Sequence record: OL744216.1
Source: Enterobacter phage vB_ExiM_F4M1E
Length of the DNA stretch: 64,000 bases
Direction: 5' to 3' (one strand)
Part shown: in pieces, positions 1 to 64,000 of the stretch
Position numbering within the stretch: the stretch's first letter is position 1
Layout of the letters: each line of letters starts with the position of its first letter
Notes under the pieces: generated by a model
Databases searched by the model: none
What the model was told of the DNA's origin: nothing
The model's input: only the letters and a program-made list of their open reading frames with translations
Translations under genes and position numbers: made by a program

Positions 1-151
1 TCCACACTTTATATCATGTGCATATACAAACATAATCACCCCACGCAGACTTCGTACCAGCCGCATTTTGTGCATTCACGAACGAAAGCGTGAACGCTAC
101 CAGTGGTTACGAACTTGTGTTGACAATTCTGTTGTTTCACGGACTTTACTG

Positions 152-496
152 TCATACCACACCCCTTGGTTTTACCAGTTCCAGATCCGACTGCGGGATG
201 AAATAGAACCCGCTGCGATAGAACCACTCGTACCCATCGCTGCCTTCCTGCACCTCGGCATCGCTCACATAAAACGACTTCCCGTTGAACTTATCACGTA
301 CAAAGTCCCCACGGGTAAAGCCCGGGATACCGCATTTACGGACGTGATAAAGCTCATGACGAACTCCCTCAAACGCCCCACGGAGATCCATAACCTCACG
401 AAGTTCGAACTCCACGTCCTCTTCGTCGTTACCGATCCCGTGGATCTTGGCATCAATCCGGGTCAGCAGGTCCTCTACTGTATCCCAATCTGTCAT
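152..496 (-). CDS. hypothetical protein with HExxH motif (possible Zn-metallopeptidase-like)
   Basis: 114-aa ORF; HELYH motif; 4-nt overlap with upstream gene in leftward block. Confidence 0.45.
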   Translation of the reverse strand: MTDWDTVEDLLTRIDAKIHGIGNDEEDVEFELREVMDLRGAFEGVRHELYHVRKCGIPGFTRGDFVRDKFNGKSFYVSDAEVQEGSDGYEWFYRSGFYFIPQSDLELVKPRGVV

Positions 497-1224
497 CCTT
501 TGTCCTCCAACTCCAGAGGCTTCATACCCAGAGCCTTGATCCCGGTACGCTGGATCAGGCTGTTCAGGGACGCTTCAATCTCTGCGTTGGCACGAGCCAT
601 CACCGTCTCTGAATGCTCAGTGAAGGTATGGAGTGCATAGGCCGTTACTTCTGGCAGCTTGGCATGAATGGTCTGGAACTTCTCCATCGCCGCCTGCAAC
701 TCACCCTTATTGGCTTTACCTTTGGCAATCAACGCCGACAGGGCTTCAAGGCCCTCTGCATGGCGTTTCATCATGATTTTGAGGGATGCCTCAATCTCAC
801 GATTAGCCTGCTCGGTACTGGTGTTCTGCCCATCGATCAGAGGAAGGTTGCCCTGCCCATGAGGGGTAATGTAACGCAAGGTACACGGTACACCATTCCC
901 GCTGTGGGATGCAACCAAACCTGCCCACTGGTAAGCTGTCAGTTCCAGTTCCAGCACACGCCCTCCACGGCTCTGTGGCTGGCTGCGGTAATTAGGAATA
1001 CCGTAGGCCGTCTCTTCATACGCCAGGTCAATACGAAGCGCTATGCGCTCATTATGGACGATGTCTGAACCAAACATCTCAGTATTGCCACCTGACGGAT
1101 GGGTCAGTGTGATTCGACCATATGCCGGGTGTTCCTGAATAATACGATCACAACCTGAACCCGTCATTTCGGAACGGATCGTTGGTCGCTCCTTCGGATA
1201 CGGTTTGCCTTCTTCTCTGCTCAT
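493..1224 (-). CDS. hypothetical protein (243 aa)
   Basis: long ORF, co-directional packing, overlapping stop/start with neighbours. Confidence 0.5.
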   Translation of the reverse strand: MSREEGKPYPKERPTIRSEMTGSGCDRIIQEHPAYGRITLTHPSGGNTEMFGSDIVHNERIALRIDLAYEETAYGIPNYRSQPQSRGGRVLELELTAYQWAGLVASHSGNGVPCTLRYITPHGQGNLPLIDGQNTSTEQANREIEASLKIMMKRHAEGLEALSALIAKGKANKGELQAAMEKFQTIHAKLPEVTAYALHTFTEHSETVMARANAEIEASLNSLIQRTGIKALGMKPLELEDKG

Positions 1225-1445
1225 TTCACCACCTTCACTACATAGCCCGAAGTTTTCTTTGTCTTGCGAACAGAACCACCATCTGTGGTGTACTCAATGC
1301 TCGCCATATTCAAAGCCTTCGAGAAGCCAATAATCTTGCCACGAGACATCCCGTGACGGTTGTACTCAGTAAACACCACTTCATCACCGATTGCAAGTGC
1401 GTTTCCGACAAAATCATTCATTTCCATTCGCTCGCTGCTCCTCAA
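1221..1445 (-). CDS. hypothetical protein (74 aa)
   Basis: ORF with ATGA-type overlap to upstream gene. Confidence 0.4.
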   Translation of the reverse strand: MRSSERMEMNDFVGNALAIGDEVVFTEYNRHGMSRGKIIGFSKALNMASIEYTTDGGSVRKTKKTSGYVVKVVK

Positions 1446-1650
1446 AAAACAGTTCGTCTGCCATGTCGTTTAAGACTTGGGCCAGTTCCCGTGCCTTCTC
1501 CCGAGAAAGGTACATAAACTCCTCTCCGAGGCAACAAGGCCCACCAGTCCGGCGGACAGCCAAAACTATTTGGCGATACCCTCGTGGTTCAACCACCGCC
1601 GTGGTCGAAGAGTATTTATCCTCACGATCACCATCAATATACTTTCTCAT
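1414..1650 (-). CDS. hypothetical protein (78 aa)
   Basis: ORF in operon context; overlaps neighbour by 32 nt. Confidence 0.4.
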   Translation of the reverse strand: MRKYIDGDREDKYSSTTAVVEPRGYRQIVLAVRRTGGPCCLGEEFMYLSREKARELAQVLNDMADELFFEEQRANGNE

Positions 1651-2681
1651 TTCTTCCCCTTACGCTTAAATTTGTTGTGACCCTTACCACGGCGGAGCTT
1701 AGTGTGCTCCCAATCACGTGCTGGTTTCTCGACCTTAGCGATAGCTGCAAGCTCGTTAAGGTTCCACGTATCGAAAGAATGACCAATTACAGCCAACTCT
1801 TCTTTTCGGAACCCGGTAAGTGCAGCGGCGAGAGAAGCACCAATCCCAGTGCCGCCAACTATAGCTACTTTACGCTGCTTGTCAAGAAATTCTTTGGCCT
1901 TTTCCACAGAGATCTCTTCCACCTCTGAAAGGTCGAGATCCTTTTTACGTGCGCCGTACATCCACGCCCACATAACAGGTTTCAAAGCCTGCTTGGTGCC
2001 AAAGTAAACATCCACATTGAACTCCCGGCAGAGCTTCATCAGTTCCCTCATGGTTTCATCGGCAGTGCGGACCAAGATGTTTGCATCTGGGATGGCCTCC
2101 ACAAAGATCGGATGTTTACGAACACCCATGAACTGATAAACCTCGTCAGATCGTTCCAATCGGGCGCGGAGTCGCTTGAACTCTTCCGGGTCCTCCACCA
2201 AGTCCGTGATTTTGAACATCAGCGGATGCTTCGGTTTCGGAACGTCCTGTAAACACATCTCCTCCAGCTTGGCAAAGTCCCCTTCCAATTGGAGGGTGAA
2301 CTCAGTATTCTTGTCGATGGGGCGCATCTTTCCTCCCGGCATCTGCCATTCCATAACCAGACGGGCTGGAATACGGCGTCCTGTTGGGCTGGTCACAACC
2401 TTCAAATCGTGTTTACGGACGAGTTCACGAACCTCTTCCACGACCTTGGCGATTGCCGGATCGTCACCGGAGAAATTAATATCCGGGCGAGCCGCCAGAA
2501 ATTGATCCATATCTACCATTACCGTGCGGGCCTTTTCCATGTCGATTTCAAATCCCTCTGCACGTTGCTTTCTGAGGTTTTTCAAGTGGTCCTTGAAGAA
2601 CGGGTCTTCGATAAAAATACCTTCGTCCAAAGTTACACGGGCTTCTTCGAAAGTCTGACCTTGGGATTTGAAATTGTTCAT
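1647..2681 (-). CDS. hypothetical protein (344 aa) with C-terminal GGTGIGAS glycine-rich loop and Lys-rich tail
   Basis: long ORF; GxGxxG-like motif VAIVGGTGIGAS near C-terminus; function not recognised. Confidence 0.55.
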   Translation of the reverse strand: MNNFKSQGQTFEEARVTLDEGIFIEDPFFKDHLKNLRKQRAEGFEIDMEKARTVMVDMDQFLAARPDINFSGDDPAIAKVVEEVRELVRKHDLKVVTSPTGRRIPARLVMEWQMPGGKMRPIDKNTEFTLQLEGDFAKLEEMCLQDVPKPKHPLMFKITDLVEDPEEFKRLRARLERSDEVYQFMGVRKHPIFVEAIPDANILVRTADETMRELMKLCREFNVDVYFGTKQALKPVMWAWMYGARKKDLDLSEVEEISVEKAKEFLDKQRKVAIVGGTGIGASLAAALTGFRKEELAVIGHSFDTWNLNELAAIAKVEKPARDWEHTKLRRGKGHNKFKRKGKK

Positions 2682-2738
2682 GTTTACTTCCTCATTTGTG
2701 TTGGTATGGGGCCATATTACAGGCCCCGATCTCTACTG

Positions 2739-3002
2739 TCAACCGAATTTTAATACTTCAGTGAAAAACTGGAAGAGAACCTGCGGAAGGATGATGATGA
2801 CGAACAGGCGCACAGGCATCCAGACCGCAGTGTGCCAGGTGAACAGGCCACGGGTAGCCGGGCTGAACAGGTAGCGAATACGACGAGCGGTCGCAAACAC
2901 TTCGTTAACCCAACCATAGATGATCCAGAACACACCAAAGAACAGCACAAAAATCAGAGCTTCCGGTGGGGTTACGGTGAAGAAATTAATTAGCGCTTGC
3001 AT
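2739..3002 (-). CDS. small membrane protein (87 aa)
   Basis: two hydrophobic helices (FVLFFGVFWIIYGW; VRLFVIIILPQVLF). Confidence 0.45.
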   Translation of the reverse strand: MQALINFFTVTPPEALIFVLFFGVFWIIYGWVNEVFATARRIRYLFSPATRGLFTWHTAVWMPVRLFVIIILPQVLFQFFTEVLKFG

Positions 3003-3267
3003 AAGTCTCCCTTAAATCAGATTCACATTGATAGAAATTATATGTCGGGACATAGTACACCCAAGAGTGCAATAAATCCGACCAGAACATCCCTTGCACT
3101 ACAAACTCATGACCCTCTGTCGAAGAGTCCCCGCCACAGATAGCCACTGGCGTACCGCAACGGTATTTCGGCATCCCGAAATTCTTTATCGCCCAACGGT
3201 CATGCTGGCACAAATCTTTACCGAAGTAAAGTCCCAGTGTGTCCAGTTCAACTTCATTAGTACCCAT
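2986..3267 (-). CDS. hypothetical protein (93 aa; start chosen at internal ATG 3267)
   Basis: ORF 2986-3315; internal start preceded by GGGGG RBS avoids 59-nt overlap. Confidence 0.4.
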   Translation of the reverse strand: MGTNEVELDTLGLYFGKDLCQHDRWAIKNFGMPKYRCGTPVAICGGDSSTEGHEFVVQGMFWSDLLHSWVYYVPTYNFYQCESDLRETYASAN

Positions 3268-3529
3268 AATCAACCCCCTCGTCAATCGTGGTGACTGTTC
3301 TCGACTGTTTCCCACTTCTATATTCTGAGGTGACGGTCGCCCCTGGGCAGTAAACCACGTTCAAAGTGCTGGCGTTTTTCCCCTCCATGTAATAGATTTT
3401 ACAACCCTTTTCTGCCAACTCTTTCGGCAGAATGTAGCTGTCTGTGGATTCAGTTGTACTGGCATCACAACCAACCAAGACCCCGGCGGTAAGAACTGCC
3501 GCCACCAACATCCAAATTTTAGCCTTCAT
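3257..3529 (-). CDS. putative lipoprotein (90 aa)
   Basis: signal peptide MKAKIWMLVAAVLTAGVLVGC with lipobox LVGC. Confidence 0.5.
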   Translation of the reverse strand: MKAKIWMLVAAVLTAGVLVGCDASTTESTDSYILPKELAEKGCKIYYMEGKNASTLNVVYCPGATVTSEYRSGKQSRTVTTIDEGVDYGY

Positions 3530-3758
3530 ATTTGCTCTCCAAAGTTAAACGATCGTTCACTTCTTTCTTTTCGACCTTGTAGCCACGGGACTGTAGCAGC
3601 AACACACAGTATTGCTCCAATGTTTCAGAGAACCACCCCATACTTGGGAGTTCGTCCTTGTCAATCACAAAGCCGATAAGGCGTTTGTCCGGCTCGTTGG
3701 TTTTTGGCGCATTGGACAGGCGCAGATTGATACGTTCTGGCTCGTTAATTTTCATCAT
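3519..3758 (-). CDS. hypothetical protein (79 aa)
   Basis: ORF in co-directional array. Confidence 0.4.
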   Translation of the reverse strand: MMKINEPERINLRLSNAPKTNEPDKRLIGFVIDKDELPSMGWFSETLEQYCVLLLQSRGYKVEKKEVNDRLTLESKYEG

Positions 3759-4081
3759 ACCTCCGAGTATGAATAAAAGGCCCTTATAATCACGATCTCC
3801 AGTTTAAGACCGGGATTATCTCTTGTCAATGAATTTTTCTTTCTCTGTGCATTCTCCAAATCACAAAAGACTTGAAATTTTTTATTAATGTCGGGAAGAG
3901 TATCGCACCCTTTTATTTTTACAGCATAGTAAACGTCACCGCCCTTCAGTTGCTGCCCCAGCTTATGCTGGAACCAAGCGTTAAAGTGGTCGGGTGTTGT
4001 GTCAATTGGTTCCGGGAACAGCCTCAGCCACCAACCTTTTAGCATCTTCTTCATCCGTGGCACTCCACGCGATAGTGCCAT
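3755..4081 (-). CDS. hypothetical protein (108 aa)
   Basis: ORF with 4-nt overlap to downstream gene. Confidence 0.45.
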   Translation of the reverse strand: MALSRGVPRMKKMLKGWWLRLFPEPIDTTPDHFNAWFQHKLGQQLKGGDVYYAVKIKGCDTLPDINKKFQVFCDLENAQRKKNSLTRDNPGLKLEIVIIRAFYSYSEV

Positions 4082-4281
4082 TCTTCAGACCAATGGCGTG
4101 TCTCGTCCGAAGAGTACACATACAAAACCGAATTTTTGCTCGTCGAAAAGAACTTCTGGATCGATTTTTCATTTACCGGGGTCCCATCTTCAAGAAAGAA
4201 ACCATCCAGAAGAATTGCCAAGCCTTTTCTGGTCTTGGATACAGAAACGTTGTAACCTTCATCAACGGTGGTGTAGATCAT
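4051..4281 (-). CDS. hypothetical protein (76 aa)
   Basis: ORF in array. Confidence 0.4.
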   Translation of the reverse strand: MIYTTVDEGYNVSVSKTRKGLAILLDGFFLEDGTPVNEKSIQKFFSTSKNSVLYVYSSDETRHWSEEWHYRVECHG

Positions 4282-4808
4282 TATTCGTCATCCTCATTTT
4301 TGTATCGGCTTCCCTTGACATTAAAACCAACATCAGCCAAGGCATGAGCAGGCAGTCTGCCATCATCTGTCCAGAAACTCAAGGACTTTTTCTTCTCTTC
4401 CAATTCCTTATCCATCAGGGCCAATAAGACTGCCGGATTAGTCTTCGGCATAGCCTGCTGGCATTTAGAAAGCGCGGCATTGAACTGGCGGGTAATGATA
4501 TCGATCTGGTCCACCATGTCAAGTTCATCCATCGCTTCTTTACACACACAGCAGTGACCAATGTTTTTGTATTCATCCTGCCCGGTGCGGTGGCTGTACT
4601 GCTTCTTCTGGATAGGGAGCGCCCGGCGACCACAGTAAGCACACGCCCGCATTCGATCACCCTTGCCGAGGGTGGCTGTTGGGCGGAGACCTTCTTTGGT
4701 GCTGTCCCAACCTTTATGGTTTCCATTACGCCCGTACATCCAAGAGAAGAACTTTTGTGCTCTCTCATCGACATGATCTTCGCCTGCGTGTTCTGTGTGT
4801 TCAAACAT
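4281..4808 (-). CDS. Cys-rich putative zinc-binding protein (175 aa)
   Basis: CAYCGRR ... HCCVCKEAMDELD cysteine pairs. Confidence 0.5.
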   Translation of the reverse strand: MFEHTEHAGEDHVDERAQKFFSWMYGRNGNHKGWDSTKEGLRPTATLGKGDRMRACAYCGRRALPIQKKQYSHRTGQDEYKNIGHCCVCKEAMDELDMVDQIDIITRQFNAALSKCQQAMPKTNPAVLLALMDKELEEKKKSLSFWTDDGRLPAHALADVGFNVKGSRYKNEDDE

Positions 4809-5007
4809 TCCCCTCTCCTTTCATAAATTGAGCGAATGCCAACAAGTCCGCCGGAGACATGTGCTTTACATACGCCCCGTACTCACCATACAAGTTCTCC
4901 AAGACTTCCGGGCATTTGCCGGGGTGGAAGCCGAGGTTCTGGAGATTCTCGATAGTGGTGGCGATCAGCAGTAATTTTTTGAAGTCTTCTTCTTTCATTC
5001 TTAACAT
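4801..5007 (-). CDS. hypothetical protein (68 aa)
   Basis: first gene of leftward block next to divergent intergenic region. Confidence 0.4.
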   Translation of the reverse strand: MLRMKEEDFKKLLLIATTIENLQNLGFHPGKCPEVLENLYGEYGAYVKHMSPADLLAFAQFMKGEGNV

Positions 5008-5045
5008 TTATCGTTCCTCGTCTGTGTTTGATGAGAGTAATATAC

Positions 5046-5084
5046 AGGGTCTCGATCGAGAAATCAATACTTGAATCGTATTTT
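5046..5084. repeat. isolated copy of bipartite iteron GGGTCTCGATCGA-N15-ATCGTATT
   Basis: same bipartite motif as the three tandem copies at 16.40-16.58 kb; lies in divergent promoter region. Confidence 0.6.
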
Positions 5085-5130
5085 TGTTCATGCTACCTTA
5101 TTGTTCACTAAACATGAACAGGAGAGCACC

Positions 5131-5694
5131 ATGAACAAAGTCTTATCCCCGGCAGAGCAGCTTGCCATGATGATCAAGCTGGCAGCAACCCACCATATGA
5201 AGCAATTCGATAAGGGTGGTCGCCCTTACGTCCTGCACGTCCTGAAGGTGATGCATTACCTTAAAGACAAGGATGATGACGAACTAAACTGTATCGCAGT
5301 TGGTCACGATCTGATCGAAGACACTCCGGTTCAACAGTGCGACCTGGAACGCTTAGGTATCTCCGATCGTGTCATCGACGGGATCACCCGCTTAACCAAG
5401 GTCCAGTTCCAGTCTCATGATGAATATCTGAAGGATATTCTGAAGAGCCATGACGCCTGCCGTGTTAAGCTGGCTGACCTGCGCCACAACACAGATATCC
5501 GCCGTCTGAAAGGTTTGCGTCAAAAAGACTTGCAGAGAATCCAAAAGTACCATAAAATGCACATGCAGATTAAGGACATGATTGCATGGTACGAAGACAA
5601 CCATTTGAGCATGTTCTCTTTCCCGGGTGATTACTTTGATGCCCGCAACGAGCAGGTAAAATCAATCATGGAGAAAGAATACGATGCGAATTAA
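5131..5694 (+). CDS. HD-domain phosphohydrolase, (p)ppGpp hydrolase-like (SpoT/Mesh1 hydrolase family)
   Basis: H..H, HDLIEDT and later conserved residues typical of RelA/SpoT HD hydrolase; RBS AGGAGAG 6 nt before ATG 5131. Confidence 0.65.
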   Translation: MNKVLSPAEQLAMMIKLAATHHMKQFDKGGRPYVLHVLKVMHYLKDKDDDELNCIAVGHDLIEDTPVQQCDLERLGISDRVIDGITRLTKVQFQSHDEYLKDILKSHDACRVKLADLRHNTDIRRLKGLRQKDLQRIQKYHKMHMQIKDMIAWYEDNHLSMFSFPGDYFDARNEQVKSIMEKEYDAN

Positions 5695-5851
5695 AGTTTT
5701 AGATGCCCCGCTGGGGCATAAGTTTGACCCGGACACTCACTATCGGGTGTTCCGTCCGACAGAACCGGGCAAGGCTTTCGTTGTTGATGATGACTGCGAG
5801 GCTTGCTTCTTGAATGATATGGAGTGGGAGGAGGTGACAAGTGAAATTTGA
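5684..5851 (+). CDS. small hypothetical protein (~55 aa)
   Basis: ATG overlaps stop of the HD gene; RBS-like GAGAAAG; below ORF-track length cutoff. Confidence 0.3.
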   Translation: MRIKVLDAPLGHKFDPDTHYRVFRPTEPGKAFVVDDDCEACFLNDMEWEEVTSEI

Positions 5852-6029
5852 GATCGTAAAAGGTATTAATGAAATCCAGCTATACACTGGGCGAGTCAAT
5901 GCAACCTTCGTATGCCCTCGCAAAAATGAAACGGTTGTGGTCAATGGAAAACGACACTTTGTCAGGGAAGTTGTTCACCAGTACGATCGTATTGAGGATG
6001 TCCTGAAGATTTTTGTGGAGGAAGAATGA
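5841..6029 (+). CDS. hypothetical protein (62 aa, GTG start)
   Basis: GGAGGAGG RBS 6 nt upstream of GTG. Confidence 0.4.
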   Translation: MKFEIVKGINEIQLYTGRVNATFVCPRKNETVVVNGKRHFVREVVHQYDRIEDVLKIFVEEE

Positions 6030-6556
6030 AAAAGACCCTGAGCATTGAACCAGTTGTTTCTACGTACCTCGGTCGCCCCTATGGTATGGGTGACGATTCT
6101 GTACTTGACGATGGTGACTGGCTGGATCTGGAGGATGACAAGCAGTATACGATCACCCGACTCGGATGCCGGATCAACAAGGTGGAACCGTCGGAAACGT
6201 ACTGCATGTATTACTTCCTTCACGCCATGAAGCCTGGCTGGAAGGGTGATTACCAGAAAGGTTGGACGTGGGATTCTTTCTTCACCTGTTCCTGTGGACA
6301 CGGCGGCTGTGCCGGGTATCACGAGAACGTCCGTATCCATCGCAAGAAGGCCACTGTCCGGGTAATGGGTAAGGTATCAGACGGGTACAAGGACGGAGTT
6401 GTCGGGACCGGGCAGGATGTTGTATACTTCGACAAGAAGCAGTGGGACGGTGTACGGGAATATTATCTCGACCTGTTCCGCAAGAACCCGGAAGGTATCT
6501 TCCAGGATAACGAAATGTTCTTCACCGGGCGATTTGGCCTGGCAACATGGGGTTGA
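6026..6556 (+). CDS. hypothetical protein (176 aa)
   Basis: ATGA overlap with upstream gene; several Cys/His (CSCGHGGCAGYH). Confidence 0.5.
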   Translation: MKKTLSIEPVVSTYLGRPYGMGDDSVLDDGDWLDLEDDKQYTITRLGCRINKVEPSETYCMYYFLHAMKPGWKGDYQKGWTWDSFFTCSCGHGGCAGYHENVRIHRKKATVRVMGKVSDGYKDGVVGTGQDVVYFDKKQWDGVREYYLDLFRKNPEGIFQDNEMFFTGRFGLATWG

Positions 6557-7173
6557 GAATGAAGCGTACCAAAGTAATGAACAAAGCGCGATTCCGCAAA
6601 TCCTTTTTGGGCTTTGCTGTCGCGGCTGTTGTAACCTTCACCCTGTCCGGCTGTGAGCAGGCTGACGAAACGGTGAAGCTGTACATGAACTCTGAGCAGT
6701 GTGCCAAAGAAAGTGGCAATACTCTCGAACAGTGCCAAACTGCGGAGAAAGAAGCCCAAAAGGTTGCCGCAGAAACGGCACCGAAGTTTGGGACGTATGC
6801 GGAGTGCTACGAAGAGTTTGGCAGTATGTGTCAGCACAACACAGCGGCTGCTGCCAGCACGGGCGGAGAATCGCCTTGGATGCCCCTGATGATGGGCTAC
6901 ATGCTGGGCAATATGATGGGGTCAAGTAACTCTTATCATGCGGCACCGATGTATCAGAGCCGTTCTGGTAAGTGGGTGGATAACAAGGCCCGGTCTTACG
7001 ATGTGAAGCCGGGCAAATCGTTCAAAGTAACGAAGTCTGCCATTAAGCCAAAGGTTGAGGCACCGCGATCCACTTGGTCCGGTTCCAAATCCAGCTTCTC
7101 CTCGTCAAAGACAACCACCCGTGGCGGGTTCGGTTCCTCTGTGGGGCGTAGTAGCAGTTCTTTTGGTGGATAA
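6547..7173 (+). CDS. putative lipoprotein (start may be 6559 or 6574)
   Basis: signal peptide ...FAVAAVVTFTLSGC with lipobox LSGC; Ser/Gly-rich C-terminus. Confidence 0.55.
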   Translation: MGLRMKRTKVMNKARFRKSFLGFAVAAVVTFTLSGCEQADETVKLYMNSEQCAKESGNTLEQCQTAEKEAQKVAAETAPKFGTYAECYEEFGSMCQHNTAAAASTGGESPWMPLMMGYMLGNMMGSSNSYHAAPMYQSRSGKWVDNKARSYDVKPGKSFKVTKSAIKPKVEAPRSTWSGSKSSFSSSKTTTRGGFGSSVGRSSSSFGG

Positions 7174-7238
7174 AAGTATTGACTTATCAGATGGCCCATA
7201 TATAATGGGCCTTATTGACAACAAAGAGGAGAAATTCA

Positions 7239-8477
7239 ATGCAGCAGACTTACAAACGTACTGACCAGACGATGTTCAAGAAACGTATTTCCATTCGTCA
7301 AATGGAAGATCTGATCCGTCTCGGTGCCCGTATCGGTAAAACCACCTTCTTCTTCGGCGGCGCGGGCCTCGGTAAGTCCCAGAAAGTGTTGCAGATTGCA
7401 AATAGTATGTTCCCCCATCGTGTTGGGGACAATCTTTGTGACGTGCGTCTGTCTGACAAAGAACCACAGGATATCGCAGGTATCCCGGTCCCGGTAACCT
7501 ATTTCGATCCGGTTCAAGGCAAAGAAGTTACCCGTACTGTGTACGCATGTCCGAGTTTCTGGCCTACTGACCCAAACTGGGAAGGTATCGTGTTCTTGGA
7601 TGAACTGCCGAACGCAATGCTGGGCACTCAGCACTCTGCGTATCAGGTCATTCTGGATCACGTTGCAGGTGACCACCGATTCCCGAAAGGCTGTGTGTTC
7701 GTTGGCGCAGGCAACCGTGACACAGACAACGCAGGCACTACCGAGATGCCGGGGCCGCTGGTTAACCGTATGATCATGGCGGAGGTTGAGTACAACTTGG
7801 ATGTTTGGATCGAGGACTATGCTGTTCCGTTCAAACTTCACCCGCACGTGATCGGTTTCCTGAAACAGTTCCCTGAGCATTTTTACACAGGTGACGTAGA
7901 GAAGCGCTCTACCCCTGTGTTTGCATCACCTCGCCAGTGGAAAACTGTTTCTGATATCCTGTACGATTACGAAGTAGAGAAGAACGAGTACATCACTGAG
8001 ATCGCGATCGCGGGTTCTGTCGGTGAAGGTCTGGAAACCGCTGTTCTGGCGTACCATTTACGTGCCGCCGAACTGCCGAAAGTAGAAGACATCTTCTCCG
8101 GTAAAGTTAAGAAGCACGAACTATCTCGTGAGAAGAACGACCTGGTTTACGTACTGGCGCAGACCTGCTTACGTCAACTGGAAAAAGAAGTGATGGATAA
8201 TAACATGAACGATGAAGATTTCATCGAACGTGCCAGCAATTTCCTGAACTTCATGTTCAATAACTACTACAAGGCGAATAAAGATACCATGATCGCACTC
8301 ATGATTGGCATCTTCCGTGCATCCAATACGGATCAGCAGGCGATTCTGAGCATGAACCCGAAACGTACCAAGATGATCCCGGCCCTGCGTAAAAATTGCG
8401 AAGCAGTCATGACTATCGTAATGGAATACCAGACCCGTTACGGTAAAATCATGGAAGATTTCAACGCGAAGGCTTGA
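7239..8477 (+). CDS. MoxR-like AAA+ ATPase (CobS/NorQ-like)
   Basis: Walker A GGAGLGKS, Walker B VFLDELP, sensor/arginine-finger region; RBS AAGAGGAG before ATG 7239. Confidence 0.75.
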   Translation: MQQTYKRTDQTMFKKRISIRQMEDLIRLGARIGKTTFFFGGAGLGKSQKVLQIANSMFPHRVGDNLCDVRLSDKEPQDIAGIPVPVTYFDPVQGKEVTRTVYACPSFWPTDPNWEGIVFLDELPNAMLGTQHSAYQVILDHVAGDHRFPKGCVFVGAGNRDTDNAGTTEMPGPLVNRMIMAEVEYNLDVWIEDYAVPFKLHPHVIGFLKQFPEHFYTGDVEKRSTPVFASPRQWKTVSDILYDYEVEKNEYITEIAIAGSVGEGLETAVLAYHLRAAELPKVEDIFSGKVKKHELSREKNDLVYVLAQTCLRQLEKEVMDNNMNDEDFIERASNFLNFMFNNYYKANKDTMIALMIGIFRASNTDQQAILSMNPKRTKMIPALRKNCEAVMTIVMEYQTRYGKIMEDFNAKA

Positions 8478-8543
8478 CATCACAACCTGAACTGATAAAA
8501 TTGGGTCATCTTTCGAGATGGCCCTTTTTCTTTTGGAGGAAAT

Positions 8544-10100
8544 ATGTTCGACAATATTATGAGTGCCGAGGAGCTTGAACTTGCCAACGCAAATACCGAA
8601 GAGGCAGAGAAACTCCTTGAGGCGGCAAGTCTTCAATTGATGCGCTACAAGCCCTTCTATGGGGTAATGCTGGCATCAATGCCGATCACCCGTGCCACAG
8701 AGACCATCAATACGATGGCTACCAACGGGCGTGACCTGTTTTATTCTCCGGAGTTCGTCGCCGGGATGTGTGACAAGCGCAAGGCGCTGGTAAAACAGCG
8801 TATTGACCAGCAGATCACGGACAAGAAAAAGAACGCAGAGATGAAGTTGATGATCGATGTGTTTTATCGTCGCAAGACTGCCCGTGAGGTGGCCTTGGTG
8901 CTGGAGCACGAATGCGATCACGTCGTTTCTGAGCACATGTACCGTGGGAAAGGATACAACTTCGCGCTGTTCAACATTGCAGCCGACCACCGTATCAATA
9001 CGAACGCTGTTCTCAACCACACGACGAATAATGAGATGGGTACAGCTTGGTTCCCTATGGGTGCCAAAACGGTGTTCGACCCAGACAAAGAATTTGGCTT
9101 CATGAAGTGGGCATACTGTGATTTCCAGTACGCAGATATGTATGCGGAACAGATCTATGAGCTTCTCGTTAAGCAGACCCCTCCCCCTCCGCCGAGCGGT
9201 GGTGGCGGTGGTGCATCGGGAAGCGGAGAGGAAGGTCAAGGTGATTCCGGTGGTCAGGGTAATGGCCCGATGGGTACTGACCAACACCCAAATGCAGACG
9301 GGACCTTCAGTGAGCAGGATGGGGAAGACGATCTGTCCAAAGCAATGGGCACTGACCCGGGGGCTATGAAGCCGCTGACCCAGGATCAAAAGAACTATAA
9401 CGACACGGTAATGCGCCGGGCCATCGAAAACGCTGTTCAGGCAGCGGGCAAGGGAGCGCCAGCAGATGCCCGTAAGTTTGTGGAAGAGGCCGGAAAGCCG
9501 AAGGTTAACTACCTGCGCCTGTTACGTCGGACAATTGAGCGTCTGTTCAAAGACAACGTTTCATACCGCCGTTTAAACCGCCGCAGTTACTCCCTGACGC
9601 GATCTTTACGCCAGGCGGGGTATCTGACCTCTCGACAGACGATCGGCCTTCCTTCGTACACCAAGGCCAAGACAATCCGTGCCCACGTGTTCTTCGACGT
9701 GTCTGGATCGTTCACCGATGATCTTCTGGGGCCGACCAAACGGGAAATCAAGGGGCTGTGCAATCAGTATGAGGACTTTGAGGTCACAATGGCGGCTTGG
9801 TCCACAAAGGTTGGTAACATTTGCACGTACACGAAGAAGAACCTGAAGGAGATTGATAACTATAAGATCAAGACGACTTACGGGACGGATGTGAAGTGCG
9901 TGTTCGAATGTCTTGATGAACTTGACAAAGAGCCGGACCAGATTGTAATCTATACAGATGGTTACTTCTCCGATGTATCTCAGACCAAAAACTGGGCAGA
10001 GAAGTATGGCAAGAAGACTCTGTGGATCATTTTGGGCCGTCATGGGCCGGAATGGACGCCACCGTTTGGAACTGCAATTGACTTTGACAAATACCTGTAA
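8544..10100 (+). CDS. von Willebrand factor A domain protein (CobT-like partner of the MoxR ATPase)
   Basis: MIDAS-like motif FDVSGSF in C-terminal third; Gly/Pro-rich linker; immediately downstream of the AAA+ ATPase. Confidence 0.7.
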   Translation: MFDNIMSAEELELANANTEEAEKLLEAASLQLMRYKPFYGVMLASMPITRATETINTMATNGRDLFYSPEFVAGMCDKRKALVKQRIDQQITDKKKNAEMKLMIDVFYRRKTAREVALVLEHECDHVVSEHMYRGKGYNFALFNIAADHRINTNAVLNHTTNNEMGTAWFPMGAKTVFDPDKEFGFMKWAYCDFQYADMYAEQIYELLVKQTPPPPPSGGGGGASGSGEEGQGDSGGQGNGPMGTDQHPNADGTFSEQDGEDDLSKAMGTDPGAMKPLTQDQKNYNDTVMRRAIENAVQAAGKGAPADARKFVEEAGKPKVNYLRLLRRTIERLFKDNVSYRRLNRRSYSLTRSLRQAGYLTSRQTIGLPSYTKAKTIRAHVFFDVSGSFTDDLLGPTKREIKGLCNQYEDFEVTMAAWSTKVGNICTYTKKNLKEIDNYKIKTTYGTDVKCVFECLDELDKEPDQIVIYTDGYFSDVSQTKNWAEKYGKKTLWIILGRHGPEWTPPFGTAIDFDKYL

Positions 10101-10108
10101 GGAGAATT

Positions 10109-10486
10109 ATGTCACAGTACGGTTATCAATTGGAGTGTGGTCGCCGGGGGGCGACTCTCTCTGTCTTCCGCCTGGATGCATCCGGCGGCGTGGAGTACAC
10201 TTGGAAAGCGATTTTTAACAGCCGGGGCATGGAAGTGGTAAGGTCCACAGGGGAGGGTATTGAAACTCAACTGGCGCACTTTGAGACATTCCTGTACCCA
10301 GATCGTGTTGAAGAGGATGAACTGGCATTCGTGGATCTTCTTTCGATGTCTCCTGTGGAGGAGGATCATGATTTTATCCGGTTGTGTTCCTTCTTGGTTG
10401 CCAAGTGGGCAGCGGGCCACAATGAAGAGATGTTGCACGATGTGATCCGATCCACAATCAAAAGGTGGTCAGAAAAGACAACATGA
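10109..10486 (+). CDS. hypothetical protein (125 aa)
   Basis: RBS AAGGAGAA upstream. Confidence 0.5.
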   Translation: MSQYGYQLECGRRGATLSVFRLDASGGVEYTWKAIFNSRGMEVVRSTGEGIETQLAHFETFLYPDRVEEDELAFVDLLSMSPVEEDHDFIRLCSFLVAKWAAGHNEEMLHDVIRSTIKRWSEKTT

Positions 10487-10645
10487 CCCTATGTGCCCCG
10501 GAAGGCACACAAAACAATAATAGATCTAACACCTTCGCTACGCTCACCCATCCGGGCCTACGGGGTGTTGATCTGATCTTATAATAAAACTTCCCCACTC
10601 ACATTCGTTCGGGGTCAGTTTTATTAAATTTCTTCGAAATTGTCA

Positions 10646-10674
10646 TTGACAACAACATTCCCTTCATGTATCTT
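10646..10674 (+). promoter_or_regulatory. sigma70-like promoter (TTGACA-N17-TATCTT)
   Basis: consensus -35, 17-nt spacer, upstream of gene 10728. Confidence 0.35.
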
Positions 10675-10727
10675 TATGTTTAAGGGAGATTACTCCCACA
10701 CAACAAATAACATGAAGGAGAGACAAT

Positions 10728-10970
10728 ATGAGAGTACGTCAGCATCGTGGTTCATTGGTGGAAAGCCTGAAGACAGTTAAGCAGATCCCTGCCACCAAAG
10801 AAGCATTGGCAGATCACATCAACATGGTGATGGATTTCCCTGTTAAGTTTGGACCTGGCTCCATCAGTCTGATTCATCAGGGTATGGATGATCGAATCGG
10901 TTGGGATACTTATCTCATCACGGTTTCAGGTTTGGGTGTGTTTGGTTATTGTGATGAGGAGGTCAAATGA
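10728..10970 (+). CDS. hypothetical protein (80 aa)
   Basis: RBS AAGGAGAGA upstream. Confidence 0.5.
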   Translation: MRVRQHRGSLVESLKTVKQIPATKEALADHINMVMDFPVKFGPGSISLIHQGMDDRIGWDTYLITVSGLGVFGYCDEEVK

Positions 10971-11059
10971 ACATCCTGTTTGCAGGTATTGTATTGATCC
11001 TCGTTGTGGATTTCTTCTATTCAAAATATCGAAGGAATCCGTATGGAACTTGGGGATAA
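10967..11059 (+). CDS. small membrane peptide (~30 aa)
   Basis: ATGA overlap; hydrophobic FAGIVLILVVDFF. Confidence 0.25.
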   Translation: MNILFAGIVLILVVDFFYSKYRRNPYGTWG

Positions 11060-11165
11060 GATCTCAATAGGTCTTGTGCTCCTTGGTGGATCTATGCTAC
11101 TGTTTGGACTGATCGGAAAGATCATTATGTTCTTCATAACACTCTGTGGAGGTTTCAGTGGGTAA
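11043..11165 (+). CDS. small membrane peptide (~40 aa)
   Basis: two hydrophobic segments; overlaps previous peptide. Confidence 0.25.
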   Translation: MELGDKISIGLVLLGGSMLLFGLIGKIIMFFITLCGGFSG

Positions 11166-11279
11166 TATCAAATGGTGGGCACTAATGCCTGCGGCAAATG
11201 AGAACGAAGGTGGCGACGGGAAACGTGCTGTGGCACAACAGTATTTTTGGTGGCCTTCTAACATTAATCCGGGGGCGTA

Positions 11280-11630
11280 ATGGAAAACATCGTATTTTAT
11301 TCCCTTTGGGCACTGTCCTCAGTTGTCGGGGTATGGCGTATGATCAACCTGATGTCCATGTCAGGTCGCGTGGGTAACGACGATCGTGTGATGGTCCTCT
11401 TCATCCTCACGCCAGCCAGTTTACTGATGACTCCGGTCATACTGGTTGTGGAACTTCTGTTCTGGGCGGGGAAGAAGATTGACAATTTCCGAGAATCTCC
11501 CGGCTACGTGACTTGGAAGATCCAACGTCAGATCCGTAAACGTCGCCGGGGGCCTCTGGTTCGTGTTGTTGAGCATTTGTACAATAAGCGTAAGGAGAGG
11601 GCACGTGAAAAAGACGTATCTGAAGTATAA
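11280..11630 (+). CDS. membrane protein (116 aa)
   Basis: two TM-like helices; basic C-terminus. Confidence 0.45.
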   Translation: MENIVFYSLWALSSVVGVWRMINLMSMSGRVGNDDRVMVLFILTPASLLMTPVILVVELLFWAGKKIDNFRESPGYVTWKIQRQIRKRRRGPLVRVVEHLYNKRKERAREKDVSEV

Positions 11631-11763
11631 ATGGCGCTTCTGGGAGCATACTCTGGTCTTTACTGGGTGGCTCTTCGGATACGGTCATGATGTCTACTAC
11701 GGCGTCAAGGATAGCCGCAACAAGGCATACTTCGCCTATACTTTCCACAAGGAGCGAGTATGA
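11605..11763 (+). CDS. small hypothetical protein (GTG start)
   Basis: AAGGAGAGGG just upstream of GTG; aromatic-rich. Confidence 0.3.
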   Translation: MKKTYLKYKWRFWEHTLVFTGWLFGYGHDVYYGVKDSRNKAYFAYTFHKERV

Positions 11764-12017
11764 AGCTCGGAAGTGTTCAAATCAGTGTGTTGCATGTCTT
11801 GGCAACCCGGGATCGTGGGTGGGTTGACCACCCCTACGGACCAGGGTGGGTTTGGGATAGTGTTGGCGGGACCCGGAGAACCTTGGAAGCCTTGGTTAAA
11901 CGCGGACTGGTTGACAAAGGGGAGTATGTTTCACCAGACACCGGGCATAAGTGTCCCCAGTATAGAATCTCACAGGCCGGAAAGGTATTCCTTCTGGGGC
12001 GTCCCTACGGGAAATAG
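11760..12017 (+). CDS. hypothetical protein (85 aa)
   Basis: ATGA overlap with upstream. Confidence 0.45.
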   Translation: MKLGSVQISVLHVLATRDRGWVDHPYGPGWVWDSVGGTRRTLEALVKRGLVDKGEYVSPDTGHKCPQYRISQAGKVFLLGRPYGK

Positions 12018-12059
12018 TGGGAAGACCCTCCGAGAATCCTATTGATAAAGAGGTAAATA

Positions 12060-12257
12060 ATGGCTAAACTAACTAAACCCCAGCAAAAGTTTCTGCTGGC
12101 TGCACTGGGCGGCGACCACAACCGTGACCTAAAGGGCAAAGTTCAGGACAACCTTGCTTCGCAAGGGCTGATTCGTTATCTTCCGCCGTTTGGCTGGGTT
12201 CTCACTTCAGAAGGTGGGGAAATTGCCCGTGAACTGGAGGCCCGCCGTGCAGATTAA
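12060..12257 (+). CDS. hypothetical protein (65 aa)
   Basis: RBS; possible HTH-like. Confidence 0.45.
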   Translation: MAKLTKPQQKFLLAALGGDHNRDLKGKVQDNLASQGLIRYLPPFGWVLTSEGGEIARELEARRAD

Positions 12258-12786
12258 GCGTTCCACAATCGAAAAGATCCGTATCGAAGACATTCAGGAT
12301 TCACATCGCCTTGACCCGGTTGAGGTTATTGTGGAGAACTTTGAACCCGGCGCAGGCAAGATTACCATCTCTTGCTACGGTCAGGTCTGGACAGGCTTCT
12401 GGGGAAGCATGGGCGGCACAGTGGAGGAGTTCTTCCAGCGTGTCTCTAATGACTACCTGATCGATAAGATGTCTGACTACCGGGCAACGGAGCCGGACCC
12501 AGATAAGGACCCGGAGTATCTGAAGTCTTTGATCCTGAAACACCGCCGTTCCCGAGACATCACCAAAGACCAAGCGAAGCAGGCGTGGTACTACGTTGAT
12601 AGCTACGGGCCGGATCGTAACTCTCTTTGTTACGGCTACGTTCCGGAGGAGTTGCAGGTTATCGAGGGTATGTGTGAACCTTGGTACTTTGACTGGCCTC
12701 AAATTCCAAGCACTAACTACGCATATCTGGAGCGTATTCTTGATCTCGTTCGTGAAGTTATAAAACCCGGAGGAAACAATGAATAA
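12247..12786 (+). CDS. hypothetical protein (GTG start preferred over upstream ATG 12190)
   Basis: GGAGG 8 nt upstream of GTG; avoids 68-nt overlap. Confidence 0.45.
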   Translation: MQIKRSTIEKIRIEDIQDSHRLDPVEVIVENFEPGAGKITISCYGQVWTGFWGSMGGTVEEFFQRVSNDYLIDKMSDYRATEPDPDKDPEYLKSLILKHRRSRDITKDQAKQAWYYVDSYGPDRNSLCYGYVPEELQVIEGMCEPWYFDWPQIPSTNYAYLERILDLVREVIKPGGNNE

Positions 12787-12988
12787 GGTACGCTGTACGT
12801 ATGTCGAAGAGGATATGGAATGCCACTTCACCGTTGGTAAAGAATATGCCTGCAAGGTTGACGAATCGGCAGCAGATCCTAACTCGATGATTGTCATTGG
12901 GGAGGATAAGGAGCCGTGGTACGCCGAACGCTTAGATGACAATAACGTATCTCTGTTGGGCATTTTCGTAAAATTTGAATTTATTTAA
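12779..12988 (+). CDS. hypothetical protein (69 aa)
   Basis: overlapping start; followed by terminator. Confidence 0.4.
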   Translation: MNKVRCTYVEEDMECHFTVGKEYACKVDESAADPNSMIVIGEDKEPWYAERLDDNNVSLLGIFVKFEFI

Positions 12989-12990
12989 TG

Positions 12991-13020
12991 AAAAGGGGTT
13001 GACTTCGGTCAGCCCCTTTT
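12991..13020. terminator. intrinsic terminator (AAAAGGGGTTGAC-TTCG-GTCAGCCCCTTTT)
   Basis: perfect GC stem with A-run and T-run on either side (bidirectional). Confidence 0.7.
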
Positions 13021-13066
13021 GCTATTCTTACCTAATCGAAACGAAACAGACGAAAGGAACAACAAA

Positions 13067-13297
13067 ATGAGCATGAAGAAAAAAGCAAACGACCTGGCAC
13101 GTGTAGCAGTACAGAAAGGCCACATCGAAGCAGTTCGTCGCTTGCAGCAGGCTTTCGAACTTGAACTCCGCGCCGCTGGCGTGAAGGGAGAGGAAGTGAA
13201 CAAGGCTCTCGCAGTTATCAATGCCAACATCGGTTTCTACGAAGACAAGATTGGCGGTGAGTATGACAACGCACTGTTCGAGATGGAGGACCTGTAA
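13067..13297 (+). CDS. hypothetical protein (76 aa)
   Basis: RBS GAAAGGAA before ATG 13067. Confidence 0.5.
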   Translation: MSMKKKANDLARVAVQKGHIEAVRRLQQAFELELRAAGVKGEEVNKALAVINANIGFYEDKIGGEYDNALFEMEDL

Positions 13298-13491
13298 TGG
13301 CTAAAGCAACTGTACGCCTGAGCCAAGGTGCTGAATGGGTGGTTGACAGGATGCCAAACGTTCTGTACCCTCAGTTTCAGAAAGACCTCGAAGAGGCCAT
13401 TACTGCAATAATGCACCAGTATGGCTACGACAACGGGATCGCAATGGCGTTCCATGAATCTACCCCGGTATACGTGGAGAGAAGCAAATGA
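13297..13491 (+). CDS. hypothetical protein (64 aa)
   Basis: ATG overlaps upstream stop. Confidence 0.45.
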   Translation: MAKATVRLSQGAEWVVDRMPNVLYPQFQKDLEEAITAIMHQYGYDNGIAMAFHESTPVYVERSK

Positions 13492-13850
13492 ATATCAAAA
13501 CAATCGTCCCACAATACATGGTTCGCCAGGGTCTTGGTGACTGTGAGTGCCACATCAACGACTCCTGCGACTGTATGCCGGAGTTAGTCCTGACCAAAAA
13601 CGGTCTTGGCGGTCAGGGTGTGGCGTACTGGACATACACCGACGATACTTGCCCGGCGGATATCGACGATGCAGGAAAGGCGTATTGGTGTGAGTTCCTT
13701 GGTCTGCCGGGTTTCTGGGCAATGGGTGAGGACGATGCAGCAGAAACTTTGCTGGCACGTCTTGACTCTATGGGTCAGTGTGCTACAGTTAACTTCCGAA
13801 ACACGAAACAGGCGAGCGAAGTCATCGCCGAACTGGAGAAAAATAAATGA
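13488..13850 (+). CDS. Cys-rich hypothetical protein (120 aa)
   Basis: CECHINDSCDC and CPADIDD motifs. Confidence 0.5.
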   Translation: MNIKTIVPQYMVRQGLGDCECHINDSCDCMPELVLTKNGLGGQGVAYWTYTDDTCPADIDDAGKAYWCEFLGLPGFWAMGEDDAAETLLARLDSMGQCATVNFRNTKQASEVIAELEKNK

Positions 13851-14188
13851 GCATCTTTGAAAATATCCGCACACTCGAAGCATCAGCAGAAATTTGCGTG
13901 AAAGACACCCGTCAGTACATCGCTATGCGAGAAGGTGACGCTGAACGTTGGGAACTGGACGCTTTCATCCCACGCATGGATGACAACTGCTTCCACTTTA
14001 CTGAAGCGGTGGAGAAGCTGAACCTGGACAACCCAGTCAATATGCTTCGTTTCATCAAGGCTATCAAGGCGCTGGGTGCGGTTGAGACACTGGAACGTAT
14101 GCAGGAGAGCGAAGAGTTCTCCACCTTCGTAAACATCCGCCTTGAAGGCTGGGTAAACCGTATCACCTCGGAGGCCACAGATGACTAA
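13847..14188 (+). CDS. hypothetical protein (113 aa)
   Basis: ATGA overlap. Confidence 0.5.
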   Translation: MSIFENIRTLEASAEICVKDTRQYIAMREGDAERWELDAFIPRMDDNCFHFTEAVEKLNLDNPVNMLRFIKAIKALGAVETLERMQESEEFSTFVNIRLEGWVNRITSEATDD

Positions 14189-14408
14189 GTTGATCAGTCA
14201 CAAAGAAGCTGGTAAACTCATCAACCGTGCATATGAGTTGACCCGGGCGCACCCTCAGTTACGTGTGGGCCAGAATCTCTGGAACTACGTTAACGAGGAT
14301 TACCCGGACGTGGCAGCGTTGTTTCATGGTGGGGAGCATGACTTCTTCTATCAGCCAAATGCGGCAGTAGCCGTTGAAACATTCCTTATCTATTACGTGG
14401 AGAAATAA
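14181..14408 (+). CDS. hypothetical protein (75 aa)
   Basis: operon context. Confidence 0.45.
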   Translation: MTKLISHKEAGKLINRAYELTRAHPQLRVGQNLWNYVNEDYPDVAALFHGGEHDFFYQPNAAVAVETFLIYYVEK

Positions 14409-14409
14409 A

Positions 14410-14685
14410 ATGAGCATCGACCTGAAAATCACACGCACTATCAGTACCGGGGTAATGTTCTTCGTCCCCCATGACGAAGACCGTTATGACGAAATTGAAA
14501 CCACGATCCTGAATGAGTTTATCGATCTGGATTGCGGGTCTGTCGCGCTTCACGCCGATGATGCTGAGTTCTGTCAGTATTACCTAACTGCCGACATCGA
14601 GGATGAGGAAGAGTTCCACAAGGTGTGCCAGTGGCTCCTGAAGCGCATGGAAGAACTGGGCACCACACTGGATTTCGTATCATGA
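14410..14685 (+). CDS. hypothetical protein (91 aa)
   Basis: ATG 14410 right after upstream stop. Confidence 0.45.
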   Translation: MSIDLKITRTISTGVMFFVPHDEDRYDEIETTILNEFIDLDCGSVALHADDAEFCQYYLTADIEDEEEFHKVCQWLLKRMEELGTTLDFVS

Positions 14686-14909
14686 CAAAGTACGTTTTCT
14701 TGTCCAACATCATGTACAACAGCATGGCTATCCGCCGGGTTCGTTGGTGGCATAAGCTGTTCGGTCATGCAGGAGAGGTTGTCCTTGATTACGTATATGT
14801 AAATCAGGTTGACAATGAGGACGGGTTCCGCAAGGCGGTCATCTACTTCCGTAATCGGGGCCTGGAGGCCCAAGTTATGGGTATGAAAATGCACGAGGGT
14901 ATCGTATGA
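14682..14909 (+). CDS. hypothetical protein (75 aa)
   Basis: ATGA overlap start at 14682. Confidence 0.45.
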   Translation: MTKYVFLSNIMYNSMAIRRVRWWHKLFGHAGEVVLDYVYVNQVDNEDGFRKAVIYFRNRGLEAQVMGMKMHEGIV

Positions 14910-15178
14910 TCTGCTACGACAAATATGGTAAGATGACGCCAGAGTTTCAGGCTTACCAACAAGAGGCTTGGGACAAGCTGCGGGCCATTGCCGGGCAACT
15001 GACGAAGCAAGCCATTGCCAGTGGTGTTTGTCCCAATGCAATGCGGGATACAATGGTCAAGGCTATCGAGTGCGGATGTGTTGTTGCCTGTGCAGAGGTC
15101 TTCGTTGAAGAGAACAAGAAGGATGTGCCCCAGAAAGGCTCTCCTGAGTGGCACATGGGGTTCGTGAACGGACTTTGA
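14906..15178 (+). CDS. hypothetical protein (90 aa)
   Basis: ATGA overlap. Confidence 0.45.
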   Translation: MICYDKYGKMTPEFQAYQQEAWDKLRAIAGQLTKQAIASGVCPNAMRDTMVKAIECGCVVACAEVFVEENKKDVPQKGSPEWHMGFVNGL

Positions 15179-15236
15179 TAAATCATACCGGGAGAGGCTT
15201 GCGCCTCTCCTGATGCGTTACAGGAGCAAATAGAGC

Positions 15237-16097
15237 ATGTCCTCATTTGATGCGGTTTTCTTACACGGTGTTGCTGACTATTCCAAAGGCACCAGCCCAA
15301 CACCCGAGATCCCGGACTGGAAAAATTTACAGCGCCGCCTGTCCGACGTGGAGAGCACCGCCAGGTCAGAGTGGCAGAATAATGATTCAATAGCATCTGA
15401 CATTAAAGATATCGCCAGCGACTTTGATTTCGACTCCTCGCTTGAGGATTTCGTAATCAGGGCAAATGACAAGATAGATCATCTCCACCAAGGTATCCGC
15501 GATGCCAGCTATGATCTCGATACCAACTGGGACCCTGACGCGATGACCCGTGATCAAATGGTGATTTTTGTCGAGAACCTTAAAGATCACCTCCAAGAAT
15601 ACCTTCCCAACTCCCGGCAAATGAAAGAGGTGGCTATGGGTTGGTATGGTTACAACGTTGCCCGGTTTGTTGAGGAGTATCATCCACTGGGCCAAGTGTG
15701 GCTCTGCTACACCCATGATGACACATACATGGGGGATTTGCACGACTCCAAGTTGGGCGACCTTACCATAAAGGCTTGTGCCAATGGTATCTTGAGATTC
15801 ACGACTCAGTGGGTCCCTGGGTATCTTCACTTTACCAGCGACAATAAGATTGTCATGGGTGAACGTGAAGGTAAAGGCAATATCGTCATTAAGGTGGATG
15901 AGTTCAAGACATACTTCGAAGACTGGAGGCGTCCAACAGAAGAGGAGATAGGCTTGTTTGATGTCCTCCACCCGGGGGCGAACTGGTCCGTATTCCGATA
16001 CTTGCGAGACTACGAAGGGAAGAACTACATCTCAAACAAGAAGGTCATCACCACCATACCGACCAGCAGTTTGATATCGGTGAGCACAGCACTGTGA
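15237..16097 (+). CDS. hypothetical protein (286 aa)
   Basis: long ORF, last gene before origin-like region. Confidence 0.55.
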   Translation: MSSFDAVFLHGVADYSKGTSPTPEIPDWKNLQRRLSDVESTARSEWQNNDSIASDIKDIASDFDFDSSLEDFVIRANDKIDHLHQGIRDASYDLDTNWDPDAMTRDQMVIFVENLKDHLQEYLPNSRQMKEVAMGWYGYNVARFVEEYHPLGQVWLCYTHDDTYMGDLHDSKLGDLTIKACANGILRFTTQWVPGYLHFTSDNKIVMGEREGKGNIVIKVDEFKTYFEDWRRPTEEEIGLFDVLHPGANWSVFRYLRDYEGKNYISNKKVITTIPTSSLISVSTAL

Positions 16098-16099
16098 TA

Positions 16100-16360
16100 T
16101 TTGTGAGCTAAGGACGGCTCAGATTTCAGATCGGTTTTCGATTTGATATTTTCGCCTGATATTTGCGTAGATATTTGAAATCAGATTTCAATTCGAAATT
16201 CAATTTGAGATTTGATTTGGGATGGGGCTGCTGACCGGAACCCAGATCTGATTTCTTTTTCAGATTTACTGACCAGTGTATCAAACCGTCTGACCTGTGG
16301 TCAATACCTAATGCATCATAAATGTTACATTAAGGGACTTATGCACCACTAATGGTACAT
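16100..16360. repeat. AT-rich region with reiterated GATTT/AGATTTC short repeats
   Basis: gatttc, gatattt, agatttga repeated >15 times; no ORF. Confidence 0.6.
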
Positions 16361-16402
16361 ATATGTTACAATGCTGGAGTTATCCTCTATCAGAAAATTT
16401 GA

Positions 16403-16582
16403 GGGTCTCGATCGACTTTTCACTTTGCCAATCGTATTCTCTGCCCGGCGGGCGGGGCCGGAGTCTCGGTACAAAAACCGGGGTCTCGATCGGTTTTTCG
16501 ATTTCCAGATCGTATTCTCGATACAGGTACAGGTCTCGCGCCGGGGTCTCGATCGAAAATTCATTTTCGAAAACGTATTCTC
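16403..16582. repeat. three tandem bipartite iterons GGGTCTCGATCG(A)-N15/16-A(T/A)CGTATTCTC (approx 16403-16441, 16481-16519, 16544-16582) plus degenerate copies
   Basis: direct repeats about 70 bp apart; fourth copy at 5046-5084; adjacent to AT-rich tract. Confidence 0.65.
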
Positions 16583-16617
16583 AAAATCTATACAGAGGTT
16601 CAAATCGAAATGCAAAT

Positions 16618-16722
16618 CGTTATCATTCTCACCTCTACCGGGTCGGAGTGAGAATCGTTCTCATTTGCAAATGCAACTAATAATCATTCGCATTCAGCTT
16701 GTTGAATGATAATCATTTTCAT
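16618..16722. promoter_or_regulatory. cluster of Fur-box-like AATCATTCTCAT-type sites (best: GAATGATAATCATTTTCAT approx 16704-16722)
   Basis: 14/16 match to Fur core AATGATAATCATTATC; near-palindrome GAGAATCGTTCTCAT. Confidence 0.4.
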
Positions 16723-16998
16723 CTCCAGAATAGCGGGCAGGTCCGGTGATTGTCTCCGGGTCAATTCTCCCCGCTATGTGTATAATATAACCCAAGCCCG
16801 GCCCGGTTGCAAGCGTCTTTACAGTTCTTTACAAAACTATTTTAGGCGAACTACCGGCGATCCACCTTCCGACCTGGCCCCGGTGCCCGGTACGTTAGCC
16901 CCGCCTTTTCGCCGTGGGGTGGCGTCTCCTCTCCTGTATGTGTACATTATGCACCAGGCCCGGCGGGCCGTCAATACAAAAATCAAAATAAATTTTTC

Positions 16999-17028
16999 TT
17001 GACCTGCCAGGCAAGCCGGGCCACAATG
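16999..17028 (+). promoter_or_regulatory. promoter P1 (TTGACC-N17/18-CACAAT)
   Basis: first of the promoter array. Confidence 0.4.
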
Positions 17029-17057
17029 CAGGCACACCAACAAAAGGAGATCGACCC

Positions 17058-17390
17058 ATGCAACAGACGAAATATTTTATTGAAGGAACAGCCGCCGCCC
17101 ACGCCGGGCAGATCCGCGCCTGCCGCTACAATAAAGAAGAGAACCGCCGCGAATGGTTCGCCGGGTTCGATAGTGTGGATCGTGGTTTCGCCGTGTTTAA
17201 GATCCTCCCTGGCCCCGGCGCTGTTAAGCTGGCTGACCTGGACCCCGTTTATATTGGTGGCGTTAAACAATGCCAGGATCGCGCCGTTACCCTGCAACAG
17301 ACAGACCGCGCCGGGCGCTATGTCATTTATGATATGGCAACGGGCAAGCCGTACCAGGAAAGCACAAAATTAAATTACAAAAATATTTAA
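17058..17390 (+). CDS. hypothetical early-type protein (110 aa)
   Basis: ORF behind P1 with RBS AAAGGAGA. Confidence 0.5.
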   Translation: MQQTKYFIEGTAAAHAGQIRACRYNKEENRREWFAGFDSVDRGFAVFKILPGPGAVKLADLDPVYIGGVKQCQDRAVTLQQTDRAGRYVIYDMATGKPYQESTKLNYKNI

Positions 17391-17399
17391 AATAATGCT

Positions 17400-17428
17400 T
17401 GACGGGGCCGACGATAGGCCCCATAATT
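17400..17428 (+). promoter_or_regulatory. promoter P2 TTGACG-N17-CATAAT, spacer GGGCC..GGCCC dyad
   Basis: consensus hexamers and 17-nt spacer. Confidence 0.6.
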
Positions 17429-17479
17429 CACCACATAGCGACGCACACCGCGCCGCACTAACAAAGAGAGACCGTCATC

Positions 17480-17917
17480 ATGTTACATTCAATCAATAAA
17501 GAGCAAAAACTGTACGTCCTGAAGTGTGGCAACGGCTTTACCTGCTATGGGTTCGAAGTGCTGGACACAAACGCCCGCAAGGTTAAGCAGTGGTTAGAAT
17601 CTGAAGGTGCAACAGTTGAGGATCTGCCATATCGCAAGGGCACAAAGAAGCATTATAAAGCCTGTCAAGATATGATCGCCGCTGGTTGTGCTTATCATGC
17701 CAGAACGGGCAAACGCTGCCTTGCTGGACTCACCAAACAATTAAAGGGCCTGGAGGGTCGCCGGGTAGAAGTGATCACAATGTACGGCGAAAAGCGCCGC
17801 TTTATTGTGGGTCGCTCTACTGGCTGGATGCCTGCCCACCTGGAGATCGCCCGCGCTAACAGTAGCGGCGGCATGAGTGCAGAGCAGCAATATAAATCTG
17901 TAACCATCGTAAAATAA
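17480..17917 (+). CDS. hypothetical protein (145 aa)
   Basis: RBS AAGAGAGA; behind P2. Confidence 0.5.
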   Translation: MLHSINKEQKLYVLKCGNGFTCYGFEVLDTNARKVKQWLESEGATVEDLPYRKGTKKHYKACQDMIAAGCAYHARTGKRCLAGLTKQLKGLEGRRVEVITMYGEKRRFIVGRSTGWMPAHLEIARANSSGGMSAEQQYKSVTIVK

Positions 17918-17930
17918 TTTAAAAAGAGTA

Positions 17931-17959
17931 TTGACACCGGGGCCACCTGGCCCCATAAT
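17931..17959 (+). promoter_or_regulatory. promoter P3 TTGACA-N17-CATAAT (GGGGCC-ACCT-GGCCCC spacer)
   Basis: consensus. Confidence 0.6.
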
Positions 17960-18008
17960 ACAAACAAGCCCGGCAAATGGTGCCCGGCAAAATCAGAGAG
18001 TAAAGAAA

Positions 18009-18230
18009 ATGGCTAAAGTAACCTATAAAAAATCACGTGGCGTCTCCTCTGTTAACCTGGCGGCGGTTGTAACCCTGCCCGCATACCGTACCCGTGACGA
18101 GGCGCGCGCCGTTGCCAGTAAGATCCGCGCCGCTGGCGTGACTCCGACAACGCCAACCAAAACGGCGGACGGCTGGCGCGTTACCGCAAAGCATAACGGC
18201 GGCACACTTTCCCGCAACACTCACCGCTAA
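18009..18230 (+). CDS. hypothetical basic protein (73 aa)
   Basis: ATG 18009 with RBS AGAGAG; Ala/Arg-rich. Confidence 0.45.
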   Translation: MAKVTYKKSRGVSSVNLAAVVTLPAYRTRDEARAVASKIRAAGVTPTTPTKTADGWRVTAKHNGGTLSRNTHR

Positions 18231-18275
18231 CCAATTGCAGGCCCCGCCGGGGGCCTTTTGTGTGGAGTCAGTACC

Positions 18276-18620
18276 ATGACCAAACAGATCTACCATGTAC
18301 CGATCACGCCGCTTTTCCGTTGTCATATCTTTTATGACTGTAATGATCTTGCGGGGCAATGGATCGGCGATACCGATCAACAATATGATTTCCCGGAATG
18401 GGACGAACTAAACCGCCGTGTAAGCAACGCCGCACACAATGCCGATCCTGATAGCCTGGCGGACGTGGAACACTTCCCCGGCGGGGCCGCTTGCTTTCCT
18501 TATATTGAGATCACCGCGCCAACGTGGGCGCTATGTAAAGCGATGGGCGACGCCGTGATCCGTTGCATCCTGGACAATGGCGGGATCGTCGAACCAAAAG
18601 ACAACGGAATAAATATTTAA
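18276..18620 (+). CDS. hypothetical protein (114 aa)
   Basis: RBS GTGGAG; no own promoter, shares P3 transcript. Confidence 0.45.
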   Translation: MTKQIYHVPITPLFRCHIFYDCNDLAGQWIGDTDQQYDFPEWDELNRRVSNAAHNADPDSLADVEHFPGGAACFPYIEITAPTWALCKAMGDAVIRCILDNGGIVEPKDNGINI

Positions 18621-18639
18621 ATTATTTTCGTTTTAGGGG

Positions 18640-18668
18640 TTGACGCCGCCCGGGGTTACCCTCATAAT
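18640..18668 (+). promoter_or_regulatory. promoter P4 TTGACG-N17-CATAAT
   Basis: consensus. Confidence 0.55.
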
Positions 18669-18720
18669 GTACCACATAGGGCGACGGAATAACCCGCCGC
18701 CAAAACCAAAAGGTAACAGT

Positions 18721-18960
18721 ATGCAAACCGTAATGATTAGCCACCCGGATCACGCTTCAGACTTCTACGCCCCGATCTACGCCCCGCTTGATTGGCAACG
18801 CCAGGGCCTGCAAAAAACCGCCACGGGCTATGGCACAAAGATCCCAACGTCCTATATGTTGGACTATCAAGGCAAGCGCCGTCGGATCTACGTTGACCAG
18901 TACAGCAACAGCGGCCACACTTACATCATGATCAAAGGCGAAAAAATTACGGTCTGCTAA
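18721..18960 (+). CDS. hypothetical protein (79 aa)
   Basis: ATG 18721 with RBS AAAGGT. Confidence 0.45.
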   Translation: MQTVMISHPDHASDFYAPIYAPLDWQRQGLQKTATGYGTKIPTSYMLDYQGKRRRIYVDQYSNSGHTYIMIKGEKITVC

Positions 18961-18969
18961 AAATAATTG

Positions 18970-18998
18970 TTGACCGGGGGCCGGAAAGGCCCCATAAT
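18970..18998 (+). promoter_or_regulatory. promoter P5 TTGACC-N17-CATAAT (GGGGCC..GGCCCC)
   Basis: consensus. Confidence 0.6.
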
Positions 18999-19030
18999 AC
19001 CAGACATACCAAACAAACGAGGCTTTACAA

Positions 19031-19261
19031 ATGAATCTGACTACTATCGGCGCTAACCAAACTATGATCACCCTGGCAAATGGCGCACAGGTTTTCTTTT
19101 CCTACAATACCCCGGTTGCGGCATACCTGCCCGGAGAGGGCTACTTGGTGACCGCCACAAAGCACAGCGCCACCACCTCAAAGCATGTTAATGCTTGGGC
19201 TGGCAAAGGTTGCGAGACCCGCCCACAGGAATTTTTTGATAATCTTATCAAATCCGCTTGA
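19031..19261 (+). CDS. hypothetical protein (76 aa)
   Basis: RBS ACGAGG. Confidence 0.5.
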   Translation: MNLTTIGANQTMITLANGAQVFFSYNTPVAAYLPGEGYLVTATKHSATTSKHVNAWAGKGCETRPQEFFDNLIKSA

Positions 19262-19287
19262 CGCTGGTTTCTGCCGGGGTATATAAT
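19258..19287 (+). promoter_or_regulatory. promoter P6 TTGACG-N18-TATAAT
   Basis: consensus; overlaps stop of previous gene. Confidence 0.55.
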
Positions 19288-19339
19288 CCCCGGCATAGGC
19301 AAGCGAAAGCAAACAACCAAACCGAAAGGATACCAAACG

Positions 19340-19720
19340 ATGAATATTTTCAACACTGTAAACGCCGCCGACATCAAAGAAATTTCCGTAACTGGCAAAC
19401 GTTGGTTTCAGCGTAGCTATGGCAACACGTATCACAGCGTAAGCGTCGCCGCCGTGGTATCACGTGAGACAGCCGAAAACTTGGGGGCTAATCCATCCCC
19501 GGCGGGATCTGGCGACGTGTGGATCGACCTGGGTTATGTTGGGTTCGCTTATGGTTATGATCGCGGGTTCGAACAAACCGCCCTGGCTATCCTGATCGAG
19601 GCTGTAAGCGATGCGCCGCAGGACTGGAAACAAAATTCATACGCTTGCCAGGTGGCAACGGCTTTAAATGTGCCTTACTCCGAAAACGTTTATGATGTTA
19701 GCCGCAAAAAGGATTTATAA
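19340..19720 (+). CDS. hypothetical protein (126 aa)
   Basis: RBS GAAAGGA. Confidence 0.5.
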   Translation: MNIFNTVNAADIKEISVTGKRWFQRSYGNTYHSVSVAAVVSRETAENLGANPSPAGSGDVWIDLGYVGFAYGYDRGFEQTALAILIEAVSDAPQDWKQNSYACQVATALNVPYSENVYDVSRKKDL

Positions 19721-19726
19721 TTTAGG

Positions 19727-19756
19727 TTGACACGGGGCCGGGTTAGGCCCCATAAT
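19727..19756 (+). promoter_or_regulatory. promoter P7 TTGACA-N18-CATAAT (GGGGCC..GGCCCC)
   Basis: consensus. Confidence 0.6.
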
Positions 19757-19788
19757 ACCCACAGACCCAAACAAAAGAGTAAAACGCG

Positions 19789-19998
19789 ATGATTAACGAG
19801 CAGCAAGTAAACGACGTAAAACATGAGGCTTATCAGGTGGCGATCCGTAGTGGTTCCCGCGCCGCCTTCAATCTGGTTGTTGAGTTGTACCCTGAACAGG
19901 CGGAAAATATTTTAATGCAGGTTTCCGTATTACTGGAAGCAACAAAGCACACCAAATTAAGCGCCGGGATCGATAAGCTGGCAAAAAGTTTAAAATAG
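19789..19998 (+). CDS. hypothetical protein (69 aa)
   Basis: RBS AAGAGTAA. Confidence 0.45.
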   Translation: MINEQQVNDVKHEAYQVAIRSGSRAAFNLVVELYPEQAENILMQVSVLLEATKHTKLSAGIDKLAKSLK

Positions 19999-20001
19999 TT
20001 G

Positions 20002-20031
20002 TTGACTCTTACCCCGTCCCGCTGGCATAAT
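20002..20031 (+). promoter_or_regulatory. promoter P8 TTGACT-N18-CATAAT
   Basis: consensus. Confidence 0.5.
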
Positions 20032-20086
20032 AGCGGGACTGATTAAGAGAAACACCACACAAACCAAACTAAAGAGAGTAAACATT

Positions 20087-20476
20087 ATGAACGCTAATTA
20101 TGACTTTTCCCAAATGGTTGTCGCATCCTCTACCGATCTGCGTAACTTCCGCAAAGAAAATAACTTTTACAAGGCCGTTCACCTGGTCGGGCTGGTAGAC
20201 GGGGAGATCAAAGATCTGGCGGAGGTTTCATTCTACGGCACCGGGAAAACCAACACGGCTATTTTGTGGATTCACTCCCCGATCCTGTCTCTCTATGGTT
20301 CAAGCGCTGGCAAGGCTGGCGGCTACGGTTACAACCGTGAGGACGCCGCTTTTCAAAGCGCCTTGCGGGGAATGGGGATCAAAAGTACAGGTTACGAATT
20401 GCCACGTGATTTTTTCCCGGCGCTTGCAAAGCATTTAGGGGTTGATGTATACTCAATCATCGAATCACACGGTTAA
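20087..20476 (+). CDS. hypothetical protein (129 aa)
   Basis: RBS AAGAGAG. Confidence 0.5.
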   Translation: MNANYDFSQMVVASSTDLRNFRKENNFYKAVHLVGLVDGEIKDLAEVSFYGTGKTNTAILWIHSPILSLYGSSAGKAGGYGYNREDAAFQSALRGMGIKSTGYELPRDFFPALAKHLGVDVYSIIESHG

Positions 20477-20481
20477 TATGA

Positions 20482-20796
20482 ATGATAACTATTCTCACAA
20501 TGCTGGGACTTGCGGCGGCGGCGATTTACTGCGTCGCTACTTATAAAGCGTCTGTATGGCGAAAGGGTCAAAAAATGTACGGCTATTTTGAATATGAGTA
20601 CAAAGGGGAGAAGGGATCAAGCCGGGACTATGGCGCGATGTTAGAGATCGATATGGTTGGCGCGATGAACTACCGCCAGGAGTTGGGCGCGGTGATCACG
20701 TATGAAGTTTACAAGTCATCTGAGGATGAGATCGGGCAGATAATTGATCAACGTTACTATATGGAACAGCAACAAAACAAACGCCGGAGAAAATGA
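20482..20796 (+). CDS. membrane-anchored hypothetical protein (104 aa)
   Basis: N-terminal TM helix ITILTMLGLAAAAIYCVA. Confidence 0.45.
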   Translation: MITILTMLGLAAAAIYCVATYKASVWRKGQKMYGYFEYEYKGEKGSSRDYGAMLEIDMVGAMNYRQELGAVITYEVYKSSEDEIGQIIDQRYYMEQQQNKRRRK

Positions 20797-20933
20797 GAAT
20801 GATTCACACTAACGAGAACCGCCAAAAGGCACGACCCCGCGCCCGCCTGTCATATGCTGAAGCCGAGGACCGCCTACAGCGTGAAAAGAGCAACAAACAA
20901 CAGCGCCGCAAAACGCGCTATAACTGGGAGTAA
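20793..20933 (+). CDS. small basic protein starting MRMI (46 aa)
   Basis: ATGA overlap; ATGAGAATGATT start shared with ORFs 25938 and 27043. Confidence 0.3.
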   Translation: MRMIHTNENRQKARPRARLSYAEAEDRLQREKSNKQQRRKTRYNWE

Positions 20934-20975
20934 GCGCCCCGGCAGGGAAACACTAGGCCAAACCGTTTAAACCGC

Positions 20976-21006
20976 ACAGGGGGCCTTACAGGCCCCTTAT
21001 TTTTGA
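20976..21006 (+). terminator. intrinsic terminator (AGGGGGCC-TTACA-GGCCCCTTATTTTTG)
   Basis: GC stem plus T-run. Confidence 0.6.
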
Positions 21007-21009
21007 TCT

Positions 21010-21249
21010 ATGGGGTACACAATGCAAAACCTTTACAGCATGACAGAATTTATCCGCCTCCTGGCGGGCCGTCCGATGGGCTTTACCTGCCTTTACTTGG
21101 TAAACGACGGCAAAGGCTACCGGATAACCTCAAAGTCATTAGCCGCCATTGCAGCGCGGGAAGGGGTGAAGATCTCCACCTCTCAGGCGCTCATTGTTGA
21201 CCCGGCGACCGTGGCGACGATTGAGGCGATCCGAGTCACCGTAAAATAA
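21010..21249 (+). CDS. hypothetical protein (79 aa)
   Basis: ORF after terminator; weak RBS. Confidence 0.4.
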   Translation: MGYTMQNLYSMTEFIRLLAGRPMGFTCLYLVNDGKGYRITSKSLAAIAAREGVKISTSQALIVDPATVATIEAIRVTVK

Positions 21250-21272
21250 TTCAAATATTTTCATTCCGGGGC

Positions 21273-21301
21273 TTGACGCCCGGCCCCGGTTCCCCCATAA
21301 T
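21273..21301 (+). promoter_or_regulatory. promoter P9 TTGACG-N17-CATAAT
   Basis: consensus. Confidence 0.55.
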
Positions 21302-21352
21302 ACACCACATAGCGACGCACACCGCGACGCACCAAACAAAAGAGAGTCCGTA

Positions 21353-21772
21353 ATGTCTACTAAAAATCCTTTCCGCATCAAATCAGGTTTATCCGTTTAC
21401 GCACTGGCTTGCGGCTACGTTCAGCAAATCGACACCGAAGTAACCGGGGAAAGTATCCGGGTACAATTGAGAATGGAACACGGCGCGTTTCACGTGCAGG
21501 CGTACAACTTCACCGAACACGGGCGGATCGAATGGGTAGTAGAGGACATGATCGGCGACGCTCGCACACAATGGCAACGCCTTGTAAATCAGATTTTTGG
21601 CGACACCATAAAGGCGACCAAAAAGGATCGCCGCTATACGGTAAATCGTGAGTATCGCGGGGAGAGTGACCCGGCGTATGTGACCCGCTTTTGTGGGGAG
21701 TATGTAGACTACAGCGACACCGCCGCCGCTGGCTGGATTAAGGCCGCAGAACACAAGGCCGGAAAACTTTAA
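21353..21772 (+). CDS. hypothetical protein (139 aa)
   Basis: RBS AAGAGAG. Confidence 0.5.
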   Translation: MSTKNPFRIKSGLSVYALACGYVQQIDTEVTGESIRVQLRMEHGAFHVQAYNFTEHGRIEWVVEDMIGDARTQWQRLVNQIFGDTIKATKKDRRYTVNREYRGESDPAYVTRFCGEYVDYSDTAAAGWIKAAEHKAGKL

Positions 21773-21780
21773 AATAGTTG

Positions 21781-21810
21781 TTGACGCCGGGCACCGTCCC
21801 GGCTTACAAT
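21781..21810 (+). promoter_or_regulatory. promoter P10 TTGACG-N18-TACAAT (CCGGGCACCGTCCCGG dyad)
   Basis: consensus. Confidence 0.55.
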
Positions 21811-21841
21811 ACCCAAACACAAACAAAAGAGAGTCAACACC

Positions 21842-21994
21842 ATGAAACATTATTTAGTAAACATCCCTGGCGTGGCTGGCCCGCTGAAAGTTTACGGCTA
21901 CGACGAACAGGACGCAAGAAAGCGCCTACGTGATCGGGAAGGGTACGGATCACGCCTCCCACGTGGCACAAAACTTTATTTGCAAAACGCTTGA
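21842..21994 (+). CDS. small hypothetical protein (50 aa)
   Basis: RBS AAGAGAG; stop overlaps next promoter -35. Confidence 0.35.
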   Translation: MKHYLVNIPGVAGPLKVYGYDEQDARKRLRDREGYGSRLPRGTKLYLQNA

Positions 21995-22020
21995 CGTGTG
22001 GTTATGCCGTCGCCTACAAT
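21991..22020 (+). promoter_or_regulatory. promoter P11 TTGACG-N18-TACAAT
   Basis: consensus. Confidence 0.5.
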
Positions 22021-22066
22021 TACGGCATAGACAAACGAAAGCAGACAACCAAACGAGGGTTAAATT

Positions 22067-22360
22067 ATGTTTGAAGTATTCGCCGGAATGTGCTTTTATG
22101 CCGCCGCCGCTTTAAAGCAGTGTGATGATTTTGTTGTGGAGTCCTACGACGATCCGCTGACGTGTGAGATCGTGGCGACCGATTACCGCCAGGACACCCG
22201 CTGGATTAACCCGGCTTGTATTCCATCGCCAGAAGTCGAACCGATGCCAGAAGGCGAAGAGATTCAAGATCCTGCCGTGGCTGTTACCTCGTTTTTTGTG
22301 GATAATCTGGACGCCGCCGCGCTGGTCCAAATGTACGCAAGCCAGGAGGCCGCACAATGA
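22067..22360 (+). CDS. acidic hypothetical protein (97 aa)
   Basis: RBS ACGAGGG. Confidence 0.5.
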   Translation: MFEVFAGMCFYAAAALKQCDDFVVESYDDPLTCEIVATDYRQDTRWINPACIPSPEVEPMPEGEEIQDPAVAVTSFFVDNLDAAALVQMYASQEAAQ

Positions 22361-22500
22361 ACCACAGCCGCAACATTGCAAAGCGCCGCCGCCCTAATTC
22401 CAGCGCCGCCAATGATGAGCGCCGGATCGCTGGTTTCATCGCTTGCGGCTACACCGTACAGCAGGCCCGGCAAATGGTAAAAGCAAAAGGCAGAAAATAA
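22357..22500 (+). CDS. small basic protein (47 aa)
   Basis: ATGA overlap; Arg-rich. Confidence 0.3.
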   Translation: MNHSRNIAKRRRPNSSAANDERRIAGFIACGYTVQQARQMVKAKGRK

Positions 22501-22503
22501 TTG

Positions 22504-22533
22504 TTGACACCGGGCACCGTCCCGGCTTATAAT
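22504..22533 (+). promoter_or_regulatory. promoter P12 TTGACA-N18-TATAAT
   Basis: near-identical to P10 and P13. Confidence 0.6.
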
Positions 22534-22571
22534 TCAGCTACACCAAACAAAACAGGCAAACGAGGCCACAA

Positions 22572-22751
22572 ATGAAATCATCCTTACTTTTCGCCCTGGT
22601 AGACATAGTGATCGGCAATGGTTGCGGTCAACATACCTTCATTGCAAACCGTCCCTATCCGCTCAAATCGTTGCAGGCCGACGCCCGCCTAACCGCCGGG
22701 CAGATCCGCCGCTACTTTCGTGAACCACACCCGGCAAAAACTGCAAAATAA
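22572..22751 (+). CDS. small hypothetical protein (59 aa)
   Basis: RBS ACGAGG. Confidence 0.35.
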   Translation: MKSSLLFALVDIVIGNGCGQHTFIANRPYPLKSLQADARLTAGQIRRYFREPHPAKTAK

Positions 22752-22754
22752 TTG

Positions 22755-22784
22755 TTGACGCCGGGCACCGCCCCGGCTTATAAT
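22755..22784 (+). promoter_or_regulatory. promoter P13 TTGACG-N18-TATAAT
   Basis: consensus. Confidence 0.6.
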
Positions 22785-22814
22785 TACCGAACACAAACAA
22801 ACGAGGCTACAAAA

Positions 22815-23114
22815 ATGCAACAGGCAAACACTCTTTTCATTCTGGCAAACGTAGCGGATCACGTTGTGGCGTCACTGTCCAACGTGGCGGGCACCGTGCA
22901 GATCATTTGCCGCCATATGGATGACACCGCGCCGAACCGCCTACAAATCAACGTAGACCGTAAAGGGGCCGACTTTGTGATCTCTTATGATGCCATTTAC
23001 AACGGGCGGCGCTTTATGCAGGCCAAAAGCGACCCGATCCCGGCTAACTACATTCAGGAGGCGATCGCCGTCCTGGTAAACGACACTATCCCGGCGGGGG
23101 CTATGTTACCATGA
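22815..23114 (+). CDS. hypothetical protein (99 aa)
   Basis: ATG 22815 with RBS ACGAGG. Confidence 0.5.
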   Translation: MQQANTLFILANVADHVVASLSNVAGTVQIICRHMDDTAPNRLQINVDRKGADFVISYDAIYNGRRFMQAKSDPIPANYIQEAIAVLVNDTIPAGAMLP

Positions 23115-23266
23115 ATCCGCATAAACTTTTAATCACCGCCTACCCAAACAAGGCGGATCGCCGTGAAACTTTGGACCGCTTAACCCTGTATTATCAGGAG
23201 GCCGGGCACAGTAAAGCGACGGCCCGCGCCTTGGCTAAAAAACGTTTACGTTTTGGTAAAAATTAG
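23111..23266 (+). CDS. small hypothetical protein (51 aa)
   Basis: ATGA overlap. Confidence 0.3.
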   Translation: MNPHKLLITAYPNKADRRETLDRLTLYYQEAGHSKATARALAKKRLRFGKN

Positions 23267-23267
23267 C

Positions 23268-23296
23268 TTGACGCCCGGCCCGAAAGGGCCGATAAT
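23268..23296 (+). promoter_or_regulatory. promoter P14 TTGACG-N17-GATAAT (GGCCC-GAAA-GGGCC)
   Basis: consensus. Confidence 0.55.
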
Positions 23297-23342
23297 CTCT
23301 CACATAGGGCGGGGAATGGTTCCCCGCATTATCTAAGAGGTT

Positions 23343-23501
23343 ATGAATATGTTTACTTTGATGACTTGGGAACACGAATCAAGCGCCCCTGTCCGCCGGA
23401 CCTTTGAAAACTTATGCGCCGCTTATCGCCTGGCGCAAGGCGGTTACTATAAAGCCCAAATCATCGACGAAAATAATATTGTAATGTACGAATTTAAATG
23501 A
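23343..23501 (+). CDS. small hypothetical protein (52 aa)
   Basis: RBS AAGAGG. Confidence 0.35.
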   Translation: MNMFTLMTWEHESSAPVRRTFENLCAAYRLAQGGYYKAQIIDENNIVMYEFK

Positions 23502-23530
23502 TTGACATCCGGCCCGAAAGGGCCGATAAT
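23502..23530 (+). promoter_or_regulatory. promoter P15 TTGACA-N17-GATAAT
   Basis: consensus. Confidence 0.55.
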
Positions 23531-23566
23531 GACCCCACACCAAACAAAAGAGAGAGAGACCGTAAA

Positions 23567-23773
23567 ATGATTACTATGATTCTTCAAAAGTCCCGCCTGA
23601 TTGATGTTACCGTTACCCTGTCCGCTTGCGGTGACACGTCCCGCCGGGCCGATCATTACCAGGTGACCGCTGTTAGTGATCGCGGCGCTGTCCTGCTGTC
23701 TGAAGTAACAGAGCATTTGCACGAGGCTTTTAAAACCTATTCAAAGTGGAAAGGCGACGAAGAAATAAAATAA
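23567..23773 (+). CDS. hypothetical protein (68 aa)
   Basis: RBS AAGAGAGAGAG. Confidence 0.45.
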   Translation: MITMILQKSRLIDVTVTLSACGDTSRRADHYQVTAVSDRGAVLLSEVTEHLHEAFKTYSKWKGDEEIK

Positions 23774-23781
23774 AAATCCGC

Positions 23782-23811
23782 TTGACGCCGGGGCCACGTT
23801 GGCCCCATAAT
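23782..23811 (+). promoter_or_regulatory. promoter P16 TTGACG-N18-CATAAT
   Basis: consensus. Confidence 0.6.
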
Positions 23812-23845
23812 GCCACCACACCAAACGAATAAAGAGAATCACAAA

Positions 23846-24100
23846 ATGTTAAAATTCATCAAATCACTTTTCACCCGCACCACCCCGGCTTGCAAGTTGC
23901 CACCCCTGGAGGCTAAAGGCGTGATCGCTCGCAAAGTCTCAGAATTGTTTATCATTTCATTGGTTCACAACGGCGGAGACTGTTACGAAATCATCGAAAT
24001 GGGCCGCTACACTAAAACAGGGTCAAGCCGTGTCCGTTACGGTGAACACCGCGCCCGGAATCATTTTGATTCTGTATGCTGTATGGTGGGTGCAAAATAA
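23846..24100 (+). CDS. hypothetical protein (84 aa)
   Basis: RBS AAAGAGAA. Confidence 0.45.
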   Translation: MLKFIKSLFTRTTPACKLPPLEAKGVIARKVSELFIISLVHNGGDCYEIIEMGRYTKTGSSRVRYGEHRARNHFDSVCCMVGAK

Positions 24101-24103
24101 ACC

Positions 24104-24132
24104 TTGACGGGGCCAACGTTAGGCCCCATAAT
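24104..24132 (+). promoter_or_regulatory. promoter P17 TTGACG-N17-CATAAT
   Basis: consensus. Confidence 0.6.
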
Positions 24133-24184
24133 GTAACACATAGGGCGACACAACGCCGCCCACAAACAGAAAAGAGATCGTAAA

Positions 24185-24544
24185 ATGAGCAAATACACCC
24201 CGTGGGAACCAATGTACAAAATCACCCTGTCCGAGTGCAGCAAAAACGAACTGGATGGAATTGTCCGCGCCGCTACTGCCGTGATCCGTGGGCTTAACTT
24301 CAAACGTTTAACCTTCAAAGAAGTAAAACAAATTTTTGAAATGCCGGATCACAAGGCCGCTTCCCGCTTGGGGCTTACTGTAACATCGCAAGGGCTTTAC
24401 AAAGATCACGACCTTAAAGGGCCGCACGTGTGGCTTTTAGCTTGCGCCGTGGGCCGCACCATTGCCGACACTATCAAAGAGATGAAAGCGCTACGCGATG
24501 ACGCAAAAGCCCGCCGGGCCGCGCTGGAAGTGGCACAAAAATAA
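24185..24544 (+). CDS. hypothetical protein (119 aa)
   Basis: RBS AAAGAGA. Confidence 0.5.
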   Translation: MSKYTPWEPMYKITLSECSKNELDGIVRAATAVIRGLNFKRLTFKEVKQIFEMPDHKAASRLGLTVTSQGLYKDHDLKGPHVWLLACAVGRTIADTIKEMKALRDDAKARRAALEVAQK

Positions 24545-24557
24545 TTTAAAAATAAAG

Positions 24558-24587
24558 TTGACGCCGGGAAGCGTTACGGGCTATACT
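24558..24587 (+). promoter_or_regulatory. promoter P18 TTGACG-N18-TATACT
   Basis: consensus. Confidence 0.5.
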
Positions 24588-24635
24588 CTTTTCATCGGGT
24601 CACAACAGACCAAAACAAACAAAGAGAGAAACAAA

Positions 24636-24713
24636 ATGAGCGTAATCTTCCTGGTATCTGTTTTCGTAGCTATCGCATCTTCTACCGCAATTTGTATCAA
24701 ACTGGGATACTAA
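24636..24713 (+). CDS. small hydrophobic peptide (25 aa)
   Basis: RBS AAGAGAGA; single TM helix; leader-like. Confidence 0.3.
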   Translation: MSVIFLVSVFVAIASSTAICIKLGY

Positions 24714-24717
24714 TAAA

Positions 24718-25110
24718 ATGACTACTTTCAACGTTTTAAACTTAAACGCTTTTATCGCGGGTTACATTGAGGCAATGTTTTTTGCAGAGTCCGCCACCGA
24801 TAGCGACGGCGAAGAAATCGAAAGTTTAGCCGGGTATGAGTTAAGCGCTGAAGCCCTGGACGCTGCCCGCATGGATTGCGCCCGCTTTATGGATGTTGCG
24901 CCGCTGTTACTCAAAGGGGCAATGTTGGCAGGGGTTGACTACGACCACACCCAGGCAGGCCGGGATCTATGGTTTAGCCGTCAAGGTCACGGCGTAGGAT
25001 TCTGGGATCGCGGACTTGGGACGATCGGTGATAAACTTCACGACGTGGCGCAGACTTTCGGATCAAAAAATCTGTTTATCAATGATGCTGGATTTATTGA
25101 GGTAGAATAA
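24718..25110 (+). CDS. hypothetical protein (130 aa)
   Basis: ORF in array. Confidence 0.5.
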   Translation: MTTFNVLNLNAFIAGYIEAMFFAESATDSDGEEIESLAGYELSAEALDAARMDCARFMDVAPLLLKGAMLAGVDYDHTQAGRDLWFSRQGHGVGFWDRGLGTIGDKLHDVAQTFGSKNLFINDAGFIEVE

Positions 25111-25571
25111 TGAACCTTACAGATCTGAAGTATTACGATGAATTAACCCCAGCGGCGCAAGCTGAAGCCCGGCGCAACGTTGCCGCCAGTGTGCAGACTC
25201 ACCACGGGCGGGAAATCGGAAAGGCGTTTTTTAAATTCCAGCGGGACCCAAACAAGGCGATCAATGACCCGCTACACATCCGCCGGATCGTCAACGGCGG
25301 CGAAGCGTGGCGCAAGATCCGCCAGGAGGGCGACGCCTATCTAATCCGCTTTATCCGGTCCAATAAAGTGATCTTTACTGATTGCGGTGCGTATGTGGCG
25401 TATGTGGACGCCTTCACAATGTTTATTGATGGGTTGGAATACATACCCACAGCCGAACAGCAAAAGACGCTTAGAACGCCTTACATCGACGTTAACGGGC
25501 GCGGCCCGGCGTTTCATAATTGGCTATACCGTATGCACCACAAAATAAAGTTTTTCATGATCCGGGGTTGA
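25110..25571 (+). CDS. hypothetical protein (153 aa)
   Basis: TAATG overlap with upstream. Confidence 0.5.
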   Translation: MNLTDLKYYDELTPAAQAEARRNVAASVQTHHGREIGKAFFKFQRDPNKAINDPLHIRRIVNGGEAWRKIRQEGDAYLIRFIRSNKVIFTDCGAYVAYVDAFTMFIDGLEYIPTAEQQKTLRTPYIDVNGRGPAFHNWLYRMHHKIKFFMIRG

Positions 25572-25596
25572 CACCCGGCGGAATAGGGCCGATAAT
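25568..25596 (+). promoter_or_regulatory. promoter P19 TTGACA-N17-GATAAT
   Basis: consensus. Confidence 0.5.
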
Positions 25597-25649
25597 GTCT
25601 CTCATAGGGCGGGGAATGGTCCCCGGCCCAATGACCTGGAGTCAGTACA

Positions 25650-25901
25650 ATGGAAATCAAACACGTAATTTCTGCAAACGTCGCCGTTTTAGGTTCTGTA
25701 AGTGAAACCCGTGTGAGTCTCGCTAAATGGTGCGCCGCTCAAACTTTCGGGAGTTACGGCGAAAAGGTAACAGAGGTTAAGCGCTTGCTTTCCTTTGGTA
25801 ACGTGGGCCGCAAGTTGTTAACAGAGGATATCGCCCGCCGGGTTGAGATCCATTATTCACTTGCTCAAATCATCGTAAAAGAGATCGAAAGCGTAATTTA
25901 A
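25650..25901 (+). CDS. hypothetical protein (83 aa)
   Basis: RBS GGAG. Confidence 0.45.
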   Translation: MEIKHVISANVAVLGSVSETRVSLAKWCAAQTFGSYGEKVTEVKRLLSFGNVGRKLLTEDIARRVEIHYSLAQIIVKEIESVI

Positions 25902-25937
25902 CCCGGCCCGGCCCCGCAAGGGGCCAACAGAGGACAA

Positions 25938-26162
25938 ATGAGAATGATTATCAAAAACACTTTGGGCAAAACTGATTTTCTGCGCTCGCTGGAGATCGGC
26001 AAGCCGCAAGCCTGGTATTGTAAAAAGCTGGCGCATGATGAAATGAAAGATTTTACAGCCACGTTAACCCGCGTTAAAATCAGCATTACCCAAAAGAAAG
26101 CGCTTTTAGTGATTGAGGGGCAGATCCCGCAAACCGTGATCATTGTTGAGAGGACCGCATAA
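25938..26162 (+). CDS. hypothetical protein starting MRMI (74 aa)
   Basis: Fur-like ATGAGAATGATTATC spans start codon. Confidence 0.45.
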   Translation: MRMIIKNTLGKTDFLRSLEIGKPQAWYCKKLAHDEMKDFTATLTRVKISITQKKALLVIEGQIPQTVIIVERTA

Positions 26163-26163
26163 A

Positions 26164-26388
26164 ATGGGGGCCAATACTCGCAACCGCTACGGCATAACGC
26201 GCCGTTTCGGGGTCTGCTATATGCTGGCAGATGATCCACAATATCGGGCCTTGCTGGAGGCTTACCAGGTCACCAAACTGGACGCCCAAAAGGGCCGGGC
26301 CGAACACGACGCCCACACCGCCAACATTAAAGCGCTTCACGACTTTTTAGCCGTCGCGGAAAAGCGTCACGACATCCGCCACAATTGA
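26164..26388 (+). CDS. hypothetical protein (74 aa)
   Basis: ATG 26164 2 nt after upstream stop. Confidence 0.45.
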   Translation: MGANTRNRYGITRRFGVCYMLADDPQYRALLEAYQVTKLDAQKGRAEHDAHTANIKALHDFLAVAEKRHDIRHN

Positions 26389-26398
26389 GGGCCGAACC

Positions 26399-26593
26399 AT
26401 GATCACAGCTTCAGAGATCCGCCAAACGTTAGCCGCCTTGCGTTACCTCCACGCCTTACGCCGGGAAAGTGATCCGACTTATGCCGGGTCATGCCTGGCT
26501 AACGATGCCGAAAACGGGATCGCCACACTGAAAGAATTAAATGATCGCATGAGCGACAGCGACCGATCCGACTTTATCGGGGGCGAAATATGA
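26399..26593 (+). CDS. hypothetical protein (64 aa)
   Basis: ORF in array. Confidence 0.4.
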   Translation: MITASEIRQTLAALRYLHALRRESDPTYAGSCLANDAENGIATLKELNDRMSDSDRSDFIGGEI

Positions 26594-26898
26594 TCGCCAT
26601 TACGCCAACCGTTTTAGATTGGTATCGCCAGCAGATCGCGCCGCCGCTGGCTATCTTCAAACAGGCCGAAAGCAAACAGCGCCGGATCTCCATTCATGAG
26701 ATCATTACGCTTAACGCTGGGCAGAAAATGAATGTTTCCCGGTCCCATATGGGCAACACGTTAGCGCTTTTAAGTTTACGCCGCAAGCGTCAACGGTTAA
26801 CCCTGGAATCACTCCGCATGATGGGACAGCCGCACCAGGTCACCGGGGACAGGATCGCCAGGGCATGGAACCGGGCAAACAGTCGAAAGGCTGGATGA
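26590..26898 (+). CDS. hypothetical protein (102 aa)
   Basis: ATGA overlap. Confidence 0.45.
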   Translation: MIAITPTVLDWYRQQIAPPLAIFKQAESKQRRISIHEIITLNAGQKMNVSRSHMGNTLALLSLRRKRQRLTLESLRMMGQPHQVTGDRIARAWNRANSRKAG

Positions 26899-27307
26899 AT
26901 TAACAGTGTTCACAGGGGTTGACTTGTTCGCCCCTTTTTTGTTATCCTTTTGTCATGCGATGGCACCTGATGCAGGGGGAGACAAACACCGGACCTGCCC
27001 GCTATTCAGGGAGGCGGACCGGACCTGGGCCGCGCCGGGCAAATGAGAATGGTTATCATTCCCAACAAAATCAAATACATACTTTAAAACCGTTGTCAAA
27101 TTTATTTCTTACCCCTGTATAAATGTACATGCCCGCCAAACGCTCTAAAACGCGTTTTAAGCCGTTTTGCCCTTCCCCGGTATCCTACACCATAAAAATA
27201 TAGATCGCCCGAAATCGGACTTTCGCACTTTTTGTCCTTGCAAACGTGAAATTTTTATGTTAGGCCTGAAGGGCTGAAAGCCGGGTGTACGTTGACAAAA
27301 CTTTACA

Positions 27308-27336
27308 AAACTCCCTATTGACGCCCGGCCCGTTAT
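27308..27336 (+). promoter_or_regulatory. promoter P20 TTGACG-N17-GATAAT
   Basis: consensus; preceded by CTTTACAAAACT motif also found at 16.82 kb. Confidence 0.55.
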
Positions 27337-27398
27337 CCCTGATAATGTATCTCGTAGGGCGGCAATGATGCGACGGCCCACAAAGAGGGGACAGTAAA

Positions 27399-27638
27399 AT
27401 GAAAGAAATCATGACCTTGGTAAAATCCCGTATGTTACGTGGCGGATTCAACGCATACGCCGACGGCAATATCATTGCCACGGTCGCAAAAGTTACAAAA
27501 AATGATAATGATTCTCAGTTCGCCGGGCAGTATCGGATCTGTTTTACCCGTGGAAAGTTGCAAGGTAAAACGGCATACGCACCAGATTTTCAAGAGCTTA
27601 ATGATCGTATTTGCGCCGTTTTAGATTTTGCAAAATAA
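27399..27638 (+). CDS. hypothetical protein (79 aa)
   Basis: RBS AAGAGGGGA. Confidence 0.5.
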   Translation: MKEIMTLVKSRMLRGGFNAYADGNIIATVAKVTKNDNDSQFAGQYRICFTRGKLQGKTAYAPDFQELNDRICAVLDFAK

Positions 27639-27641
27639 ATG

Positions 27642-27670
27642 TTGACGCTGGGGCCGAAAGGCCCCATAAT
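27642..27670 (+). promoter_or_regulatory. promoter P21 TTGACG-N17-CATAAT (GGGGCC-GAAA-GGCCCC)
   Basis: consensus. Confidence 0.6.
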
Positions 27671-27715
27671 ACCCACTCAAGCAACAAACCACTAAAAACA
27701 CTGGAGACCGTAAAA

Positions 27716-28030
27716 ATGACCAAATCTAAATTTTTCGAAATGCTGGATCGCTACCTGTCAAGCCATAACGAGTGGGCCAAACTGGGCAACGGGTACGACT
27801 CATACAAGGCCGAACAGTTAAAACCTTATGTTTTCCATGAGGACCCGGCGAACCTGGAGAAGTGGAAAGCGAAAGATCCGTCCTATCCTTGGACCGCTCA
27901 CGCTTCAGGCTTTACCCTGGCTGATTGTTGGCATGTTGAGGTAATGCAACATAAAACCGCTGAAGCCGCCGAAAAACAGCACGTAATTTTCACCCGCTGG
28001 ATCGCAGACTATCAAAAGGCCCGCGCTTAA
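27716..28030 (+). CDS. hypothetical protein (104 aa)
   Basis: ATG 27716 with RBS GGAGAC. Confidence 0.5.
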   Translation: MTKSKFFEMLDRYLSSHNEWAKLGNGYDSYKAEQLKPYVFHEDPANLEKWKAKDPSYPWTAHASGFTLADCWHVEVMQHKTAEAAEKQHVIFTRWIADYQKARA

Positions 28031-28275
28031 TGTCCCGGCTTTTTAAAATCAATCTTCCATTGTGGGCCGCTTTAGCGGTCCTCATTGCCTTTTCTGGCGA
28101 TACGGTCAACAATTGGATTTTGTCCGCTGTACTTGGACCCGATCAAATGGTCACAACATTTTTAAACGCTTTCGGCGCTACACTGGCAACGGCCCGCCTT
28201 GCCTATCGTGGCAAATCAATAAACCGTTATGATCTGGCGCTATCACTGCCCGCCCTGGTTACCTGCCTAAACTGA
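28030..28275 (+). CDS. membrane protein (81 aa)
   Basis: two TM helices; TAATG overlap. Confidence 0.45.
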   Translation: MSRLFKINLPLWAALAVLIAFSGDTVNNWILSAVLGPDQMVTTFLNAFGATLATARLAYRGKSINRYDLALSLPALVTCLN

Positions 28276-28278
28276 AGA

Positions 28279-28310
28279 GGCCCGCCACCCCGGCGGGCTT
28301 TTCTTTTGTC
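28279..28310 (+). terminator. intrinsic terminator (GCCCGCC-ACC-CCGGCGGGCTTTTCTTTTG)
   Basis: GC stem plus T-run; ends the rightward block. Confidence 0.7.
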
Positions 28311-28599
28311 CCAAACGTGGCAAGCCTGGAGGCCCGGCCCGGTATCGGTCCGACTCCCCCAGTCAATCCCCTTATCACTTCCATTTGTGGAAATCAACAC
28401 TTAATTTTATTCACTTTAAAGCGCATAATTGAATAAACGAGGAGCTAACCCACTAACCAGGGTTGAGAGTAGCGGCCCGCATAGGGCCTTACAGCGCGTT
28501 TTAGCCCCTATTGACTTCTATCTGCAAACGTGTATCAAGCCGGATCGGTGAATCATCCATTTTCTTTACATAACTTGACACTATTTATTCATTTATCTG

Positions 28600-29225
28600 C
28601 ATAATGCTAGAATGATTCTCATTTACTATCAATAACTTAACTTTTTATTGACTTCTGACAAAACACGGTTTTACGTTCCCACGGATCAAGGGAGGGCGCG
28701 CCGTAGGCGCGACCAATAGAAAACAGGTAACGGATCACCCCCTTTGCTAACTCGCAAAGGATTGTGCTCACGTTCCCACGGTCAAGGGATGACCGCTATC
28801 ACCTGTTTTCTATTGGTCATTACGTAGTAATAAAACCGCTATTGTCAAGGGCTTTTTAGTGCCTACAGGCACAAATACGAATTATTCTCATCTGCATAAA
28901 GATTGGTTTTATCTGCATAAGTACGTAAACAGGCGGACCCGTACAGCGTAGCGGGGGCCGCATAGGCCCTACCGGGCAAGGGCCTTTATTGCTCACAAAA
29001 CAGCCGAAAGCGTAGTATTTGCCTGGCAAAATTCGCTCTTCGTGTCAAGCGAAAAATAATTTTTTTTTCTTTTTGCGTAAACGATAATGATTCTCATCCG
29101 AGAACCATTCTCAAAGGGCTAATGCGAATCATTCTCATTATCATGCCACAAGGTGAGTGAGACTCATTCTCATCCAGGCCAGTGCTGGCGGGCCTCTCCA
29201 CGTGTTGGGAATGATTATCATTCAC
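28600..29225. promoter_or_regulatory. cluster of at least 7 AATCATTCTCAT / ATGAGAATGATT (Fur-box-like) sites, including palindrome GAATGATTATCATTC (approx 29209-29223)
   Basis: approx sites 28609, 28879, 29083, 29100, 29126, 29159, 29208; resembles Fur consensus GATAATGATAATCATTATC. Confidence 0.45.
28700..28820. repeat. 16-bp perfect inverted repeat CCAATAGAAAACAGGT / ACCTGTTTTCTATTGG enclosing an internal hairpin (CCTTTGC-TAACTC-GCAAAGG)
   Basis: read directly from sequence; flanked by duplicated CGTTCCCACGG(A/T)TCAAGGGA. Confidence 0.55.
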
Positions 29226-29809
29226 GTCAGTGCGTATAAGGTGTATTATGTTAAATGGGGAAATGTTGGGGGAGGCACACCACGGCCCGGCTGTCAATAA
29301 GAGAAGTGTAAAGATGGGCAAGATGGTAGACATTTTGTGACTTTGATCGCGTAAAGTTAGGGGCTACCGATCTGGATTCAAGATTGAGAGGGAGAGGCTA
29401 AGTGATTGATTATTAAGGATATTTGGGAAAAATAACAGGTGCCCCTCCCCACCCCTGTTCGCCATGCCTGGCAGCTATATCCACACACTGAGATATTTTT
29501 CTGGTTTCTGGGCAAGAAGGGCCACCCCTGATCGCGTTCTAAAAATTTTGGCGGGAGGGTATTTTGACATAAAAAGAGGGCACAGCGCCTTACAGGTGAG
29601 CCTCTTCAGGCGTCCCTTGATATTTGGGCAATGTGGGAATACAGACGGGTACGTCTCTGTGGGAACAGGTATACCCGGCGGGAGAGGGCCTCCCGGACGG
29701 GGTATGGCGCTCGCAGAGTTATCAACAGGTCTGCCTCTTTAGGCAGTGGGTACAAGACAGGTTAGGCTCTTCAGGTCTACCAGTGTGGGAAACAAAATTG
29801 TGGAGGGAG

Positions 29810-29838
29810 ATACAAAAATACCGCCCGAAGGCGGTTTA
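29810..29838 (-). terminator. intrinsic terminator for leftward block (CCGCC-TTCG-GGCGG then T-run on minus strand)
   Basis: hairpin AAAATACCGCCCGAAGGCGGTTTAT read on the reverse strand. Confidence 0.55.
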
Positions 29839-30273
29839 TGGTTGGTATGGATCGTGGTAGTAATCCAGGTGGGACAGAGAGTTTCTGAGCACGGTCATAT
29901 GGATACCTGTCCATTCCGACTGTGTGGTGGGGTAATTGGCAACCCAATCCTGAAGACGTGCTTTCAGGACCGGATACTCAACACCGACCTTACCGTGTTT
30001 GGTTCGACACATCACAATACTGTGGCACAGTTGTCGATAGGCGGTCTCCCGCTCCAACCTGGCGACATACTCCTCGTTGCCTCTCTTCATACGGGCAATC
30101 TCCGCATTGAGTTTACGGCGCTCCCGGAGGTCAGCGCTCCACAGGTGAGCCACGGTAGGCGCAGTTTGGATGTAAGTGATGTGCCTCTTTGGCGTGGGTC
30201 CGTACATAGGTGTTCCTCTTTGGTATGTTTTGGAATATGTGGGGAGTATACGGGAGTTTTGGGAAGAGGTCAA
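29836..30273 (-). CDS. hypothetical protein (145 aa)
   Basis: last gene of leftward block. Confidence 0.45.
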   Translation of the reverse strand: MTSSQNSRILPTYSKTYQRGTPMYGPTPKRHITYIQTAPTVAHLWSADLRERRKLNAEIARMKRGNEEYVARLERETAYRQLCHSIVMCRTKHGKVGVEYPVLKARLQDWVANYPTTQSEWTGIHMTVLRNSLSHLDYYHDPYQP

Positions 30274-30289
30274 GGGCCTTTCGGCCCTT

Positions 30290-30625
30290 TTATACGATTT
30301 CGAAGGATTTTCGGAACAGGTTCATGTGGTCATTGAGGAATACCCATGTGGCACTGTCTCCCTGCTCATAATCGTCGTTGTACACAACCACGACATCATA
30401 TGGTGGGAATTTCTCAGCGTATGTGGTGGTCCGGAACCTGTAGACCTGCCCAACCTGGAATCCATGCCCGTTGTGCTCAAGGCACCGGGCAACCCCGAAC
30501 TCCGGCACCGGGAAGTAGAGTTGCCTCCACTCGGGCCTCCTGGGCCGGGCCTTCAGGTTCCACCGGGTAGCAAGTTTGCACGGGATTCGACTCATAGGTA
30601 GTCCTCTAAAATTTGGAGATACCAT
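30290..30625 (-). CDS. hypothetical protein (111 aa; alt start 30595)
   Basis: ORF in array. Confidence 0.45.
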   Translation of the reverse strand: MVSPNFRGLPMSRIPCKLATRWNLKARPRRPEWRQLYFPVPEFGVARCLEHNGHGFQVGQVYRFRTTTYAEKFPPYDVVVVYNDDYEQGDSATWVFLNDHMNLFRKSFEIV

Positions 30626-30849
30626 CCAGACAGGTCCGGGCGTAACGGGTTTATTGGGCCATCATCGTGGATAAGGTAGATGACACCATCTGTGCCCTCG
30701 AAGATACGTAGGCCACAGTCTACCGCCAGATAGCGGATCTCCTTTTGGGTGTACCCATATTGTGGATAGAGCACACCAGTTTTTGGGCAGACCTCCTTAC
30801 TCATTGGATTCGGCCCCCGCCTGATAAGCGTCCCACAAATCCTCGACAT
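30592..30849 (-). CDS. hypothetical protein (85 aa; alt start 30806)
   Basis: ORF in array. Confidence 0.4.
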   Translation of the reverse strand: MSRICGTLIRRGPNPMSKEVCPKTGVLYPQYGYTQKEIRYLAVDCGLRIFEGTDGVIYLIHDDGPINPLRPDLSGWYLQILEDYL

Positions 30850-31036
30850 ACTGCTTGTCCGGGTGGTCAGACGGCTCGTACCCGGTAAGGTCCTCGAAGA
30901 AGTCGTTGAACTTGTCTCGCAGGGTCCGGGGCGACCAATCAGGAACCCCGGTATAGTCTAAATCATAAGACATAAAAACTCCTATAGGTTTCGGAAACCG
31001 TTGATGACGTGATCTCCCAATGCCCCGCCAACCCAC
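30797..31036 (-). CDS. hypothetical protein (79 aa)
   Basis: ORF in array. Confidence 0.4.
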   Translation of the reverse strand: MGWRGIGRSRHQRFPKPIGVFMSYDLDYTGVPDWSPRTLRDKFNDFFEDLTGYEPSDHPDKQYVEDLWDAYQAGAESNE

Positions 31037-31302
31037 AGTCGATAGAGGTTGTGCTCTCGACGCAGGACCTTTCCGTACACCGACATTCCCGGTTTGAACT
31101 CGTCGTACTTGTAGCCGTCCTCATCCTGATACCAGACACGGATAGTCAGACCCTTTTCCCAGCAGCGGTCCAAGAGGGCCATCTGGTAGGTATGAACATC
31201 ATTGAGGCCCTCCTTGAAGATGAGGTAATCGGTATACGAAAACGACGAATGCACGTTGAACCGGGTCGGCGCATCCGACGGATGAAAGTTTACAATATTC
31301 AC
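30982..31302 (-). CDS. hypothetical protein (106 aa)
   Basis: ORF in array. Confidence 0.45.
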   Translation of the reverse strand: MNIVNFHPSDAPTRFNVHSSFSYTDYLIFKEGLNDVHTYQMALLDRCWEKGLTIRVWYQDEDGYKYDEFKPGMSVYGKVLRREHNLYRLWVGGALGDHVINGFRNL

Positions 31303-31338
31303 AGGAACTCCTTAGTTATCAACAGGTTCGCCACATTT

Positions 31339-31530
31339 CTACAACACCGACGGGGGTGTGTAGTCGCATTCCAGCAAGGCCAAAAGCTGGTTCAGCTTCA
31401 GGTGCCCAGTGATTACGTGTTTCTCTTCCGACAAATCTTCTTTTGAAGTCAGGAAGACAACGGTGATCGGCAGCGAACGCTCACAGGACTGATAGAAGTG
31501 AGTCAGCACTTTGTCATTTCTCATCAGCAA
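31339..31530 (-). CDS. hypothetical protein (63 aa)
   Basis: ORF in array. Confidence 0.35.
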   Translation of the reverse strand: MLMRNDKVLTHFYQSCERSLPITVVFLTSKEDLSEEKHVITGHLKLNQLLALLECDYTPPSVL

Positions 31531-31730
31531 TCCCCCAGACGACGCATGAAGCTGGCTACATCATCTTCGTCCGCCGGGCGGACCGTGCAGGTCACCGGAA
31601 GGCTGCGGTTCCAGAAGCGAGCCGCCAGTGCCGCCGTGCGGTGGTTAAATGACAGCAACATAACGTCGCCATTACTGTCAACAACCACGTGGGGTAAGTT
31701 GAAAGTTTCTTCGCTTGGTGTGTAACTCAT
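31524..31730 (-). CDS. hypothetical protein (68 aa)
   Basis: ORF in array. Confidence 0.4.
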   Translation of the reverse strand: MSYTPSEETFNLPHVVVDSNGDVMLLSFNHRTAALAARFWNRSLPVTCTVRPADEDDVASFMRRLGDC

Positions 31731-31939
31731 TGTTTATCCTCCAATTCCGCCAATCGGGCGGTGTCTCGTGCGATACGTTCTTTGAGCAGGGCAATCTCCC
31801 GATCGCGGTGCTCCTCGTCTGTTGCCAGAGGGTACTCCACAACCAGTCCGGTAGACAGGATCTTCAGTTCGGTACGGTGCCCGTTAGCGTAGTGAATGAT
31901 GCGGGTCCCAGCCTTGTACATCTTCTCTAAATCCTTCAT
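31727..31939 (-). CDS. hypothetical protein (70 aa; start at MKDLEK)
   Basis: GGAGGG RBS 3 nt before internal ATG; coiled-coil C-terminus. Confidence 0.45.
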   Translation of the reverse strand: MKDLEKMYKAGTRIIHYANGHRTELKILSTGLVVEYPLATDEEHRDREIALLKERIARDTARLAELEDKQ

Positions 31940-32073
31940 AGACCCTCCACAATGGTGCAGTACCCGGCGAAGATGAAGATCGACGCCAGCAGTGCCCAAG
32001 ACAGCCATGCGTACCACGCAGGCCACAGCAGGTAGTCGCAGTTTTCCCATGCGGCGTTAGGGTTGTCTTTCAT
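31936..32073 (-). CDS. small membrane protein (45 aa)
   Basis: RBS GGAGAGAGGAA; Trp-rich TM helix; ATGA overlaps both neighbours. Confidence 0.35.
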   Translation of the reverse strand: MKDNPNAAWENCDYLLWPAWYAWLSWALLASIFIFAGYCTIVEGL

Positions 32074-32255
32074 TCTTGTATTCCTCTCTCCTCCGCTTCC
32101 CGCAGAAGCTCTGCCAGTACGCTTTCCGGACCACCGTCTGACCCCTTACGCTGCCAAGTAACGCTCACCTTAGTAAGCTGGATGTACAGGCAAAGTTGTT
32201 CGTCAGACAGGGCCTTGATCCTTCCCTTCAGTAGTTCCAGTTCTTCGTTTGTCAT
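32070..32255 (-). CDS. hypothetical protein (61 aa)
   Basis: ORF after internal promoter. Confidence 0.4.
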   Translation of the reverse strand: MTNEELELLKGRIKALSDEQLCLYIQLTKVSVTWQRKGSDGGPESVLAELLREAEERGIQE

Positions 32256-32274
32256 AGTTGCTCCCCTCTTCAGT

Positions 32275-32310
32275 CAATATGCTCAATATACACCCATATG
32301 TTTATGCTGT
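32275..32310 (-). promoter_or_regulatory. possible internal promoter (TTTACA-N17-TATATT on minus strand)
   Basis: read on reverse strand in 120-nt gap upstream of gene 32070-32255. Confidence 0.3.
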
Positions 32311-32359
32311 AAACATGTTTTGAGGTATTTGTCGAAAAAAGTGCATTTCTTAAACATAA

Positions 32360-32390
32360 AAACCGCCCGAAGGCGGCTTATTTGCGGAAG
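32360..32390 (-). terminator. intrinsic terminator (GCCGCC-TTCG-GGCGGTTTTTAT on minus strand)
   Basis: abuts stop codon of gene 32378-32590. Confidence 0.55.
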
Positions 32391-32590
32391 ATTTCCACCT
32401 TTGTCGGGATGTAGTGGCCCGGCGGGTTCAGCGGGTGTCGGTAGCAGTCGAAGTCCTCCGGGTTGTCGTTCGACTTCAGGATCGCTTCACGAACAAACGG
32501 CAGGCTGCTGAACATGCCCCAGTCCACGTCAGTCTGCCCCATCTCTTCTCGCATACTGACGTGGAACAACTGGTAAACGTATGCTTTCAT
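32378..32590 (-). CDS. hypothetical protein (70 aa; start at MKAYVYQ)
   Basis: GGGGAGTG RBS before internal ATG. Confidence 0.45.
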   Translation of the reverse strand: MKAYVYQLFHVSMREEMGQTDVDWGMFSSLPFVREAILKSNDNPEDFDCYRHPLNPPGHYIPTKVEIFRK

Positions 32591-32591
32591 A

Positions 32592-33062
32592 TCACTCCCC
32601 GTATTTCGCTTTGAGGCGGGCCAACTGGGCGCGTTCCTCGATCTCCCGACGTTCAGCCGCCTGCTGCTCTGCCTTCTCTGCACGAAGGCGCTGTGCCTCC
32701 CGATGGTCTACCAAACGAGCGTCGTACTTGCGCTTGGCGATGATCTCAGCATCCTCCAGCATCAACTGACGTTCGGCAGAATATTTCTCGTAGTCTTCGT
32801 CAGAGATTTCATCCACCGCATAAGAAGACCCGAAGTAGCCGTTAATGCCCAGAGTTATGTCCGCCCCGGCGGTAAACTCGTAGTCCTTGTTCAGGCTACG
32901 ATCCTGGGCCACAGTGTCCAGATAGATGGCATGGGCCAGTAACTCAATTGCCTGTTCCCGAGACTGAGTTGACTGAAGAGTCATGTCACTGTCAGTGCGG
33001 CCTTCACAGTAGCCGCCACGGTAGACGGCATCGTTTTCACGGTAAGAAATAATTGTGTACAT
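32592..33062 (-). CDS. hypothetical protein with Glu/Arg-rich coiled-coil C-terminus (156 aa)
   Basis: GGAGGT RBS before ATG 33062. Confidence 0.5.
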   Translation of the reverse strand: MYTIISYRENDAVYRGGYCEGRTDSDMTLQSTQSREQAIELLAHAIYLDTVAQDRSLNKDYEFTAGADITLGINGYFGSSYAVDEISDEDYEKYSAERQLMLEDAEIIAKRKYDARLVDHREAQRLRAEKAEQQAAERREIEERAQLARLKAKYGE

Positions 33063-33063
33063 A

Positions 33064-33339
33064 TTAACCTCCGCAGTATTTGTTAACTGGTTCACCGTTG
33101 ATGTCCAAATCGGTGATTACGTGTTGAGGGCCAGTATAGTCCTCTGCCAGTTTCTTTGCAACCCTTTTCGCCTCTTCCAAGGTTTCAAAATCCTTGATGT
33201 CTGGGTCGCCATGGGCATAATTCTGTTGAACGTACTGCCAGAAAGGCCACCAGAATCCACGATTATACTTCACCCGGAAATACTCAACCACCCGCCCGTT
33301 GGCGAAGGTCTTCACGTTCTTCTCGATCAGGATCTTCAT
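33064..33339 (-). CDS. hypothetical protein (91 aa; start at MKILIEK)
   Basis: GGGAGAC RBS before internal ATG. Confidence 0.45.
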   Translation of the reverse strand: MKILIEKNVKTFANGRVVEYFRVKYNRGFWWPFWQYVQQNYAHGDPDIKDFETLEEAKRVAKKLAEDYTGPQHVITDLDINGEPVNKYCGG

Positions 33340-33474
33340 TTCTGTCTCCCACGTGTAAATATTTTGAAGTTTTGTGCAGAAAAGTCCCGGAATTTTGACT
33401 TTTACGTGCAAAAACGGCACATTTTTACCCGATTTGTGCAGAGTACATGAAAATAGGGTTGAAATCAACCCTTT

Positions 33475-33690
33475 TCACAGTTTTATGCCTGTCTTGGCCT
33501 GCCAAGAGACCTGGAGGTTGATCTGCTCGATTACGTACTCCAATTGTTCCGGAAATAGCATCGAGAAGAAATCCCTCTCCTCTGGGTCGTCGAGGAAGTC
33601 CGGCTCCATGTCTTCGATGTACTGAACCACCTCTTCCATCGCCAAAAAGGCCACTTTGAAACCTTTGTATTGCAATTCTACCAGCTTCAT
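33475..33690 (-). CDS. hypothetical acidic protein (71 aa)
   Basis: ORF in array. Confidence 0.4.
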   Translation of the reverse strand: MKLVELQYKGFKVAFLAMEEVVQYIEDMEPDFLDDPEERDFFSMLFPEQLEYVIEQINLQVSWQAKTGIKL

Positions 33691-33974
33691 ACCGCCACAA
33701 ACCCATCTTCGTTCATAAGCACGTGATTCGGTGCCCAGAAGTTGTGCCGGGACTCAAGCCACAGGTAGAACCGCCGCTTACTTGACAGCGGATGCGGATC
33801 TGTCTCGTAGGAAACGAGGGCCGTTCGGCCCTTATTCTTCCCACGCAGAATACGCACACGCTGATCCTTTTTCCACTGGCACGGCACCCGTGGAGAGTCG
33901 TAGCATTTAGGCAGACATTCCATGATATGGCCCCTTTCCGCAGAACTTTTCCCAGAGTGCAGAGTCAACACCAT
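33687..33974 (-). CDS. hypothetical protein (95 aa)
   Basis: ORF in array. Confidence 0.4.
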   Translation of the reverse strand: MVLTLHSGKSSAERGHIMECLPKCYDSPRVPCQWKKDQRVRILRGKNKGRTALVSYETDPHPLSSKRRFYLWLESRHNFWAPNHVLMNEDGFVAV

Positions 33975-34419
33975 GCAGGCCCGGCAGCAGTTCCGTGATT
34001 TGTGATGTAATGCCGGGGTACAGAAACTCCAGCATCTCCAGTTCTTCGTTCTGAATGTCTCGGCAATCCATGAAGAACTCTGTCATCTTTATCGGCGGTT
34101 GCCACACCTTCCCGATCCTGCGTTTCAGGAATACATCACCACCCGGCATAGCCATCCATGTGATTCTGTCCAGCTTCCCCGTTGTGGAAATACTGAAGTG
34201 TGTTGGGACCGATGTGACTGTGCCACCCAAGTACGGACCAACATCGAAGCGGAACTTAATGGCAGGTTTGCCGACGTTCTGCACGACACGGTTATCCTTG
34301 CGGTAGCCTCCATTGCCTGTAAAGATCAGATTCCCGACGTATTTACGCCGGGTGAGGTCTCTCCATGTCCACTCCTTAAACAGCTTGTGCAGAGTGGTTT
34401 TAGTCATCCGTGGAATCAT
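33907..34419 (-). CDS. hypothetical protein (170 aa; start at MIPRMTK)
   Basis: GGAGGAAA RBS before internal ATG. Confidence 0.45.
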   Translation of the reverse strand: MIPRMTKTTLHKLFKEWTWRDLTRRKYVGNLIFTGNGGYRKDNRVVQNVGKPAIKFRFDVGPYLGGTVTSVPTHFSISTTGKLDRITWMAMPGGDVFLKRRIGKVWQPPIKMTEFFMDCRDIQNEELEMLEFLYPGITSQITELLPGLHGVDSALWEKFCGKGPYHGMSA

Positions 34420-34630
34420 CACTTTCCTCCGGCAGGATCTCAAATTTTGCCACACCCAGCACCACCACGTGACCCAGCGACAGGACCCCGGTCCACGGAG
34501 ATCCGTCACGCTTAGGGCGGGTCCCTTCAACGTCGCAGAAGCCGTTTTTAAGCTCGGTTGAAGTGAAAACCTGCCCCTTTGGAAACACTTTGTTGAAGTC
34601 CGTGATCACGTTCGTACATTTCAGCTTCAC
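34400..34630 (-). CDS. hypothetical protein (76 aa, GTG start inside upstream gene)
   Basis: 82-nt overlap with 34548-34880; uncertain. Confidence 0.25.
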   Translation of the reverse strand: MKLKCTNVITDFNKVFPKGQVFTSTELKNGFCDVEGTRPKRDGSPWTGVLSLGHVVVLGVAKFEILPEESDDSTDD

Positions 34631-34880
34631 GATTCATCTCCTCATATTCAATAGCCACGGCTTTCTGCCACTCTTTTACGTGCGGGGTCAGTGCCTCTGC
34701 CACAAGGCAGGCCCGCTGACGCAGAACTTCAGAAAACTTACCGGAGTTCTGTGTTTCCTGCGTGATGGCAGACACCTCAATGTCCAAGCCTTTGCTGACA
34801 AAACCTTTGTAGTACATGTCGTGCGCCTGCACGGCGATGGCCTCCCAAAGGTGCCAGTGCATATCTTCTACTTGCATCAA
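34548..34880 (-). CDS. hypothetical protein (110 aa)
   Basis: ORF in array. Confidence 0.45.
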   Translation of the reverse strand: MMQVEDMHWHLWEAIAVQAHDMYYKGFVSKGLDIEVSAITQETQNSGKFSEVLRQRACLVAEALTPHVKEWQKAVAIEYEEMNREAEMYERDHGLQQSVSKGAGFHFNRA

Positions 34881-35110
34881 TAAACCCTCCTTCCGGTTTC
34901 CAAAGACATTTCGATCGCCTCGATATCGTGAGAGGCGGCAGTTAGCTCCGCAGAGTGCTCAACACGCTGCCACGGGGTGTACTCGTCAGTGTAGACATTT
35001 ACCTTGCTTGCCTTGCCGAGCCAATCTTTTAAGAGCAAAAGCTCCAGTTTCAACTGCTGGCGCTCGTAATTATCCAGCACCTTCCCATCAGGGATATTAC
35101 TGTTCGACAT
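34877..35110 (-). CDS. hypothetical protein (77 aa)
   Basis: ORF in array. Confidence 0.4.
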   Translation of the reverse strand: MSNSNIPDGKVLDNYERQQLKLELLLLKDWLGKASKVNVYTDEYTPWQRVEHSAELTAASHDIEAIEMSLETGRRVY

Positions 35111-35204
35111 AACCCTCCCGTATCCCCTTCAGAGGATAATCAATGACTTATCCCCTCCGGGGGATAACCTACACAACCAGTATACACGAGCAGACTCAGA
35201 TTGC

Positions 35205-35233
35205 AAGCAATAAAAAACCGCCCGAAGGCGGTT
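35205..35233 (-). terminator. intrinsic terminator after RCC1-like gene (CCGCC-TTCG-GGCGGTTTTTT on minus strand)
   Basis: hairpin plus 6-T run. Confidence 0.65.
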
Positions 35234-36402
35234 TAAATAACAAGGCTTGTGTCCAAAGGCACATAGGTATCAACCCTTGTCCCTCCCACACCGGGAAGAG
35301 TTCCTGCTGTCCCTCCTGAGTCCTGCCCTGTTCCGTAGAGGTTTCCGTCAATCAGCAGGTAAGATACTGAGTAATTTGATCTCATGGAGTGATAATCACC
35401 CTGTAAGGTGCTCGAAGGCATCGCCGTAAAAGAGTACCTCTGTGCCTGGGAAGGTCCCGTCCCTTGACTTTGACCACTGTTTGTCCCTGTGTAGTAAAGC
35501 ACCCCTGTGACCGGATGGGTTACCCTTGCCGAGTAAAGACCTGTATAAATTACAGGCACGCCCTTGCTCCGATCGGATATGTTCTGCCACACCGCCGTCG
35601 GGTTTCGGTAACTTGCATCACCAGTGGAACCTGTCCCCAGACTTCCTCCAAAGTGACGACCTTGGACATAAGTGGCATAAACAGACCCTGTATCCACAAT
35701 CATAAAGACCCCAGTGTGTCCCGGGAAGAAGTCTTTTGTGATGAGGGATTGCAGTGCCCATGTACTAACTGCACCGCTGATAGACCCAGCCTGTCCGTAG
35801 TCAGACGACCCTGCCACATAAAAATGGCCACTTTTTCTGAGGAGGTAGGAGGTATCTGTGGAACCTTGGTCAAATGCAATTTTCTCAACGTCAGTGAAGT
35901 CATTCCTCATGGTCAGGGTTCTGACTTGATCGGCATTACCTTGTCCCAAACCTCCACTGTTATTCCTTCCACACATGGCGTACTGCCCATCTGTAAAGAC
36001 CACAGCAAGAGACCTGAACCCCAGAGAAACCTCTTTGATAGACAACCCTTCCGGATAGGTCATGTACTCAGAGACATCAGTCAGCCCTTGTATAACGGAG
36101 CCAAGGGCAGTGGGGAACATCTCGTTTGAACCCACGAACATCCACCTGCCGTCCTTCATCCTCATCAGCACTTGACGGTGAGCCATCCAAAAGTCTTCAA
36201 CCCCTCCGGCGAGGAGGGTCCAAGTCTTGACAGCACCTCCAGTACCGCTGATATACAGGTCACCAATAACGTACAAATTGCCAGAATTTGCAAGTGCCCC
36301 TATTCCTGTCGAGGATGTCCCGATCTTTAGGATATTCCCCCCGGGGACAGGAGTTTTACCCCCTGCCAGCATAAGTTCAATCATGTCATCCTCCGATATC
36401 AA
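35233..36402 (-). CDS. RCC1-like repeat (beta-propeller) protein, paralog A
   Basis: repeated G-x-N/S-x-x-G-Q-L/A-G blades (GRNNSGGLGQG, SSDYGQAGS); N-terminus MIELMLAGGKTPVPG shared with paralog B. Confidence 0.55.
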   Translation of the reverse strand: MISEDDMIELMLAGGKTPVPGGNILKIGTSSTGIGALANSGNLYVIGDLYISGTGGAVKTWTLLAGGVEDFWMAHRQVLMRMKDGRWMFVGSNEMFPTALGSVIQGLTDVSEYMTYPEGLSIKEVSLGFRSLAVVFTDGQYAMCGRNNSGGLGQGNADQVRTLTMRNDFTDVEKIAFDQGSTDTSYLLRKSGHFYVAGSSDYGQAGSISGAVSTWALQSLITKDFFPGHTGVFMIVDTGSVYATYVQGRHFGGSLGTGSTGDASYRNPTAVWQNISDRSKGVPVIYTGLYSARVTHPVTGVLYYTGTNSGQSQGTGPSQAQRYSFTAMPSSTLQGDYHSMRSNYSVSYLLIDGNLYGTGQDSGGTAGTLPGVGGTRVDTYVPLDTSLVI

Positions 36403-37562
36403 ACCAGCGCAGACGTATCAAGTTCTTGGAACTCCCTGAGTTGCCCGGGAGGATGTCCCGGCAGAAGGCCGTCAGAAGTATTACCTGCCCCGTACAGCCG
36501 CCCATCGTCAATATAATACGACTGGTAGAAAGACCCACGAGAGCACGTCCAGTTTTTTGTTGGGTTCTGGGTTGCAACAGGCATCTCTGTGAATACCCCT
36601 AAGTATGCCCCGGAGTTCCAGTTTGGTGCTCCGTTTGCCGCAGAGTTATTCCCTGTGTGGTTCCAGAGACCATTTGTACCCCACACTTTTGCCATATACA
36701 CCCCCATCACAAACGGGGAATCTTCAATCGCCACAGAAGGTGCCGCCACTAAGGCCGATTGGGGGTACGCCGAGTTCGATCCGTTACCCCTTCCGATTGA
36801 CCCTTGCGACTGGAATCCGTTGGACCAGATCTGGTGGTAATTCGGTATTGTTGCGTGACGACGACGGACAAAGAGGGCTTGGTTACCGCCAATAATTTCC
36901 GCATTCAGTGTGTGGGTGACAGTCGATATGAATGTCAGGGCGGTATTGTTGGCAAGAGTCCCTCCAAGCTGACCTTGGCTCCCGTTTCCCCATCCCCCAA
37001 CCCTGCCATCCTCCAGCAACACATAAGTAGTATCGATGGTGGAATAATCCAGTGCAAACTGAACTATTGGAGATGGCCCATTTATCGCGCTCCAATAGTT
37101 CTTCCCTGTGGAGGTTGAGCCGAGACCACATCCACCGTTGGAGTTCAAACCCCGAAGCCTGAGCATACCAGAAGTGTATAGAACACCAATGGTCGTATGT
37201 GAGATGTCCCACTGTTTAATTTCCAGCGCCCCGAGGATCTCCATTAGGCTTGTTACATCCGTTGGGGTGTACAGGTTTGTCGCCAAGGAGGCAAAATAGT
37301 TATTGACCCCCACGAACATCCACCTGTCAAAGGAAGTCCTCCACAGGATGGCCCTGTAACCACATCGGAAATCGGCGACACCTGTTGCCAAAAGCGTCCA
37401 CTCAGTGACTTTGGCTCCGGTCCCGCTGGTGTACAGGTTAGAGATTGTGTACATGTTCCCCGTGTCTGTCAGGGCAACAATCCCGCCATCCACTGTGCCA
37501 ATCTTGGCTATTTTCCCCGGCGGTGCCGGGACCTTACCCCCGGTCATCATCAATTCGATCAT
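36399..37562 (-). CDS. RCC1-like repeat (beta-propeller) protein, paralog B
   Basis: GNGSQGQLGG-type blades; same N-terminal motif; ATGA overlap with paralog A. Confidence 0.55.
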   Translation of the reverse strand: MIELMMTGGKVPAPPGKIAKIGTVDGGIVALTDTGNMYTISNLYTSGTGAKVTEWTLLATGVADFRCGYRAILWRTSFDRWMFVGVNNYFASLATNLYTPTDVTSLMEILGALEIKQWDISHTTIGVLYTSGMLRLRGLNSNGGCGLGSTSTGKNYWSAINGPSPIVQFALDYSTIDTTYVLLEDGRVGGWGNGSQGQLGGTLANNTALTFISTVTHTLNAEIIGGNQALFVRRRHATIPNYHQIWSNGFQSQGSIGRGNGSNSAYPQSALVAAPSVAIEDSPFVMGVYMAKVWGTNGLWNHTGNNSAANGAPNWNSGAYLGVFTEMPVATQNPTKNWTCSRGSFYQSYYIDDGRLYGAGNTSDGLLPGHPPGQLREFQELDTSALV

Positions 37563-37613
37563 AAATCCTCCTGTGAAAAGGTAATTTTATCACACATCCC
37601 TGTGAAATTCACC

Positions 37614-37784
37614 TTACAGGGGTGCAATATCTGACTCAGGCACTTCCTGAATCACAGGTCGCCCACCGATATTTACCTCAACATACCAGTTCTCTGTATC
37701 AATAACCGCAGAAAGAGTCTTCCCGGTCAGACCTTCAAATGGGCCGGAGATGAATCGGATTTGTTGATATTCACTAAGTGACAT
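37614..37784 (-). CDS. small KOW-domain-like protein (56 aa, NusG C-terminal-like)
   Basis: FISGPFEGLTGKT...VEVNIGGRPV pattern; RBS GAGGAAG; 58-nt overlap with upstream gene lowers confidence. Confidence 0.3.
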   Translation of the reverse strand: MSLSEYQQIRFISGPFEGLTGKTLSAVIDTENWYVEVNIGGRPVIQEVPESDIAPL

Positions 37785-38227
37785 TTATCTTCCTCGTTAA
37801 TAAACAAAGACATATCTGTCTTAAAGTCGTATTCTCTACGCCAAAAGACAGCCATAGTTTCGATGATTTGCGTCCCGTACATCGTACTGATGAACGAAAT
37901 ATCACCGTAGGTTAATTCCTTGCCAACAGGCAAGGAATCATAGAAGTGCCTCGGGACCGGAGACCAGAACTCAATACCCTTCCAGAAGAACTGGGCCTTT
38001 TGGTGCGTTCTCTCGTCGAAGGCATATTTATCCCAAGCATCTCTCCCTGCCATCCCGTCTCTTCCAGTCATGCCCATAGGGCCAGTTGGGCCGGGAGGTC
38101 CGGGTCTGGTAGCAATCTCAGCGGCAGCTATGTCCCGGATGCCAGTAAAGATCTCCCCTATGGTAACTTTGTACCCCTCCTTGTTAAGCACCTCAGAAAG
38201 GGCATCACAAAGATTAAAGTTATCCAA
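37727..38227 (-). CDS. collagen-like (Gly-X-Y) repeat protein, member of paralog family
   Basis: PGPPGPTGPMGMTGRDGMAGRD triplets. Confidence 0.5.
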   Translation of the reverse strand: MDNFNLCDALSEVLNKEGYKVTIGEIFTGIRDIAAAEIATRPGPPGPTGPMGMTGRDGMAGRDAWDKYAFDERTHQKAQFFWKGIEFWSPVPRHFYDSLPVGKELTYGDISFISTMYGTQIIETMAVFWRREYDFKTDMSLFINEEDKCHLVNINKSDSSPAHLKV

Positions 38228-38423
38228 AGATCATCCCCCCGAAGAAGAATACCAATGTATAATAGATTGGAAGCCCCACCAGTATGAATCCGAAGAGGCC
38301 CAAGAGTCCTACGATCACACTCTCCGCCTTATCGAGGCTCCAATAGATCGTAAAAACCAACCCAAAGCCGGGGATTACCCCGCCAAAAACCCACATGTAC
38401 ACCATCATCAACGTAGGCATCAT
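38220..38423 (-). CDS. small membrane protein (67 aa)
   Basis: three hydrophobic helices. Confidence 0.45.
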   Translation of the reverse strand: MMPTLMMVYMWVFGGVIPGFGLVFTIYWSLDKAESVIVGLLGLFGFILVGLPIYYTLVFFFGGMIFG

Positions 38424-38758
38424 TTAATCCCCTTCACGCCATCAAGTCGGTCGATCTCCTCACGTACCGCATCTGCGTAGTCCTTGTCAACAGTGACGAC
38501 GATCACCTCGGTGGTTTGGATCTTCTTCCATCGACGGAAGAACGTTGCCAAGGACAGGTCATGACGACTTGACGGGAAGTCGTCGTCGGTCTTGTACACA
38601 TAGCCTGATTCTACCTTCACCACAGCATCATCTGCCGGGTTGTCGTAGTCTTCCTGCTCAACGCCGTCGAACGTGATCAGAACGTCATCATGGTAATGAC
38701 CTTTCCAGTATTCTTCGTCGTTGTAAAACTGTTTCCAGAGGGCACCTTGTACTTTCAT
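38420..38758 (-). CDS. hypothetical protein (112 aa; start at MKVQG)
   Basis: GGAGAA RBS before internal ATG. Confidence 0.45.
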   Translation of the reverse strand: MKVQGALWKQFYNDEEYWKGHYHDDVLITFDGVEQEDYDNPADDAVVKVESGYVYKTDDDFPSSRHDLSLATFFRRWKKIQTTEVIVVTVDKDYADAVREEIDRLDGVKGIK

Positions 38759-38893
38759 TTGAGTTCTCCGATAAAGTTTGCGACGGGAATGCCCGTCAGG
38801 ATTCACCAGTCCGATTCTGAGAGGTTTTCTGGCAGAAGATGATAAATCACCTTACCTCGGTGCAAAACCTCTTAGAATGCGTTACAGAGCGTT

Positions 38894-39100
38894 TTACGGA
38901 ACCTGTGTGCAACTAGCATTGGGACTGCCTTGCATCAATCGGCAGATCATTGTCTTTTCAGATGTCTTCGTGACGATGTAATCCGGACAGGCAATGATCG
39001 TTGCACCACCACCGTGGTCATGTATGGTACACTTATTCAGGTCCTTTTCCGCATTGACCCCGAAGGCCAGAACTGCCAACAAAATAATCAACTTTTTCAT
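38894..39100 (-). CDS. small secreted Cys-containing protein (68 aa)
   Basis: signal peptide MKKLIILLAVLAFGVNA; 4 Cys. Confidence 0.45.
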   Translation of the reverse strand: MKKLIILLAVLAFGVNAEKDLNKCTIHDHGGGATIIACPDYIVTKTSEKTMICRLMQGSPNASCTQVP

Positions 39101-39149
39101 AGCTTTTTACCCAACATGCATCCGATCCAAAAACAACACCCGATCCAAA

Positions 39150-39464
39150 CTACTGAGAAGATTGCTGCTGCGATGTACGGTCCAACCATTCATCATACTC
39201 CTTCTGCAAACCATCAAGGGTTGAGTTCACGATAAGAGGCTCTCCCTCCACCGGATCAATAACATACAGAGCGCCGGATACGTTGTCAACCTCTTCCATC
39301 ATCTTTTTGATTTCCGGGCGGTTGAAAACATCATACGGCAAGCCGTGGTAGGCTGTCTGCAACATTGTTTTGCAGTCTCGCGCCCAACCTGTATGCCAAG
39401 CATCCCCGTTTTGATCCACAATAAACATCTGGACAGTGACGAATTTACTCATCAGTTTTCCCAC
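39150..39464 (-). CDS. hypothetical protein (104 aa)
   Basis: ORF in array. Confidence 0.45.
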   Translation of the reverse strand: MGKLMSKFVTVQMFIVDQNGDAWHTGWARDCKTMLQTAYHGLPYDVFNRPEIKKMMEEVDNVSGALYVIDPVEGEPLIVNSTLDGLQKEYDEWLDRTSQQQSSQ

Positions 39465-39712
39465 CCAATCTTTTTGGATTCAACAACTTCCATGTTTTTA
39501 TAGTTCACAATCTGGTATCCTCCCAGAACCGTCCCGTGATCCGCAACCATCGCACGGGCTTGGTTCAGTGATAGAGCCATACCGATGAAGTCGTTGAACC
39601 CACCCGCCGGGTAGTACGTATCAAACGCAAACACCAAGAACATCCCAACCTCGTTGTGGTTAGCCGCTGCGGTAAGTGCTTGCGGGGTGATTTCTTTAGT
39701 CATTTCGAGCAT
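39452..39712 (-). CDS. hypothetical protein (86 aa)
   Basis: ORF in array. Confidence 0.45.
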   Translation of the reverse strand: MLEMTKEITPQALTAAANHNEVGMFLVFAFDTYYPAGGFNDFIGMALSLNQARAMVADHGTVLGGYQIVNYKNMEVVESKKIGWEN

Positions 39713-39715
39713 AAT

Positions 39716-40015
39716 TTAGTCCTCGTCCCAGTTAATCTTGCTGGCCCGGTGGCAAATTAACAACCGGGTCGCCTCTGTTTGTTTACCTTCGCCCAAGAGT
39801 GTATTGTAATCTCGGCTGAACTGCAAGTCTTTTATGACCTCTTCCAACTTTGGTTGCAGGACTTCCATCAGGATGTCCGCCTTTTCGGGATACAACGTCT
39901 CAAAAAGGTTCCACCCTGCGTCGGTGTCTTCCTCCCCCTCGCTGAAGAACTCCTCTCGGAGTTCAGGAGACATGGCATGAACCAGGAGAGAAGAGTATCT
40001 GGTGTATTTTCCCAT
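39716..40015 (-). CDS. hypothetical protein (99 aa)
   Basis: ORF in array. Confidence 0.45.
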   Translation of the reverse strand: MGKYTRYSSLLVHAMSPELREEFFSEGEEDTDAGWNLFETLYPEKADILMEVLQPKLEEVIKDLQFSRDYNTLLGEGKQTEATRLLICHRASKINWDED

Positions 40016-40188
40016 CAGCTACGCGCCTTGTGCAAAAGGCCGATGATAAAAGCGCCAACAAGGCCAAAGAACAGGCCGTTAACTACTGCCTGTGGCGTCG
40101 TCATTTGGCCCAAATACGCACCAAGCCCGCCAATCAGGGATACCATGCCAATGATAAATGCTTTCTCTGCGGTGGATACCTTTTTCAT
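40015..40188 (-). CDS. small two-TM membrane protein (57 aa)
   Basis: RBS AGGAGATAGAG; ATGA overlap; below ORF-track cutoff. Confidence 0.4.
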   Translation of the reverse strand: MKKVSTAEKAFIIGMVSLIGGLGAYLGQMTTPQAVVNGLFFGLVGAFIIGLLHKARS

Positions 40189-40242
40189 CTCTATCTCCTG
40201 TTTTGTTTGATAGGACCCATCATACAGGGTCCTGAGTGGATG

Positions 40243-40701
40243 TCAATCGTTTTCGAAAGCATTTAATGCCTGAAGTTCTTTCCAGGCTGTCATCCATGCC
40301 TGCTTGATCCGAGAATGCTCTTTAGGGTGTGCGATCTCCAACAAACGAAGCTCATCCCGGGTAATATTTCGCTCATCCTCAAAAAACTCCATAGCCTCGT
40401 CAGAAAGGTAAGCCGTAAAGACGATCTCTTTGAACTTTATCGTCCTGTTCCTCGACGTCGGAGGATCTACGATGACTTGGGTTCCAGTTGTTGTGATAGT
40501 TGGGGACGGAGTTTTCATCAAGTCCCTCATGATCTTTTCCCACTCCCTCGCCTTAATGTCCGAAGGGGGAGGTGTCCACGGTTGATGGATATTCGGAGAT
40601 GTGTGCCCGTCCCCAACTCTCCACGGCCCTCCGATCCCAATTGTTCCATTACCCATCAATGAAGAATTGATTTGGTCCTTCAGGTTCTTAGATTCACTCA
40701 T
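40243..40701 (-). CDS. paralog family member (Gly-rich N-terminus, conserved acidic C-terminal module)
   Basis: C-terminal ITRDELRLLEI...W..W module shared with 4 neighbours. Confidence 0.5.
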   Translation of the reverse strand: MSESKNLKDQINSSLMGNGTIGIGGPWRVGDGHTSPNIHQPWTPPPSDIKAREWEKIMRDLMKTPSPTITTTGTQVIVDPPTSRNRTIKFKEIVFTAYLSDEAMEFFEDERNITRDELRLLEIAHPKEHSRIKQAWMTAWKELQALNAFEND

Positions 40702-41098
40702 CTGGCATCATCTCCCCAAGTTCAAATGCCCGGTATGCCCGGCGATTGTTCCACTCTTCCGCCCACGACTCTCGGATCGATTTCCACTCTTGCTCATCCA
40801 CCATCTTGATAAATGCCAGTTCATCACCATTAAGCTCTGTAGCATCCTCAATCATGGCGAAGGTTTCTGGTTTCAACCGGACCTTAAATGGAAGCCCGGC
40901 ATACGATAAAACATAAAGCTCCGTGTGGACACCCATAGGGCCGGGGGTCCCGGACACCCCTGCATCCCCTCTTGGACCCGACGTCCCATTTACCCTTGTC
41001 ACAACCCCTGTTGTCGCATCGTAGCGAAGGTGACCCGCCTGTAATTCCCGACGAATCCTATCCGCTGCGCTGGGGCTAATATTTCGCTTTTGGCCCAT
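40694..41098 (-). CDS. paralog family member with collagen-like tract (start at MGQKRNI)
   Basis: GTSGPRGDAGVSGTPGPMG; C-terminal LNGDELAFIKM module; GGAGAAA RBS. Confidence 0.5.
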   Translation of the reverse strand: MGQKRNISPSAADRIRRELQAGHLRYDATTGVVTRVNGTSGPRGDAGVSGTPGPMGVHTELYVLSYAGLPFKVRLKPETFAMIEDATELNGDELAFIKMVDEQEWKSIRESWAEEWNNRRAYRAFELGEMMPDE

Positions 41099-41549
41099 TA
41101 TATTTCTCCAGTAAAAGACGATCAGCTTCATCCAAAGCCCCGGCAAACAGGGGCACCATCGGGGCAAGATCTGCGTACAAGACCTCGAACATTGCCACCT
41201 CTCCTTCGTCCACATTATGGGTGTCCAAGAAGATTTCTTCGATCGATAATCGCTCCGTGTCGTTCCGTCCAAAGGCATGATAAACCAAACGATCACCTTT
41301 CTCCGGGCAGGTTCTCCATTGGAGAAGGCCACTCATACTCTTGGTCCACAGCCGGAGATCTCCGTTCTTCATCTCGTGACGCATGGTAAACTCACGGTTG
41401 GTATTAGGTCCGGTAGGAACCTCCAAGGTCAATCCCCGGAACTTACCTTCCAGCCTGGTTACGATCTGCCTTCTAACCGGATCGCCCATAACCGCCTTCC
41501 AACTCCAGTCTCGTGCCAGTCTTTCTATCACATCTTTGATTTCACTCAT
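41076..41549 (-). CDS. paralog family member (157 aa)
   Basis: C-terminal VDEGEVAMFEV module. Confidence 0.5.
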   Translation of the reverse strand: MSEIKDVIERLARDWSWKAVMGDPVRRQIVTRLEGKFRGLTLEVPTGPNTNREFTMRHEMKNGDLRLWTKSMSGLLQWRTCPEKGDRLVYHAFGRNDTERLSIEEIFLDTHNVDEGEVAMFEVLYADLAPMVPLFAGALDEADRLLLEKYNGPKAKY

Positions 41550-41551
41550 TA

Positions 41552-42067
41552 TCAGTCCTTCAGTGGGAAAAATACAGACAGGGTATTAGAACCCGCCGCC
41601 TTATCGAGTTTCCGGATAACACCGAAGAACTCTCGGTTCATATCTATCAACATCTGCTCGTCACCATAAAGCATCTGGAACATATCCAACTCTTCAAATG
41701 TCGGACGCCAAGGATCGTTAAACATCTCCGACATGTGGGTTTTCAATCCTGCCCCGTTATCGTAGATGCAGGAGTTCCCCGTTACTGTTAAACGAGACCG
41801 GGATAGCATCAGCCCGGGAATCTCCAGGCTCACCAATTCACCGGACGCTGGGTCGATATTCGCCTTTACCATCTTCTCGATATCCCAAGAGGAATCAGTC
41901 TTGGTCTTCAGGTAGAACGATGCTCGGCTATCGACATCTATTCCGCGCTCCACCCGGTACTCCAAGAACTTGAAGAAAATCTGGTGCTTCAGCCAGTGGC
42001 TCCAGCCGATCCACCTGGCACCCTGTCCAAATACCTCACGGGTTATCTCCTCTGATGTCTTTCGCAT
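41552..42067 (-). CDS. paralog family member (171 aa; start at MRKTSEE)
   Basis: C-terminal FEELDMFQMLYGDEQMLIDM module; GGAGAG RBS. Confidence 0.5.
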   Translation of the reverse strand: MRKTSEEITREVFGQGARWIGWSHWLKHQIFFKFLEYRVERGIDVDSRASFYLKTKTDSSWDIEKMVKANIDPASGELVSLEIPGLMLSRSRLTVTGNSCIYDNGAGLKTHMSEMFNDPWRPTFEELDMFQMLYGDEQMLIDMNREFFGVIRKLDKAAGSNTLSVFFPLKD

Positions 42068-42461
42068 ATTTGTCTCTCCACTCATTTAGCTCGTTGCTCG
42101 CCAACTGCTTCGCCCTGAGATCTGACCACAGGTCCTCAAATGCCTTGTAATCTTCAGGGTATGTTGTCTCGAATATCGCCAAATCATCCATGTCCAGATT
42201 ATCGGGGTCGGGGAACAATTCAGTGATATCGTGTTCAGACCACAGTGTAACCTCAACACCCTTGTAAGTCAACGTGTATTGATTCTTCCTTACGAAAGGT
42301 CCCTGTGGGCCAGTCATAGACCCCAACCCATTCCATTGCCTGCCGTCCCATGAGTACAGGTCTGACCCGACAATATAAGTGTCCCCGGCTGAAACCGCCT
42401 GCGGGGGACAGGGGAGTTCATGGACCCCGGACAAATAACCTTTTATCACCAACCCGTTCAT
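42036..42461 (-). CDS. paralog family member with short Gly-X-Y tract (141 aa)
   Basis: GSMTGPQGP; C-terminal LDMDDLAIFET module. Confidence 0.5.
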   Translation of the reverse strand: MNGLVIKGYLSGVHELPCPPQAVSAGDTYIVGSDLYSWDGRQWNGLGSMTGPQGPFVRKNQYTLTYKGVEVTLWSEHDITELFPDPDNLDMDDLAIFETTYPEDYKAFEDLWSDLRAKQLASNELNEWRDKYAKDIRGDNP

Positions 42462-42508
42462 ACCACCCCCAAAAAGAAAGGCCGATCGCCTTTCGACGAT
42501 CGACCCGA

Positions 42509-42952
42509 TTATCCAAAGAACAGCACGATGACTGTGACAATGGTGTAGACAACAGCCCCGGCAATCAGAATCATGCCGAATGGCTTGCGTGTGAAACGCC
42601 GCAGGCGGGCAAACAAGGAGTTCCTTTTCTTATGCTCCACAACAAAATTATTGCAGAGTGTCAGGAAAGCATTGATCTCCCCAGCATGTCCCGTCATAGC
42701 GAATGGAGTGTGCTTCAACTCTCCGGGGTTCGGGACTGCAATCGGACCGGAAGGTGTTTCTACCACCATACCGTGCTGATTTACCCGGTAAGTAACCCCT
42801 CGGACCTTATCTTCAAGGACGTATGCCCTGAATCCCCAAGTGTCCGCCTTGGCCCTGCGGATTGACCCGCACGAGTATTCCAAGCGATCGCCTCGGATCA
42901 GGTCGAGGTTACCCTCTACCATCGGAAGTTGACGAACGTATGCGTAAAACAT
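42509..42952 (-). CDS. hypothetical protein with C-terminal TM anchor (147 aa)
   Basis: C-terminus GMILIAGAVVYTIVTVIVLFFG. Confidence 0.45.
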   Translation of the reverse strand: MFYAYVRQLPMVEGNLDLIRGDRLEYSCGSIRRAKADTWGFRAYVLEDKVRGVTYRVNQHGMVVETPSGPIAVPNPGELKHTPFAMTGHAGEINAFLTLCNNFVVEHKKRNSLFARLRRFTRKPFGMILIAGAVVYTIVTVIVLFFG

Positions 42953-43157
42953 AGTCTTCCTCCCGTTGTAAGATTCCGCACACTCATTTTATCATGTTAT
43001 GCAAAAATACAACAGGAGACTCTTGGCAAAGTTAGCATGTTGTCATTTTACACAACAATTTCTCCGTTTCACATTTAAATTGCTAAAATACATTTTAATA
43101 CATCGAAAATGCCTATCGTCGGGATCTGGTCAATAGGCATAACCTTACAGTGAATTT

Positions 43158-43751
43158 TTAGTCAAAAGTGCTTTCGCATTTTTGTTGGAATCTCTCCAGT
43201 GCGATCGACGTCCTTGGTTCTGCCAATCCGGTGCCGTAAACATAGGAATTTCCCCGTAGGGTTTTACGAACTCCGTATGACCCGAGTTCCAAATCTTCGT
43301 ACATCACATCGAACCCATCTGGAGTTTCAACCACTGATGTGGGCAAGGCATAAAATTCCATCAGGAACTTCTTCATCTTCGTTGCGATCCACAGTGCATC
43401 GGTACGGGTATAAAAGTTTCTTTCGTCACTGAGCTTGATCAGTTCCAGCTTGAGGAACACAGGGAGATGTGTCTCATCAAGGATCGGCTCATCCCGGTAA
43501 CAAGGGGTCAAAGCCATCCAACGGCCCGGCTTCAGTTTACCTTCTTTCTCTAACTGGAGGAAAGACTGCTCCGCAGATGCCACGACGGTATCATCACCTG
43601 CACCATACAATCGGCTGTCGTGTACGCCCGGCGGGCAGGTGTGAGACATTACATCTGGGTCCACAAGTGCCGGGACCTTCTTGGTCTCGAACCAAAGACC
43701 CCACCAATTGGTGGCGTCCTTGATTAATTGCAGATTCATAGGATATTTCAT
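43158..43751 (-). CDS. hypothetical protein (197 aa)
   Basis: long ORF after AT-rich 200-nt intergenic region. Confidence 0.5.
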   Translation of the reverse strand: MKYPMNLQLIKDATNWWGLWFETKKVPALVDPDVMSHTCPPGVHDSRLYGAGDDTVVASAEQSFLQLEKEGKLKPGRWMALTPCYRDEPILDETHLPVFLKLELIKLSDERNFYTRTDALWIATKMKKFLMEFYALPTSVVETPDGFDVMYEDLELGSYGVRKTLRGNSYVYGTGLAEPRTSIALERFQQKCESTFD

Positions 43752-43752
43752 A

Positions 43753-44013
43753 TCACCCCCGATATCCGTTTTTGAATGCCCGCTGGGTAATCCCGGAGAA
43801 CTTCTTTAGGTCCTCCATCTTAAAGCCGGGGTAGTTTTCTTCCAAGAAGCCCTGCATGGCCCCATAGAGATCAGACATCTCGACAAGAATCATGACGTGG
43901 CTACCCTGACGGTGTGCATCCAGCAGTTCCTCGACCTCCTCTTGAATCTTGCCGAGAGATCCGAAACGGCGTTTTTCTATTTTATCCAAGTGATAACCTG
44001 GTTTATTTTCCAC
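43753..44013 (-). CDS. hypothetical protein (86 aa)
   Basis: ORF in array. Confidence 0.45.
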   Translation of the reverse strand: MENKPGYHLDKIEKRRFGSLGKIQEEVEELLDAHRQGSHVMILVEMSDLYGAMQGFLEENYPGFKMEDLKKFSGITQRAFKNGYRG

Positions 44014-44025
44014 AATGTGCCCTCC

Positions 44026-44517
44026 TCACGGACAACAGCGGTCTGACCCGCCGCAGTAATATGACCAGTTCTTACCGTCATAGTAATTTACTGATCCGAC
44101 TCTTTCACATCTCTCGCAGCGTTCCTCTCTTACGTAGTAGTCGATGCTGCACGAGTGTGGTCTGTTGAAAGCCTCGATTAGGTCAAAGCATAAGGTTCTT
44201 AACCACTGCATCTGATTATGGTCACAAACCTCCAGCAAGTCAATCTCTTCTTTTCTCGGACGGGCAGGATCTTCGAAATATGGTGTCACAACCGACCCGA
44301 GTGCGAGACTGGTTACCTCACCATCCACCACGTTGTACACAATATCCTCTATGTGGCGGACAGTAACTTCTTCGATTACTTCCTTGCAGGCTTTTCCACC
44401 AATGCTTACTTTCCCATTCCGGATGTTGTCCTCAATCCAACGAATCACCGGGAATTTCTCCCGGTGTGTTTTCATTGACAACAGGTAAGCCATTCTTCCG
44501 TTGTTCATTGTTACCAT
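44026..44517 (-). CDS. Cys-rich hypothetical protein (163 aa)
   Basis: CERCERVGS...CGGSDRCC cysteine clusters. Confidence 0.45.
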   Translation of the reverse strand: MVTMNNGRMAYLLSMKTHREKFPVIRWIEDNIRNGKVSIGGKACKEVIEEVTVRHIEDIVYNVVDGEVTSLALGSVVTPYFEDPARPRKEEIDLLEVCDHNQMQWLRTLCFDLIEAFNRPHSCSIDYYVREERCERCERVGSVNYYDGKNWSYYCGGSDRCCP

Positions 44518-45629
44518 ACGGAATCCTGAACTTTGAGGATCAGTTCTTCAGCCAAGCGTTTGTTGCTGTTCTTTGGCAACTTACTCTCATGGTACAGAAC
44601 TTCACGAATCAGTTTATCCTTGTCTTCCGCCCACTCAACGATATCCTCATAGCTGTGGGTTCCGTTACGGATGCCGAGCAGTTCCTCTGCGTCCGGACGG
44701 CGAACGATAACCTGACCAGTTTCCAAGATTTCCTGTCCCATACGGAGAAGGCGCACCAAGTGCATGGCATGTTTGGTGTCGTAACCGAACTTCTCTTCCA
44801 GTTCGTGCCGGGCGGCGTTACGGTTCTTCACCCACTGCCAGTAGTTGTGATGCTTATCCTTTGCCACCATATGGTCCTGCCGCAGATACTTCACGATGAA
44901 CAGCGGCGGTTGCTTCTTCACAGATTCCGGGATCTCGTCGTACTGCAATTTACGGATCGATCCATCCGGGTTGAACATTGGGCCAACATCTTCCCGATGG
45001 TCTGGAACGACACCGTAGATGTCTGCACCGAATGGCACCAGTGTGCAAACGCCTTCCATGTTGTTCAGCTTACGCATGAAGTCTTCGTGCTTCAACACCT
45101 TCACGTCGAGGTAGCTCTGGACCAAACGGAAGAACTCCAGTTGGGTAGGCTTGGCCTCCGGCATCGGGTTATTGATGTGCTTGTTGTGACCACGAATACG
45201 TTTCAACTGGGCCATTGCATAACCGCCGAAGCGGTAGGCTACGTTTTTGTTCAGCAACTCCGGCAGGAAAGATTTGAGGTAGTCCCACGCCGGGTGCTTG
45301 TACAGGGTTGCCTGATCATCGGTGAAGCCAAGCTCGATGATGTTGGGATTCATGTCGCAGAACAATTCCATGAAGTTGTTCAGTTCATAAACCTTACCAT
45401 CCTCTTCGTCCTCAATCCCCATTTCACGGAGAGTGCGGAACGGTGCCCGGATGACTCCCGGGCGGGCAACGATAATGCCACGGATATCGGTATCGCTAGT
45501 CGGAGTCGCCGTCCCATACGCATGAGATCCGGCGAGACATAACATCAGCACCTTCGACACGTCTTTGTGACTTTCCAGTTTCTCGACGATGCTTTTTACC
45601 CTTCCATTTGTCACAATGGTATTTTCCAT
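44511..45629 (-). CDS. Pol-beta superfamily nucleotidyltransferase (possibly RlaP-like RNA-repair-associated NTase; start at MENTIV)
   Basis: hGS-x9-13-DxD signature AGSHAYGTATPTSDTDIRG; GGAGGA RBS; possible Rx4H (RNAARH) in C-terminal helical part. Confidence 0.55.
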   Translation of the reverse strand: MENTIVTNGRVKSIVEKLESHKDVSKVLMLCLAGSHAYGTATPTSDTDIRGIIVARPGVIRAPFRTLREMGIEDEEDGKVYELNNFMELFCDMNPNIIELGFTDDQATLYKHPAWDYLKSFLPELLNKNVAYRFGGYAMAQLKRIRGHNKHINNPMPEAKPTQLEFFRLVQSYLDVKVLKHEDFMRKLNNMEGVCTLVPFGADIYGVVPDHREDVGPMFNPDGSIRKLQYDEIPESVKKQPPLFIVKYLRQDHMVAKDKHHNYWQWVKNRNAARHELEEKFGYDTKHAMHLVRLLRMGQEILETGQVIVRRPDAEELLGIRNGTHSYEDIVEWAEDKDKLIREVLYHESKLPKNSNKRLAEELILKVQDSVW

Positions 45630-45726
45630 TAATCCTCCAGTCGTGCAAATCACAGAGACCAACCCACCCGGGCTTCTTCACCCGGATGAAATTGTTGCAG
45701 TTCGTACAGTCTTTGGTTAGAGACAT
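45496..45726 (-). CDS. possible zinc-ribbon protein (76 aa); overlaps NTase N-terminus in another frame
   Basis: CTNCNN...CDLHDW...HCDKW pattern; 134-nt overlap makes it doubtful. Confidence 0.2.
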   Translation of the reverse strand: MSLTKDCTNCNNFIRVKKPGWVGLCDLHDWRINGKYHCDKWKGKKHRRETGKSQRRVEGADVMSRRISCVWDGDSD

Positions 45727-46118
45727 TTTACCCCGTAGACAATTAGCGCGATCACCATCCCACTTGTGTAGATTGCACCGAAGACATGTTGACCGTAAGT
45801 GAACGTTTTGGTCTTACCTGCATTGGCGATCCCCAGAATGTATCCCACGATGATCGATGCCCAGTGAACAATCAGGATGCCAAGGCTCAGTGCGCCAGGA
45901 GACCAAATGTACAGCGAGTACGAAAGGTACGCTGCAAAGATACCCATCAAGGTCTTAAAGAGAAGAGACCCGGCACCCAGCGTCCGCTGTTCGAACTTCA
46001 ATGCTTCCGGCTTAATGCTTTCTAAGAAGAGCATCAGACCCAAGCTGATTACATTCAGGCTCGCGCCCAAGCAGAAGATTACCATAAGAACGATGTACTG
46101 CCAAGTTGGTGCCAACAT
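45717..46118 (-). CDS. integral membrane protein (133 aa)
   Basis: four hydrophobic helices. Confidence 0.45.
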   Translation of the reverse strand: MLAPTWQYIVLMVIFCLGASLNVISLGLMLFLESIKPEALKFEQRTLGAGSLLFKTLMGIFAAYLSYSLYIWSPGALSLGILIVHWASIIVGYILGIANAGKTKTFTYGQHVFGAIYTSGMVIALIVYGVKCL

Positions 46119-46519
46119 TATAATTGCTCCTCATAAATATCAGTGATGAGGTCAGAGACCTCGAAAGGTTCTAACTCTTCGACGTTAATCAGGCGTTTCA
46201 GGCGCTCAATAACGAAGTCCTTCTTCACAAACACATCCGACAGGTGTGCAATGTCCTGCTTCCCACGCATCCCGCTGACCAACTGCTTGTACCGGATGTG
46301 CTCATAATACTCTTCCCGGGTGATGTCTGTCAACATGTTTCCATCTTCCAGTCGCAGAAAGACGATGCCGTGGTCCCAGTCGAATCCGCTGTGGGCAGAG
46401 TCTACACCGACACGTGGTGTTCCGCCAATGGTCACGAAACCTTTGTCGATCTGTACCGCCACTTTGTCTTCCGGGTTGCATTTCTGCAACTGCTCAATCA
46501 ACTCTTTAACTTTTATCAT
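46118..46519 (-). CDS. hypothetical protein (133 aa)
   Basis: ORF in array. Confidence 0.45.
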   Translation of the reverse strand: MIKVKELIEQLQKCNPEDKVAVQIDKGFVTIGGTPRVGVDSAHSGFDWDHGIVFLRLEDGNMLTDITREEYYEHIRYKQLVSGMRGKQDIAHLSDVFVKKDFVIERLKRLINVEELEPFEVSDLITDIYEEQL

Positions 46520-46815
46520 TTGCCAACCTTACAGAAATGTGCCAAGGCCAAGCCGATCAGGGACAGAACTGCCGCTGCCAAGATGAACGGTAAAAAGAAC
46601 GGCAGTATTGTCAGCAGTACCGGGGTGATGAAGCCAAGAACGGCACCAACCAACGATCCCAGCATGGCCCCATTTTCACGATTGTAACTCGGTTCCCCGG
46701 CAAGGGCCAAGAGTACCACCCCCAACCATACCAAGACGCCGATTATCGCCCATACCCACCCGATCATCACGACACTACCGATGGCGTTCGAGGCCGCAAC
46801 CATTAAATCAAACAT
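46516..46815 (-). CDS. integral membrane protein (99 aa)
   Basis: three TM helices. Confidence 0.45.
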   Translation of the reverse strand: MFDLMVAASNAIGSVVMIGWVWAIIGVLVWLGVVLLALAGEPSYNRENGAMLGSLVGAVLGFITPVLLTILPFFLPFILAAAVLSLIGLALAHFCKVGK

Positions 46816-46816
46816 A

Positions 46817-47272
46817 TTAACCCCTTTTAAGATGGAACTTTTTCAGTTCGACGATGAAATTACGTTCTGTTTCCGTAAAGTCTACCCAGCGGCAGTAATC
46901 GCCCTCGGCAAAGTACCCCGCCGGGGCCTTCCCGTCCTCATCCAACTTCACGTCGTAGAAGTGATCCGGGAGAACAAAGGCCACTGCGGTCAGCGCTCCG
47001 TTCAGTGCATCCTCTTCCTCGTGGAAGTAGGCATAAGGGATGGAATTTGGAATCTTGTCCGCAAATTCATACATACGCTGCTGGTATCCACCATCCAGTA
47101 CGATGAAGGTTTTGTCCTTTTTGAGCCATTGCTCAATCATCTTCATCTTCGGATTGTCCCGAGGCTCATCCCAATATTCAGCCATCAGTTCGCAAGCTGC
47201 GTGTCCGGCCTGGATACCCGATTGGATACCCATGATATACTGATTCACCAAGAAATACATGCGGGTCTTCAC
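46817..47272 (-). CDS. hypothetical protein (151 aa)
   Basis: ORF in array. Confidence 0.5.
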   Translation of the reverse strand: MKTRMYFLVNQYIMGIQSGIQAGHAACELMAEYWDEPRDNPKMKMIEQWLKKDKTFIVLDGGYQQRMYEFADKIPNSIPYAYFHEEEDALNGALTAVAFVLPDHFYDVKLDEDGKAPAGYFAEGDYCRWVDFTETERNFIVELKKFHLKRG

Positions 47273-47592
47273 TCTTTACCTCCGAAAATTTTACGGGCCA
47301 ATTCCTCATTGCCGATTGTGTGGTTCCAAATCCAGCAGACGATTTCGATAATCCAAGCCACAACATAAAACAGAATCAGCAGGCCCCAACCTAGAGGCCA
47401 CAACACCGCCATCAGGACCCATCCAAGCATCAGTAGGCTCCAGTCCACATTTTTGTGGTTCAGCGGATCAAGCAGATTCCCGTCAAATTTACGAGGCATC
47501 TGGATATACCACCCACGCTGGCGGAGTTTGATGCCTAAAAACCAAAGCACGGCACTAATACAGACGCCAAGTAGGTAAATTTGAATCGTCAT
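47269..47592 (-). CDS. membrane protein (107 aa)
   Basis: Trp-rich TM helices. Confidence 0.45.
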   Translation of the reverse strand: MTIQIYLLGVCISAVLWFLGIKLRQRGWYIQMPRKFDGNLLDPLNHKNVDWSLLMLGWVLMAVLWPLGWGLLILFYVVAWIIEIVCWIWNHTIGNEELARKIFGGKE

Positions 47593-48874
47593 ATCCTTCC
47601 TCCTCTCTTAATTTTTTGATTTCTGCCTTAACCCGGGTCAGGGCACGGGCGACGTATTTAACTTTCATCGCTCGGATCTCAGAAGAGATTAATTCACGAC
47701 GACCTGCCAATCTCGTGGAGATCTCTTTACTCTTTTCGGAGATTTCCAGTCGATTCTTGTGCAACTCAACAGCACAGGCCCATAATACATGAGGCTGGTC
47801 GTAGATGTCAAACATTTTCTCCGGCCCACGGCCCCGTGCGTCGCACATACAAGCCTCGATGAACTTCAGTGCGAACTGATTTTCCTGCGGTTTGTGCGCC
47901 TTGATGCGTTCAATCAGGTCGAATACCTTGCGGGGCTTCAGGTCCATGATCCGGTGCAGTCGTGTGTGGTCGGCACAAACGCGATGGGCGAGGTCTGCCC
48001 ATTTGTTTGGTACGCCAAAGCGATCACTCAGTTGTGCAACGAACCCAAGGCCAAACTCTTCGTGTCCGTGCAGGTTCCCGTACTCAAAATACTGGACCTT
48101 TCCCAAGTCGTGACACAGGACTGCCCATTTCACCTCCGGTGATGACATGATGCGCTGGGCATAGTCCAAACACAGCAGCGTGTGAACGTATGCATCACCC
48201 TCGGGATGGTGGGCTTTCGGCTGCAATGCACCTCTCAGGTTTGCCACCTCCGGCATTTCCCCAAGATTGCAGAGCATGTCGATCATTAATGATGGTCGGT
48301 TATCATTACTCTGGTCCTCGAAGCATTTGCGGATCTCTGCCATCTTACGCTCTTTCGGCAGCGCTGCCAAGGTCGCCTTTGCACTCTCGCAAATGAACAT
48401 CGTTGAGTGGTCCACGACGAACTTCCCTCCGAAACGGGCCAAGAAGCGGGCCAGTCGGTAGATGCGGAGAGGGTCTTCACGCATCGCTGCCGCTGACACG
48501 TTCCGAAGCACACCCTTTTGTATATCACGGATACCACCGTATGGGTCGATGTATTCCCCGGTCTCCAGATCCTTTGCGATCGCGTTGATTGTCAGGTCCC
48601 GACGGGCCAAGTCCTCTTCGATGGTCACATCCGGGCTGAACATCACTTCGAAATCGTGGTATCCGTCCCCGGTGGAGCGCTCCTTGCGGGCCAAGGCGTA
48701 CTCTTCCTTGGTCTCCGGGTGCAGGTACACAGGGAAAGCCGCACCGTGAGGCATACCGAACCCGAGGGACAGCATTTCTTCATGGGTTGAGCCAACAACC
48801 ACGTAGTCACGGTCTTTGCTCGGAACACCCATCAGTTCATCGCGGACCGCTCCGCCGACCAGATAGATTTTCAT
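47555..48874 (-). CDS. cca: CCA-adding tRNA nucleotidyltransferase with HD domain
   Basis: N-terminal MKIYLVGGAVRDELMG...DRDYVV head motif; HDLGK HD motif. Confidence 0.8.
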   Translation of the reverse strand: MKIYLVGGAVRDELMGVPSKDRDYVVVGSTHEEMLSLGFGMPHGAAFPVYLHPETKEEYALARKERSTGDGYHDFEVMFSPDVTIEEDLARRDLTINAIAKDLETGEYIDPYGGIRDIQKGVLRNVSAAAMREDPLRIYRLARFLARFGGKFVVDHSTMFICESAKATLAALPKERKMAEIRKCFEDQSNDNRPSLMIDMLCNLGEMPEVANLRGALQPKAHHPEGDAYVHTLLCLDYAQRIMSSPEVKWAVLCHDLGKVQYFEYGNLHGHEEFGLGFVAQLSDRFGVPNKWADLAHRVCADHTRLHRIMDLKPRKVFDLIERIKAHKPQENQFALKFIEACMCDARGRGPEKMFDIYDQPHVLWACAVELHKNRLEISEKSKEISTRLAGRRELISSEIRAMKVKYVARALTRVKAEIKKLREEEGYDDSNLPTWRLY

Positions 48875-49092
48875 TTTTTGATGTTCCCTTCCCAGTTGTA
48901 CAGATAATCATCGAAGGTCTCTTCACAATCGGCAGAGACCACCACTTCCGTATCATCACCCCAGTTGGTGACTCCAGACTCAACAACCTTCAGATGCTTT
49001 GCACCCCACGAAGGGTTGTACACATCATCGAAAAACTTGCCCGGCACCGTGCCGCCCTCAAACAAATAGGTTCTTTCTACGTATCCGCTCAC
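48871..49092 (-). CDS. hypothetical protein (73 aa)
   Basis: ATGA overlap. Confidence 0.4.
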   Translation of the reverse strand: MSGYVERTYLFEGGTVPGKFFDDVYNPSWGAKHLKVVESGVTNWGDDTEVVVSADCEETFDDYLYNWEGNIKK

Positions 49093-49421
49093 ACTCTTTC
49101 TCCTCGTAAGTTTACAGACCAGCGATCAATATCCTTCTCCCAGTCCATCGTTCGTTTCTGGGTCTCTTTCTCACCACGCAGGTATCTTATGATATTCAGC
49201 GGGTGCTTGTCAACAAAAGAAACGTCGCTGAACGGATCATGCTCACCACGGAGCATGTTCTCGAAGCGGGTGAACTCGTTTTCCGCCTTCGGCTCGATAG
49301 TCATGACGTCAAAATCGCCATGTGGGCGAGAAGGATCATGAGGATACACAATCATTTCGTACCCGGACAGGGTTTTTGCTTTCTTTGTAAACACCGGACG
49401 GTAAAAAATGTCGTATTTCAT
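49089..49421 (-). CDS. hypothetical protein (110 aa; start at MKYDIF)
   Basis: GAGGAG RBS 6 nt before ATG. Confidence 0.45.
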   Translation of the reverse strand: MKYDIFYRPVFTKKAKTLSGYEMIVYPHDPSRPHGDFDVMTIEPKAENEFTRFENMLRGEHDPFSDVSFVDKHPLNIIRYLRGEKETQKRTMDWEKDIDRWSVNLRGERV

Positions 49422-49467
49422 GGTCATCTCCTCTTCAATGATGGTCATTATACACAGACCTGAACGC

Positions 49468-49508
49468 AATGCAATAAAAAAGGCCACCCGAAGGTGACCT
49501 TTTTGTTA
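49468..49508. terminator. bidirectional intrinsic terminator (AAAAAAGGCCACCCGAAGGTGACCTTTTTTG)
   Basis: hairpin with A-run and T-run on both sides. Confidence 0.6.
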
Positions 49509-50018
49509 TTTTGGAGAAACCCAGTAGAAAGGCTTCTCCAGATTCAGCTTTTTCTTCGGGTCCCAGATGAAAAATGCGTACCCGGCACCGTCTGTCTTAC
49601 CGTCATCTGTGAATGATGGCCTTTTGGACAGCGTAATCAGGTTGTCAAGAGGGTACTGTTTCCAGAACTCCTCTCGACGCATACTCTCCAAGAACCCCAA
49701 GCGAAGCAGCATGATTACGACATCGGCATCCTTGTGAGCCTTCTCCACGAACTCCTGCGCCAGTGAGTACGGGGGGTTGGTGATAATGCAATCCACACGA
49801 TCATAAGAGGTATTAAGATAATCAACACCTTCTCGGATCTCTCCCCACGCCGAACCAATCGGCAGTTCGTTGTAAAAGCGCCCGGAGGCGCGGCATGGCT
49901 CCATGTAGGTCCAGCCCTTTCGGATTGGAATCAGGTCGAACAGACATTTAACAGCCCATTCCGGGGTTTCGTACACGTCGAAAGCCTTACGTTCGCCCTT
50001 TGGCTTCAATGCCGCCAT
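49506..50018 (-). CDS. DNA N6-adenine methyltransferase (small Dam-like)
   Basis: motif IV CIITNPPY; size typical of phage Dam family. Confidence 0.6.
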   Translation of the reverse strand: MAALKPKGERKAFDVYETPEWAVKCLFDLIPIRKGWTYMEPCRASGRFYNELPIGSAWGEIREGVDYLNTSYDRVDCIITNPPYSLAQEFVEKAHKDADVVIMLLRLGFLESMRREEFWKQYPLDNLITLSKRPSFTDDGKTDGAGYAFFIWDPKKKLNLEKPFYWVSPK

Positions 50019-51031
50019 TAATCTTCCTCTCCAACATAGAACTGACTGCCTGCCAAGATCTCTTCAATCAAGCACTCCAGTGCCTGCTGACGAGTATTCT
50101 GTGAAGGGTCGAGGTCAATACCAAAGGCAACTCCGATCTCCTCGATCTCGTCCATATTGTACTCATCGAAATCTTTCGGGCACAAGGTGCTCAGGCGGAA
50201 CACTTTTTTGTAACCGTCGTCCAGAGTGATGTCGAACTCGTCTCCCTGCGGGAAGTCTTCCGCTGACTTCACTTTTGTTTCTGGGAACGGCATGGATACA
50301 ACCTCCGTGGTTGGCTTACCTTGCCCTTTGACCACCAAATCCCACCACTCTTTTGGTGATAAATCACCACGTGCCTCTTCACAAGTGGTTGCGCCATATC
50401 CCACCAACCCTCCGTCGGGGGTCTTCATCAAAACCCCAGGCTTTCCATTATCATTGACAATGGCGATTTCAGGTTGATTAGGTGCAGCCTTCTCCAGCCT
50501 TTCACGCATCTCTTCTGCGGTCAGGTAGATTTCCCCTGCACGTTCGAACAACTCAGCCAGTTCAATAGGTGTCAGGACCTCAGCCATCATCCCGTAGAAC
50601 TTCTCTTTGAAGAGACGTTCATAAAACTTGCTACGGGCGATCACGTGGGCACTATCACCACCAGACCCCAACTGAACGTTGTGGAACATGAAATAACAAC
50701 CGTCTTCGCAAATACGCTCGTCACCTGCCAGGAAGATCGTGGTTGCTGCACTGGCGCACTCACCGATAGCACGAGTAATGATCTTCGCCTTGCTGTCACG
50801 GAAAGCAGCGAGGTACATGTCGGCAATGTCTACGCGCCCGCCCGGGGACGTAATCAGGATTTCAATAACATCCTCTTCCTCTGCGGTCCGAATCATGTCC
50901 AAACCCTCGAAGTGGTTTCGCGGATCGTTGTCCAGTTCGGTCACATAGAGACGCCAGTCACGGCGCTCTTGAGGGGTACACCACAGATTACCACGGTAAG
51001 TCTGGTCAACGGTATCAAATTGCTCTTCCAT
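50018..51031 (-). CDS. ClpP-like serine protease (S14 family) with C-terminal extension
   Basis: ILITSPGG active-site Ser motif and downstream FMFHNVQ His region. Confidence 0.5.
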   Translation of the reverse strand: MEEQFDTVDQTYRGNLWCTPQERRDWRLYVTELDNDPRNHFEGLDMIRTAEEEDVIEILITSPGGRVDIADMYLAAFRDSKAKIITRAIGECASAATTIFLAGDERICEDGCYFMFHNVQLGSGGDSAHVIARSKFYERLFKEKFYGMMAEVLTPIELAELFERAGEIYLTAEEMRERLEKAAPNQPEIAIVNDNGKPGVLMKTPDGGLVGYGATTCEEARGDLSPKEWWDLVVKGQGKPTTEVVSMPFPETKVKSAEDFPQGDEFDITLDDGYKKVFRLSTLCPKDFDEYNMDEIEEIGVAFGIDLDPSQNTRQQALECLIEEILAGSQFYVGEED

Positions 51032-51507
51032 CAGGCCCCCTTGTTCAGTTCAGTACGGACACGAATGTGGTTCTGGAGAATCCACTCGATAACCTGCGAG
51101 CGGTCAGAGTCCACGATCACTTCATGGTGACGCTTAAACATATCGAGAATCTTCTGTGCCTCTACGGCGTATCGCGCCGCCCGGTCGATAAACAGCAAAC
51201 GATCCTTTGCTTCGCTGGTCACCGGACAGAGTTCACTCGGGACCTCAATGTCCGACAGGTGGTCAACAATTTCCTGGCGTTCAGAGAACATCAGGTTCAC
51301 CTCTTGGTCGATCGGCATAGAGAGGTTGAACAGTTTGTACCAAAAGCCTGTTTTAACATTCTGCTTACGGATGGCGATGATCTCTTCCTTCATATTGAGA
51401 AAGAGGAGTTCTGCCAGATCCTCAAGGCGTTCGGCATCCACCGCGCCACAGTTTTTAAGCTCCATCAGCTTACGATGTTCAACCGTAGCGAAAATACCCT
51501 TATCCAT
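51031..51507 (-). CDS. hypothetical protein (158 aa; start at MDKGIF)
   Basis: AAGGGAGAG RBS before internal ATG. Confidence 0.45.
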   Translation of the reverse strand: MDKGIFATVEHRKLMELKNCGAVDAERLEDLAELLFLNMKEEIIAIRKQNVKTGFWYKLFNLSMPIDQEVNLMFSERQEIVDHLSDIEVPSELCPVTSEAKDRLLFIDRAARYAVEAQKILDMFKRHHEVIVDSDRSQVIEWILQNHIRVRTELNKGA

Positions 51508-51517
51508 AAACTCTCCC

Positions 51518-51832
51518 TTAGATACCGACGAGGTAGTGAAATTTTCCGTCATCTGACGTAATTTTGTCAATAACGTAGTACCACTCATTGATACCTCGCT
51601 TAACAGGAATGCTTACCCGGTCTCCCGGTGACAACTGCACGTCCGACACGTGCTCAATCGCCTCTCGGAAATAACGCCAGAACGTCATCTCCTTGAAAGC
51701 ACAGATCCGCTTGTTGGACCCATCCACTGTCCAAAGCGCTTGGTTGGCCCACTGGCCCACTGACCACTTTCCGGTCTTCTTATCCTTACCCAGTGCAAAA
51801 GCACTGTTAAGGTTATTACGATTTAATGCCAC
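51518..51832 (-). CDS. hypothetical protein (104 aa, GTG start)
   Basis: GGAGGAAAAAC before GTG. Confidence 0.4.
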   Translation of the reverse strand: MALNRNNLNSAFALGKDKKTGKWSVGQWANQALWTVDGSNKRICAFKEMTFWRYFREAIEHVSDVQLSPGDRVSIPVKRGINEWYYVIDKITSDDGKFHYLVGI

Positions 51833-52412
51833 GTTTTTCCTCCATACTTACCAAAAACTTCTCAAGGACTTCGTGGTTTTTATCGTGCAGAAGGTTCAAG
51901 GTACGAATACCCTGCTTCTTCGCAAGATTGACCGCCGTCGCCGTTCCACCTTTCGGGTCTCCCTTTTTGGTTTCGAGGGCGTAATATAGCACAAACTTGC
52001 TCTGGTTCAAGTAAGCATTTCCGAGATCGGCACCGAACAACTGGTGTACGTTCCGTTCATGGAGCTTGCGAGCACCTTGGGATAACCTCTCCCACCCACC
52101 ATGCACTTCCTTCACCCAATCCCAACGCATCTCTGCGTGTTCCGGGAACTGTCTGTCCACAGCGTCCAAAGTGATGTCCCACGTATTGACAAGGCCATCA
52201 CCACCTGTGAAACCTCTCCAAGGGATGAAGATCTCACATTTTGCACCTTCAAATCTCTGCGCTCCACGTTGGAACGCCGCATCTGCCCCGGCAGCTTTAC
52301 CGGAACGCAAAACAAATCCCATGCGGGCCAGTCGGTAAGCGGCGTCCTCCATGACGCCTACGACTTCAGCCGGGGTTTCACGGGAACCAATCCCGGTGTA
52401 TGCCGTCATCAT
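51816..52412 (-). CDS. Rossmann-fold SLOG/DprA-like domain protein (198 aa)
   Basis: TGIGSRETP...SGKAAGADAAFQRGA resembles Smf/DprA/LOG fold motifs; weak. Confidence 0.4.
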   Translation of the reverse strand: MMTAYTGIGSRETPAEVVGVMEDAAYRLARMGFVLRSGKAAGADAAFQRGAQRFEGAKCEIFIPWRGFTGGDGLVNTWDITLDAVDRQFPEHAEMRWDWVKEVHGGWERLSQGARKLHERNVHQLFGADLGNAYLNQSKFVLYYALETKKGDPKGGTATAVNLAKKQGIRTLNLLHDKNHEVLEKFLVSMEEKRGIKS

Positions 52413-53158
52413 TACTCCTGATTTAAGTCACGCTCCCGCGCCTTAACAACTGCCTTACAGAACGGGCTACGGACGATATCGTCACTGGAACCTTCAACAA
52501 ACTCTGCCAGATGGAAGAGATTGTGACGATCGATAAACTCAATCGCCCAGTCCAGCCCGGATTCACGGCCCTTCATGTCGTTCTGAGTGATATCTCCCAG
52601 GCAGAACATTTTGGAACCCTCACCCAGTCGTGTCATGATCGTGTATGCAGTCTCTTCGTCCGTGTTCTGGAACTCGTCGATGATAACCACAGAATCCTCA
52701 AAGGATCGACCACGCACGTACTCCAGAGGAACGAACTCAATGTTCTTGTTGTTCAACTGGGTCTCGTAGTAGTTCGCTCCGTAGCGATCCTTGACCACCT
52801 GAACCAGCGCCGCGAGGTACGGTTCAAATTTCTCTCGGATATCGCCCGGCAGCAGGCCCAAACTGTTACCCATACCCACGGTCGGGCGGGACAGGACGAT
52901 CTTTTTAATCTTCCCAGATTTGAGCCAGTCAATGACGGTACTCATCACAACGAAAGTCTTACCAGTGCCAGCGGGGCCGTTGACAAACACGGCATCCTTC
53001 TGGTTTACCGCACTCAAAAGGCTTTTCTGGAAGTGGGTACGGGTTTGGATAGCCTTAGCCAGTTCCACCTCTTCCTTGGCGCGTGGTGTTACCACACGCT
53101 CACGGCTTGCCTTCTTCTCACGGCGAGATTGACGCTCTTGACGATTGTTATGACGCAT
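52412..53158 (-). CDS. phoH: PhoH-like ATPase
   Basis: Walker A VFVNGPAGTGKTF; Walker B VVIIDEFQN; typical size. Confidence 0.8.
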   Translation of the reverse strand: MRHNNRQERQSRREKKASRERVVTPRAKEEVELAKAIQTRTHFQKSLLSAVNQKDAVFVNGPAGTGKTFVVMSTVIDWLKSGKIKKIVLSRPTVGMGNSLGLLPGDIREKFEPYLAALVQVVKDRYGANYYETQLNNKNIEFVPLEYVRGRSFEDSVVIIDEFQNTDEETAYTIMTRLGEGSKMFCLGDITQNDMKGRESGLDWAIEFIDRHNLFHLAEFVEGSSDDIVRSPFCKAVVKARERDLNQE

Positions 53159-53173
53159 AGTACCTCCTAACGA

Positions 53174-53557
53174 TTAGGGATATTGCTTAAATGGAAGCTG
53201 GAAGTGTGGACCATCCTTAAAGGTGGTCCAGTCACCGCCCCACTCAAGCGGTACGCCGAGTTCCTTCGCTGCTGCCTTCATGGCATCCGCCAGAGGATAG
53301 TAATACTTCCAATCCCAACTGACTTTGCCATCAACCAGGGGCCAAAGATCCACTGCGTGGCCTGTCAAGTGACGACTGTTCATCGTCTTGCTCTTGCCCT
53401 CGGCAACGTACTTACGCTGGGTTTCGATGGTCCGAAGACCCTCCCCAACGGTGAAGTCCCGGTCTACCTTAGTCAGTGCGAGTTTGACAACCTTAACGAG
53501 GTCCGGGTGGACCCCTTTCAGGCGCTCAAGGCTACGTTTGCCCAGTACAAATGCCAT
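53174..53557 (-). CDS. endolysin, L-alanyl-D-glutamate peptidase (M15/VanY-like)
   Basis: 127 aa; zinc-ligand pattern SRHLTGHAVDL typical of T5-type Lys. Confidence 0.65.
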   Translation of the reverse strand: MAFVLGKRSLERLKGVHPDLVKVVKLALTKVDRDFTVGEGLRTIETQRKYVAEGKSKTMNSRHLTGHAVDLWPLVDGKVSWDWKYYYPLADAMKAAAKELGVPLEWGGDWTTFKDGPHFQLPFKQYP

Positions 53558-53565
53558 ATTACTCC

Positions 53566-53979
53566 TTATTGCAGGGTTGGCTTACTTACGACGCCATAAA
53601 GAAGCTCCTGCTGCACTTCCTCAAGCGCCGGGATGATCTGGAGATTCATCTCCGAGATCGCATCCTGATACAGAAGATCAGAATGATATTGCTTCAGATA
53701 AACCGGGTTCAGCGCCGCCAAATGCTCGGTGAAGATGTTCCGCAGTTTATTGTGATAATCTTCCCCGGCAAGAAGATTGACCAGCTTTTCTTGGTCACGA
53801 ATGCGGCGAACATCATCTGCCGTCTTGTCTTCGATATCCTGAAGAAACTCCAGCGTCTCCTCAGCCACCTCAAGCTGCGGGTCGATATTCATTGCCGCCA
53901 GTCGGTCCGCCACGATGTGTACCAGATCCAGATGCGCTGCGTCCGGAGAAACTACGGTATTCTCAGCCAGTTCACTCAT
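53566..53979 (-). CDS. hypothetical protein (137 aa; start at MSELAEN)
   Basis: AAGGAGAAG RBS before internal ATG. Confidence 0.45.
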   Translation of the reverse strand: MSELAENTVVSPDAAHLDLVHIVADRLAAMNIDPQLEVAEETLEFLQDIEDKTADDVRRIRDQEKLVNLLAGEDYHNKLRNIFTEHLAALNPVYLKQYHSDLLYQDAISEMNLQIIPALEEVQQELLYGVVSKPTLQ

Positions 53980-53989
53980 TCCCTTCTCC

Positions 53990-54277
53990 TTACAGTTCGC
54001 CAATGTCGAAATCGCCAGCTTTAACGACTTCTTTTTCAGACTCAAAATGAGCCACTAACTCAGTGTACCCGCCGATGTAACGATCGTCAAGGAAAATCTG
54101 CGGCACTGTGGCAGCAGGTCGCCCCGTCGCATCTTTCACCCAAGCGTTCATTTGCATGAAGAACACTTCGTCCTCCAGAACATCCTTGTACGTGAACTCC
54201 AACAGTTTGGACTGAAGCAGTTCCTTGGCCCGCACACAGTACGGGCAGTTTTCCTTACCGAACACTGTAAAGTACAT
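53990..54277 (-). CDS. glutaredoxin (NrdH/Grx-like redoxin)
   Basis: CPYC active site; GGAGGT RBS; adjacent to nrdAB. Confidence 0.65.
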   Translation of the reverse strand: MYFTVFGKENCPYCVRAKELLQSKLLEFTYKDVLEDEVFFMQMNAWVKDATGRPAATVPQIFLDDRYIGGYTELVAHFESEKEVVKAGDFDIGEL

Positions 54278-54501
54278 CAAACCTCCACAAACATAGCCAA
54301 CACAGGCGACTTCGGATTAAAGTAATCTACGTGCGCCTCCAGCGGGCCGTGGTTCTCAAAAGTTCCCAGCGTGTGGGGGATGCCGTCATCGTCGTAGACC
54401 AAGTTCAGGTCTTTGCTGTATTTGTACACAGATCCCGGCTTAAACGGGTTATCCATGCTCTTTGCTGCTACTTTGCAATACACATCCTGCAAATCTTCCA
54501 T
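54277..54501 (-). CDS. hypothetical protein (74 aa)
   Basis: ATGA overlap. Confidence 0.4.
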   Translation of the reverse strand: MEDLQDVYCKVAAKSMDNPFKPGSVYKYSKDLNLVYDDDGIPHTLGTFENHGPLEAHVDYFNPKSPVLAMFVEV

Positions 54502-54722
54502 TATTCCTCCACGATTTCGAAAGTTGCCACAATTGCGCTGTCTTCATCGCAACAAGCGGCACGGACCGTAACCCCATCCGGCTCCAATTCCCAGTTGTGG
54601 TCAGTTTCGTCGATAGAGTCGTTGTCGGCGACACCATATTCCAAATCTGCACCGTAAACCTTGCCGACGGTGAAGAATTTTCCGTACCCATTACCAACGG
54701 TCTTGCATTTCAGCTTTGCCAT
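54501..54722 (-). CDS. hypothetical protein (73 aa)
   Basis: ORF between grx and nrdB. Confidence 0.4.
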   Translation of the reverse strand: MAKLKCKTVGNGYGKFFTVGKVYGADLEYGVADNDSIDETDHNWELEPDGVTVRAACCDEDSAIVATFEIVEE

Positions 54723-54731
54723 AAAACCCCC

Positions 54732-55829
54732 TTACAGGTCCATATTGAAGTCGGACGCACTCATTGAAGAATCAACCTGGCCGGACAGATACTGACCGTT
54801 CTCGGTTTCCTGTGGTGTTACTTGCACGTTCCCGGTATTCAGGTGACTGTTGATCCAAGGAATTGGGTTCTTGGTCGGCTTACCGATCAGTTCACCCAGA
54901 CCAACCGCTCGCATACGCTGGTCGGTGATGTAGTCGATGTAACCGTCCAGCATACCTTTGTTCAGGCCGATCATCGAACCGTCTTTGAACAGGAAGCTGC
55001 CCCAGTCTTTCTCCTGCACCGATGCGTCGATAAAGCCCTGTCGTGCCTCTTCGTAGCAATCTTCTGCCACACGTGCAAACAGGTCACCTTCGTTACCGTT
55101 CTGCATTTCTTTCAGCATATACTGAGTTCCGGACAAATGCAAGGCTTCATCACGAGCAATCAGTTCAATAATGTTGGTGTTACCCAGCATTACGCCGCGC
55201 TCACCGAAAGCGAAGGAGCAGGCGAAGCTCACGTAGAAACGGATCGCTTCCAGTGCATTGATGTTGTGCAGGCACAGATACAGCGCACGAGCGTGTTTGT
55301 ACGGATCAACCGGAAGGTTCAGGGCCTTACGGCAGTTCAGTTCGTACAGGTCATCATACATCTTCGTCACCGCCTCGGCGCGGGCGATAATCTCCGGCGA
55401 CTTCATGATATCGTCAAAGACGATCGAGGGGTCTGCCAGGATGTTGCGGATGATATGGGTGTATGAGCGGGAGTGGATTGTCTCACTGAACGCCCAAGTT
55501 TCAACCCATGTCTCCAGGGTGGTGTCGGACACGATCGGCAGAAGGACTGCGTTCGGCCCACGGCCCTGTACAGAATCCAGAAGGATCTGGTACTTCAGGT
55601 TACTGATGAAGATGTGCTTCTCGTGATCCGGCAGGTTCATGTAGTCGATTCGGTCACGAGTGACGTTCACCTCTTCAGGACGCCAGAAGAACGCCAGTTG
55701 CTTCTCAATCAGCTTCTCGAACTTGGCATGTTTCTGCTGGTCATAACGAGAAACGTTCGGTGTCTCGCCGAGGAACATCGGCTGAGTCAGGAAGTCGAAT
55801 TTGTTCTGGTTGAAAGTGCTGTAAGACAT
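54732..55829 (-). CDS. nrdB: ribonucleotide reductase class Ia small subunit
   Basis: ferritin-like di-iron motifs, C-terminal tail; AGGAGAAAACA RBS before ATG 55829. Confidence 0.85.
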
Positions 55830-55899
55830 TGTTTTCTCCTTTTCTCTAAACTTGTGGTCCATTATACAGATGCCGGACCAAGTGTCAACACCCTAAGAC

Positions 55900-55930
55900 A
55901 GAAAAACCGCCCCGAAGGGCGGTTTACTAT
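55900..55930 (-). terminator. hairpin between nrdA and nrdB (CCGCCC-TTCG-GGGCGGTTTTTCTG on minus strand)
   Basis: GC stem plus T-run; terminator or attenuator. Confidence 0.5.
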
Positions 55931-56105
55931 TTCAGGATTCTCTGCATATCCCGGTATATCGCCCGGTGATCCCTACAGGAGCACAAGTTTACACGATACC
56001 CGTTGTTGAGGACATCCTTTTTCATCCTTGCGTCGTAATCCTTGGTCCAACTAATCATCCGCCAGCGGCGGTAGATGAACCACCATAACACAGTCATACG
56101 GCCCC

Positions 56106-58364
56106 TTACAGTTTGCAAGCACCGCCGCCGCAACCATCATCATCCTGATCGTTGCCGTCTTTGGTCTCTTGGTAGTACAGAGTCTTCAGTCCATGCTTAT
56201 ACGCCCACATGATGTCTCGCAGCACGACCTTAATCGGCAGCTTACCGCCCGGGAAATCCCAAGGCTTGTAGAAGGTGTTCGCCGACGCAGCTTGGTCGAT
56301 GAACTTCTGCATGATTGCCACGAGGCCCAAGTAAGGGAGCGGAGAATCCATGTCCCACTTGTACTCGTAGACCACGCTCGGGTCTTCTACCCCCGGCACC
56401 AACACTGGTAGCATCCCAGCGGAGGATTTCTTGAAGGAAATCGCATCACGAGGAGGCTCGAACCCGTTGGTGGAGTTGGTGATTTGGCTGGAGGTCTCAC
56501 AAGGCATCATCGTGGACAGCGTAGAGTTACGCAGGCCATGAAGCGCGATGTCGAGGCGCAGCTTTTCCCAATCCATCTTCAGTTCCGCAGTGTGGAGGGC
56601 ATCCACTTCCTTCTTGTAACGGTCGATCGGCAGAATGCCTTGAGAATACGTGGTCTCGTGGAAGAGATCACATTTACCCAGTTCTTTCGCCAGGTCAACC
56701 GACGCTTCCAGCAGGTAATACTGGAATGCTTCAGCCAGTTCGTGAACAGCGTTTGCTGCACGAGGATCGCTGTACTTCAGCCCGCGCTTCGCCAGGTAGT
56801 ACGCCAAGTTGGTCCAGCCGATACCCAGTGTACGGCGCAGTTTAGTCTTCTCCGCTGCCAGTACCGGATAGTTCTGGTAGTCCAGCAGACGATCCAGAGC
56901 ACGAACCAGTGTACGGACAGGCTCACGCATGTCTTCCAGCTTCTCAATCTTACCAAGGTTAATGGCAGACAGAGTACACAGGGCCACTTCACCCGGATCT
57001 TTCGGGTCGTTAATGTCATTGATCGGGTGCGTCGGCAGCGCGATCTCCATGCACAGGTTGGACTGTTTCACCGGGGCCTGTTTAGGGTCAAACGGGCTGT
57101 TGGTGTTGCAGTGGTCAACGTGCTGAACATAAATACGACCAGTTTGTGAACGCTCCTGCCCAAAGACAGAGAATGCGTCCGCCGCAGAGATAGACTTCTT
57201 CGCCACGGAAGGATCTGCTTCCAGTTCCTCGTAAAGCTGTTGGAATTTCTCCTGGTCAGAGAAGAAATACTCATACAGCTTACCACCTGCCACGTTAGGA
57301 TGGAACAACGTGATGTTTTTGCCATGCTGAAGGCGAGTGTACAGCAGCTTGTTGATCTGGAGGCCATAGTCCACATGGCGAGCACGAGTGCTCTCGGTGC
57401 CACGGTTGTTCTTCAGAACGATCAGGCTCTCAAAATCCCAGTGCCACATCGGGTAGAAATAGTTAGCCGATGCCTTACGGACGCCGCCCTGAGAGGTCCA
57501 CCCAAGAGACTCTTGGTACATACGGACAATCGGGACGGTGCCTGCGTGTTTAACCTCGCCACCACGAATGGCTGCATCCTGACCACGAATCATACCGAAG
57601 TTCAGGCCGATCCCTGCACGTTGCGCCGCATACTTACCTTGTGCGGTGTTGGCATTAAAGATCTGGTTGATATCGTCACCAGACTCGATCAGTACGCAAG
57701 AGCTAAACTGACGGGTCGGGGTACGAACACCTGCCATGATCGGTGTCGGTAAGGACACCTTCATCAGGGACACGTTCTCGTACAGATCAACAATTCGATC
57801 CAGACGGGTCTTTTTATCTTCCTTAGACAAGAGGCCCATAGCGATCAACATCAGCGCCATCTGAGGAGATTCGTAAATCTCCCCGGTAACACGGTTCTTG
57901 ACCAGATACTTGTCTTCGTACTGGCGCATGGCGGCATAGGTGTAATCGAAGTCGCGGTCGTGAACGATCTTATCATTCAGGAAAGCAATCTCATCACGGG
58001 TGTAATCGTCCAGCAGATGACGATCGTACTTGCCGTTGCCCACGTTAAGATAAATCTGATGGAACAGGTCGAACGGCTGGAAATCACCATATGCCTCTTT
58101 ACGGATCTTGAACAGCAGCAGTCGTGCAGCAGCGTACTGATAATCCGGGTTCTGAACACTAATCAGGTCAGATGCGGCCTTGATCAGTGTTTCGTGAATG
58201 GCCTTTGTTGTTACGCCATCGAACATTTGGATCTGGGCTTTCATAAGGATCTCTGATGCACACACATCGAGACCTTCACATGCCCACTCTACCACACGGT
58301 TAGCCTTCTCGGCATCGAACTTCTCTGTCGAACCGGAATTTTTTACAACATTAATGCTGGTCAA
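56106..58364 (-). CDS. nrdA: ribonucleotide reductase class Ia large subunit (TTG start)
   Basis: N-terminal ATP-cone, catalytic Cys region, C-terminal CGGGACKL tail; AAGGAG RBS 6 nt before TTG. Confidence 0.9.
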   Translation of the reverse strand: MTSINVVKNSGSTEKFDAEKANRVVEWACEGLDVCASEILMKAQIQMFDGVTTKAIHETLIKAASDLISVQNPDYQYAAARLLLFKIRKEAYGDFQPFDLFHQIYLNVGNGKYDRHLLDDYTRDEIAFLNDKIVHDRDFDYTYAAMRQYEDKYLVKNRVTGEIYESPQMALMLIAMGLLSKEDKKTRLDRIVDLYENVSLMKVSLPTPIMAGVRTPTRQFSSCVLIESGDDINQIFNANTAQGKYAAQRAGIGLNFGMIRGQDAAIRGGEVKHAGTVPIVRMYQESLGWTSQGGVRKASANYFYPMWHWDFESLIVLKNNRGTESTRARHVDYGLQINKLLYTRLQHGKNITLFHPNVAGGKLYEYFFSDQEKFQQLYEELEADPSVAKKSISAADAFSVFGQERSQTGRIYVQHVDHCNTNSPFDPKQAPVKQSNLCMEIALPTHPINDINDPKDPGEVALCTLSAINLGKIEKLEDMREPVRTLVRALDRLLDYQNYPVLAAEKTKLRRTLGIGWTNLAYYLAKRGLKYSDPRAANAVHELAEAFQYYLLEASVDLAKELGKCDLFHETTYSQGILPIDRYKKEVDALHTAELKMDWEKLRLDIALHGLRNSTLSTMMPCETSSQITNSTNGFEPPRDAISFKKSSAGMLPVLVPGVEDPSVVYEYKWDMDSPLPYLGLVAIMQKFIDQAASANTFYKPWDFPGGKLPIKVVLRDIMWAYKHGLKTLYYQETKDGNDQDDDGCGGGACKL

Positions 58365-58382
58365 GCGGATCTCCTTATTGAA

Positions 58383-58613
58383 TTACTTAGCTTCAGGCTT
58401 TTTGACTTCGTACTGCTCAACATCTTCCTCGGAAGCCGCACCGAGGCGGATTGTTTTACCGGAGTACGGGTCGTGGTACGTGTCGTCGTAACCCATCGAC
58501 TCATCACACAGGTCGTTGAACTGCAACCAGCCAATATACTCGGCTTTGCTTTGGAAGCCACGTTTGAACCACTTAGTCTGCTCATCCGGAACAGCATTGT
58601 TTTTCTTCGCCAT
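58383..58613 (-). CDS. hypothetical protein (76 aa)
   Basis: ORF upstream of nrdA. Confidence 0.4.
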   Translation of the reverse strand: MAKKNNAVPDEQTKWFKRGFQSKAEYIGWLQFNDLCDESMGYDDTYHDPYSGKTIRLGAASEEDVEQYEVKKPEAK

Positions 58614-58615
58614 GA

Positions 58616-59110
58616 TTATGCTCCTTTCACCAGGTTGAAAATGTCATCCATGTCATCGAACTCTGGCAAGTCCATGACGATCACGTCGCTACGATCCTCG
58701 CGTTTGGTATACTTGCGGGTGTTGACCTTTTCCACAGATGGGATGTCGAACGCCAGAGAGTTCACCAGTGCAGCGCCGACGGCACTGTTCACGTCGAGGA
58801 CATCTACTTTATCATAAATTCCCACGAACGGGAAGTCACGTTCATCACGCAGACGACCTGAGAAAATGGTTGTCGTGCGGAACATGTAAGGCTTATCAGC
58901 ACATCGGACATTTACGCCGTCCATGCGATCAATCTTGCATGGGACGTACAGACCAGTCTCTTCATTCAGGACAGAGACCTCAAATCCAATCAGGTGCAAC
59001 ACTTGGCGAAGGGTTTCCTTTTTCTTCATGTCCTTTCCAAGAAACTTTGCACACTCGACGATGAAATCCAGAGTCACAGAGCCATATTTAATATTTTTAC
59101 CGAAAGCCAT
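58616..59110 (-). CDS. hypothetical protein (164 aa; start at MAFGKN)
   Basis: GAGGAG RBS before internal ATG. Confidence 0.45.
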   Translation of the reverse strand: MAFGKNIKYGSVTLDFIVECAKFLGKDMKKKETLRQVLHLIGFEVSVLNEETGLYVPCKIDRMDGVNVRCADKPYMFRTTTIFSGRLRDERDFPFVGIYDKVDVLDVNSAVGAALVNSLAFDIPSVEKVNTRKYTKREDRSDVIVMDLPEFDDMDDIFNLVKGA

Positions 59111-59191
59111 TTTACATCTCCTCGTACACAAATTCCGGGGCCAATGCCCCGGTCATAACAGAATAGGGTAAGGTTACTTCTTTGTCAAACT

Positions 59192-60205
59192 TTATTTTGC
59201 AACATGGCCCGGAATTAACTGACGGTGCTGGATGAACCCCTTGAAGTTACCCGACCAGAAGTTACCGTCACGATCAACATGAGTGATCCCCTCTTCCCAT
59301 GTCTCAACGCACCAGAAGACGTTTACTTGCTGCTGTCCATACTCGACGTCATCCCAAGTCTCTTCGATCTCTCGCGCCTGATGTTCGAAAGGAGAAGCAT
59401 GGACCTTCTTCCCAGCAACCAGTCGGGTGTAGATGTCCAGTGCCTTGTCCTTGGTACTGTCCAGACGGCGGTAGCTCACCTGACCACAGCAAGAGGCAGA
59501 GATACGCAGAGCCTCTTCCTCGGTCAGCATTACCGGGCGATCATTTTCGTCCAGAACGCAGTAACCTTCGAAGATGTGTGCGTCGCCCTCCGGCCCGAAA
59601 CCGTACACGTGGTCAACATACGGTGTGTGCCATACGCCCGGCTGGAGTAACTCCGGCTCCGAGTTTTCCATCGCCTCTTTCATGAGATTTGCCAGCACTT
59701 CGATCGTAGGGTCTGCATCCGCATCGACACGAAGCCACAGGAAGTTTTCCATTTCCGTTGCGGTCATGACCGTCTTCATCATCTGGAACGGTTCGATCAG
59801 GCGATTGGCGATCTGTTTGTGATAGCCCGCCTCTTCAAAGCTCAAAGCCATGTCACAAGCCCGACGGGCGGCAATGGCCCATGCGGCACGTCCAGTCACT
59901 TTACGGCATAATCCGGAGACATCAACCATACCATCATGCTCGGCCCCCTTGTCCTGCATACCCGGCTGGTTTGAACCGAATCGAACGGGCATTGCCATGT
60001 TGGTACGGATCAACTCAACCATCTTTTTGATCGGCACGGCGCGGGATGACATCGCGTTTCGGCTGAACAGTCGGTGAGTCATAAACTCGCTGTGGATGAT
60101 ACGGGGGTACGTCAGTTCAAACGTCGTGATACGCCCGCCGCGCTGGCCCACCGAGTCTGCGATAATCTGAACTTCGATGTTGCCTTTGCTAAATACCTGA
60201 CCCAT
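59192..60205 (-). CDS. thyX: flavin-dependent thymidylate synthase-like (ThyX family), unusually long (337 aa)
   Basis: HSEFMTHRLFSRNAMSSRA resembles ThyX RHRx7S motif; nucleotide-metabolism neighbourhood. Confidence 0.5.
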   Translation of the reverse strand: MGQVFSKGNIEVQIIADSVGQRGGRITTFELTYPRIIHSEFMTHRLFSRNAMSSRAVPIKKMVELIRTNMAMPVRFGSNQPGMQDKGAEHDGMVDVSGLCRKVTGRAAWAIAARRACDMALSFEEAGYHKQIANRLIEPFQMMKTVMTATEMENFLWLRVDADADPTIEVLANLMKEAMENSEPELLQPGVWHTPYVDHVYGFGPEGDAHIFEGYCVLDENDRPVMLTEEEALRISASCCGQVSYRRLDSTKDKALDIYTRLVAGKKVHASPFEHQAREIEETWDDVEYGQQQVNVFWCVETWEEGITHVDRDGNFWSGNFKGFIQHRQLIPGHVAK

Positions 60206-60220
60206 TAAAATCTCCTCTAA

Positions 60221-60442
60221 TTACTTCAACTTACGCAATCGGTAAGGACCAACAATATTGTGCCGGACAGCAAGGTAGATGTCAAACATTTCCTTACACA
60301 TGTCCTGAGTTACTCGGAAAGAGGTGAGGAGGTCTCCCTCCTCAGATCTCACCTCAACATGTTCGCCATAGCGAACGATGTATCGACCTTTCCCGCACCG
60401 CATTACAGGGTTTCCAGCAGCCACTCGGCGATCACGTTCCAA
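60221..60442 (-). CDS. hypothetical protein (73 aa)
   Basis: ORF in array. Confidence 0.4.
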   Translation of the reverse strand: MERDRRVAAGNPVMRCGKGRYIVRYGEHVEVRSEEGDLLTSFRVTQDMCKEMFDIYLAVRHNIVGPYRLRKLK

Positions 60443-61014
60443 TCACTGGATACCAAATCGTATTGGGTACGAGGGGCTTCTTCCTGAGTGAACGGGGTGT
60501 CAAATTTTACCTTGATCACCTCATCCGGGAACTGGTTCAGGAACTGGTGACGATCGTCGATGATTACGCCACCAGCCACGCCTGCTTTTACTTTTGTCGC
60601 ATAAAACCCGCTGCCGTCAGAACCACCGTCCAGATCCAAAAATGGGCACTGGCGCTTCAGGAAGCGTACTTTGCTGCTGAAGTGGCCCTTCTTGCAGTAA
60701 GATACGAACCGAATCGGGTGACCTGCCTCATGGAGGCGACGGACGGCATCAACTGCCCCCGGCAAAGGCTTCAATTTGTCGTAAAGATGCGGATCTTCCC
60801 AGAACTCATAAGGTTCAATGGCTTCCTTGCAGCGATTAGGGAAATACTTGGACAGGTTGTAATTATACAACCCATTCTCGTAACGATCGCGCTGCATAGC
60901 GTCGCTATCTGGGTCACACTGATACACATCCGTCATCCAGTCAAGCCAAGGCCAGCCAGAATCAACAAAGGTCAGGTCCACATCGATCAGGATCGGGGTC
61001 TTAGTGAATGACAT
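60403..61014 (-). CDS. HAD-superfamily 5'(3')-deoxyribonucleotidase-like (start at MSFTK)
   Basis: DxDxT motif LIDVDLTFVD; AAGGGAG RBS. Confidence 0.5.
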   Translation of the reverse strand: MSFTKTPILIDVDLTFVDSGWPWLDWMTDVYQCDPDSDAMQRDRYENGLYNYNLSKYFPNRCKEAIEPYEFWEDPHLYDKLKPLPGAVDAVRRLHEAGHPIRFVSYCKKGHFSSKVRFLKRQCPFLDLDGGSDGSGFYATKVKAGVAGGVIIDDRHQFLNQFPDEVIKVKFDTPFTQEEAPRTQYDLVSSDWNVIAEWLLETL

Positions 61015-61660
61015 ACAGGTCGCTCCCTTTACAGTCTTGCACAAACTCACAAATCTTACGGACCGTTCCGTTAAGATCGCCTTCTTCGTTCAGAATATCA
61101 GTCTCGTACATCCGGAGATGTTCAGGAAACTCTTTCGCATAGATATATCGGCGAGAATCCCCATCGAAGTTGTACTCCGTACCATCTTTCTTGAGTCGGT
61201 GGATTCGGACAAGGAAATAATTGTCCGGTCCGACCACATTCACAACCGGAATGGACTCCTCCAGGAACCCTCCGTCGCTAACCACAACTACCAGTTGCAC
61301 ATCTGCCGGGGTTTCATCCTTCAGTTTTTGCAACTTGGCGGCGAAAGCCTTGCCAAACACATCGTTGCCGAAGGTTGGCTTCATGATATTCTCAGAGCAG
61401 TGGATCATCCAGTCACGAGGACTGACGTTCACTCCGTTGATCTGGAGATACGGGCACGGCTTCTCTTTGTACTCACGCTCATACAGGGCGAACCACAGCT
61501 TACGGCTCAGGCCGGATGCCCGGATGGCGATATCGAACAGAAGCTCCTTGAACTCCATGTGGACGACCTCAAACCCCGGGGTGTTGATGTAACTGTGGAG
61601 ACCTTCGCACAATGCATCTTTGCCAGCGCCCGCTGGGGCGTTCAAATTAATCAGGATCAT
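61001..61660 (-). CDS. deoxynucleoside monophosphate kinase-like
   Basis: P-loop NAPAGAGKD at N-terminus, T4 gp1-like size. Confidence 0.5.
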   Translation of the reverse strand: MILINLNAPAGAGKDALCEGLHSYINTPGFEVVHMEFKELLFDIAIRASGLSRKLWFALYEREYKEKPCPYLQINGVNVSPRDWMIHCSENIMKPTFGNDVFGKAFAAKLQKLKDETPADVQLVVVVSDGGFLEESIPVVNVVGPDNYFLVRIHRLKKDGTEYNFDGDSRRYIYAKEFPEHLRMYETDILNEEGDLNGTVRKICEFVQDCKGSDLYVIH

Positions 61661-61965
61661 TAGTTCTCAAACTCCTCTCTGTACCAAGATGGCTTTTTAG
61701 CCAAATAACCATTAATCCGCTCAAGTTCATCAAGGACCGCACGGGCCTTTCCTTCACTGGTGAATTTTCGGATTGTTTTCCAACCCTTCCTGTGAAGAGG
61801 ACTACCAACATAAGGTTCACTTTCCACATACCGGAACTCCTGAACCTTATACTTAAAGAAGTAGGAAGTTGGGTCATAGAAGACACGATACTTGAACTGG
61901 TCCCCATTTTCCCTGTGCGCCTGCTTCTTGTCAAGCGCAGCTTTCATCTCTGCCGTAATAAACAT
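61660..61965 (-). CDS. hypothetical protein (101 aa)
   Basis: ATGA overlap. Confidence 0.4.
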   Translation of the reverse strand: MFITAEMKAALDKKQAHRENGDQFKYRVFYDPTSYFFKYKVQEFRYVESEPYVGSPLHRKGWKTIRKFTSEGKARAVLDELERINGYLAKKPSWYREEFEN

Positions 61966-61985
61966 GATCGTTTCTCCCTTTCCAA

Positions 61986-62015
61986 AAAGAAAACCGCCCC
62001 GAAGGGCGGCTTTGA
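61986..62015 (-). terminator. intrinsic terminator after exonuclease gene (CCGCCC-TTCG-GGGCGGTTTTCTTTTTG on minus strand)
   Basis: hairpin plus T-run. Confidence 0.6.
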
Positions 62016-63098
62016 TTACAGAATGTTCGCCAGCGTTTTCTTCATCGCTGCCTTCTCACGAACGTTCTGGCGGTCACGGGCACAAGACCCGCATTCCTGA
62101 CAACGGTACACCTTGAATTTGGACAGGAATGTGTGGGCAGATTTGCCTTTTTCTTCCACCAAATCGTCGGAACCGCAGCGTACACATCGCATCACAGACT
62201 GATCCGGGTGGAACAGGGCAATGTTAGGGTGCTTACGCATAAACGGACGAACGGTCAGGTACAGTTCCTCCAGTGTCGGGATATCCCCGATGTTGTACTC
62301 TTCCATTTCGTCGAATGCCGTAGGATCACCTTCCACACAGCGACGCCACAGACCGAATCCTTCGTGAGACAACTTACGGCTGTCCAGTTCGAAGTAGTTA
62401 CACGCCGCTTCCAGTGCATTGGAAGGCAGAGAGAACGACTCCTTCAGTGCCGCCAGTGTGTCGATCGTGATGTATGGGCTTGGCGGTTGCATACCGTAAT
62501 ATGCGAAACGCTGGTTGGCCCAACCACGGTCGAAACGGGCGTTGTGTGCAATGAAGATATCACACTCGTCAAGGACTTGCCAGAGATCCTGAATCAGTTT
62601 TTTATCCGATTGATGATCTCGTGCAAACTCTTCCGGGTAGTCGGTCAGTTTACGACTGAAGATGGACGGGTTGTGCAGCCACTTCCCGGCGAACGTCAGC
62701 ATGTACGGCTCTTGAATAACCTGCTTCGGCGCGATGAATTGCTTGAAGCGACCAAACGAATAGGCGATGCTCGGAGATGTCTCGACATCACCAAGGAACA
62801 CTTTGGCACCCGGGTTATTTTCCTTCACCTTTTCAATGAAGGTCTTCTGGATCTCGGCGACAGTCTTGCCGCTATTGACCTGTTGCTGCATGAAATCCGC
62901 ATACTCGTCCGGAGTTGGGATGCTATCGATCAGTTCCTGAACAGTGTCCAGATTACGTGCTTCCAGTTCACGCTTCAGCATGTTGCGTACAGTTGACTCT
63001 TGAGATTCCTTGCCCAGTTGACGGGCCACCTCACGTTGGGACAACCCACCCTTCATCAGAGCCATAACCTGTTCAACAGTAAAAGTCACATTAGCCAA
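62016..63098 (-). CDS. DnaQ-like 3'-5' exonuclease with N-terminal HTH and C-terminal zinc ribbon
   Basis: DEDD motifs (FLGDVETS, FIAHNARFD); CVRCGS...CQECGSC ribbon. Confidence 0.65.
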   Translation of the reverse strand: MANVTFTVEQVMALMKGGLSQREVARQLGKESQESTVRNMLKRELEARNLDTVQELIDSIPTPDEYADFMQQQVNSGKTVAEIQKTFIEKVKENNPGAKVFLGDVETSPSIAYSFGRFKQFIAPKQVIQEPYMLTFAGKWLHNPSIFSRKLTDYPEEFARDHQSDKKLIQDLWQVLDECDIFIAHNARFDRGWANQRFAYYGMQPPSPYITIDTLAALKESFSLPSNALEAACNYFELDSRKLSHEGFGLWRRCVEGDPTAFDEMEEYNIGDIPTLEELYLTVRPFMRKHPNIALFHPDQSVMRCVRCGSDDLVEEKGKSAHTFLSKFKVYRCQECGSCARDRQNVREKAAMKKTLANIL

Positions 63099-63112
63099 AA
63101 TTAATCTCCCGA

Positions 63113-63346
63113 TTACTTACAAAATTCGATAATGTCTACCACGGCGAAGTCACGAACATCGTCTTTATCGACATCGTGCGCCTTGATGAACCACTGAGCG
63201 CCTTTATGGTACTCACTTTCCCCGTACCAGAACATTGGGGCACCCTTGATGGTTCGATAACCGCATTCACCTCTCCAGTTACGGTAGAAGAACCGAATGT
63301 TCGGGGCATCCAACCCCGCATACAGACTTCGATCGATCTTACTCAT
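63113..63346 (-). CDS. hypothetical protein (77 aa; start at MSKIDR)
   Basis: GGAGGAAG RBS. Confidence 0.4.
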   Translation of the reverse strand: MSKIDRSLYAGLDAPNIRFFYRNWRGECGYRTIKGAPMFWYGESEYHKGAQWFIKAHDVDKDDVRDFAVVDIIEFCK

Positions 63347-63908
63347 AAAGATAGTCTTCCTCCAATTTCCGGACAAACTCAGTGACGTAGATGGTGATCA
63401 TTACGCCCTTGTCCAGGTTCTCGTCAATAACGATACCGAAGTTCAGGTAGGCGTTACGGGCGATAGTTTCCTTTGTCCACCTCTTGAGTGACTTCTTCAA
63501 GTCGGCGACAATCTCTCCGTGGAACTTATGGTGGAGATAGTCCCTTTCAAGATAGTCTGCCAGTCTACGCAGAGTTTCACTCATTGTCAACCCTGTTTTT
63601 CCTTCCATGTGCTTAGACCACAACTTCTGGACTCCGCCCTCGAAAAGATTAAGAGTTGACCCAATGACCCCACGGCATTTTCCGTCGTAATGGTCATGGT
63701 CCAAACATGGGTCTGTCATCGGCTCCCGCAGGATAGCACAAAGGCCACCCTGCTCCAAAAGGAGTTGATCCCTATAGGCCGCAATACTCTTCGACCCAGA
63801 CACCCACTTATCCTTGCTCAAAGGTACACGAATCGGCGTTGTAGCCTTCACTTTAGCAGTGAAGCTGGGCTTCCTCGATCGCCTTCTTCTCCCTGTCCGT
63901 ATTGCCAC
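63339..63908 (-). CDS. endonuclease VII-like (T4 gp49 family) with C-terminal extension; GTG start
   Basis: C..C...CLDHDHYDGKCRGVI matches Endo VII zinc/HNH-like core; GGAGGG RBS before GTG. Confidence 0.5.
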   Translation of the reverse strand: MAIRTGRRRRSRKPSFTAKVKATTPIRVPLSKDKWVSGSKSIAAYRDQLLLEQGGLCAILREPMTDPCLDHDHYDGKCRGVIGSTLNLFEGGVQKLWSKHMEGKTGLTMSETLRRLADYLERDYLHHKFHGEIVADLKKSLKRWTKETIARNAYLNFGIVIDENLDKGVMITIYVTEFVRKLEEDYLYE

Positions 63909-64000
63909 TAATACCCTCCATCGTCAGAGCGAAAAGGAACTCCTCCCGGGTCGGGTTTTTGAAGTCCTCAAAATATCCCAGCATGGTCCGGCGGAATAGC
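63853..64000 (-). CDS. 3' end of an upstream gene truncated by the window edge
   Basis: open frame running off the window, stop near 63853. Confidence 0.25.
   Translation of the reverse strand, partial: LFRRTMLGYFEDFKNPTREEFLFALTMEGISGNTDREKKAIEEAQLHC

Follow-up and report, generated by a model that had tools for sequence, protein, structure and literature searches.

Phage T7 carries arrays of the heptamer CCTAAAG beside its terminal repeat, and it has secondary replication origins next to its genome ends. Phage phi29 encodes a structured element, pRNA, next to its genome end, and related phages share the architecture of this element although they differ in its sequence. The cosB region of lambda and the pac regions of SPP1 and P1 contain multiple small-terminase sites. 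As a general rule, which is no proof, packaging mode follows the terminase clade.

Closer systems are found in the Vequintavirinae. KPP-1 has a 514-bp terminal repeat of the T7 type, determined by twofold coverage and PhageTerm, and KPP-X1 was also reported to be of the terminal-repeat type. A 514-bp repeat is annotated at the record end of DP, and terminal repeats of 519 bp are annotated in the record of Hena1. In UPEC06 the two record ends carry an exact repeat of 462 bp, from which a terminal repeat was inferred; the record is a 'partial genome' and the repeat may be an assembly overlap, and its ends coincide with the conserved boundaries given below. Two close relatives of the phage studied here were reported as circularly permuted. 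CB7 was described as circularly permuted and terminally redundant, with no high-coverage region and no BAL-31-sensitive bands. For phiTE, a generalized transducer, circular permutation was reported from restriction analysis.

We analysed a window of 64,000 nucleotides from the Certrevirus phage vB_ExiM_F4M1E (OL744216.1). A gene-free zone of about 1.5 kb lies between its convergent rightward and leftward gene blocks. We read this zone as the chromosome-end region (concatemer junction and packaging region) of a Vequintavirinae phage, built of three parts, with a fold that would take part in end processing. The probability of this reading is roughly 0.6. Homology, synteny, conserved boundaries and covariation are its directly established basis, and from them we infer fixed ends in this phage, action of the fold as DNA and not as RNA, and the mechanism given below. 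The sequence-only reading had counted four independent repeat classes in the zone. The repeats instead sort into three functional sub-regions: a folded element, a terminal-repeat equivalent and a short-repeat array. The features are as follows.

28276–28302, plus strand: strong intrinsic terminator (11-bp stem and T run), conserved in relatives; it closes the rightward block and is the left limit of the zone
28509–28624, plus strand: promoter-like and operator-like modules, a block about 90% conserved and kept in the diverged outgroup SSBI34
28509–28519, again 28646–28656: TATTGACTTCT
28575–28580: TTGACA, promoter-like
28592–28604, again 28908–28920: TTTATCTGCATAA
28608–28624: Fur-box-like palindrome TAGAATGATTCTCATTT
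28673–28818, no strand assigned: folded element, single copy in the window, from structure prediction
28673–28693: 20-mer copy 1 of the folded element
28698–28710: GC hairpin of the folded element
28711–28728 with 28801–28818: P1, the long stem (18-bp inverted repeat)
28729–28737 with 28764–28774: P2 of the folded element
28741–28747 with 28754–28760: P3 hairpin of the folded element
28770–28789: 20-mer copy 2 of the folded element
28779–28784 with 28790–28795: P4 hairpin of the folded element
28879–28920, plus strand: second promoter/operator-like module, with Fur-like box GAATTATTCTCAT overlapping CTCATCTGCATAA (28887–28899), then TTTATCTGCATAA
about 29025–29468, no strand assigned: predicted direct-terminal-repeat equivalent, 444 bp, by homology to the repeats of Hena1, KPP-1, DP and UPEC06; left boundary TTTGCCT^GGCAAAATTCGCTCTTCGTGTCAAG, right boundary CCCTGTTCGCCATGCC^TGGCAGC (boundary at the caret)
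29050–29075: A/T-rich tract inside the terminal-repeat equivalent
29083–29225: cluster of Fur-like palindromes inside the terminal-repeat equivalent
from 29232: invariant core GCGTATAAGGTGTATTATGTTAAAT, subfamily-wide, present in every genus examined
29469–29819, plus strand: array of short same-strand repeats right of the boundary (CTCTTYAGG, GTGGGAA and GGGCAA motifs)
29592, 29725 and 29757, plus strand: three copies of the 19-mer family ACAGGTnnGCCTCTTYAGG, in the array
29632, 29658 and 29784, plus strand: three copies of TGTGGGAA, all within 29632–29791
29619 (array) and 29418 (inside the terminal-repeat equivalent): GATATTTGGG
29509 and 29625 (array) and 29315 (inside the terminal-repeat equivalent): TGGGCAAnnnGG
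29820–29835, no strand assigned: bidirectional terminator hairpin; it closes the leftward block and is the right limit of the zone

The zone contained 19 ORFs of at least 30 aa, and none of them stayed open across 14 relatives. Small protein genes were ruled out because every ORF was interrupted in relatives, in agreement with the earlier statement that no credible ORF lies between the terminators. Several GenBank records nevertheless annotate ORFs here. The sequence of the zone was 80–95% conserved across Certrevirus (at least 12 relatives). Conservation in relatives had been named as a check by the sequence-only reading, and it was found for the DNA, with no ORF conserved. No tRNA, tmRNA or tandem repeat was found in the zone, and no description of the zone or its fold was found in the literature. 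The pseudo-ToxI of phiTE, a type III antitoxin mimic of tandem 36-nt ToxI-like repeats, was also considered and rejected, as the homologous phiTE region gave no match within 3 mismatches. The published phiTE escape locus is at 106,714–106,772, far from the homologous zone at about 48.9–51.1 kb of phiTE.

The central part of the zone was compared with terminal repeats from three other lineages, those of KPP-1, DP, Hena1 and UPEC06. Each of these four repeats is located in the corresponding zone of its genome and could be aligned to 29025–29468. In Mydovirus (KPP-1, DP and KPP-X1), Hena1 and UPEC06, the repeats occupy the same syntenic position between convergent blocks, have homologous boundaries, share the invariant core GCGYATAASGTGTWTTATGTTAAAT and carry Fur-like palindromes in their first 120 bp. 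An inverted-repeat fold lies 236–308 bp to their left, of the same kind as here. A difference is that the predicted repeat here has 444 bp, whereas those of these relatives have 462–519 bp. Another is that the ends here are predicted, and circular permutation was reported for the closest relatives studied so far.

The window boundaries were predicted first from Mydovirus and Henunavirus, whose homologous boundaries read GCTA^AACAC (left) and GTCCGTC^TA(G/A)CA (right). As aligned, those of the window are TTTGCCT^GGCAAAAT and CGCCATGCC^TGGCAGC. UPEC06 was inspected afterwards and agreed: its boundaries, TTTGCTA^GACAAAAC and CGCCGTGCC^TGGCAGC, match the window nearly base for base. The sequence TGCCTGGCA occurs at both boundaries (29020–29028 and 29465–29473), with three copies in the window against 0.55 expected. 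From these comparisons, the stretch 29025–29468 would be physically repeated at this phage's own ends. Of the earlier suggestions, a packaging (pac/cos) or terminase site was the best supported. The support comes from the homology of the central 444 bp to the terminal repeats of these four phages and from the conserved boundaries, and not from the features that had been listed for it.

The circular permutation reported for CB7 and phiTE is the main caveat to fixed ends here. Packaging could be headful as published for these phages. The zone would then be a pac region that starts the packaging series and descends from an ancestral terminal-repeat region, and its repeats and fold would be binding or assembly sites of the terminase and not components of a fixed repeat. 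Transduction by phiTE and the high conservation of the zone are consistent with this. The 20-mers occur as two direct copies with a short inverted match, a pattern like that of the small-terminase sites repeated in pac and cosB regions; in the R sites of lambda cosB and the pac sites of P1 and SPP1, as here, several 17–20-nt copies lie within about 250 bp near the cutting site. In Certrevirus they read ACGTTCCCACGGATCAAGGGA, and in Mydovirus and Seunavirus CGTTCGCGTTATCGTGG, having evolved in concert in each lineage. However, terminase binding to them is putative, UPEC06 is without 20-mers yet keeps the fold, and protein-site models leave the free covariation of the stems unexplained. The large terminase also argues against headful packaging, being 68–83% identical to those of terminal-repeat phages (full-length CR3 protein: 69.2% to DP, 67.8% to Henunavirus and 83.2% to UPEC06). 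Near base-for-base conservation of both boundaries with UPEC06 would be needless for a site that served only as pac, and in a genome of 145 kb a repeat of 450 bp would probably have escaped the older assays. We regard headful packaging as unlikely.

If the chromosome-end reading is true, fixed ends and a repeat of about 444 bp may exist in Certrevirus (phiTE, CB7, CR3 and relatives), although the literature lists this genus among the circularly permuted headful packagers. This would matter for genome annotation (the record start), for genome engineering and for judging the risk that biocontrol phages transduce. At minimum, Certrevirus retains everything that makes up the terminal-repeat apparatus in its sister genera.

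The folded element is closed by an 18-bp inverted repeat, GACCAATAGAAAACAGGT at 28711–28728 and ACCTGTTTTCTATTGGTC at 28801–28818, which encloses a multi-helix, branched structure. The arms are 100% complementary, with 72 nt between them. Three assemblies in public databases are interrupted at the spacer between the arms, which a spacer present in both orientations might explain. The sequence-only reading had correctly called the repeat perfect, but had given its length as 16 bp and misplaced the left arm by 3–5 nt. The 7-bp hairpin that it had described inside the repeat was located between the arms (CCTTTGC, 28741–28747, with GCAAAGG, 28754–28760). It had also described a duplicated 19-mer with an A/T substitution flanking the inverted repeat. 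The duplication is real, with 20-mers ACGTTCCCACGGATCAAGGGA at 28673–28693 and ACGTTCCCACGG-TCAAGGGA at 28770–28789. Their difference is a 1-nt indel and not an A/T substitution, and as the second copy lies between the two arms, the pair is not a flanking one.

A covariance model of the Certrevirus fold detected one copy in the window. A MITE or insertion element was rejected because of this single copy, the constant syntenic site and the lack of a flanking duplication. In pattern scans of IMG/VR, metagenome and GTDB sequences (185,579 genomes), the two arms, or both 20-mers, occurred together only in this phage clade. Outside it, only isolated single matches were found, one per contig, at chance level for so short a pattern. 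Copies in host genomes were rejected since paired matches were confined to the clade. A broad 15-base repeat pattern was too unspecific to use against IMG/VR. Type I-E CRISPR repeats begin with GTTCCC, like the 20-mer, but a CRISPR-repeat mimic does not fit the 97-nt spacing of the 20-mers and the 9-nt loop.

Covariance analysis across relatives, a check named by the sequence-only reading, gave compensatory changes above controls in two clades. In the alignment of 14 Certrevirus sequences, 98.7% of cells were paired, compared with 38–46% in slid controls. Eight pairs (25 cells) were changed on both sides; the covariation score was reached in 0 of 500 shuffles and the pair count in 1 of 500. 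In the sister-genera alignment, 17 pairs were changed on both sides, a count reached by none of 500 shuffles. The structure conservation index was 0.92–0.94 at the folded element, the sole such window in the zone, and sliding RNAalifold found no other conserved RNA structure in the zone outside 28675–28823. Folding z-scores were −6.8 to −8.2 on either strand. We regard the element as a fold of DNA or RNA that has been maintained in evolution and is undescribed so far.

The same architecture with another sequence was found in Mydovirus, Seunavirus, Henunavirus, SSBI34 and UPEC06. In every lineage, a stem of 16–22 bp with a differing sequence lies 206–308 bp left of the repeat boundary, and the stems are perfect except for one G.T pair (VIK251) and a one-base bulge (LNA4). 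The Certrevirus covariance model did not detect the versions of Mydovirus, Seunavirus and Henunavirus, so the homology of the fold across genera rests on synteny, architecture and short anchors.

The left flank of the element is promoter- and operator-like. TTGAC promoter-like elements and A/T-rich sequence occur just upstream of the fold in several genera, and the modules may have promoter activity, although a sigma-70 scan did not call them. At the second module, relatives have extra inserts with a near-consensus Fur box, GATAATGAGAATCATTATC. TTATCTGCATAA had been listed as occurring three times. Two copies are exact (28593 and 28909), the third (28888) has one mismatch, and the window contains no others.

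These modules allow another explanation, in which the inverted-repeat element is a gene for a stable structured ncRNA transcribed rightward from 28575–28656. Such an RNA could be regulatory, anti-defence or packaging-RNA-like, and its position at the chromosome end would be incidental or like that of phi29 pRNA. As RNA, the element folds with an MFE of −68 kcal/mol (z-score −6.8). The covariation is strong and extends over several nested helices, among them inner hairpins that are free to drift in sequence, and a few G.U pairs are present in the plus sense. However, the minus strand folds no worse than the plus strand. Base pairs are almost all Watson–Crick: with one invariant pair set aside, wobbles make up about 0.3–1% of cells. 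They show no strand bias, and C.A mismatches (G.U on the other strand) are equally frequent. No plus-strand sigma-70 promoter was called, and no conserved terminator follows the element. Rfam 15 gave no match for it at E up to 1; in the region searched (27000–31000), the two sub-threshold matches were both on the terminator at 28244–28314. phiTE and CB7 have a matched 1-nt deletion in both arms, which would arise more easily by copying at the DNA level, and the arms of CR9 carry the double change CA>GG with TG>CC. The matched deletions, the CR9 change and the near absence of wobble are hints that the element acts as DNA. Of the earlier proposal of a structured ncRNA, the structure and its strong covariation stand, and its nature as RNA is putative: wobbles are few and show no strand bias, and the two strands fold equally well. 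An ncRNA gene is quite improbable.

For the chromosome-end reading, we propose the following mechanism. The stretch 29025–29468 would correspond to the short direct terminal repeat found at both virion DNA ends in sister lineages. The two conserved boundaries, TTTGCCT^GG and ATGCC^TGG, would be where terminase cuts or nicks, and the repeat would be duplicated as genomes are cut from concatemers. The folded element, 206 bp left of the repeat, would then lie just inside the right genome end. Its single strand would fold into a long perfect stem closing a branched loop, with base pairing kept by selection or by one arm being copied from the other. With a spacer of 72–231 nt, cruciform extrusion from duplex DNA is unlikely, and a single-stranded intermediate or a transcript must therefore be assumed. 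In end processing, the fold may be a snap-back hairpin that primes or marks the duplication of the terminal repeat; alternatively, it may be a structure that the packaging or replication machinery recognises. The left flank would supply promoter/operator-like modules, and the right flank a variable array of short same-strand repeats.

Similar to the zone, the T7 concatemer junction has a terminal repeat with short same-strand repeats arrayed next to it. The two phages, their terminases and their sequences are unrelated, and the fold here is a branched structure of 150–320 nt with a stem of 16–22 bp and no simple snap-back. Like phi29 pRNA, the fold is a structured element of about 150 nt near a genome end that keeps its architecture while its sequence diverges. 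It differs from pRNA in lacking sequence or Rfam similarity, in the near absence of G.U pairs and in belonging to a myovirus with a conventional terminase, and any transcription of it is putative. For T7, a hairpin intermediate that contains the terminal repeat is reported, which serves as a precedent; a hairpin-forming site tied to repeat duplication would be a likeness to the fold here.

A broader claim is that the element represents a new class of terminus-associated folded nucleic acid common to all Vequintavirinae. Its branched hairpin, as ssDNA or transcript, would be mechanically required for terminal-repeat duplication or for the start of packaging, and its arms would be kept perfect by copying in each cycle. 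This claim is possible but doubtful. If true, it would be the first sequence-defined, covariation-supported hairpin step proposed for T7-type ends, or else a pRNA-like packaging RNA in a myovirus. The position of the fold, its perfect stems and the matched indels make short-terminal-repeat duplication directly testable in a tractable phage group.

The zone could also be or contain a replication origin, in which an A/T-rich tract for unwinding would be combined with repeats resembling iterons and with a folded signal for single-strand initiation, and transcription over the G-rich right half might do the priming. This is highly improbable: the tract at 29050–29075 does lie beside clustered palindromes, same-strand short repeats are present, secondary origins adjoin the ends of T7, and local GC skew changes sign near 29150, the cumulative skew minimum, but gene orientation and motif content confound this skew, neither an initiator gene nor a DnaA-box array was identified, and the mapped terminal repeats explain the same sequences directly. 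Large-scale GC skew was rejected as an origin signal, since it follows gene orientation and is uninformative. An origin and a chromosome-end region are compatible and not mutually exclusive.

In the chromosome-end region as we read it, the right-hand array is variable in motif count, with copy numbers of 0–3 and 0–4 among relatives. Its plus strand is G-rich (GC skew +0.17 to +0.41). GTGGGAA had been described as occurring at least six times on both strands. It is enriched: of 16 exact copies in the 64-kb window, 5 lie in the zone, where about 0.4 would be expected for 1.5 kb. It is not an independent class, as the two minus-strand copies belong to the duplicated 20-mer. Three small GCCTCTTYAGGC hairpins had also been described. 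They correspond to the three-copy 19-mer family, but the 4-bp hairpin is absent in the outgroup SSBI34 (GAGACTCTTTAGGC); the sequence motif ACAGGTnnGCCTCTTYAGG is conserved and the hairpin is not. Its CTCTTYAGG part occurs 5 times in the window, compared with 0.65 expected. The reverse complement of the T7 heptamer, CTTTAGG, resembles CTCTTYAGG. In Hena1 and KPP-1, analogous same-strand repeats (GGCAGAACA and GATATTTTCGG) follow the terminal repeat.

The window is part of the genome of a Certrevirus phage, subfamily Vequintavirinae (rV5-like myoviruses). Positions 28000-30200 were 81-93% identical to sequences of KaOmega (Klebsiella), CR3, CR8, CR9 and PBES 02 (Cronobacter), and phiTE, CB7, P7_Pc, DU_PP_I, PcCB7V and POP15 (Pectobacterium). 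The gene-free zone between the convergent blocks (about 28300-29830) is delimited by the first three of these features:

28030..28275, rightward: last ORF of the rightward block (81 aa)
28276-28302: strong terminator ending the rightward block
29820-29835: bidirectional terminator, behind which the leftward block stops at 29836
16648-16718, 20793-20809, 25938-25954, 27047-27059, 27502-27518, 28608-29225: Fur-box-like palindromes GAGAATnATTCTC

The sequence-only reading had found no credible ORF in the zone. This held: none of the 19 ORFs of at least 30 aa stayed open across 14 relatives, although small ORFs do appear there in several GenBank annotations. Conservation in relatives, which that reading had made a check on function, was at the level of coding sequence (70-99% identity in most 20-nt bins, 12 relatives). 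The organised repetition that it described is real and far above chance.

The zone is best read as a concatemer-junction and packaging region. Among the earlier proposals (structured RNA, packaging site, second origin, recombination hotspot), packaging was the best supported, through evidence outside the earlier reader's view. In the Hena1 record, direct terminal repeats of 519 bp are annotated inside the homologous non-coding zone. For KPP-1, a 514-bp repeat of the T7-type class was reported from twofold coverage and PhageTerm (116,316-116,829), and it falls within the zone homologue. DP has an annotated repeat of 514 bp at the end of its record, and KPP-X1 was reported to be of the terminal-repeat type. 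The repeats of Hena1, KPP-1 and DP start at ..TA|AACAC..CTTGTCAAG and end at ..TGTCCGTC|TA(G/A)CA.

When the genera were aligned on the invariant core GCGYATAASGTGTWTTATGTTAAAT, the equivalent boundaries in the window fell at TTTGCCT|GGCAAAAT (left, 29024/29025) and CGCCATGCC|TGGCAGC (right, 29468/29469), and TGCCTGGCA was present at both sites. Escherichia phage UPEC06, with a large terminase that shares 83% identity with the Certrevirus enzyme, was examined after these predictions. An exact repeat of 462 bp stands at each end of its record, and the boundaries, TTTGCTA|GACAAAAC and CGCCGTGCC|TGGCAGC, have the same positions as in the window and nearly the same sequence. The zone centre corresponds by homology to the relatives' terminal repeats. 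In four phages, the independently recorded or deposited repeats begin and terminate on homologous bases (L134:6123 and 6641; L137; L258:6222; L262:1780, positions in the compared relatives). A related short motif stands at both boundaries, CTA(A/G)(A)CA in Mydovirus and Henunavirus and CCTGGCA or CTAGACA in the Certrevirus-like group. Together, the shared motif and the homologous repeat ends point to one recognition sequence that would serve both cuts.

The zone would then comprise a terminal-repeat equivalent (29025-29468) with conserved cut sites and, slightly inward of the right end, a folded element, with regulatory-looking and short-repeat sequences on the flanks. In every case the fold lay 206-308 bp left of the left boundary. 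The main objection to terminal repeats is experimental: CB7, from coverage and BAL-31 assays, and phiTE, from restriction analysis and its generalized transduction, were both reported to be circularly permuted. Either a 450-bp repeat in a genome of 145 kb escaped these assays, or the genus Certrevirus moved to headful packaging starting here.

The folded element (28673-28818) contains the inverted repeat that had been described as perfect, 16 bp long and flanked by a duplicated 19-mer. The repeat is perfect, and its length is 18 bp (28711-28728 with 28801-28818, 72 nt apart). The duplicated sequence is a 20-mer, ACGTTCCCACGG(A)TCAAGGGA, at 28673 and 28770; a 1-nt indel distinguishes its two copies, of which the second sits inside the inverted repeat rather than flanking it. 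Fifteen Certrevirus-like sequences were aligned. In the long stem of CR9, CA to GG on the left was matched by TG to CC on the right, and phiTE and CB7 each lacked one base from each arm. The inner hairpin varied from TTTG/CAAA to GGCG/CGCC or GTTG/CAAC, and the second helix (AACGGATCA with TG.TCACGTT) showed a G-C to A-U change.

The covariation analysis across related phages that had been suggested was run on the element. Among 14 distinct sequences, 98.7% of cells were paired and 8 pairs (25 cells) had changed on both sides. None of 500 shuffles reached the covariation score, and sliding the partners by 1-3 columns as a control gave only 38-46% pairing. The structure conservation index was 0.92-0.94 at the element and at most about 0.77 elsewhere in the zone, with 0.6-0.77 only in scan windows overlapping or adjoining the element and 0.5-0.6 at 28375-28554. 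A sliding consensus-fold scan found no other conserved structure in the zone. The element had no match in Rfam, and a covariance model built from the alignment found one copy in the window. In IMG/VR, metagenomes and GTDB genomes, the arm or 20-mer pattern gave many lone matches, one per contig, at chance level for a short pattern; the inverted arm pair, or both 20-mers together, occurred only in contigs of the same phage clade.

Distant relatives were found through the flanking 139-aa protein. Elements of like architecture occupied the same place in Mydovirus (VIK251, KPP-1, DP, KNP2), Seunavirus (GEC_vB_MG, GAP31, PVP-SE1, LNA4), Henunavirus (Hena1), Salmonella phage SSBI34 and UPEC06. The stem was 16-22 bp in every lineage and nearly always perfect, the exceptions being VIK251 (one G.T) and LNA4 (a one-base bulge). 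Its sequence was lineage-specific (e.g. GACCAATAGAAAACAGGT, AGCGACACAATAACACGGGAG, GACACTATAACACGAGGG, AGCCACCTATAAACGCTGATAG, GACACTATAAAACGAG), and the arms were 61-231 nt apart, with hairpins of its own in each spacer. In a second clade, 17 pairs had changed on both sides, which 0 of 500 shuffles attained. The fold predates the genus Certrevirus and is an undescribed, subfamily-wide element.

A G+C-rich hairpin precedes the long stem (28698-28714; homologues in the relatives L132, L134 and L135). Its 3' strand shares 4-7 bases with the start of the left arm, an overlap that might permit alternative pairing with the long stem. In Mydovirus and Henunavirus it contains tandem G.A/A.G mismatches (GCGAGC GTA GCGAGC).

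The element could act as RNA or as DNA, and it is possibly an RNA gene. Both strands folded equally well (z-scores -7.3 and -8.2 as DNA, -6.8 as RNA). G.U pairs were very rare, and C.A mismatches, which are G.U on the other strand, were equally frequent. No promoter or terminator bracketing the element was found. The perfect Watson-Crick stems and matched indels seem to fit arm-to-arm copying at the DNA level better than independent compensatory RNA mutation. By analogy, the nearest mechanistic precedent for the fold would be the T7 model, which has a hairpin containing the terminal repeat as an intermediate in repeat duplication. The zone is also possibly a replication origin; either an RNA gene or an origin is compatible with a packaging role.

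The PBES 02 record (KT353109) ends ...GACCAATAGAAAACAGG and starts CCTGTTTTCTATTGGTC, breaking exactly at the two arms, with the loop absent. Two IMG/VR contigs of other genera (L140, L190) end inside the loop of their own version. Such breaks could be artefacts of assembly, could mark a loss of coverage where the hairpin lies, or could arise if the population held the spacer in both orientations; the orientation was identical in 25 of 25 assembled copies.

Just right of the right boundary, CTCTTYAGG, TGTGGGAA, GATATTTGGG and GGGCAA form a same-strand, G-rich array whose copy numbers vary among relatives. CTCTTYAGG occurred three times in the zone and five times in the window (0.65 expected). 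At the corresponding place in Hena1 and KPP-1 there are analogous arrays, built of different short repeats. The T7 terminal repeat is flanked by arrays of the short repeat CCTAAAG, an arrangement that the zone resembles. GTGGGAA, earlier counted as a separate family of six or more copies, occurred five times in the zone (16 in the window), two of the five being the 20-mers read on the other strand.

TTATCTGCATAA has three copies, one with a mismatch, and occurs nowhere else in the 64 kb. These, like the TATTGACTTCT copies, are components of two promoter/operator-like modules (28509-28624 and 28879-28920), and in both modules they adjoin or overlap a Fur-box-like palindrome. The palindromes gave 21 matches (2.4 expected) at about 12 places within 16.6-29.2 kb, in the rightward block and the zone. 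Within the terminal-repeat equivalent they cluster in the first 200 bp, and in KPP-1 and Hena1 they do likewise. In three cases a palindrome overlaps the start codon of a small ORF, as ATGAGAATG(A/G)TT (20792, 25938, 27044), and inserts in DU_PP_I, PcCB7V, phiTE and CB7 carry the near-consensus Fur box GATAATGAGAATCATTATC.

KaOmega, DU_PP_I, PcCB7V and SS-2025 have about 300 bp extra between the terminator and the zone (window 28302-28334 versus L003:1803-2135, L007 and L008, L012 in these relatives). A 66-aa ORF is annotated there in KaOmega (gp180), DU_PP_I and PcCB7V, and POP15, CB7 and phiTE (phiTE_096, 55 aa) have a similar small ORF annotated in that position; the window lacks it. In phiTE (phiTE_097, L001:4475-4975) and CB7 (CB7_143, L010:2963-3448), the right sub-zone has an inserted gene for a free-standing HNH endonuclease, which lies after the terminal-repeat equivalent and before the leftward genes. 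Short blocks at 28542-28560, 29260-29300 and 29355-29400 have two or three sharply different alleles, whose patchwork distribution across relatives suggests recombination between Certrevirus lineages. Outside the zone, two near-identical consensus promoters, GTTGAC-N-TATAAT, lie at 22503-22533 and 22754-22784; their spacer is G+C-rich and palindromic (CCGGGCACCG.CCCGG), and they match the published CB7 early promoter consensus.

Follow-up and report, generated by a model that had tools for sequence, protein, structure and literature searches.

The window analysed here is a 64-kb stretch from an rV5-like virulent phage. It contains 16 Fur-type sites, all of them between 16.6 and 29.2 kb (12.6 kb): an array of four boxes at 16.61-16.72 kb (array A), five dispersed boxes among the early genes, and an array of seven boxes at 28.6-29.2 kb (array B; Table 1). 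Array A occupies a 960-bp non-coding gap upstream of early genes, and array B sits between convergent gene blocks. Packing in the non-coding DNA reaches 7 boxes in 620 bp in array B and 4 boxes in 115 bp in array A. The array A boxes are spaced at 38, 29 and 29 bp, and those of array B follow one another at uneven distances (17, 24, 35 and 48 bp). Copies in the arrays all share one orientation, opposite to that of the copies in the gene cluster.

Table 1. Positions of the Fur-type boxes, promoter-like elements and structured element in the window; scores are in bits.
Feature	Position	Strand	Description
Array A, four boxes	16606-16726		15-mers at 16611, 16649, 16678, 16707; 13.7-19.4 bits
P_A, promoter-like	16702-16757	+	TTGAAT 16702-16707, 18-nt spacer, CAGAAT 16726-16731
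Dispersed box	20478-20498		overlaps ATG of 104-aa gene 20482-20796; 16.2 bits
Dispersed box	20789-20813		overlaps ribosome-binding site and start (ATGAGAATGATT) of 46-aa ORF; 17.4 bits
Dispersed box	25934-25958		overlaps start of 74-aa gene 25938-26162; 17.5 bits
Dispersed box	27039-27063		in 500-bp intergenic stretch; 19.5 bits
Dispersed box	27498-27522		inside ORF 27399-27638, gene in another frame; 20.4 bits, best of the window
P_B1, promoter-like	28575-28613	+	TTGACA 28575-28580, CATAAT 28600-28605, 19-nt spacer
Box B1	28606-28626		dyad CTAGAATGATTCTCA at 28607-28621; E. coli-only matrix 17.2 bits, phage matrix 18.3
Structured RNA-like element	28665-28820	+	downstream of P_B1; conserved
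Box B2	28875-28893		TACGAATTATTCTCA; E. coli matrix 13.4 bits, phage matrix 19.0
Box B3	29081-29097		CGATAATGATTCTCA; 16.6 bits; kept in all 7 aligned phages
Box B4	29098-29114		CGAGAACCATTCTCA; phage matrix 17.0 bits, E. coli matrix <12 bits
Box B5	29118-29142		TGCGAATCATTCTCA and overlapping register GCGAATCATTCTCATTATC; 18.1 and 18.6 bits, two registers
Box B6	29153-29173		TGAGACTCATTCTCA; E. coli matrix 13.2 bits, phage matrix 21.3
Box B7	29205-29225		perfect 7-1-7 dyad GAATGAT-T-ATCATTC; 19.3 bits
P_B2, promoter-like	29221-29264	+	TTCACG-17-TATTAT 29221-29249; from consensus scan

Boxes, promoter-like elements and a structured RNA in the early region

The region around array B is non-coding, as the first-pass annotation had proposed: small ORFs in the 28.3-29.7 kb gap carry in-frame stops in relatives, and substitutions across the gap show no third-position excess (22/18/18). 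These small ORFs, annotated as genes in KaOmega, were accordingly rejected as genes because they are not kept as ORFs. Several array B boxes fall in strongly conserved sequence. Box B1 is an invariant block in 7 Certreviruses and reads GAGAATGATTATCATT in KaOmega, CR9 and phiTE; AACCATTCTCA in box B4, the weakest of the array, and GGGAATGATTATCATT in box B7, which matches the classical consensus at 15 of 19 positions, are likewise invariant across 7 phages. Box B2 abuts a TATCTGCATAA repeat and has an equivalent in SSBI34, where a box equivalent to B1 also lies upstream of the same structured element. Box B3 adjoins an A/T tract (29049-29075).

Five dispersed sites (20483, 20794, 25939, 27044 and 27503) were absent from the first-pass annotation. 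Altogether, 4 of the 16 boxes lie on gene starts or within coding sequence. The box at 20789-20813 recurs at the annotated start of KaOmega gp156, and that at 25934-25958 is kept in P7_Pc, CR9, CR3 and CR8; the PHROG profile of the 74-aa gene that it overlaps begins at residue 4. The box at 27039-27063, kept in six relatives, heads a 14-codon ORF and adjoins an inverted copy (26978-27010) of the element that flanks array A. This inverted repeat, I1 (33 nt, 94% complementary), flanks the early cluster.

Three of the 16 boxes (16707, 28607 and 29206) overlap a promoter-like element, and the other 13 have no evident promoter. Box B1 covers the -10/+1 of P_B1, which we read from the sequence as a putative promoter. 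P_B1 lies in a 95-nt block that is invariant in all 7 aligned phages, with an extended -10 (TGcTAGAAT, 28605-28613) as an alternative, and was not called by a consensus scan limited to spacers of 16-18 nt. Box B7 overlaps the -35 of P_B2, within a conserved block GTGCGTATAAGGTGTATTATGTTAAATGG that Mydovirus AV124, Klebsiella KP12 and an Erwinia Henunavirus share at 90-97% identity. The spacer of P_A is filled by the box at 16707 and followed by a conserved element AGCGGGCAGGTCCGGTGATTGTCTCC; P_A is kept in KaOmega, Vequintavirus DrSchubert and Phapecoctavirus KKP 3954 (alignment A4). All three elements are candidate promoters at the level of a consensus guess. The placement of boxes on a -10/+1, a spacer or a -35 is the layout seen at ryhB.

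An 18-bp stem (GACCAATAGAAAACAGGT / ACCTGTTTTCTATTGGTC) closes the element downstream of P_B1, which also contains two ACGTTCCCACGG(A)TCAAGGGA hairpins. RNAalifold predicts 58 pairs, 8 of them with compensatory changes, and G-U wobbles are accommodated on the + strand alone. An Rfam search of the whole 64 kb gave nothing at gathering thresholds, leaving the structured RNA without an Rfam family; within the array B gap, the only Rfam matches were below threshold and fell on the upstream terminator. When IMG/VR was scanned with an exact pattern, the structured element turned up in four close relatives and no others. A second RNA structure may lie downstream of 29249, with weak support (consensus fold of -15 kcal/mol). 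We also considered a pseudo-ToxI, phiTE being the phage of the ToxI mimic, and rejected it: a search with a ToxI query sequence found no ToxI-like repeat in this gap, either in the window itself or in the six relatives examined. A plasmid collection gave no match.

Likeness of the repeats to host Fur operators

The repeat unit is a 15-19 bp dyad, TGA(G/T)AAT-N-ATT(C/A)TCA, or TGAKAAT-N-ATTMTCA, with a symmetric logo over the 16 sites. Allowing up to 2 mismatches, the dyad occurs 15 times in the window versus 0.55 times in block shuffles (shuffle maximum 2). The first-pass annotation had described the unit as a 12-mer, AATCATTCTCAT, with at least seven copies on either strand in about 650 bp. 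A cluster far above chance is indeed found at 28.6-29.2 kb, and up to 1 mismatch the 12-mer matches 12 times on both strands of the window versus 0.49 expected (at least 12 matches in 0 of 100 shuffles). Neither the unit nor the count was right: between 28561 and 29260 there is one exact copy (29127, in box B5, the sole exact copy within array B) and five matches with up to 1 mismatch (28611, 28880, 29086, 29127 and 29162), and seven distinct sites are reached only at up to 2 mismatches, by adding 29103 and 29210. Matches on the - strand at 29081, 29122 and 29205 are the same sites on the opposite strand. The three palindromic strings quoted with the 12-mer are present (29082-29096, 29208-29222 and 29100-29113), as are further copies at 16.61-16.72 kb (16615, 16653, 16682 and 16711). 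Agreement with a 16-mer Fur core, given earlier as 12-14 of 16 positions, was measured at 11-14 of 16 at the sites.

To score the sites, we built a matrix from E. coli alone, using 11 sites chosen by consensus match inside known Fur-regulated promoter regions. In the window this matrix finds 23 19-mers at or above 12 bits versus 1.85 in shuffles, all of them between 16.6 and 29.2 kb. The phage sites score 13-20 bits by this E. coli-only matrix, and the E. coli sites themselves fall in the same range when scored leave-one-out (5-20 bits, median 14.4). Conversely, a matrix made from the phage sites only was run over 99 kb of E. coli MG1655 DNA. Its ten best matches (fecI, ryhB, fhuA, entC, exbB, cirA, fepA-fes, fecA, entS and fepB) all lie inside ten known Fur-regulated promoter regions, whose combined share of the scanned 99 kb is 2.19%; there were 7 stray matches outside Fur-regulated regions. 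T7, of similar G+C, has no match to the Fur matrix.

Individual sequences point the same way. The 17-mer ATGAGAATGGTTATCAT at 27043-27059 is identical to that of the E. coli fecI operator, and the core of the ryhB operator is the flagged 12-mer. Compared with the 19-bp consensus GATAATGATAATCATTATC, the phage sites have 4-5 mismatches, as do entC and fecI. The TGAKAAT-N-ATTMTCA logo has the dyad symmetry of a Fur box, and array A is kept in KaOmega, where it includes the perfect dyad ATGAGAATCATTCTCAT. Half-sites in the phage are GAGAAT in 21 of 32 cases and the canonical GATAAT in 9 of 32; the fecI, ryhB and exbB operators likewise have GAGAAT-type halves. The matrix tests in both directions back the first-pass reading of the cluster as Fur-box-like sites that could recruit host Fur. 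With moderate confidence, we consider the phage repeats to be Fur boxes, that is, operators for host Fur flanking the early genes.

An alternative, also offered in the first-pass annotation as the operator array of a phage regulator, is that the repeats are operators of an early, phage-encoded DNA-binding protein other than Fur, acting for example in early shut-off, and that the likeness to Fur boxes is mimicry or coincidence. The sites are limited to the early region and bracket it, as a timing switch would require; the symmetric G/C preference at hexamer position 3 is unlike the canonical Fur consensus; and the ten early proteins examined have no assigned function. However, the reciprocal matrices cannot separate the motif from real Fur operators, up to the 17-mer identity, and a non-exhaustive search for a shared phage protein gave no candidate among the ten flanking proteins, for which neither Pfam nor PHROGs returned a function. 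Nor did tblastn find a Fur homologue in the window; none was found in Vequintavirinae records, and matches in phage collections were only host-contaminant contigs and unrelated phages. A phage regulator is less parsimonious because there is no Fur-family gene in the window or in any Vequintavirinae record and because unrelated phage families that share hosts share the arrays. T5-like, rV5-like and phAPEC8-like phages differ in their early genes and yet have these arrays in common, and a shared host factor is therefore the simpler account. We regard a phage-encoded regulator as improbable.

Occurrence in other phages and in the T5 injection-stop region

The first-pass annotation would have counted absence of the motif from related phages against its reading; we find the motif conserved in seven Certreviruses, in Mydovirus, Henunavirus and SSBI34. 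Vequintavirus, Phapecoctavirus and T5-like phages also carry the arrays, which are common to three unrelated phage groups with Enterobacterales hosts. Homologues of array A are present in 408 phage records, and boxes persist in distant genera despite diverged flanks. In the complete genome of KaOmega, 17 of 18 matches fall within the early region, which is 9% of the genome. The ends of the PBES 02, SSBI34 and KP12 records fall in or near the array B gap; since Certreviruses are circularly permuted headful packagers, we read these as arbitrary assembly breaks.

By BLAST, array A matches the terminal-repeat regions of T5-like phages. In T5, five Fur-type boxes at 9470-9633 (12.6-20.1 bits) coincide with copies 1-4 of the annotated direct repeat C (DRC), and Sugarland has 3 boxes. 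Like the arrays of the present phage, the injection-stop region of T5 (iss; direct repeat C and palindromes E, G and I) lies in a large, strongly conserved untranslated stretch adjacent to early or pre-early genes, and direct repeat C shares both the homology of the unit and this setting. T5 differs from the Certreviruses in its fixed ends, its two-step injection and the position of its array in the terminal repeat, beside DnaA boxes. In the searchable literature, the T5 repeats are not named Fur boxes and we found no report linking Fur to Vequintavirinae or T5-like phages.

Another possibility is that the repeats are architectural or replication elements: iterons of an origin, or a signal for DNA entry or insulation comparable to the T5 injection stop. 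They would then seed the assembly of nucleoprotein, Fur or some other factor being the protein, and control by iron would be beside the point. Array A consists of direct repeats with a regular 29-bp spacing, an A/T tract adjoins array B, the large conserved untranslated gaps contain several other repeat families, and the inverted 33-nt element flanks the early cluster. Moreover, the homologous units are direct repeat C of the T5 injection stop, and a shear point reported for that region, 9618, falls inside one DRC unit and box. Against this, array B is irregularly spaced and is placed where two gene blocks converge, neither a cluster of DnaA boxes nor an initiator-like gene is found nearby, and circular permutation with headful packaging leaves no fixed entering end. 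GC skew and DnaA boxes were uninformative as origin markers. The word 'iterons', used at 16.6 kb in the first-pass annotation, finds no support for the copies there, and we hold an architectural or replication role to be quite improbable.

At the level of RNA, boxes on three start codons had prompted the idea that a + strand transcript of array B carries AAUCAUUCUCAU antisense seeds against the AUGAGAAUGAUU starts of early mRNAs at 20793, 25938 and 27043. The opposite orientations of array and gene-cluster copies and an extended complementarity of 18-19 of 21 nt speak for it. We dropped it as very improbable, the motif being a dyad, because such complementarity is automatic from a near-palindromic 15-19 bp DNA motif, and two of the five 'targets' are not gene starts (an ORF of only 14 codons begins at 27043, and 27503 falls within a gene read in a different frame). 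The motif is also that of E. coli Fur operators, for which no RNA function of this kind exists, and relatives show no covariation of seed and target.

Possible roles of the arrays and comparison with known systems

If the repeats are host Fur operators, the following model can be proposed. The sixteen boxes lie within the 12.6 kb that contain the presumably sigma-70-driven early genes and are concentrated in conserved non-coding arrays at both ends. In an iron-replete cell, host Fur-Fe2+ dimers would bind the dyads on incoming and replicating phage DNA. At P_A (16702-16731), P_B1 (28575-28613) and P_B2 (29221-29249), bound Fur would block RNA polymerase, and because of this occlusion the transcripts from those promoters, including the structured RNA at 28665-28820, would be iron-repressed and freed under iron scarcity. 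Titration of Fur by many copies of the phage genome would likewise free them. Late in infection, a side effect might be that Fur is pulled from host promoters, each genome copy bringing about 16 strong boxes. Array B has more boxes than control of a single promoter calls for, which speaks against this model. In this model we infer Fur binding, promoter activity and iron-dependent expression alike. Judged from the sequence evidence, the phage probably reads or perturbs host iron status.

This side effect could also be the function under selection. The arrays would then chiefly titrate host Fur during phage DNA replication, as a natural Fur titration assay, derepressing the host iron uptake regulon and RyhB, so that ribonucleotide reductase and other phage enzymes receive iron. 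This decoy is compatible with the Fur-operator explanation, the two differing solely in the effect that selection acts on. Many boxes with high scores crowd the non-coding DNA, most of them off promoter-like elements; their scores equal those of the strongest natural operators; and arrays are kept in several large virulent phage families. The phage also encodes an iron-dependent class I ribonucleotide reductase (nrdA/nrdB homologues, ORFs 54732-55862 and 56106-58364, matching KaOmega gp245 and gp247). However, a decoy has no need of boxes that coincide precisely with the spacer or the -10 of conserved promoter-like elements, nor of sites restricted to the early region, and the DNA that carries the T5 array enters the cell in one copy. 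We think it unlikely, though worth considering, that titration is the main role.

More broadly, and tentatively, Fur-box arrays could be a shared, hitherto unrecognised device of large virulent enterobacterial phages in the Vequintavirinae, Stephanstirmvirinae and T5-like Demerecviridae, in which host Fur at conserved untranslated DNA beside early genes would act beyond ordinary promoter control, as a decoy, a nucleoprotein boundary of the early region or part of the T5 injection stop. If host Fur does bind, then these phages respond to cellular iron or alter its supply. Infected tissue and plant lesions, where such phages should work, are poor in iron, and phage development in vivo could thus differ from that in rich medium. 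Binding would also give the new structured phage RNA a concrete regulatory input, and would give direct repeat C of T5, puzzling for decades, a candidate identity that can be tested in a fur mutant.

Fur boxes are textbook elements, and single boxes are known before prophage cargo genes. Conserved multi-site arrays of Fur boxes in the non-coding DNA of obligately lytic phages seem not to have been described. Relative to chromosomal Fur operators (E. coli ryhB, fecI, fhuA, entC/fepB, exbB and cirA), the phage sites have the same 19-bp or 7-1-7 dyad and the same range of scores. The likeness to ryhB extends to a box over the -10/+1 or spacer of a putative sigma-70 promoter and to a candidate target that is a non-coding RNA. 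Unlike chromosomal operators, the phage sites are carried by a virulent phage and are far denser, with 16 sites in 12.6 kb and arrays of 4 and 7; they are biased to the GAGAAT half-site, and several are at gene starts rather than at promoters.

Among temperate phages, the stx1 promoter of Stx1 phages has a Fur box. Fur boxes also control cargo genes of temperate phages in the case of sitABCD of lambdoid prophages (PMC6969025). As proposed here, these are host Fur operators on a phage genome, with expression that follows the host iron regulon. They are single boxes before lysogenic-conversion genes expressed from the prophage, whereas the lytic phage has multi-site arrays in non-coding DNA flanking early genes, with no iron-related cargo gene adjoining. 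Virulent cyanophages have PhoB boxes upstream of pstS and phoA, as well as NtcA sites, and in these too the site of a host nutrient-sensing regulator couples lytic phage transcription to how well the cell is supplied with a nutrient. Regulator and nutrient are different, and the cyanophage boxes precede auxiliary metabolic genes, whereas those of the present phage stand before non-coding RNA-like elements and, grouped in arrays, lie on both sides of the early region.

A symmetric repeat confined to 16.6-29.2 kb

The first-pass annotation had counted at least seven copies of a 12-mer, AATCATTCTCAT, within about 650 bp. Between 28.56 and 29.26 kb, seven distinct sites are obtained only when up to two mismatches are allowed; five lie within one mismatch and one is exact. 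The palindromic strings it quoted, as well as the further copies it placed at 16.6-16.7 kb, were found in the window. At one mismatch or fewer, the window holds 12 copies against 0.49 expected. When all copies are aligned, the symmetric 15-mer TGA(G/T)AAT-N-ATT(C/A)TCA emerges, of which the 12-mer covers only part. This dyad occurs 15 times at two mismatches or fewer (0.55 in block shuffles). In total, 16 sites were identified, all within 16.6-29.2 kb, either dispersed or grouped in arrays A and B. GAGAAT is the more frequent phage half-site (21/32 versus 9/32 for GATAAT), and GAGAAT-type halves are also found in the strongest natural operators fecI, ryhB and exbB.

Other repeats were observed beside the boxes. 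The two copies of a 33-nt inverted repeat, CCAGAATAGCGGGCAGGTCCGGTGATTGTCTCC, are 94% complementary, bracket 10.2 kb of the early cluster and each adjoin a Fur-type box. Conservation of the element extends to Vequintavirus and Phapecoctavirus. Two more repeat families occupy the gap 5' of array A (16119-16595), and similar units are present in the rV5-like phage DrSchubert. A short repeat, (T/C)ATCTGCATAA, is found next to or near the array-B boxes B1 and B2 and is conserved in relatives. Its three copies at one mismatch or fewer (0.91 expected) are weakly beyond chance, since 5 of 100 shuffles reach that number.

Coordinates of boxes, predicted elements and repeats in the window
Feature	Position	Strand	Description
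Array A sites	16611, 16649, 16678, 16707
Dispersed sites	20483, 20794, 25939, 27044, 27503
Array B sites	28607, 28876, 29082, 29099, 29123, 29158, 29206
P_A (predicted promoter)	16702-16707, 16726-16731	+	TTGAAT, 18-nt spacer filled by box 16707, CAGAAT
P_B1 (predicted promoter)	28575-28580, 28600-28605 or 28605-28613	+	TTGACA, CATAAT or extended -10 TGcTAGAAT
P_B2 (predicted promoter)	29221-29249	+	TTCACG-17-TATTAT, consensus match
Structured RNA-like element	28665-28820	+	about 155 nt, 3' of P_B1; 18-bp closing stem
Small gap ORFs	28637-28771, 28856-29029, 29094-29333, 29464-29742		KaOmega annotates gp181-gp183
Promoters with spacer inverted repeat (examples)	17389-17437, 23268-23296, 27642-27670
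33-nt inverted repeat	16725-16757, 26978-27010
Repeat family 1	16119-16267		4 copies, TCAGATTTCA-type units
Repeat family 2	16400-16595		3 copies, 63-78 bp spacing; 55-nt unit GGGGTCTCGATCG...CGTATTCTC
Short repeat (T/C)ATCTGCATAA	28594, 28889, 28910 (weaker 28519)

Reciprocal matrix tests of Fur-box identity

A weight matrix built from the 16 phage sites only was scanned across 99 kb of E. coli MG1655 DNA, which contains ten promoter regions established as part of the Fur regulon (2.19% of bases). The top ten matches (fecI, ryhB, fhuA, entC, exbB, cirA, fepA-fes, fecA, entS and fepB) coincide with these ten regions. The fecI match, ATGAGAATGGTTATCAT (10279-10295 of the fecI promoter locus), is identical to phage positions 27043-27059 across 17 bases and the flanks are unrelated. 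This pattern speaks for convergence on a strong operator and against acquisition of a host fragment. The ryhB operator, ATGAGAATGATTATTAT when written along the gene strand, thus contains the reverse complement of the 12-mer.

Conversely, an E. coli-only matrix was made from 11 sites that we picked by classical-consensus match within the Fur-regulon promoter regions. At a threshold of 12 bits, the weight-matrix scan proposed in the first-pass annotation yielded 23 19-mers in the window versus 1.85 in shuffles. None of the window matches lies outside 16.6-29.2 kb; their scores span 13-20 bits, against 5-20 bits (median 14.4) for the E. coli sites when each is left out in turn. Phage T7, of similar G+C, has zero matches. 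In the complete 149.5-kb genome of Klebsiella phage KaOmega, 17 of 18 matches lie inside the early region, which spans 13.4 kb and is flanked on either side by the homologues of arrays A and B. As far as sequence can tell, the phage sites and strong natural Fur operators cannot be told apart.

The array-B gap and its predicted promoters

The window has its matches among genomes of Certrevirus, rV5-like virulent myophages of the Vequintavirinae. The nearest record is KaOmega (92% identity), followed by CR9, CR8, CR3, P7_Pc and phiTE; no plasmid match to the window was found. Array B sits in a 1.4-kb gap between a block of small + strand genes, ending at 28275 with a terminator, and a block of - strand genes. 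Many sigma-70-type promoters, built as TTGAC-[GC-rich hairpin]-ATAAT, lie in the + strand block at 17-28 kb. The TTGAC...ATAAT form has been described as a putative early promoter of Certreviruses (PMC7344957), and the block is therefore assigned as the early region. The spacer of these promoters (17.4-27.7 kb) contains a G+C-rich inverted repeat (TTGAC-GGGGCC...GGCCCC-ATAAT) that is unmentioned in the published consensus AAAA(N3)TGTTGAC(N19)TATAAT.

The non-coding location first ascribed to the cluster holds. The small gap ORFs are broken by in-frame stops in CR8, CR9, P7_Pc and phiTE and by frame-shifting indels in relatives, and substitutions show no codon-position bias (22/18/18). Those annotated in KaOmega, and the others annotated as genes in CR3 and P7_Pc, are thus probably not genes. 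Several deposited genomes open in or beside the gap (PBES 02, KT353109, within the structured element; SSBI34; KP12); because circular permutation has been reported for Certreviruses, these record ends are probably assembly artefacts.

Three boxes overlap conserved promoter-like elements predicted from consensus, all on the + strand. Box 28607 covers the -10/+1 of P_B1, and the surrounding 95 nt are invariant across seven phages. The structured element contains two near-identical hairpins, ACGTTCCCACGG(A)TCAAGGGA, and 58 predicted pairs, 8 of which show compensatory changes; several G-U pairs would turn into mismatches if the opposite strand were read, which argues for a structured RNA on the + strand. 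No Rfam family corresponds to it. Salmonella phage SSBI34, a distant phage, retains the order of box, about 90 nt and structured element (85% identical), with a diverged spacer. At P_B2, a perfect dyad, GAATGAT-T-ATCATTC (29208-29222), abuts the -35 with a two-base overlap. P_B2 sits in a block whose conservation reaches Mydovirus and Henunavirus. Over 39 nt, GTGCGTATAAGGTGTATTATGTTAAATGG (29226-29264), identity to Mydovirus, Henunavirus and Klebsiella phage KP12 is 90-97%, and the rest of the gap does not align in these phages; this 39-nt block may represent a promoter or else the start (5' end) of a conserved transcript. RNA structure 3' of P_B2 is weakly supported. P_A is followed by a conserved element and kept in KaOmega, Vequintavirus DrSchubert and Phapecoctavirus KKP 3954.

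The remaining 13 boxes have no evident promoter, and one box lies inside a gene. Three start precisely on a start codon, annotated or predicted (20482, 20793 and 25938; ATGA(G/T)AA...), so that the proteins at 20793 and 25938 start M-R-M-I and that at 20482 M-I-T-I. The second ATG may be the true start, since the PHROG profiles begin only at residue 4 and the first ATG is replaced by ACG in CR8.

Spread across phages and candidate ligand

Every box of array B is conserved across seven Certreviruses. The homologous gap of Mydovirus AV124, Henunavirus pEp_SNUABM_01 and SSBI34 still contains boxes amid mostly diverged flanks; the motif is accordingly present in related phages. By BLAST, 408 phage records match array A; they include rV5-like DrSchubert with two boxes, KKP 3954 with four at 29-bp spacing, and T5-like Sugarland with three at the inner end of its terminal repeat, adjoining DnaA boxes.

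Host Fur-Fe2+ binding the dyads is the best-supported reading. The computational analysis establishes what the motif is, where it occurs, how far it is conserved and what it sits on, and we infer such binding, as well as promoter activity and iron dependence. At promoter-overlapping boxes, Fur would repress phage transcripts, the structured RNA included, and repression would lift upon iron scarcity or Fur titration. A serious companion hypothesis is a decoy, in which replicating phage DNA titrates Fur and feeds iron to the phage class I ribonucleotide reductase, because the boxes are more numerous and denser than promoter control needs. A host-encoded ligand is favoured since the arrays are found again in phage groups whose early genes differ and whose hosts are shared. 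A phage-encoded ligand is less likely: E. coli Fur as query found no homologue in the window or in any Vequintavirinae record, although it did recover a contaminant contig from Salmonella at 99%, which validates the query, and ten proteins flanking the arrays had no Pfam/PHROG function. Architectural or origin roles and an antisense-RNA role of the arrays are likewise less likely.

Our literature search found no paper tying Fur boxes to Vequintavirinae or T5-like phages, the sole match being on a fur box that precedes sitABCD in lambdoid prophages (PMC6969025). Fur is unmentioned in a detailed analysis of the T5 injection-stop region (10.1101/866236). In T5 (AY587007), five boxes at 9470-9633 score 12.6-20.1 bits with the E. 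coli-only matrix and coincide with annotated features of the injection-stop untranslated region, namely 'direct repeat C' copies 1-4 and palindromes E, G and I; the published estimate of the first-step-transfer shear point, 9618, falls within the last box. The layout of box on promoter predicted for P_A, P_B1 and P_B2 is the same as that of ryhB-type Fur-repressed promoters.
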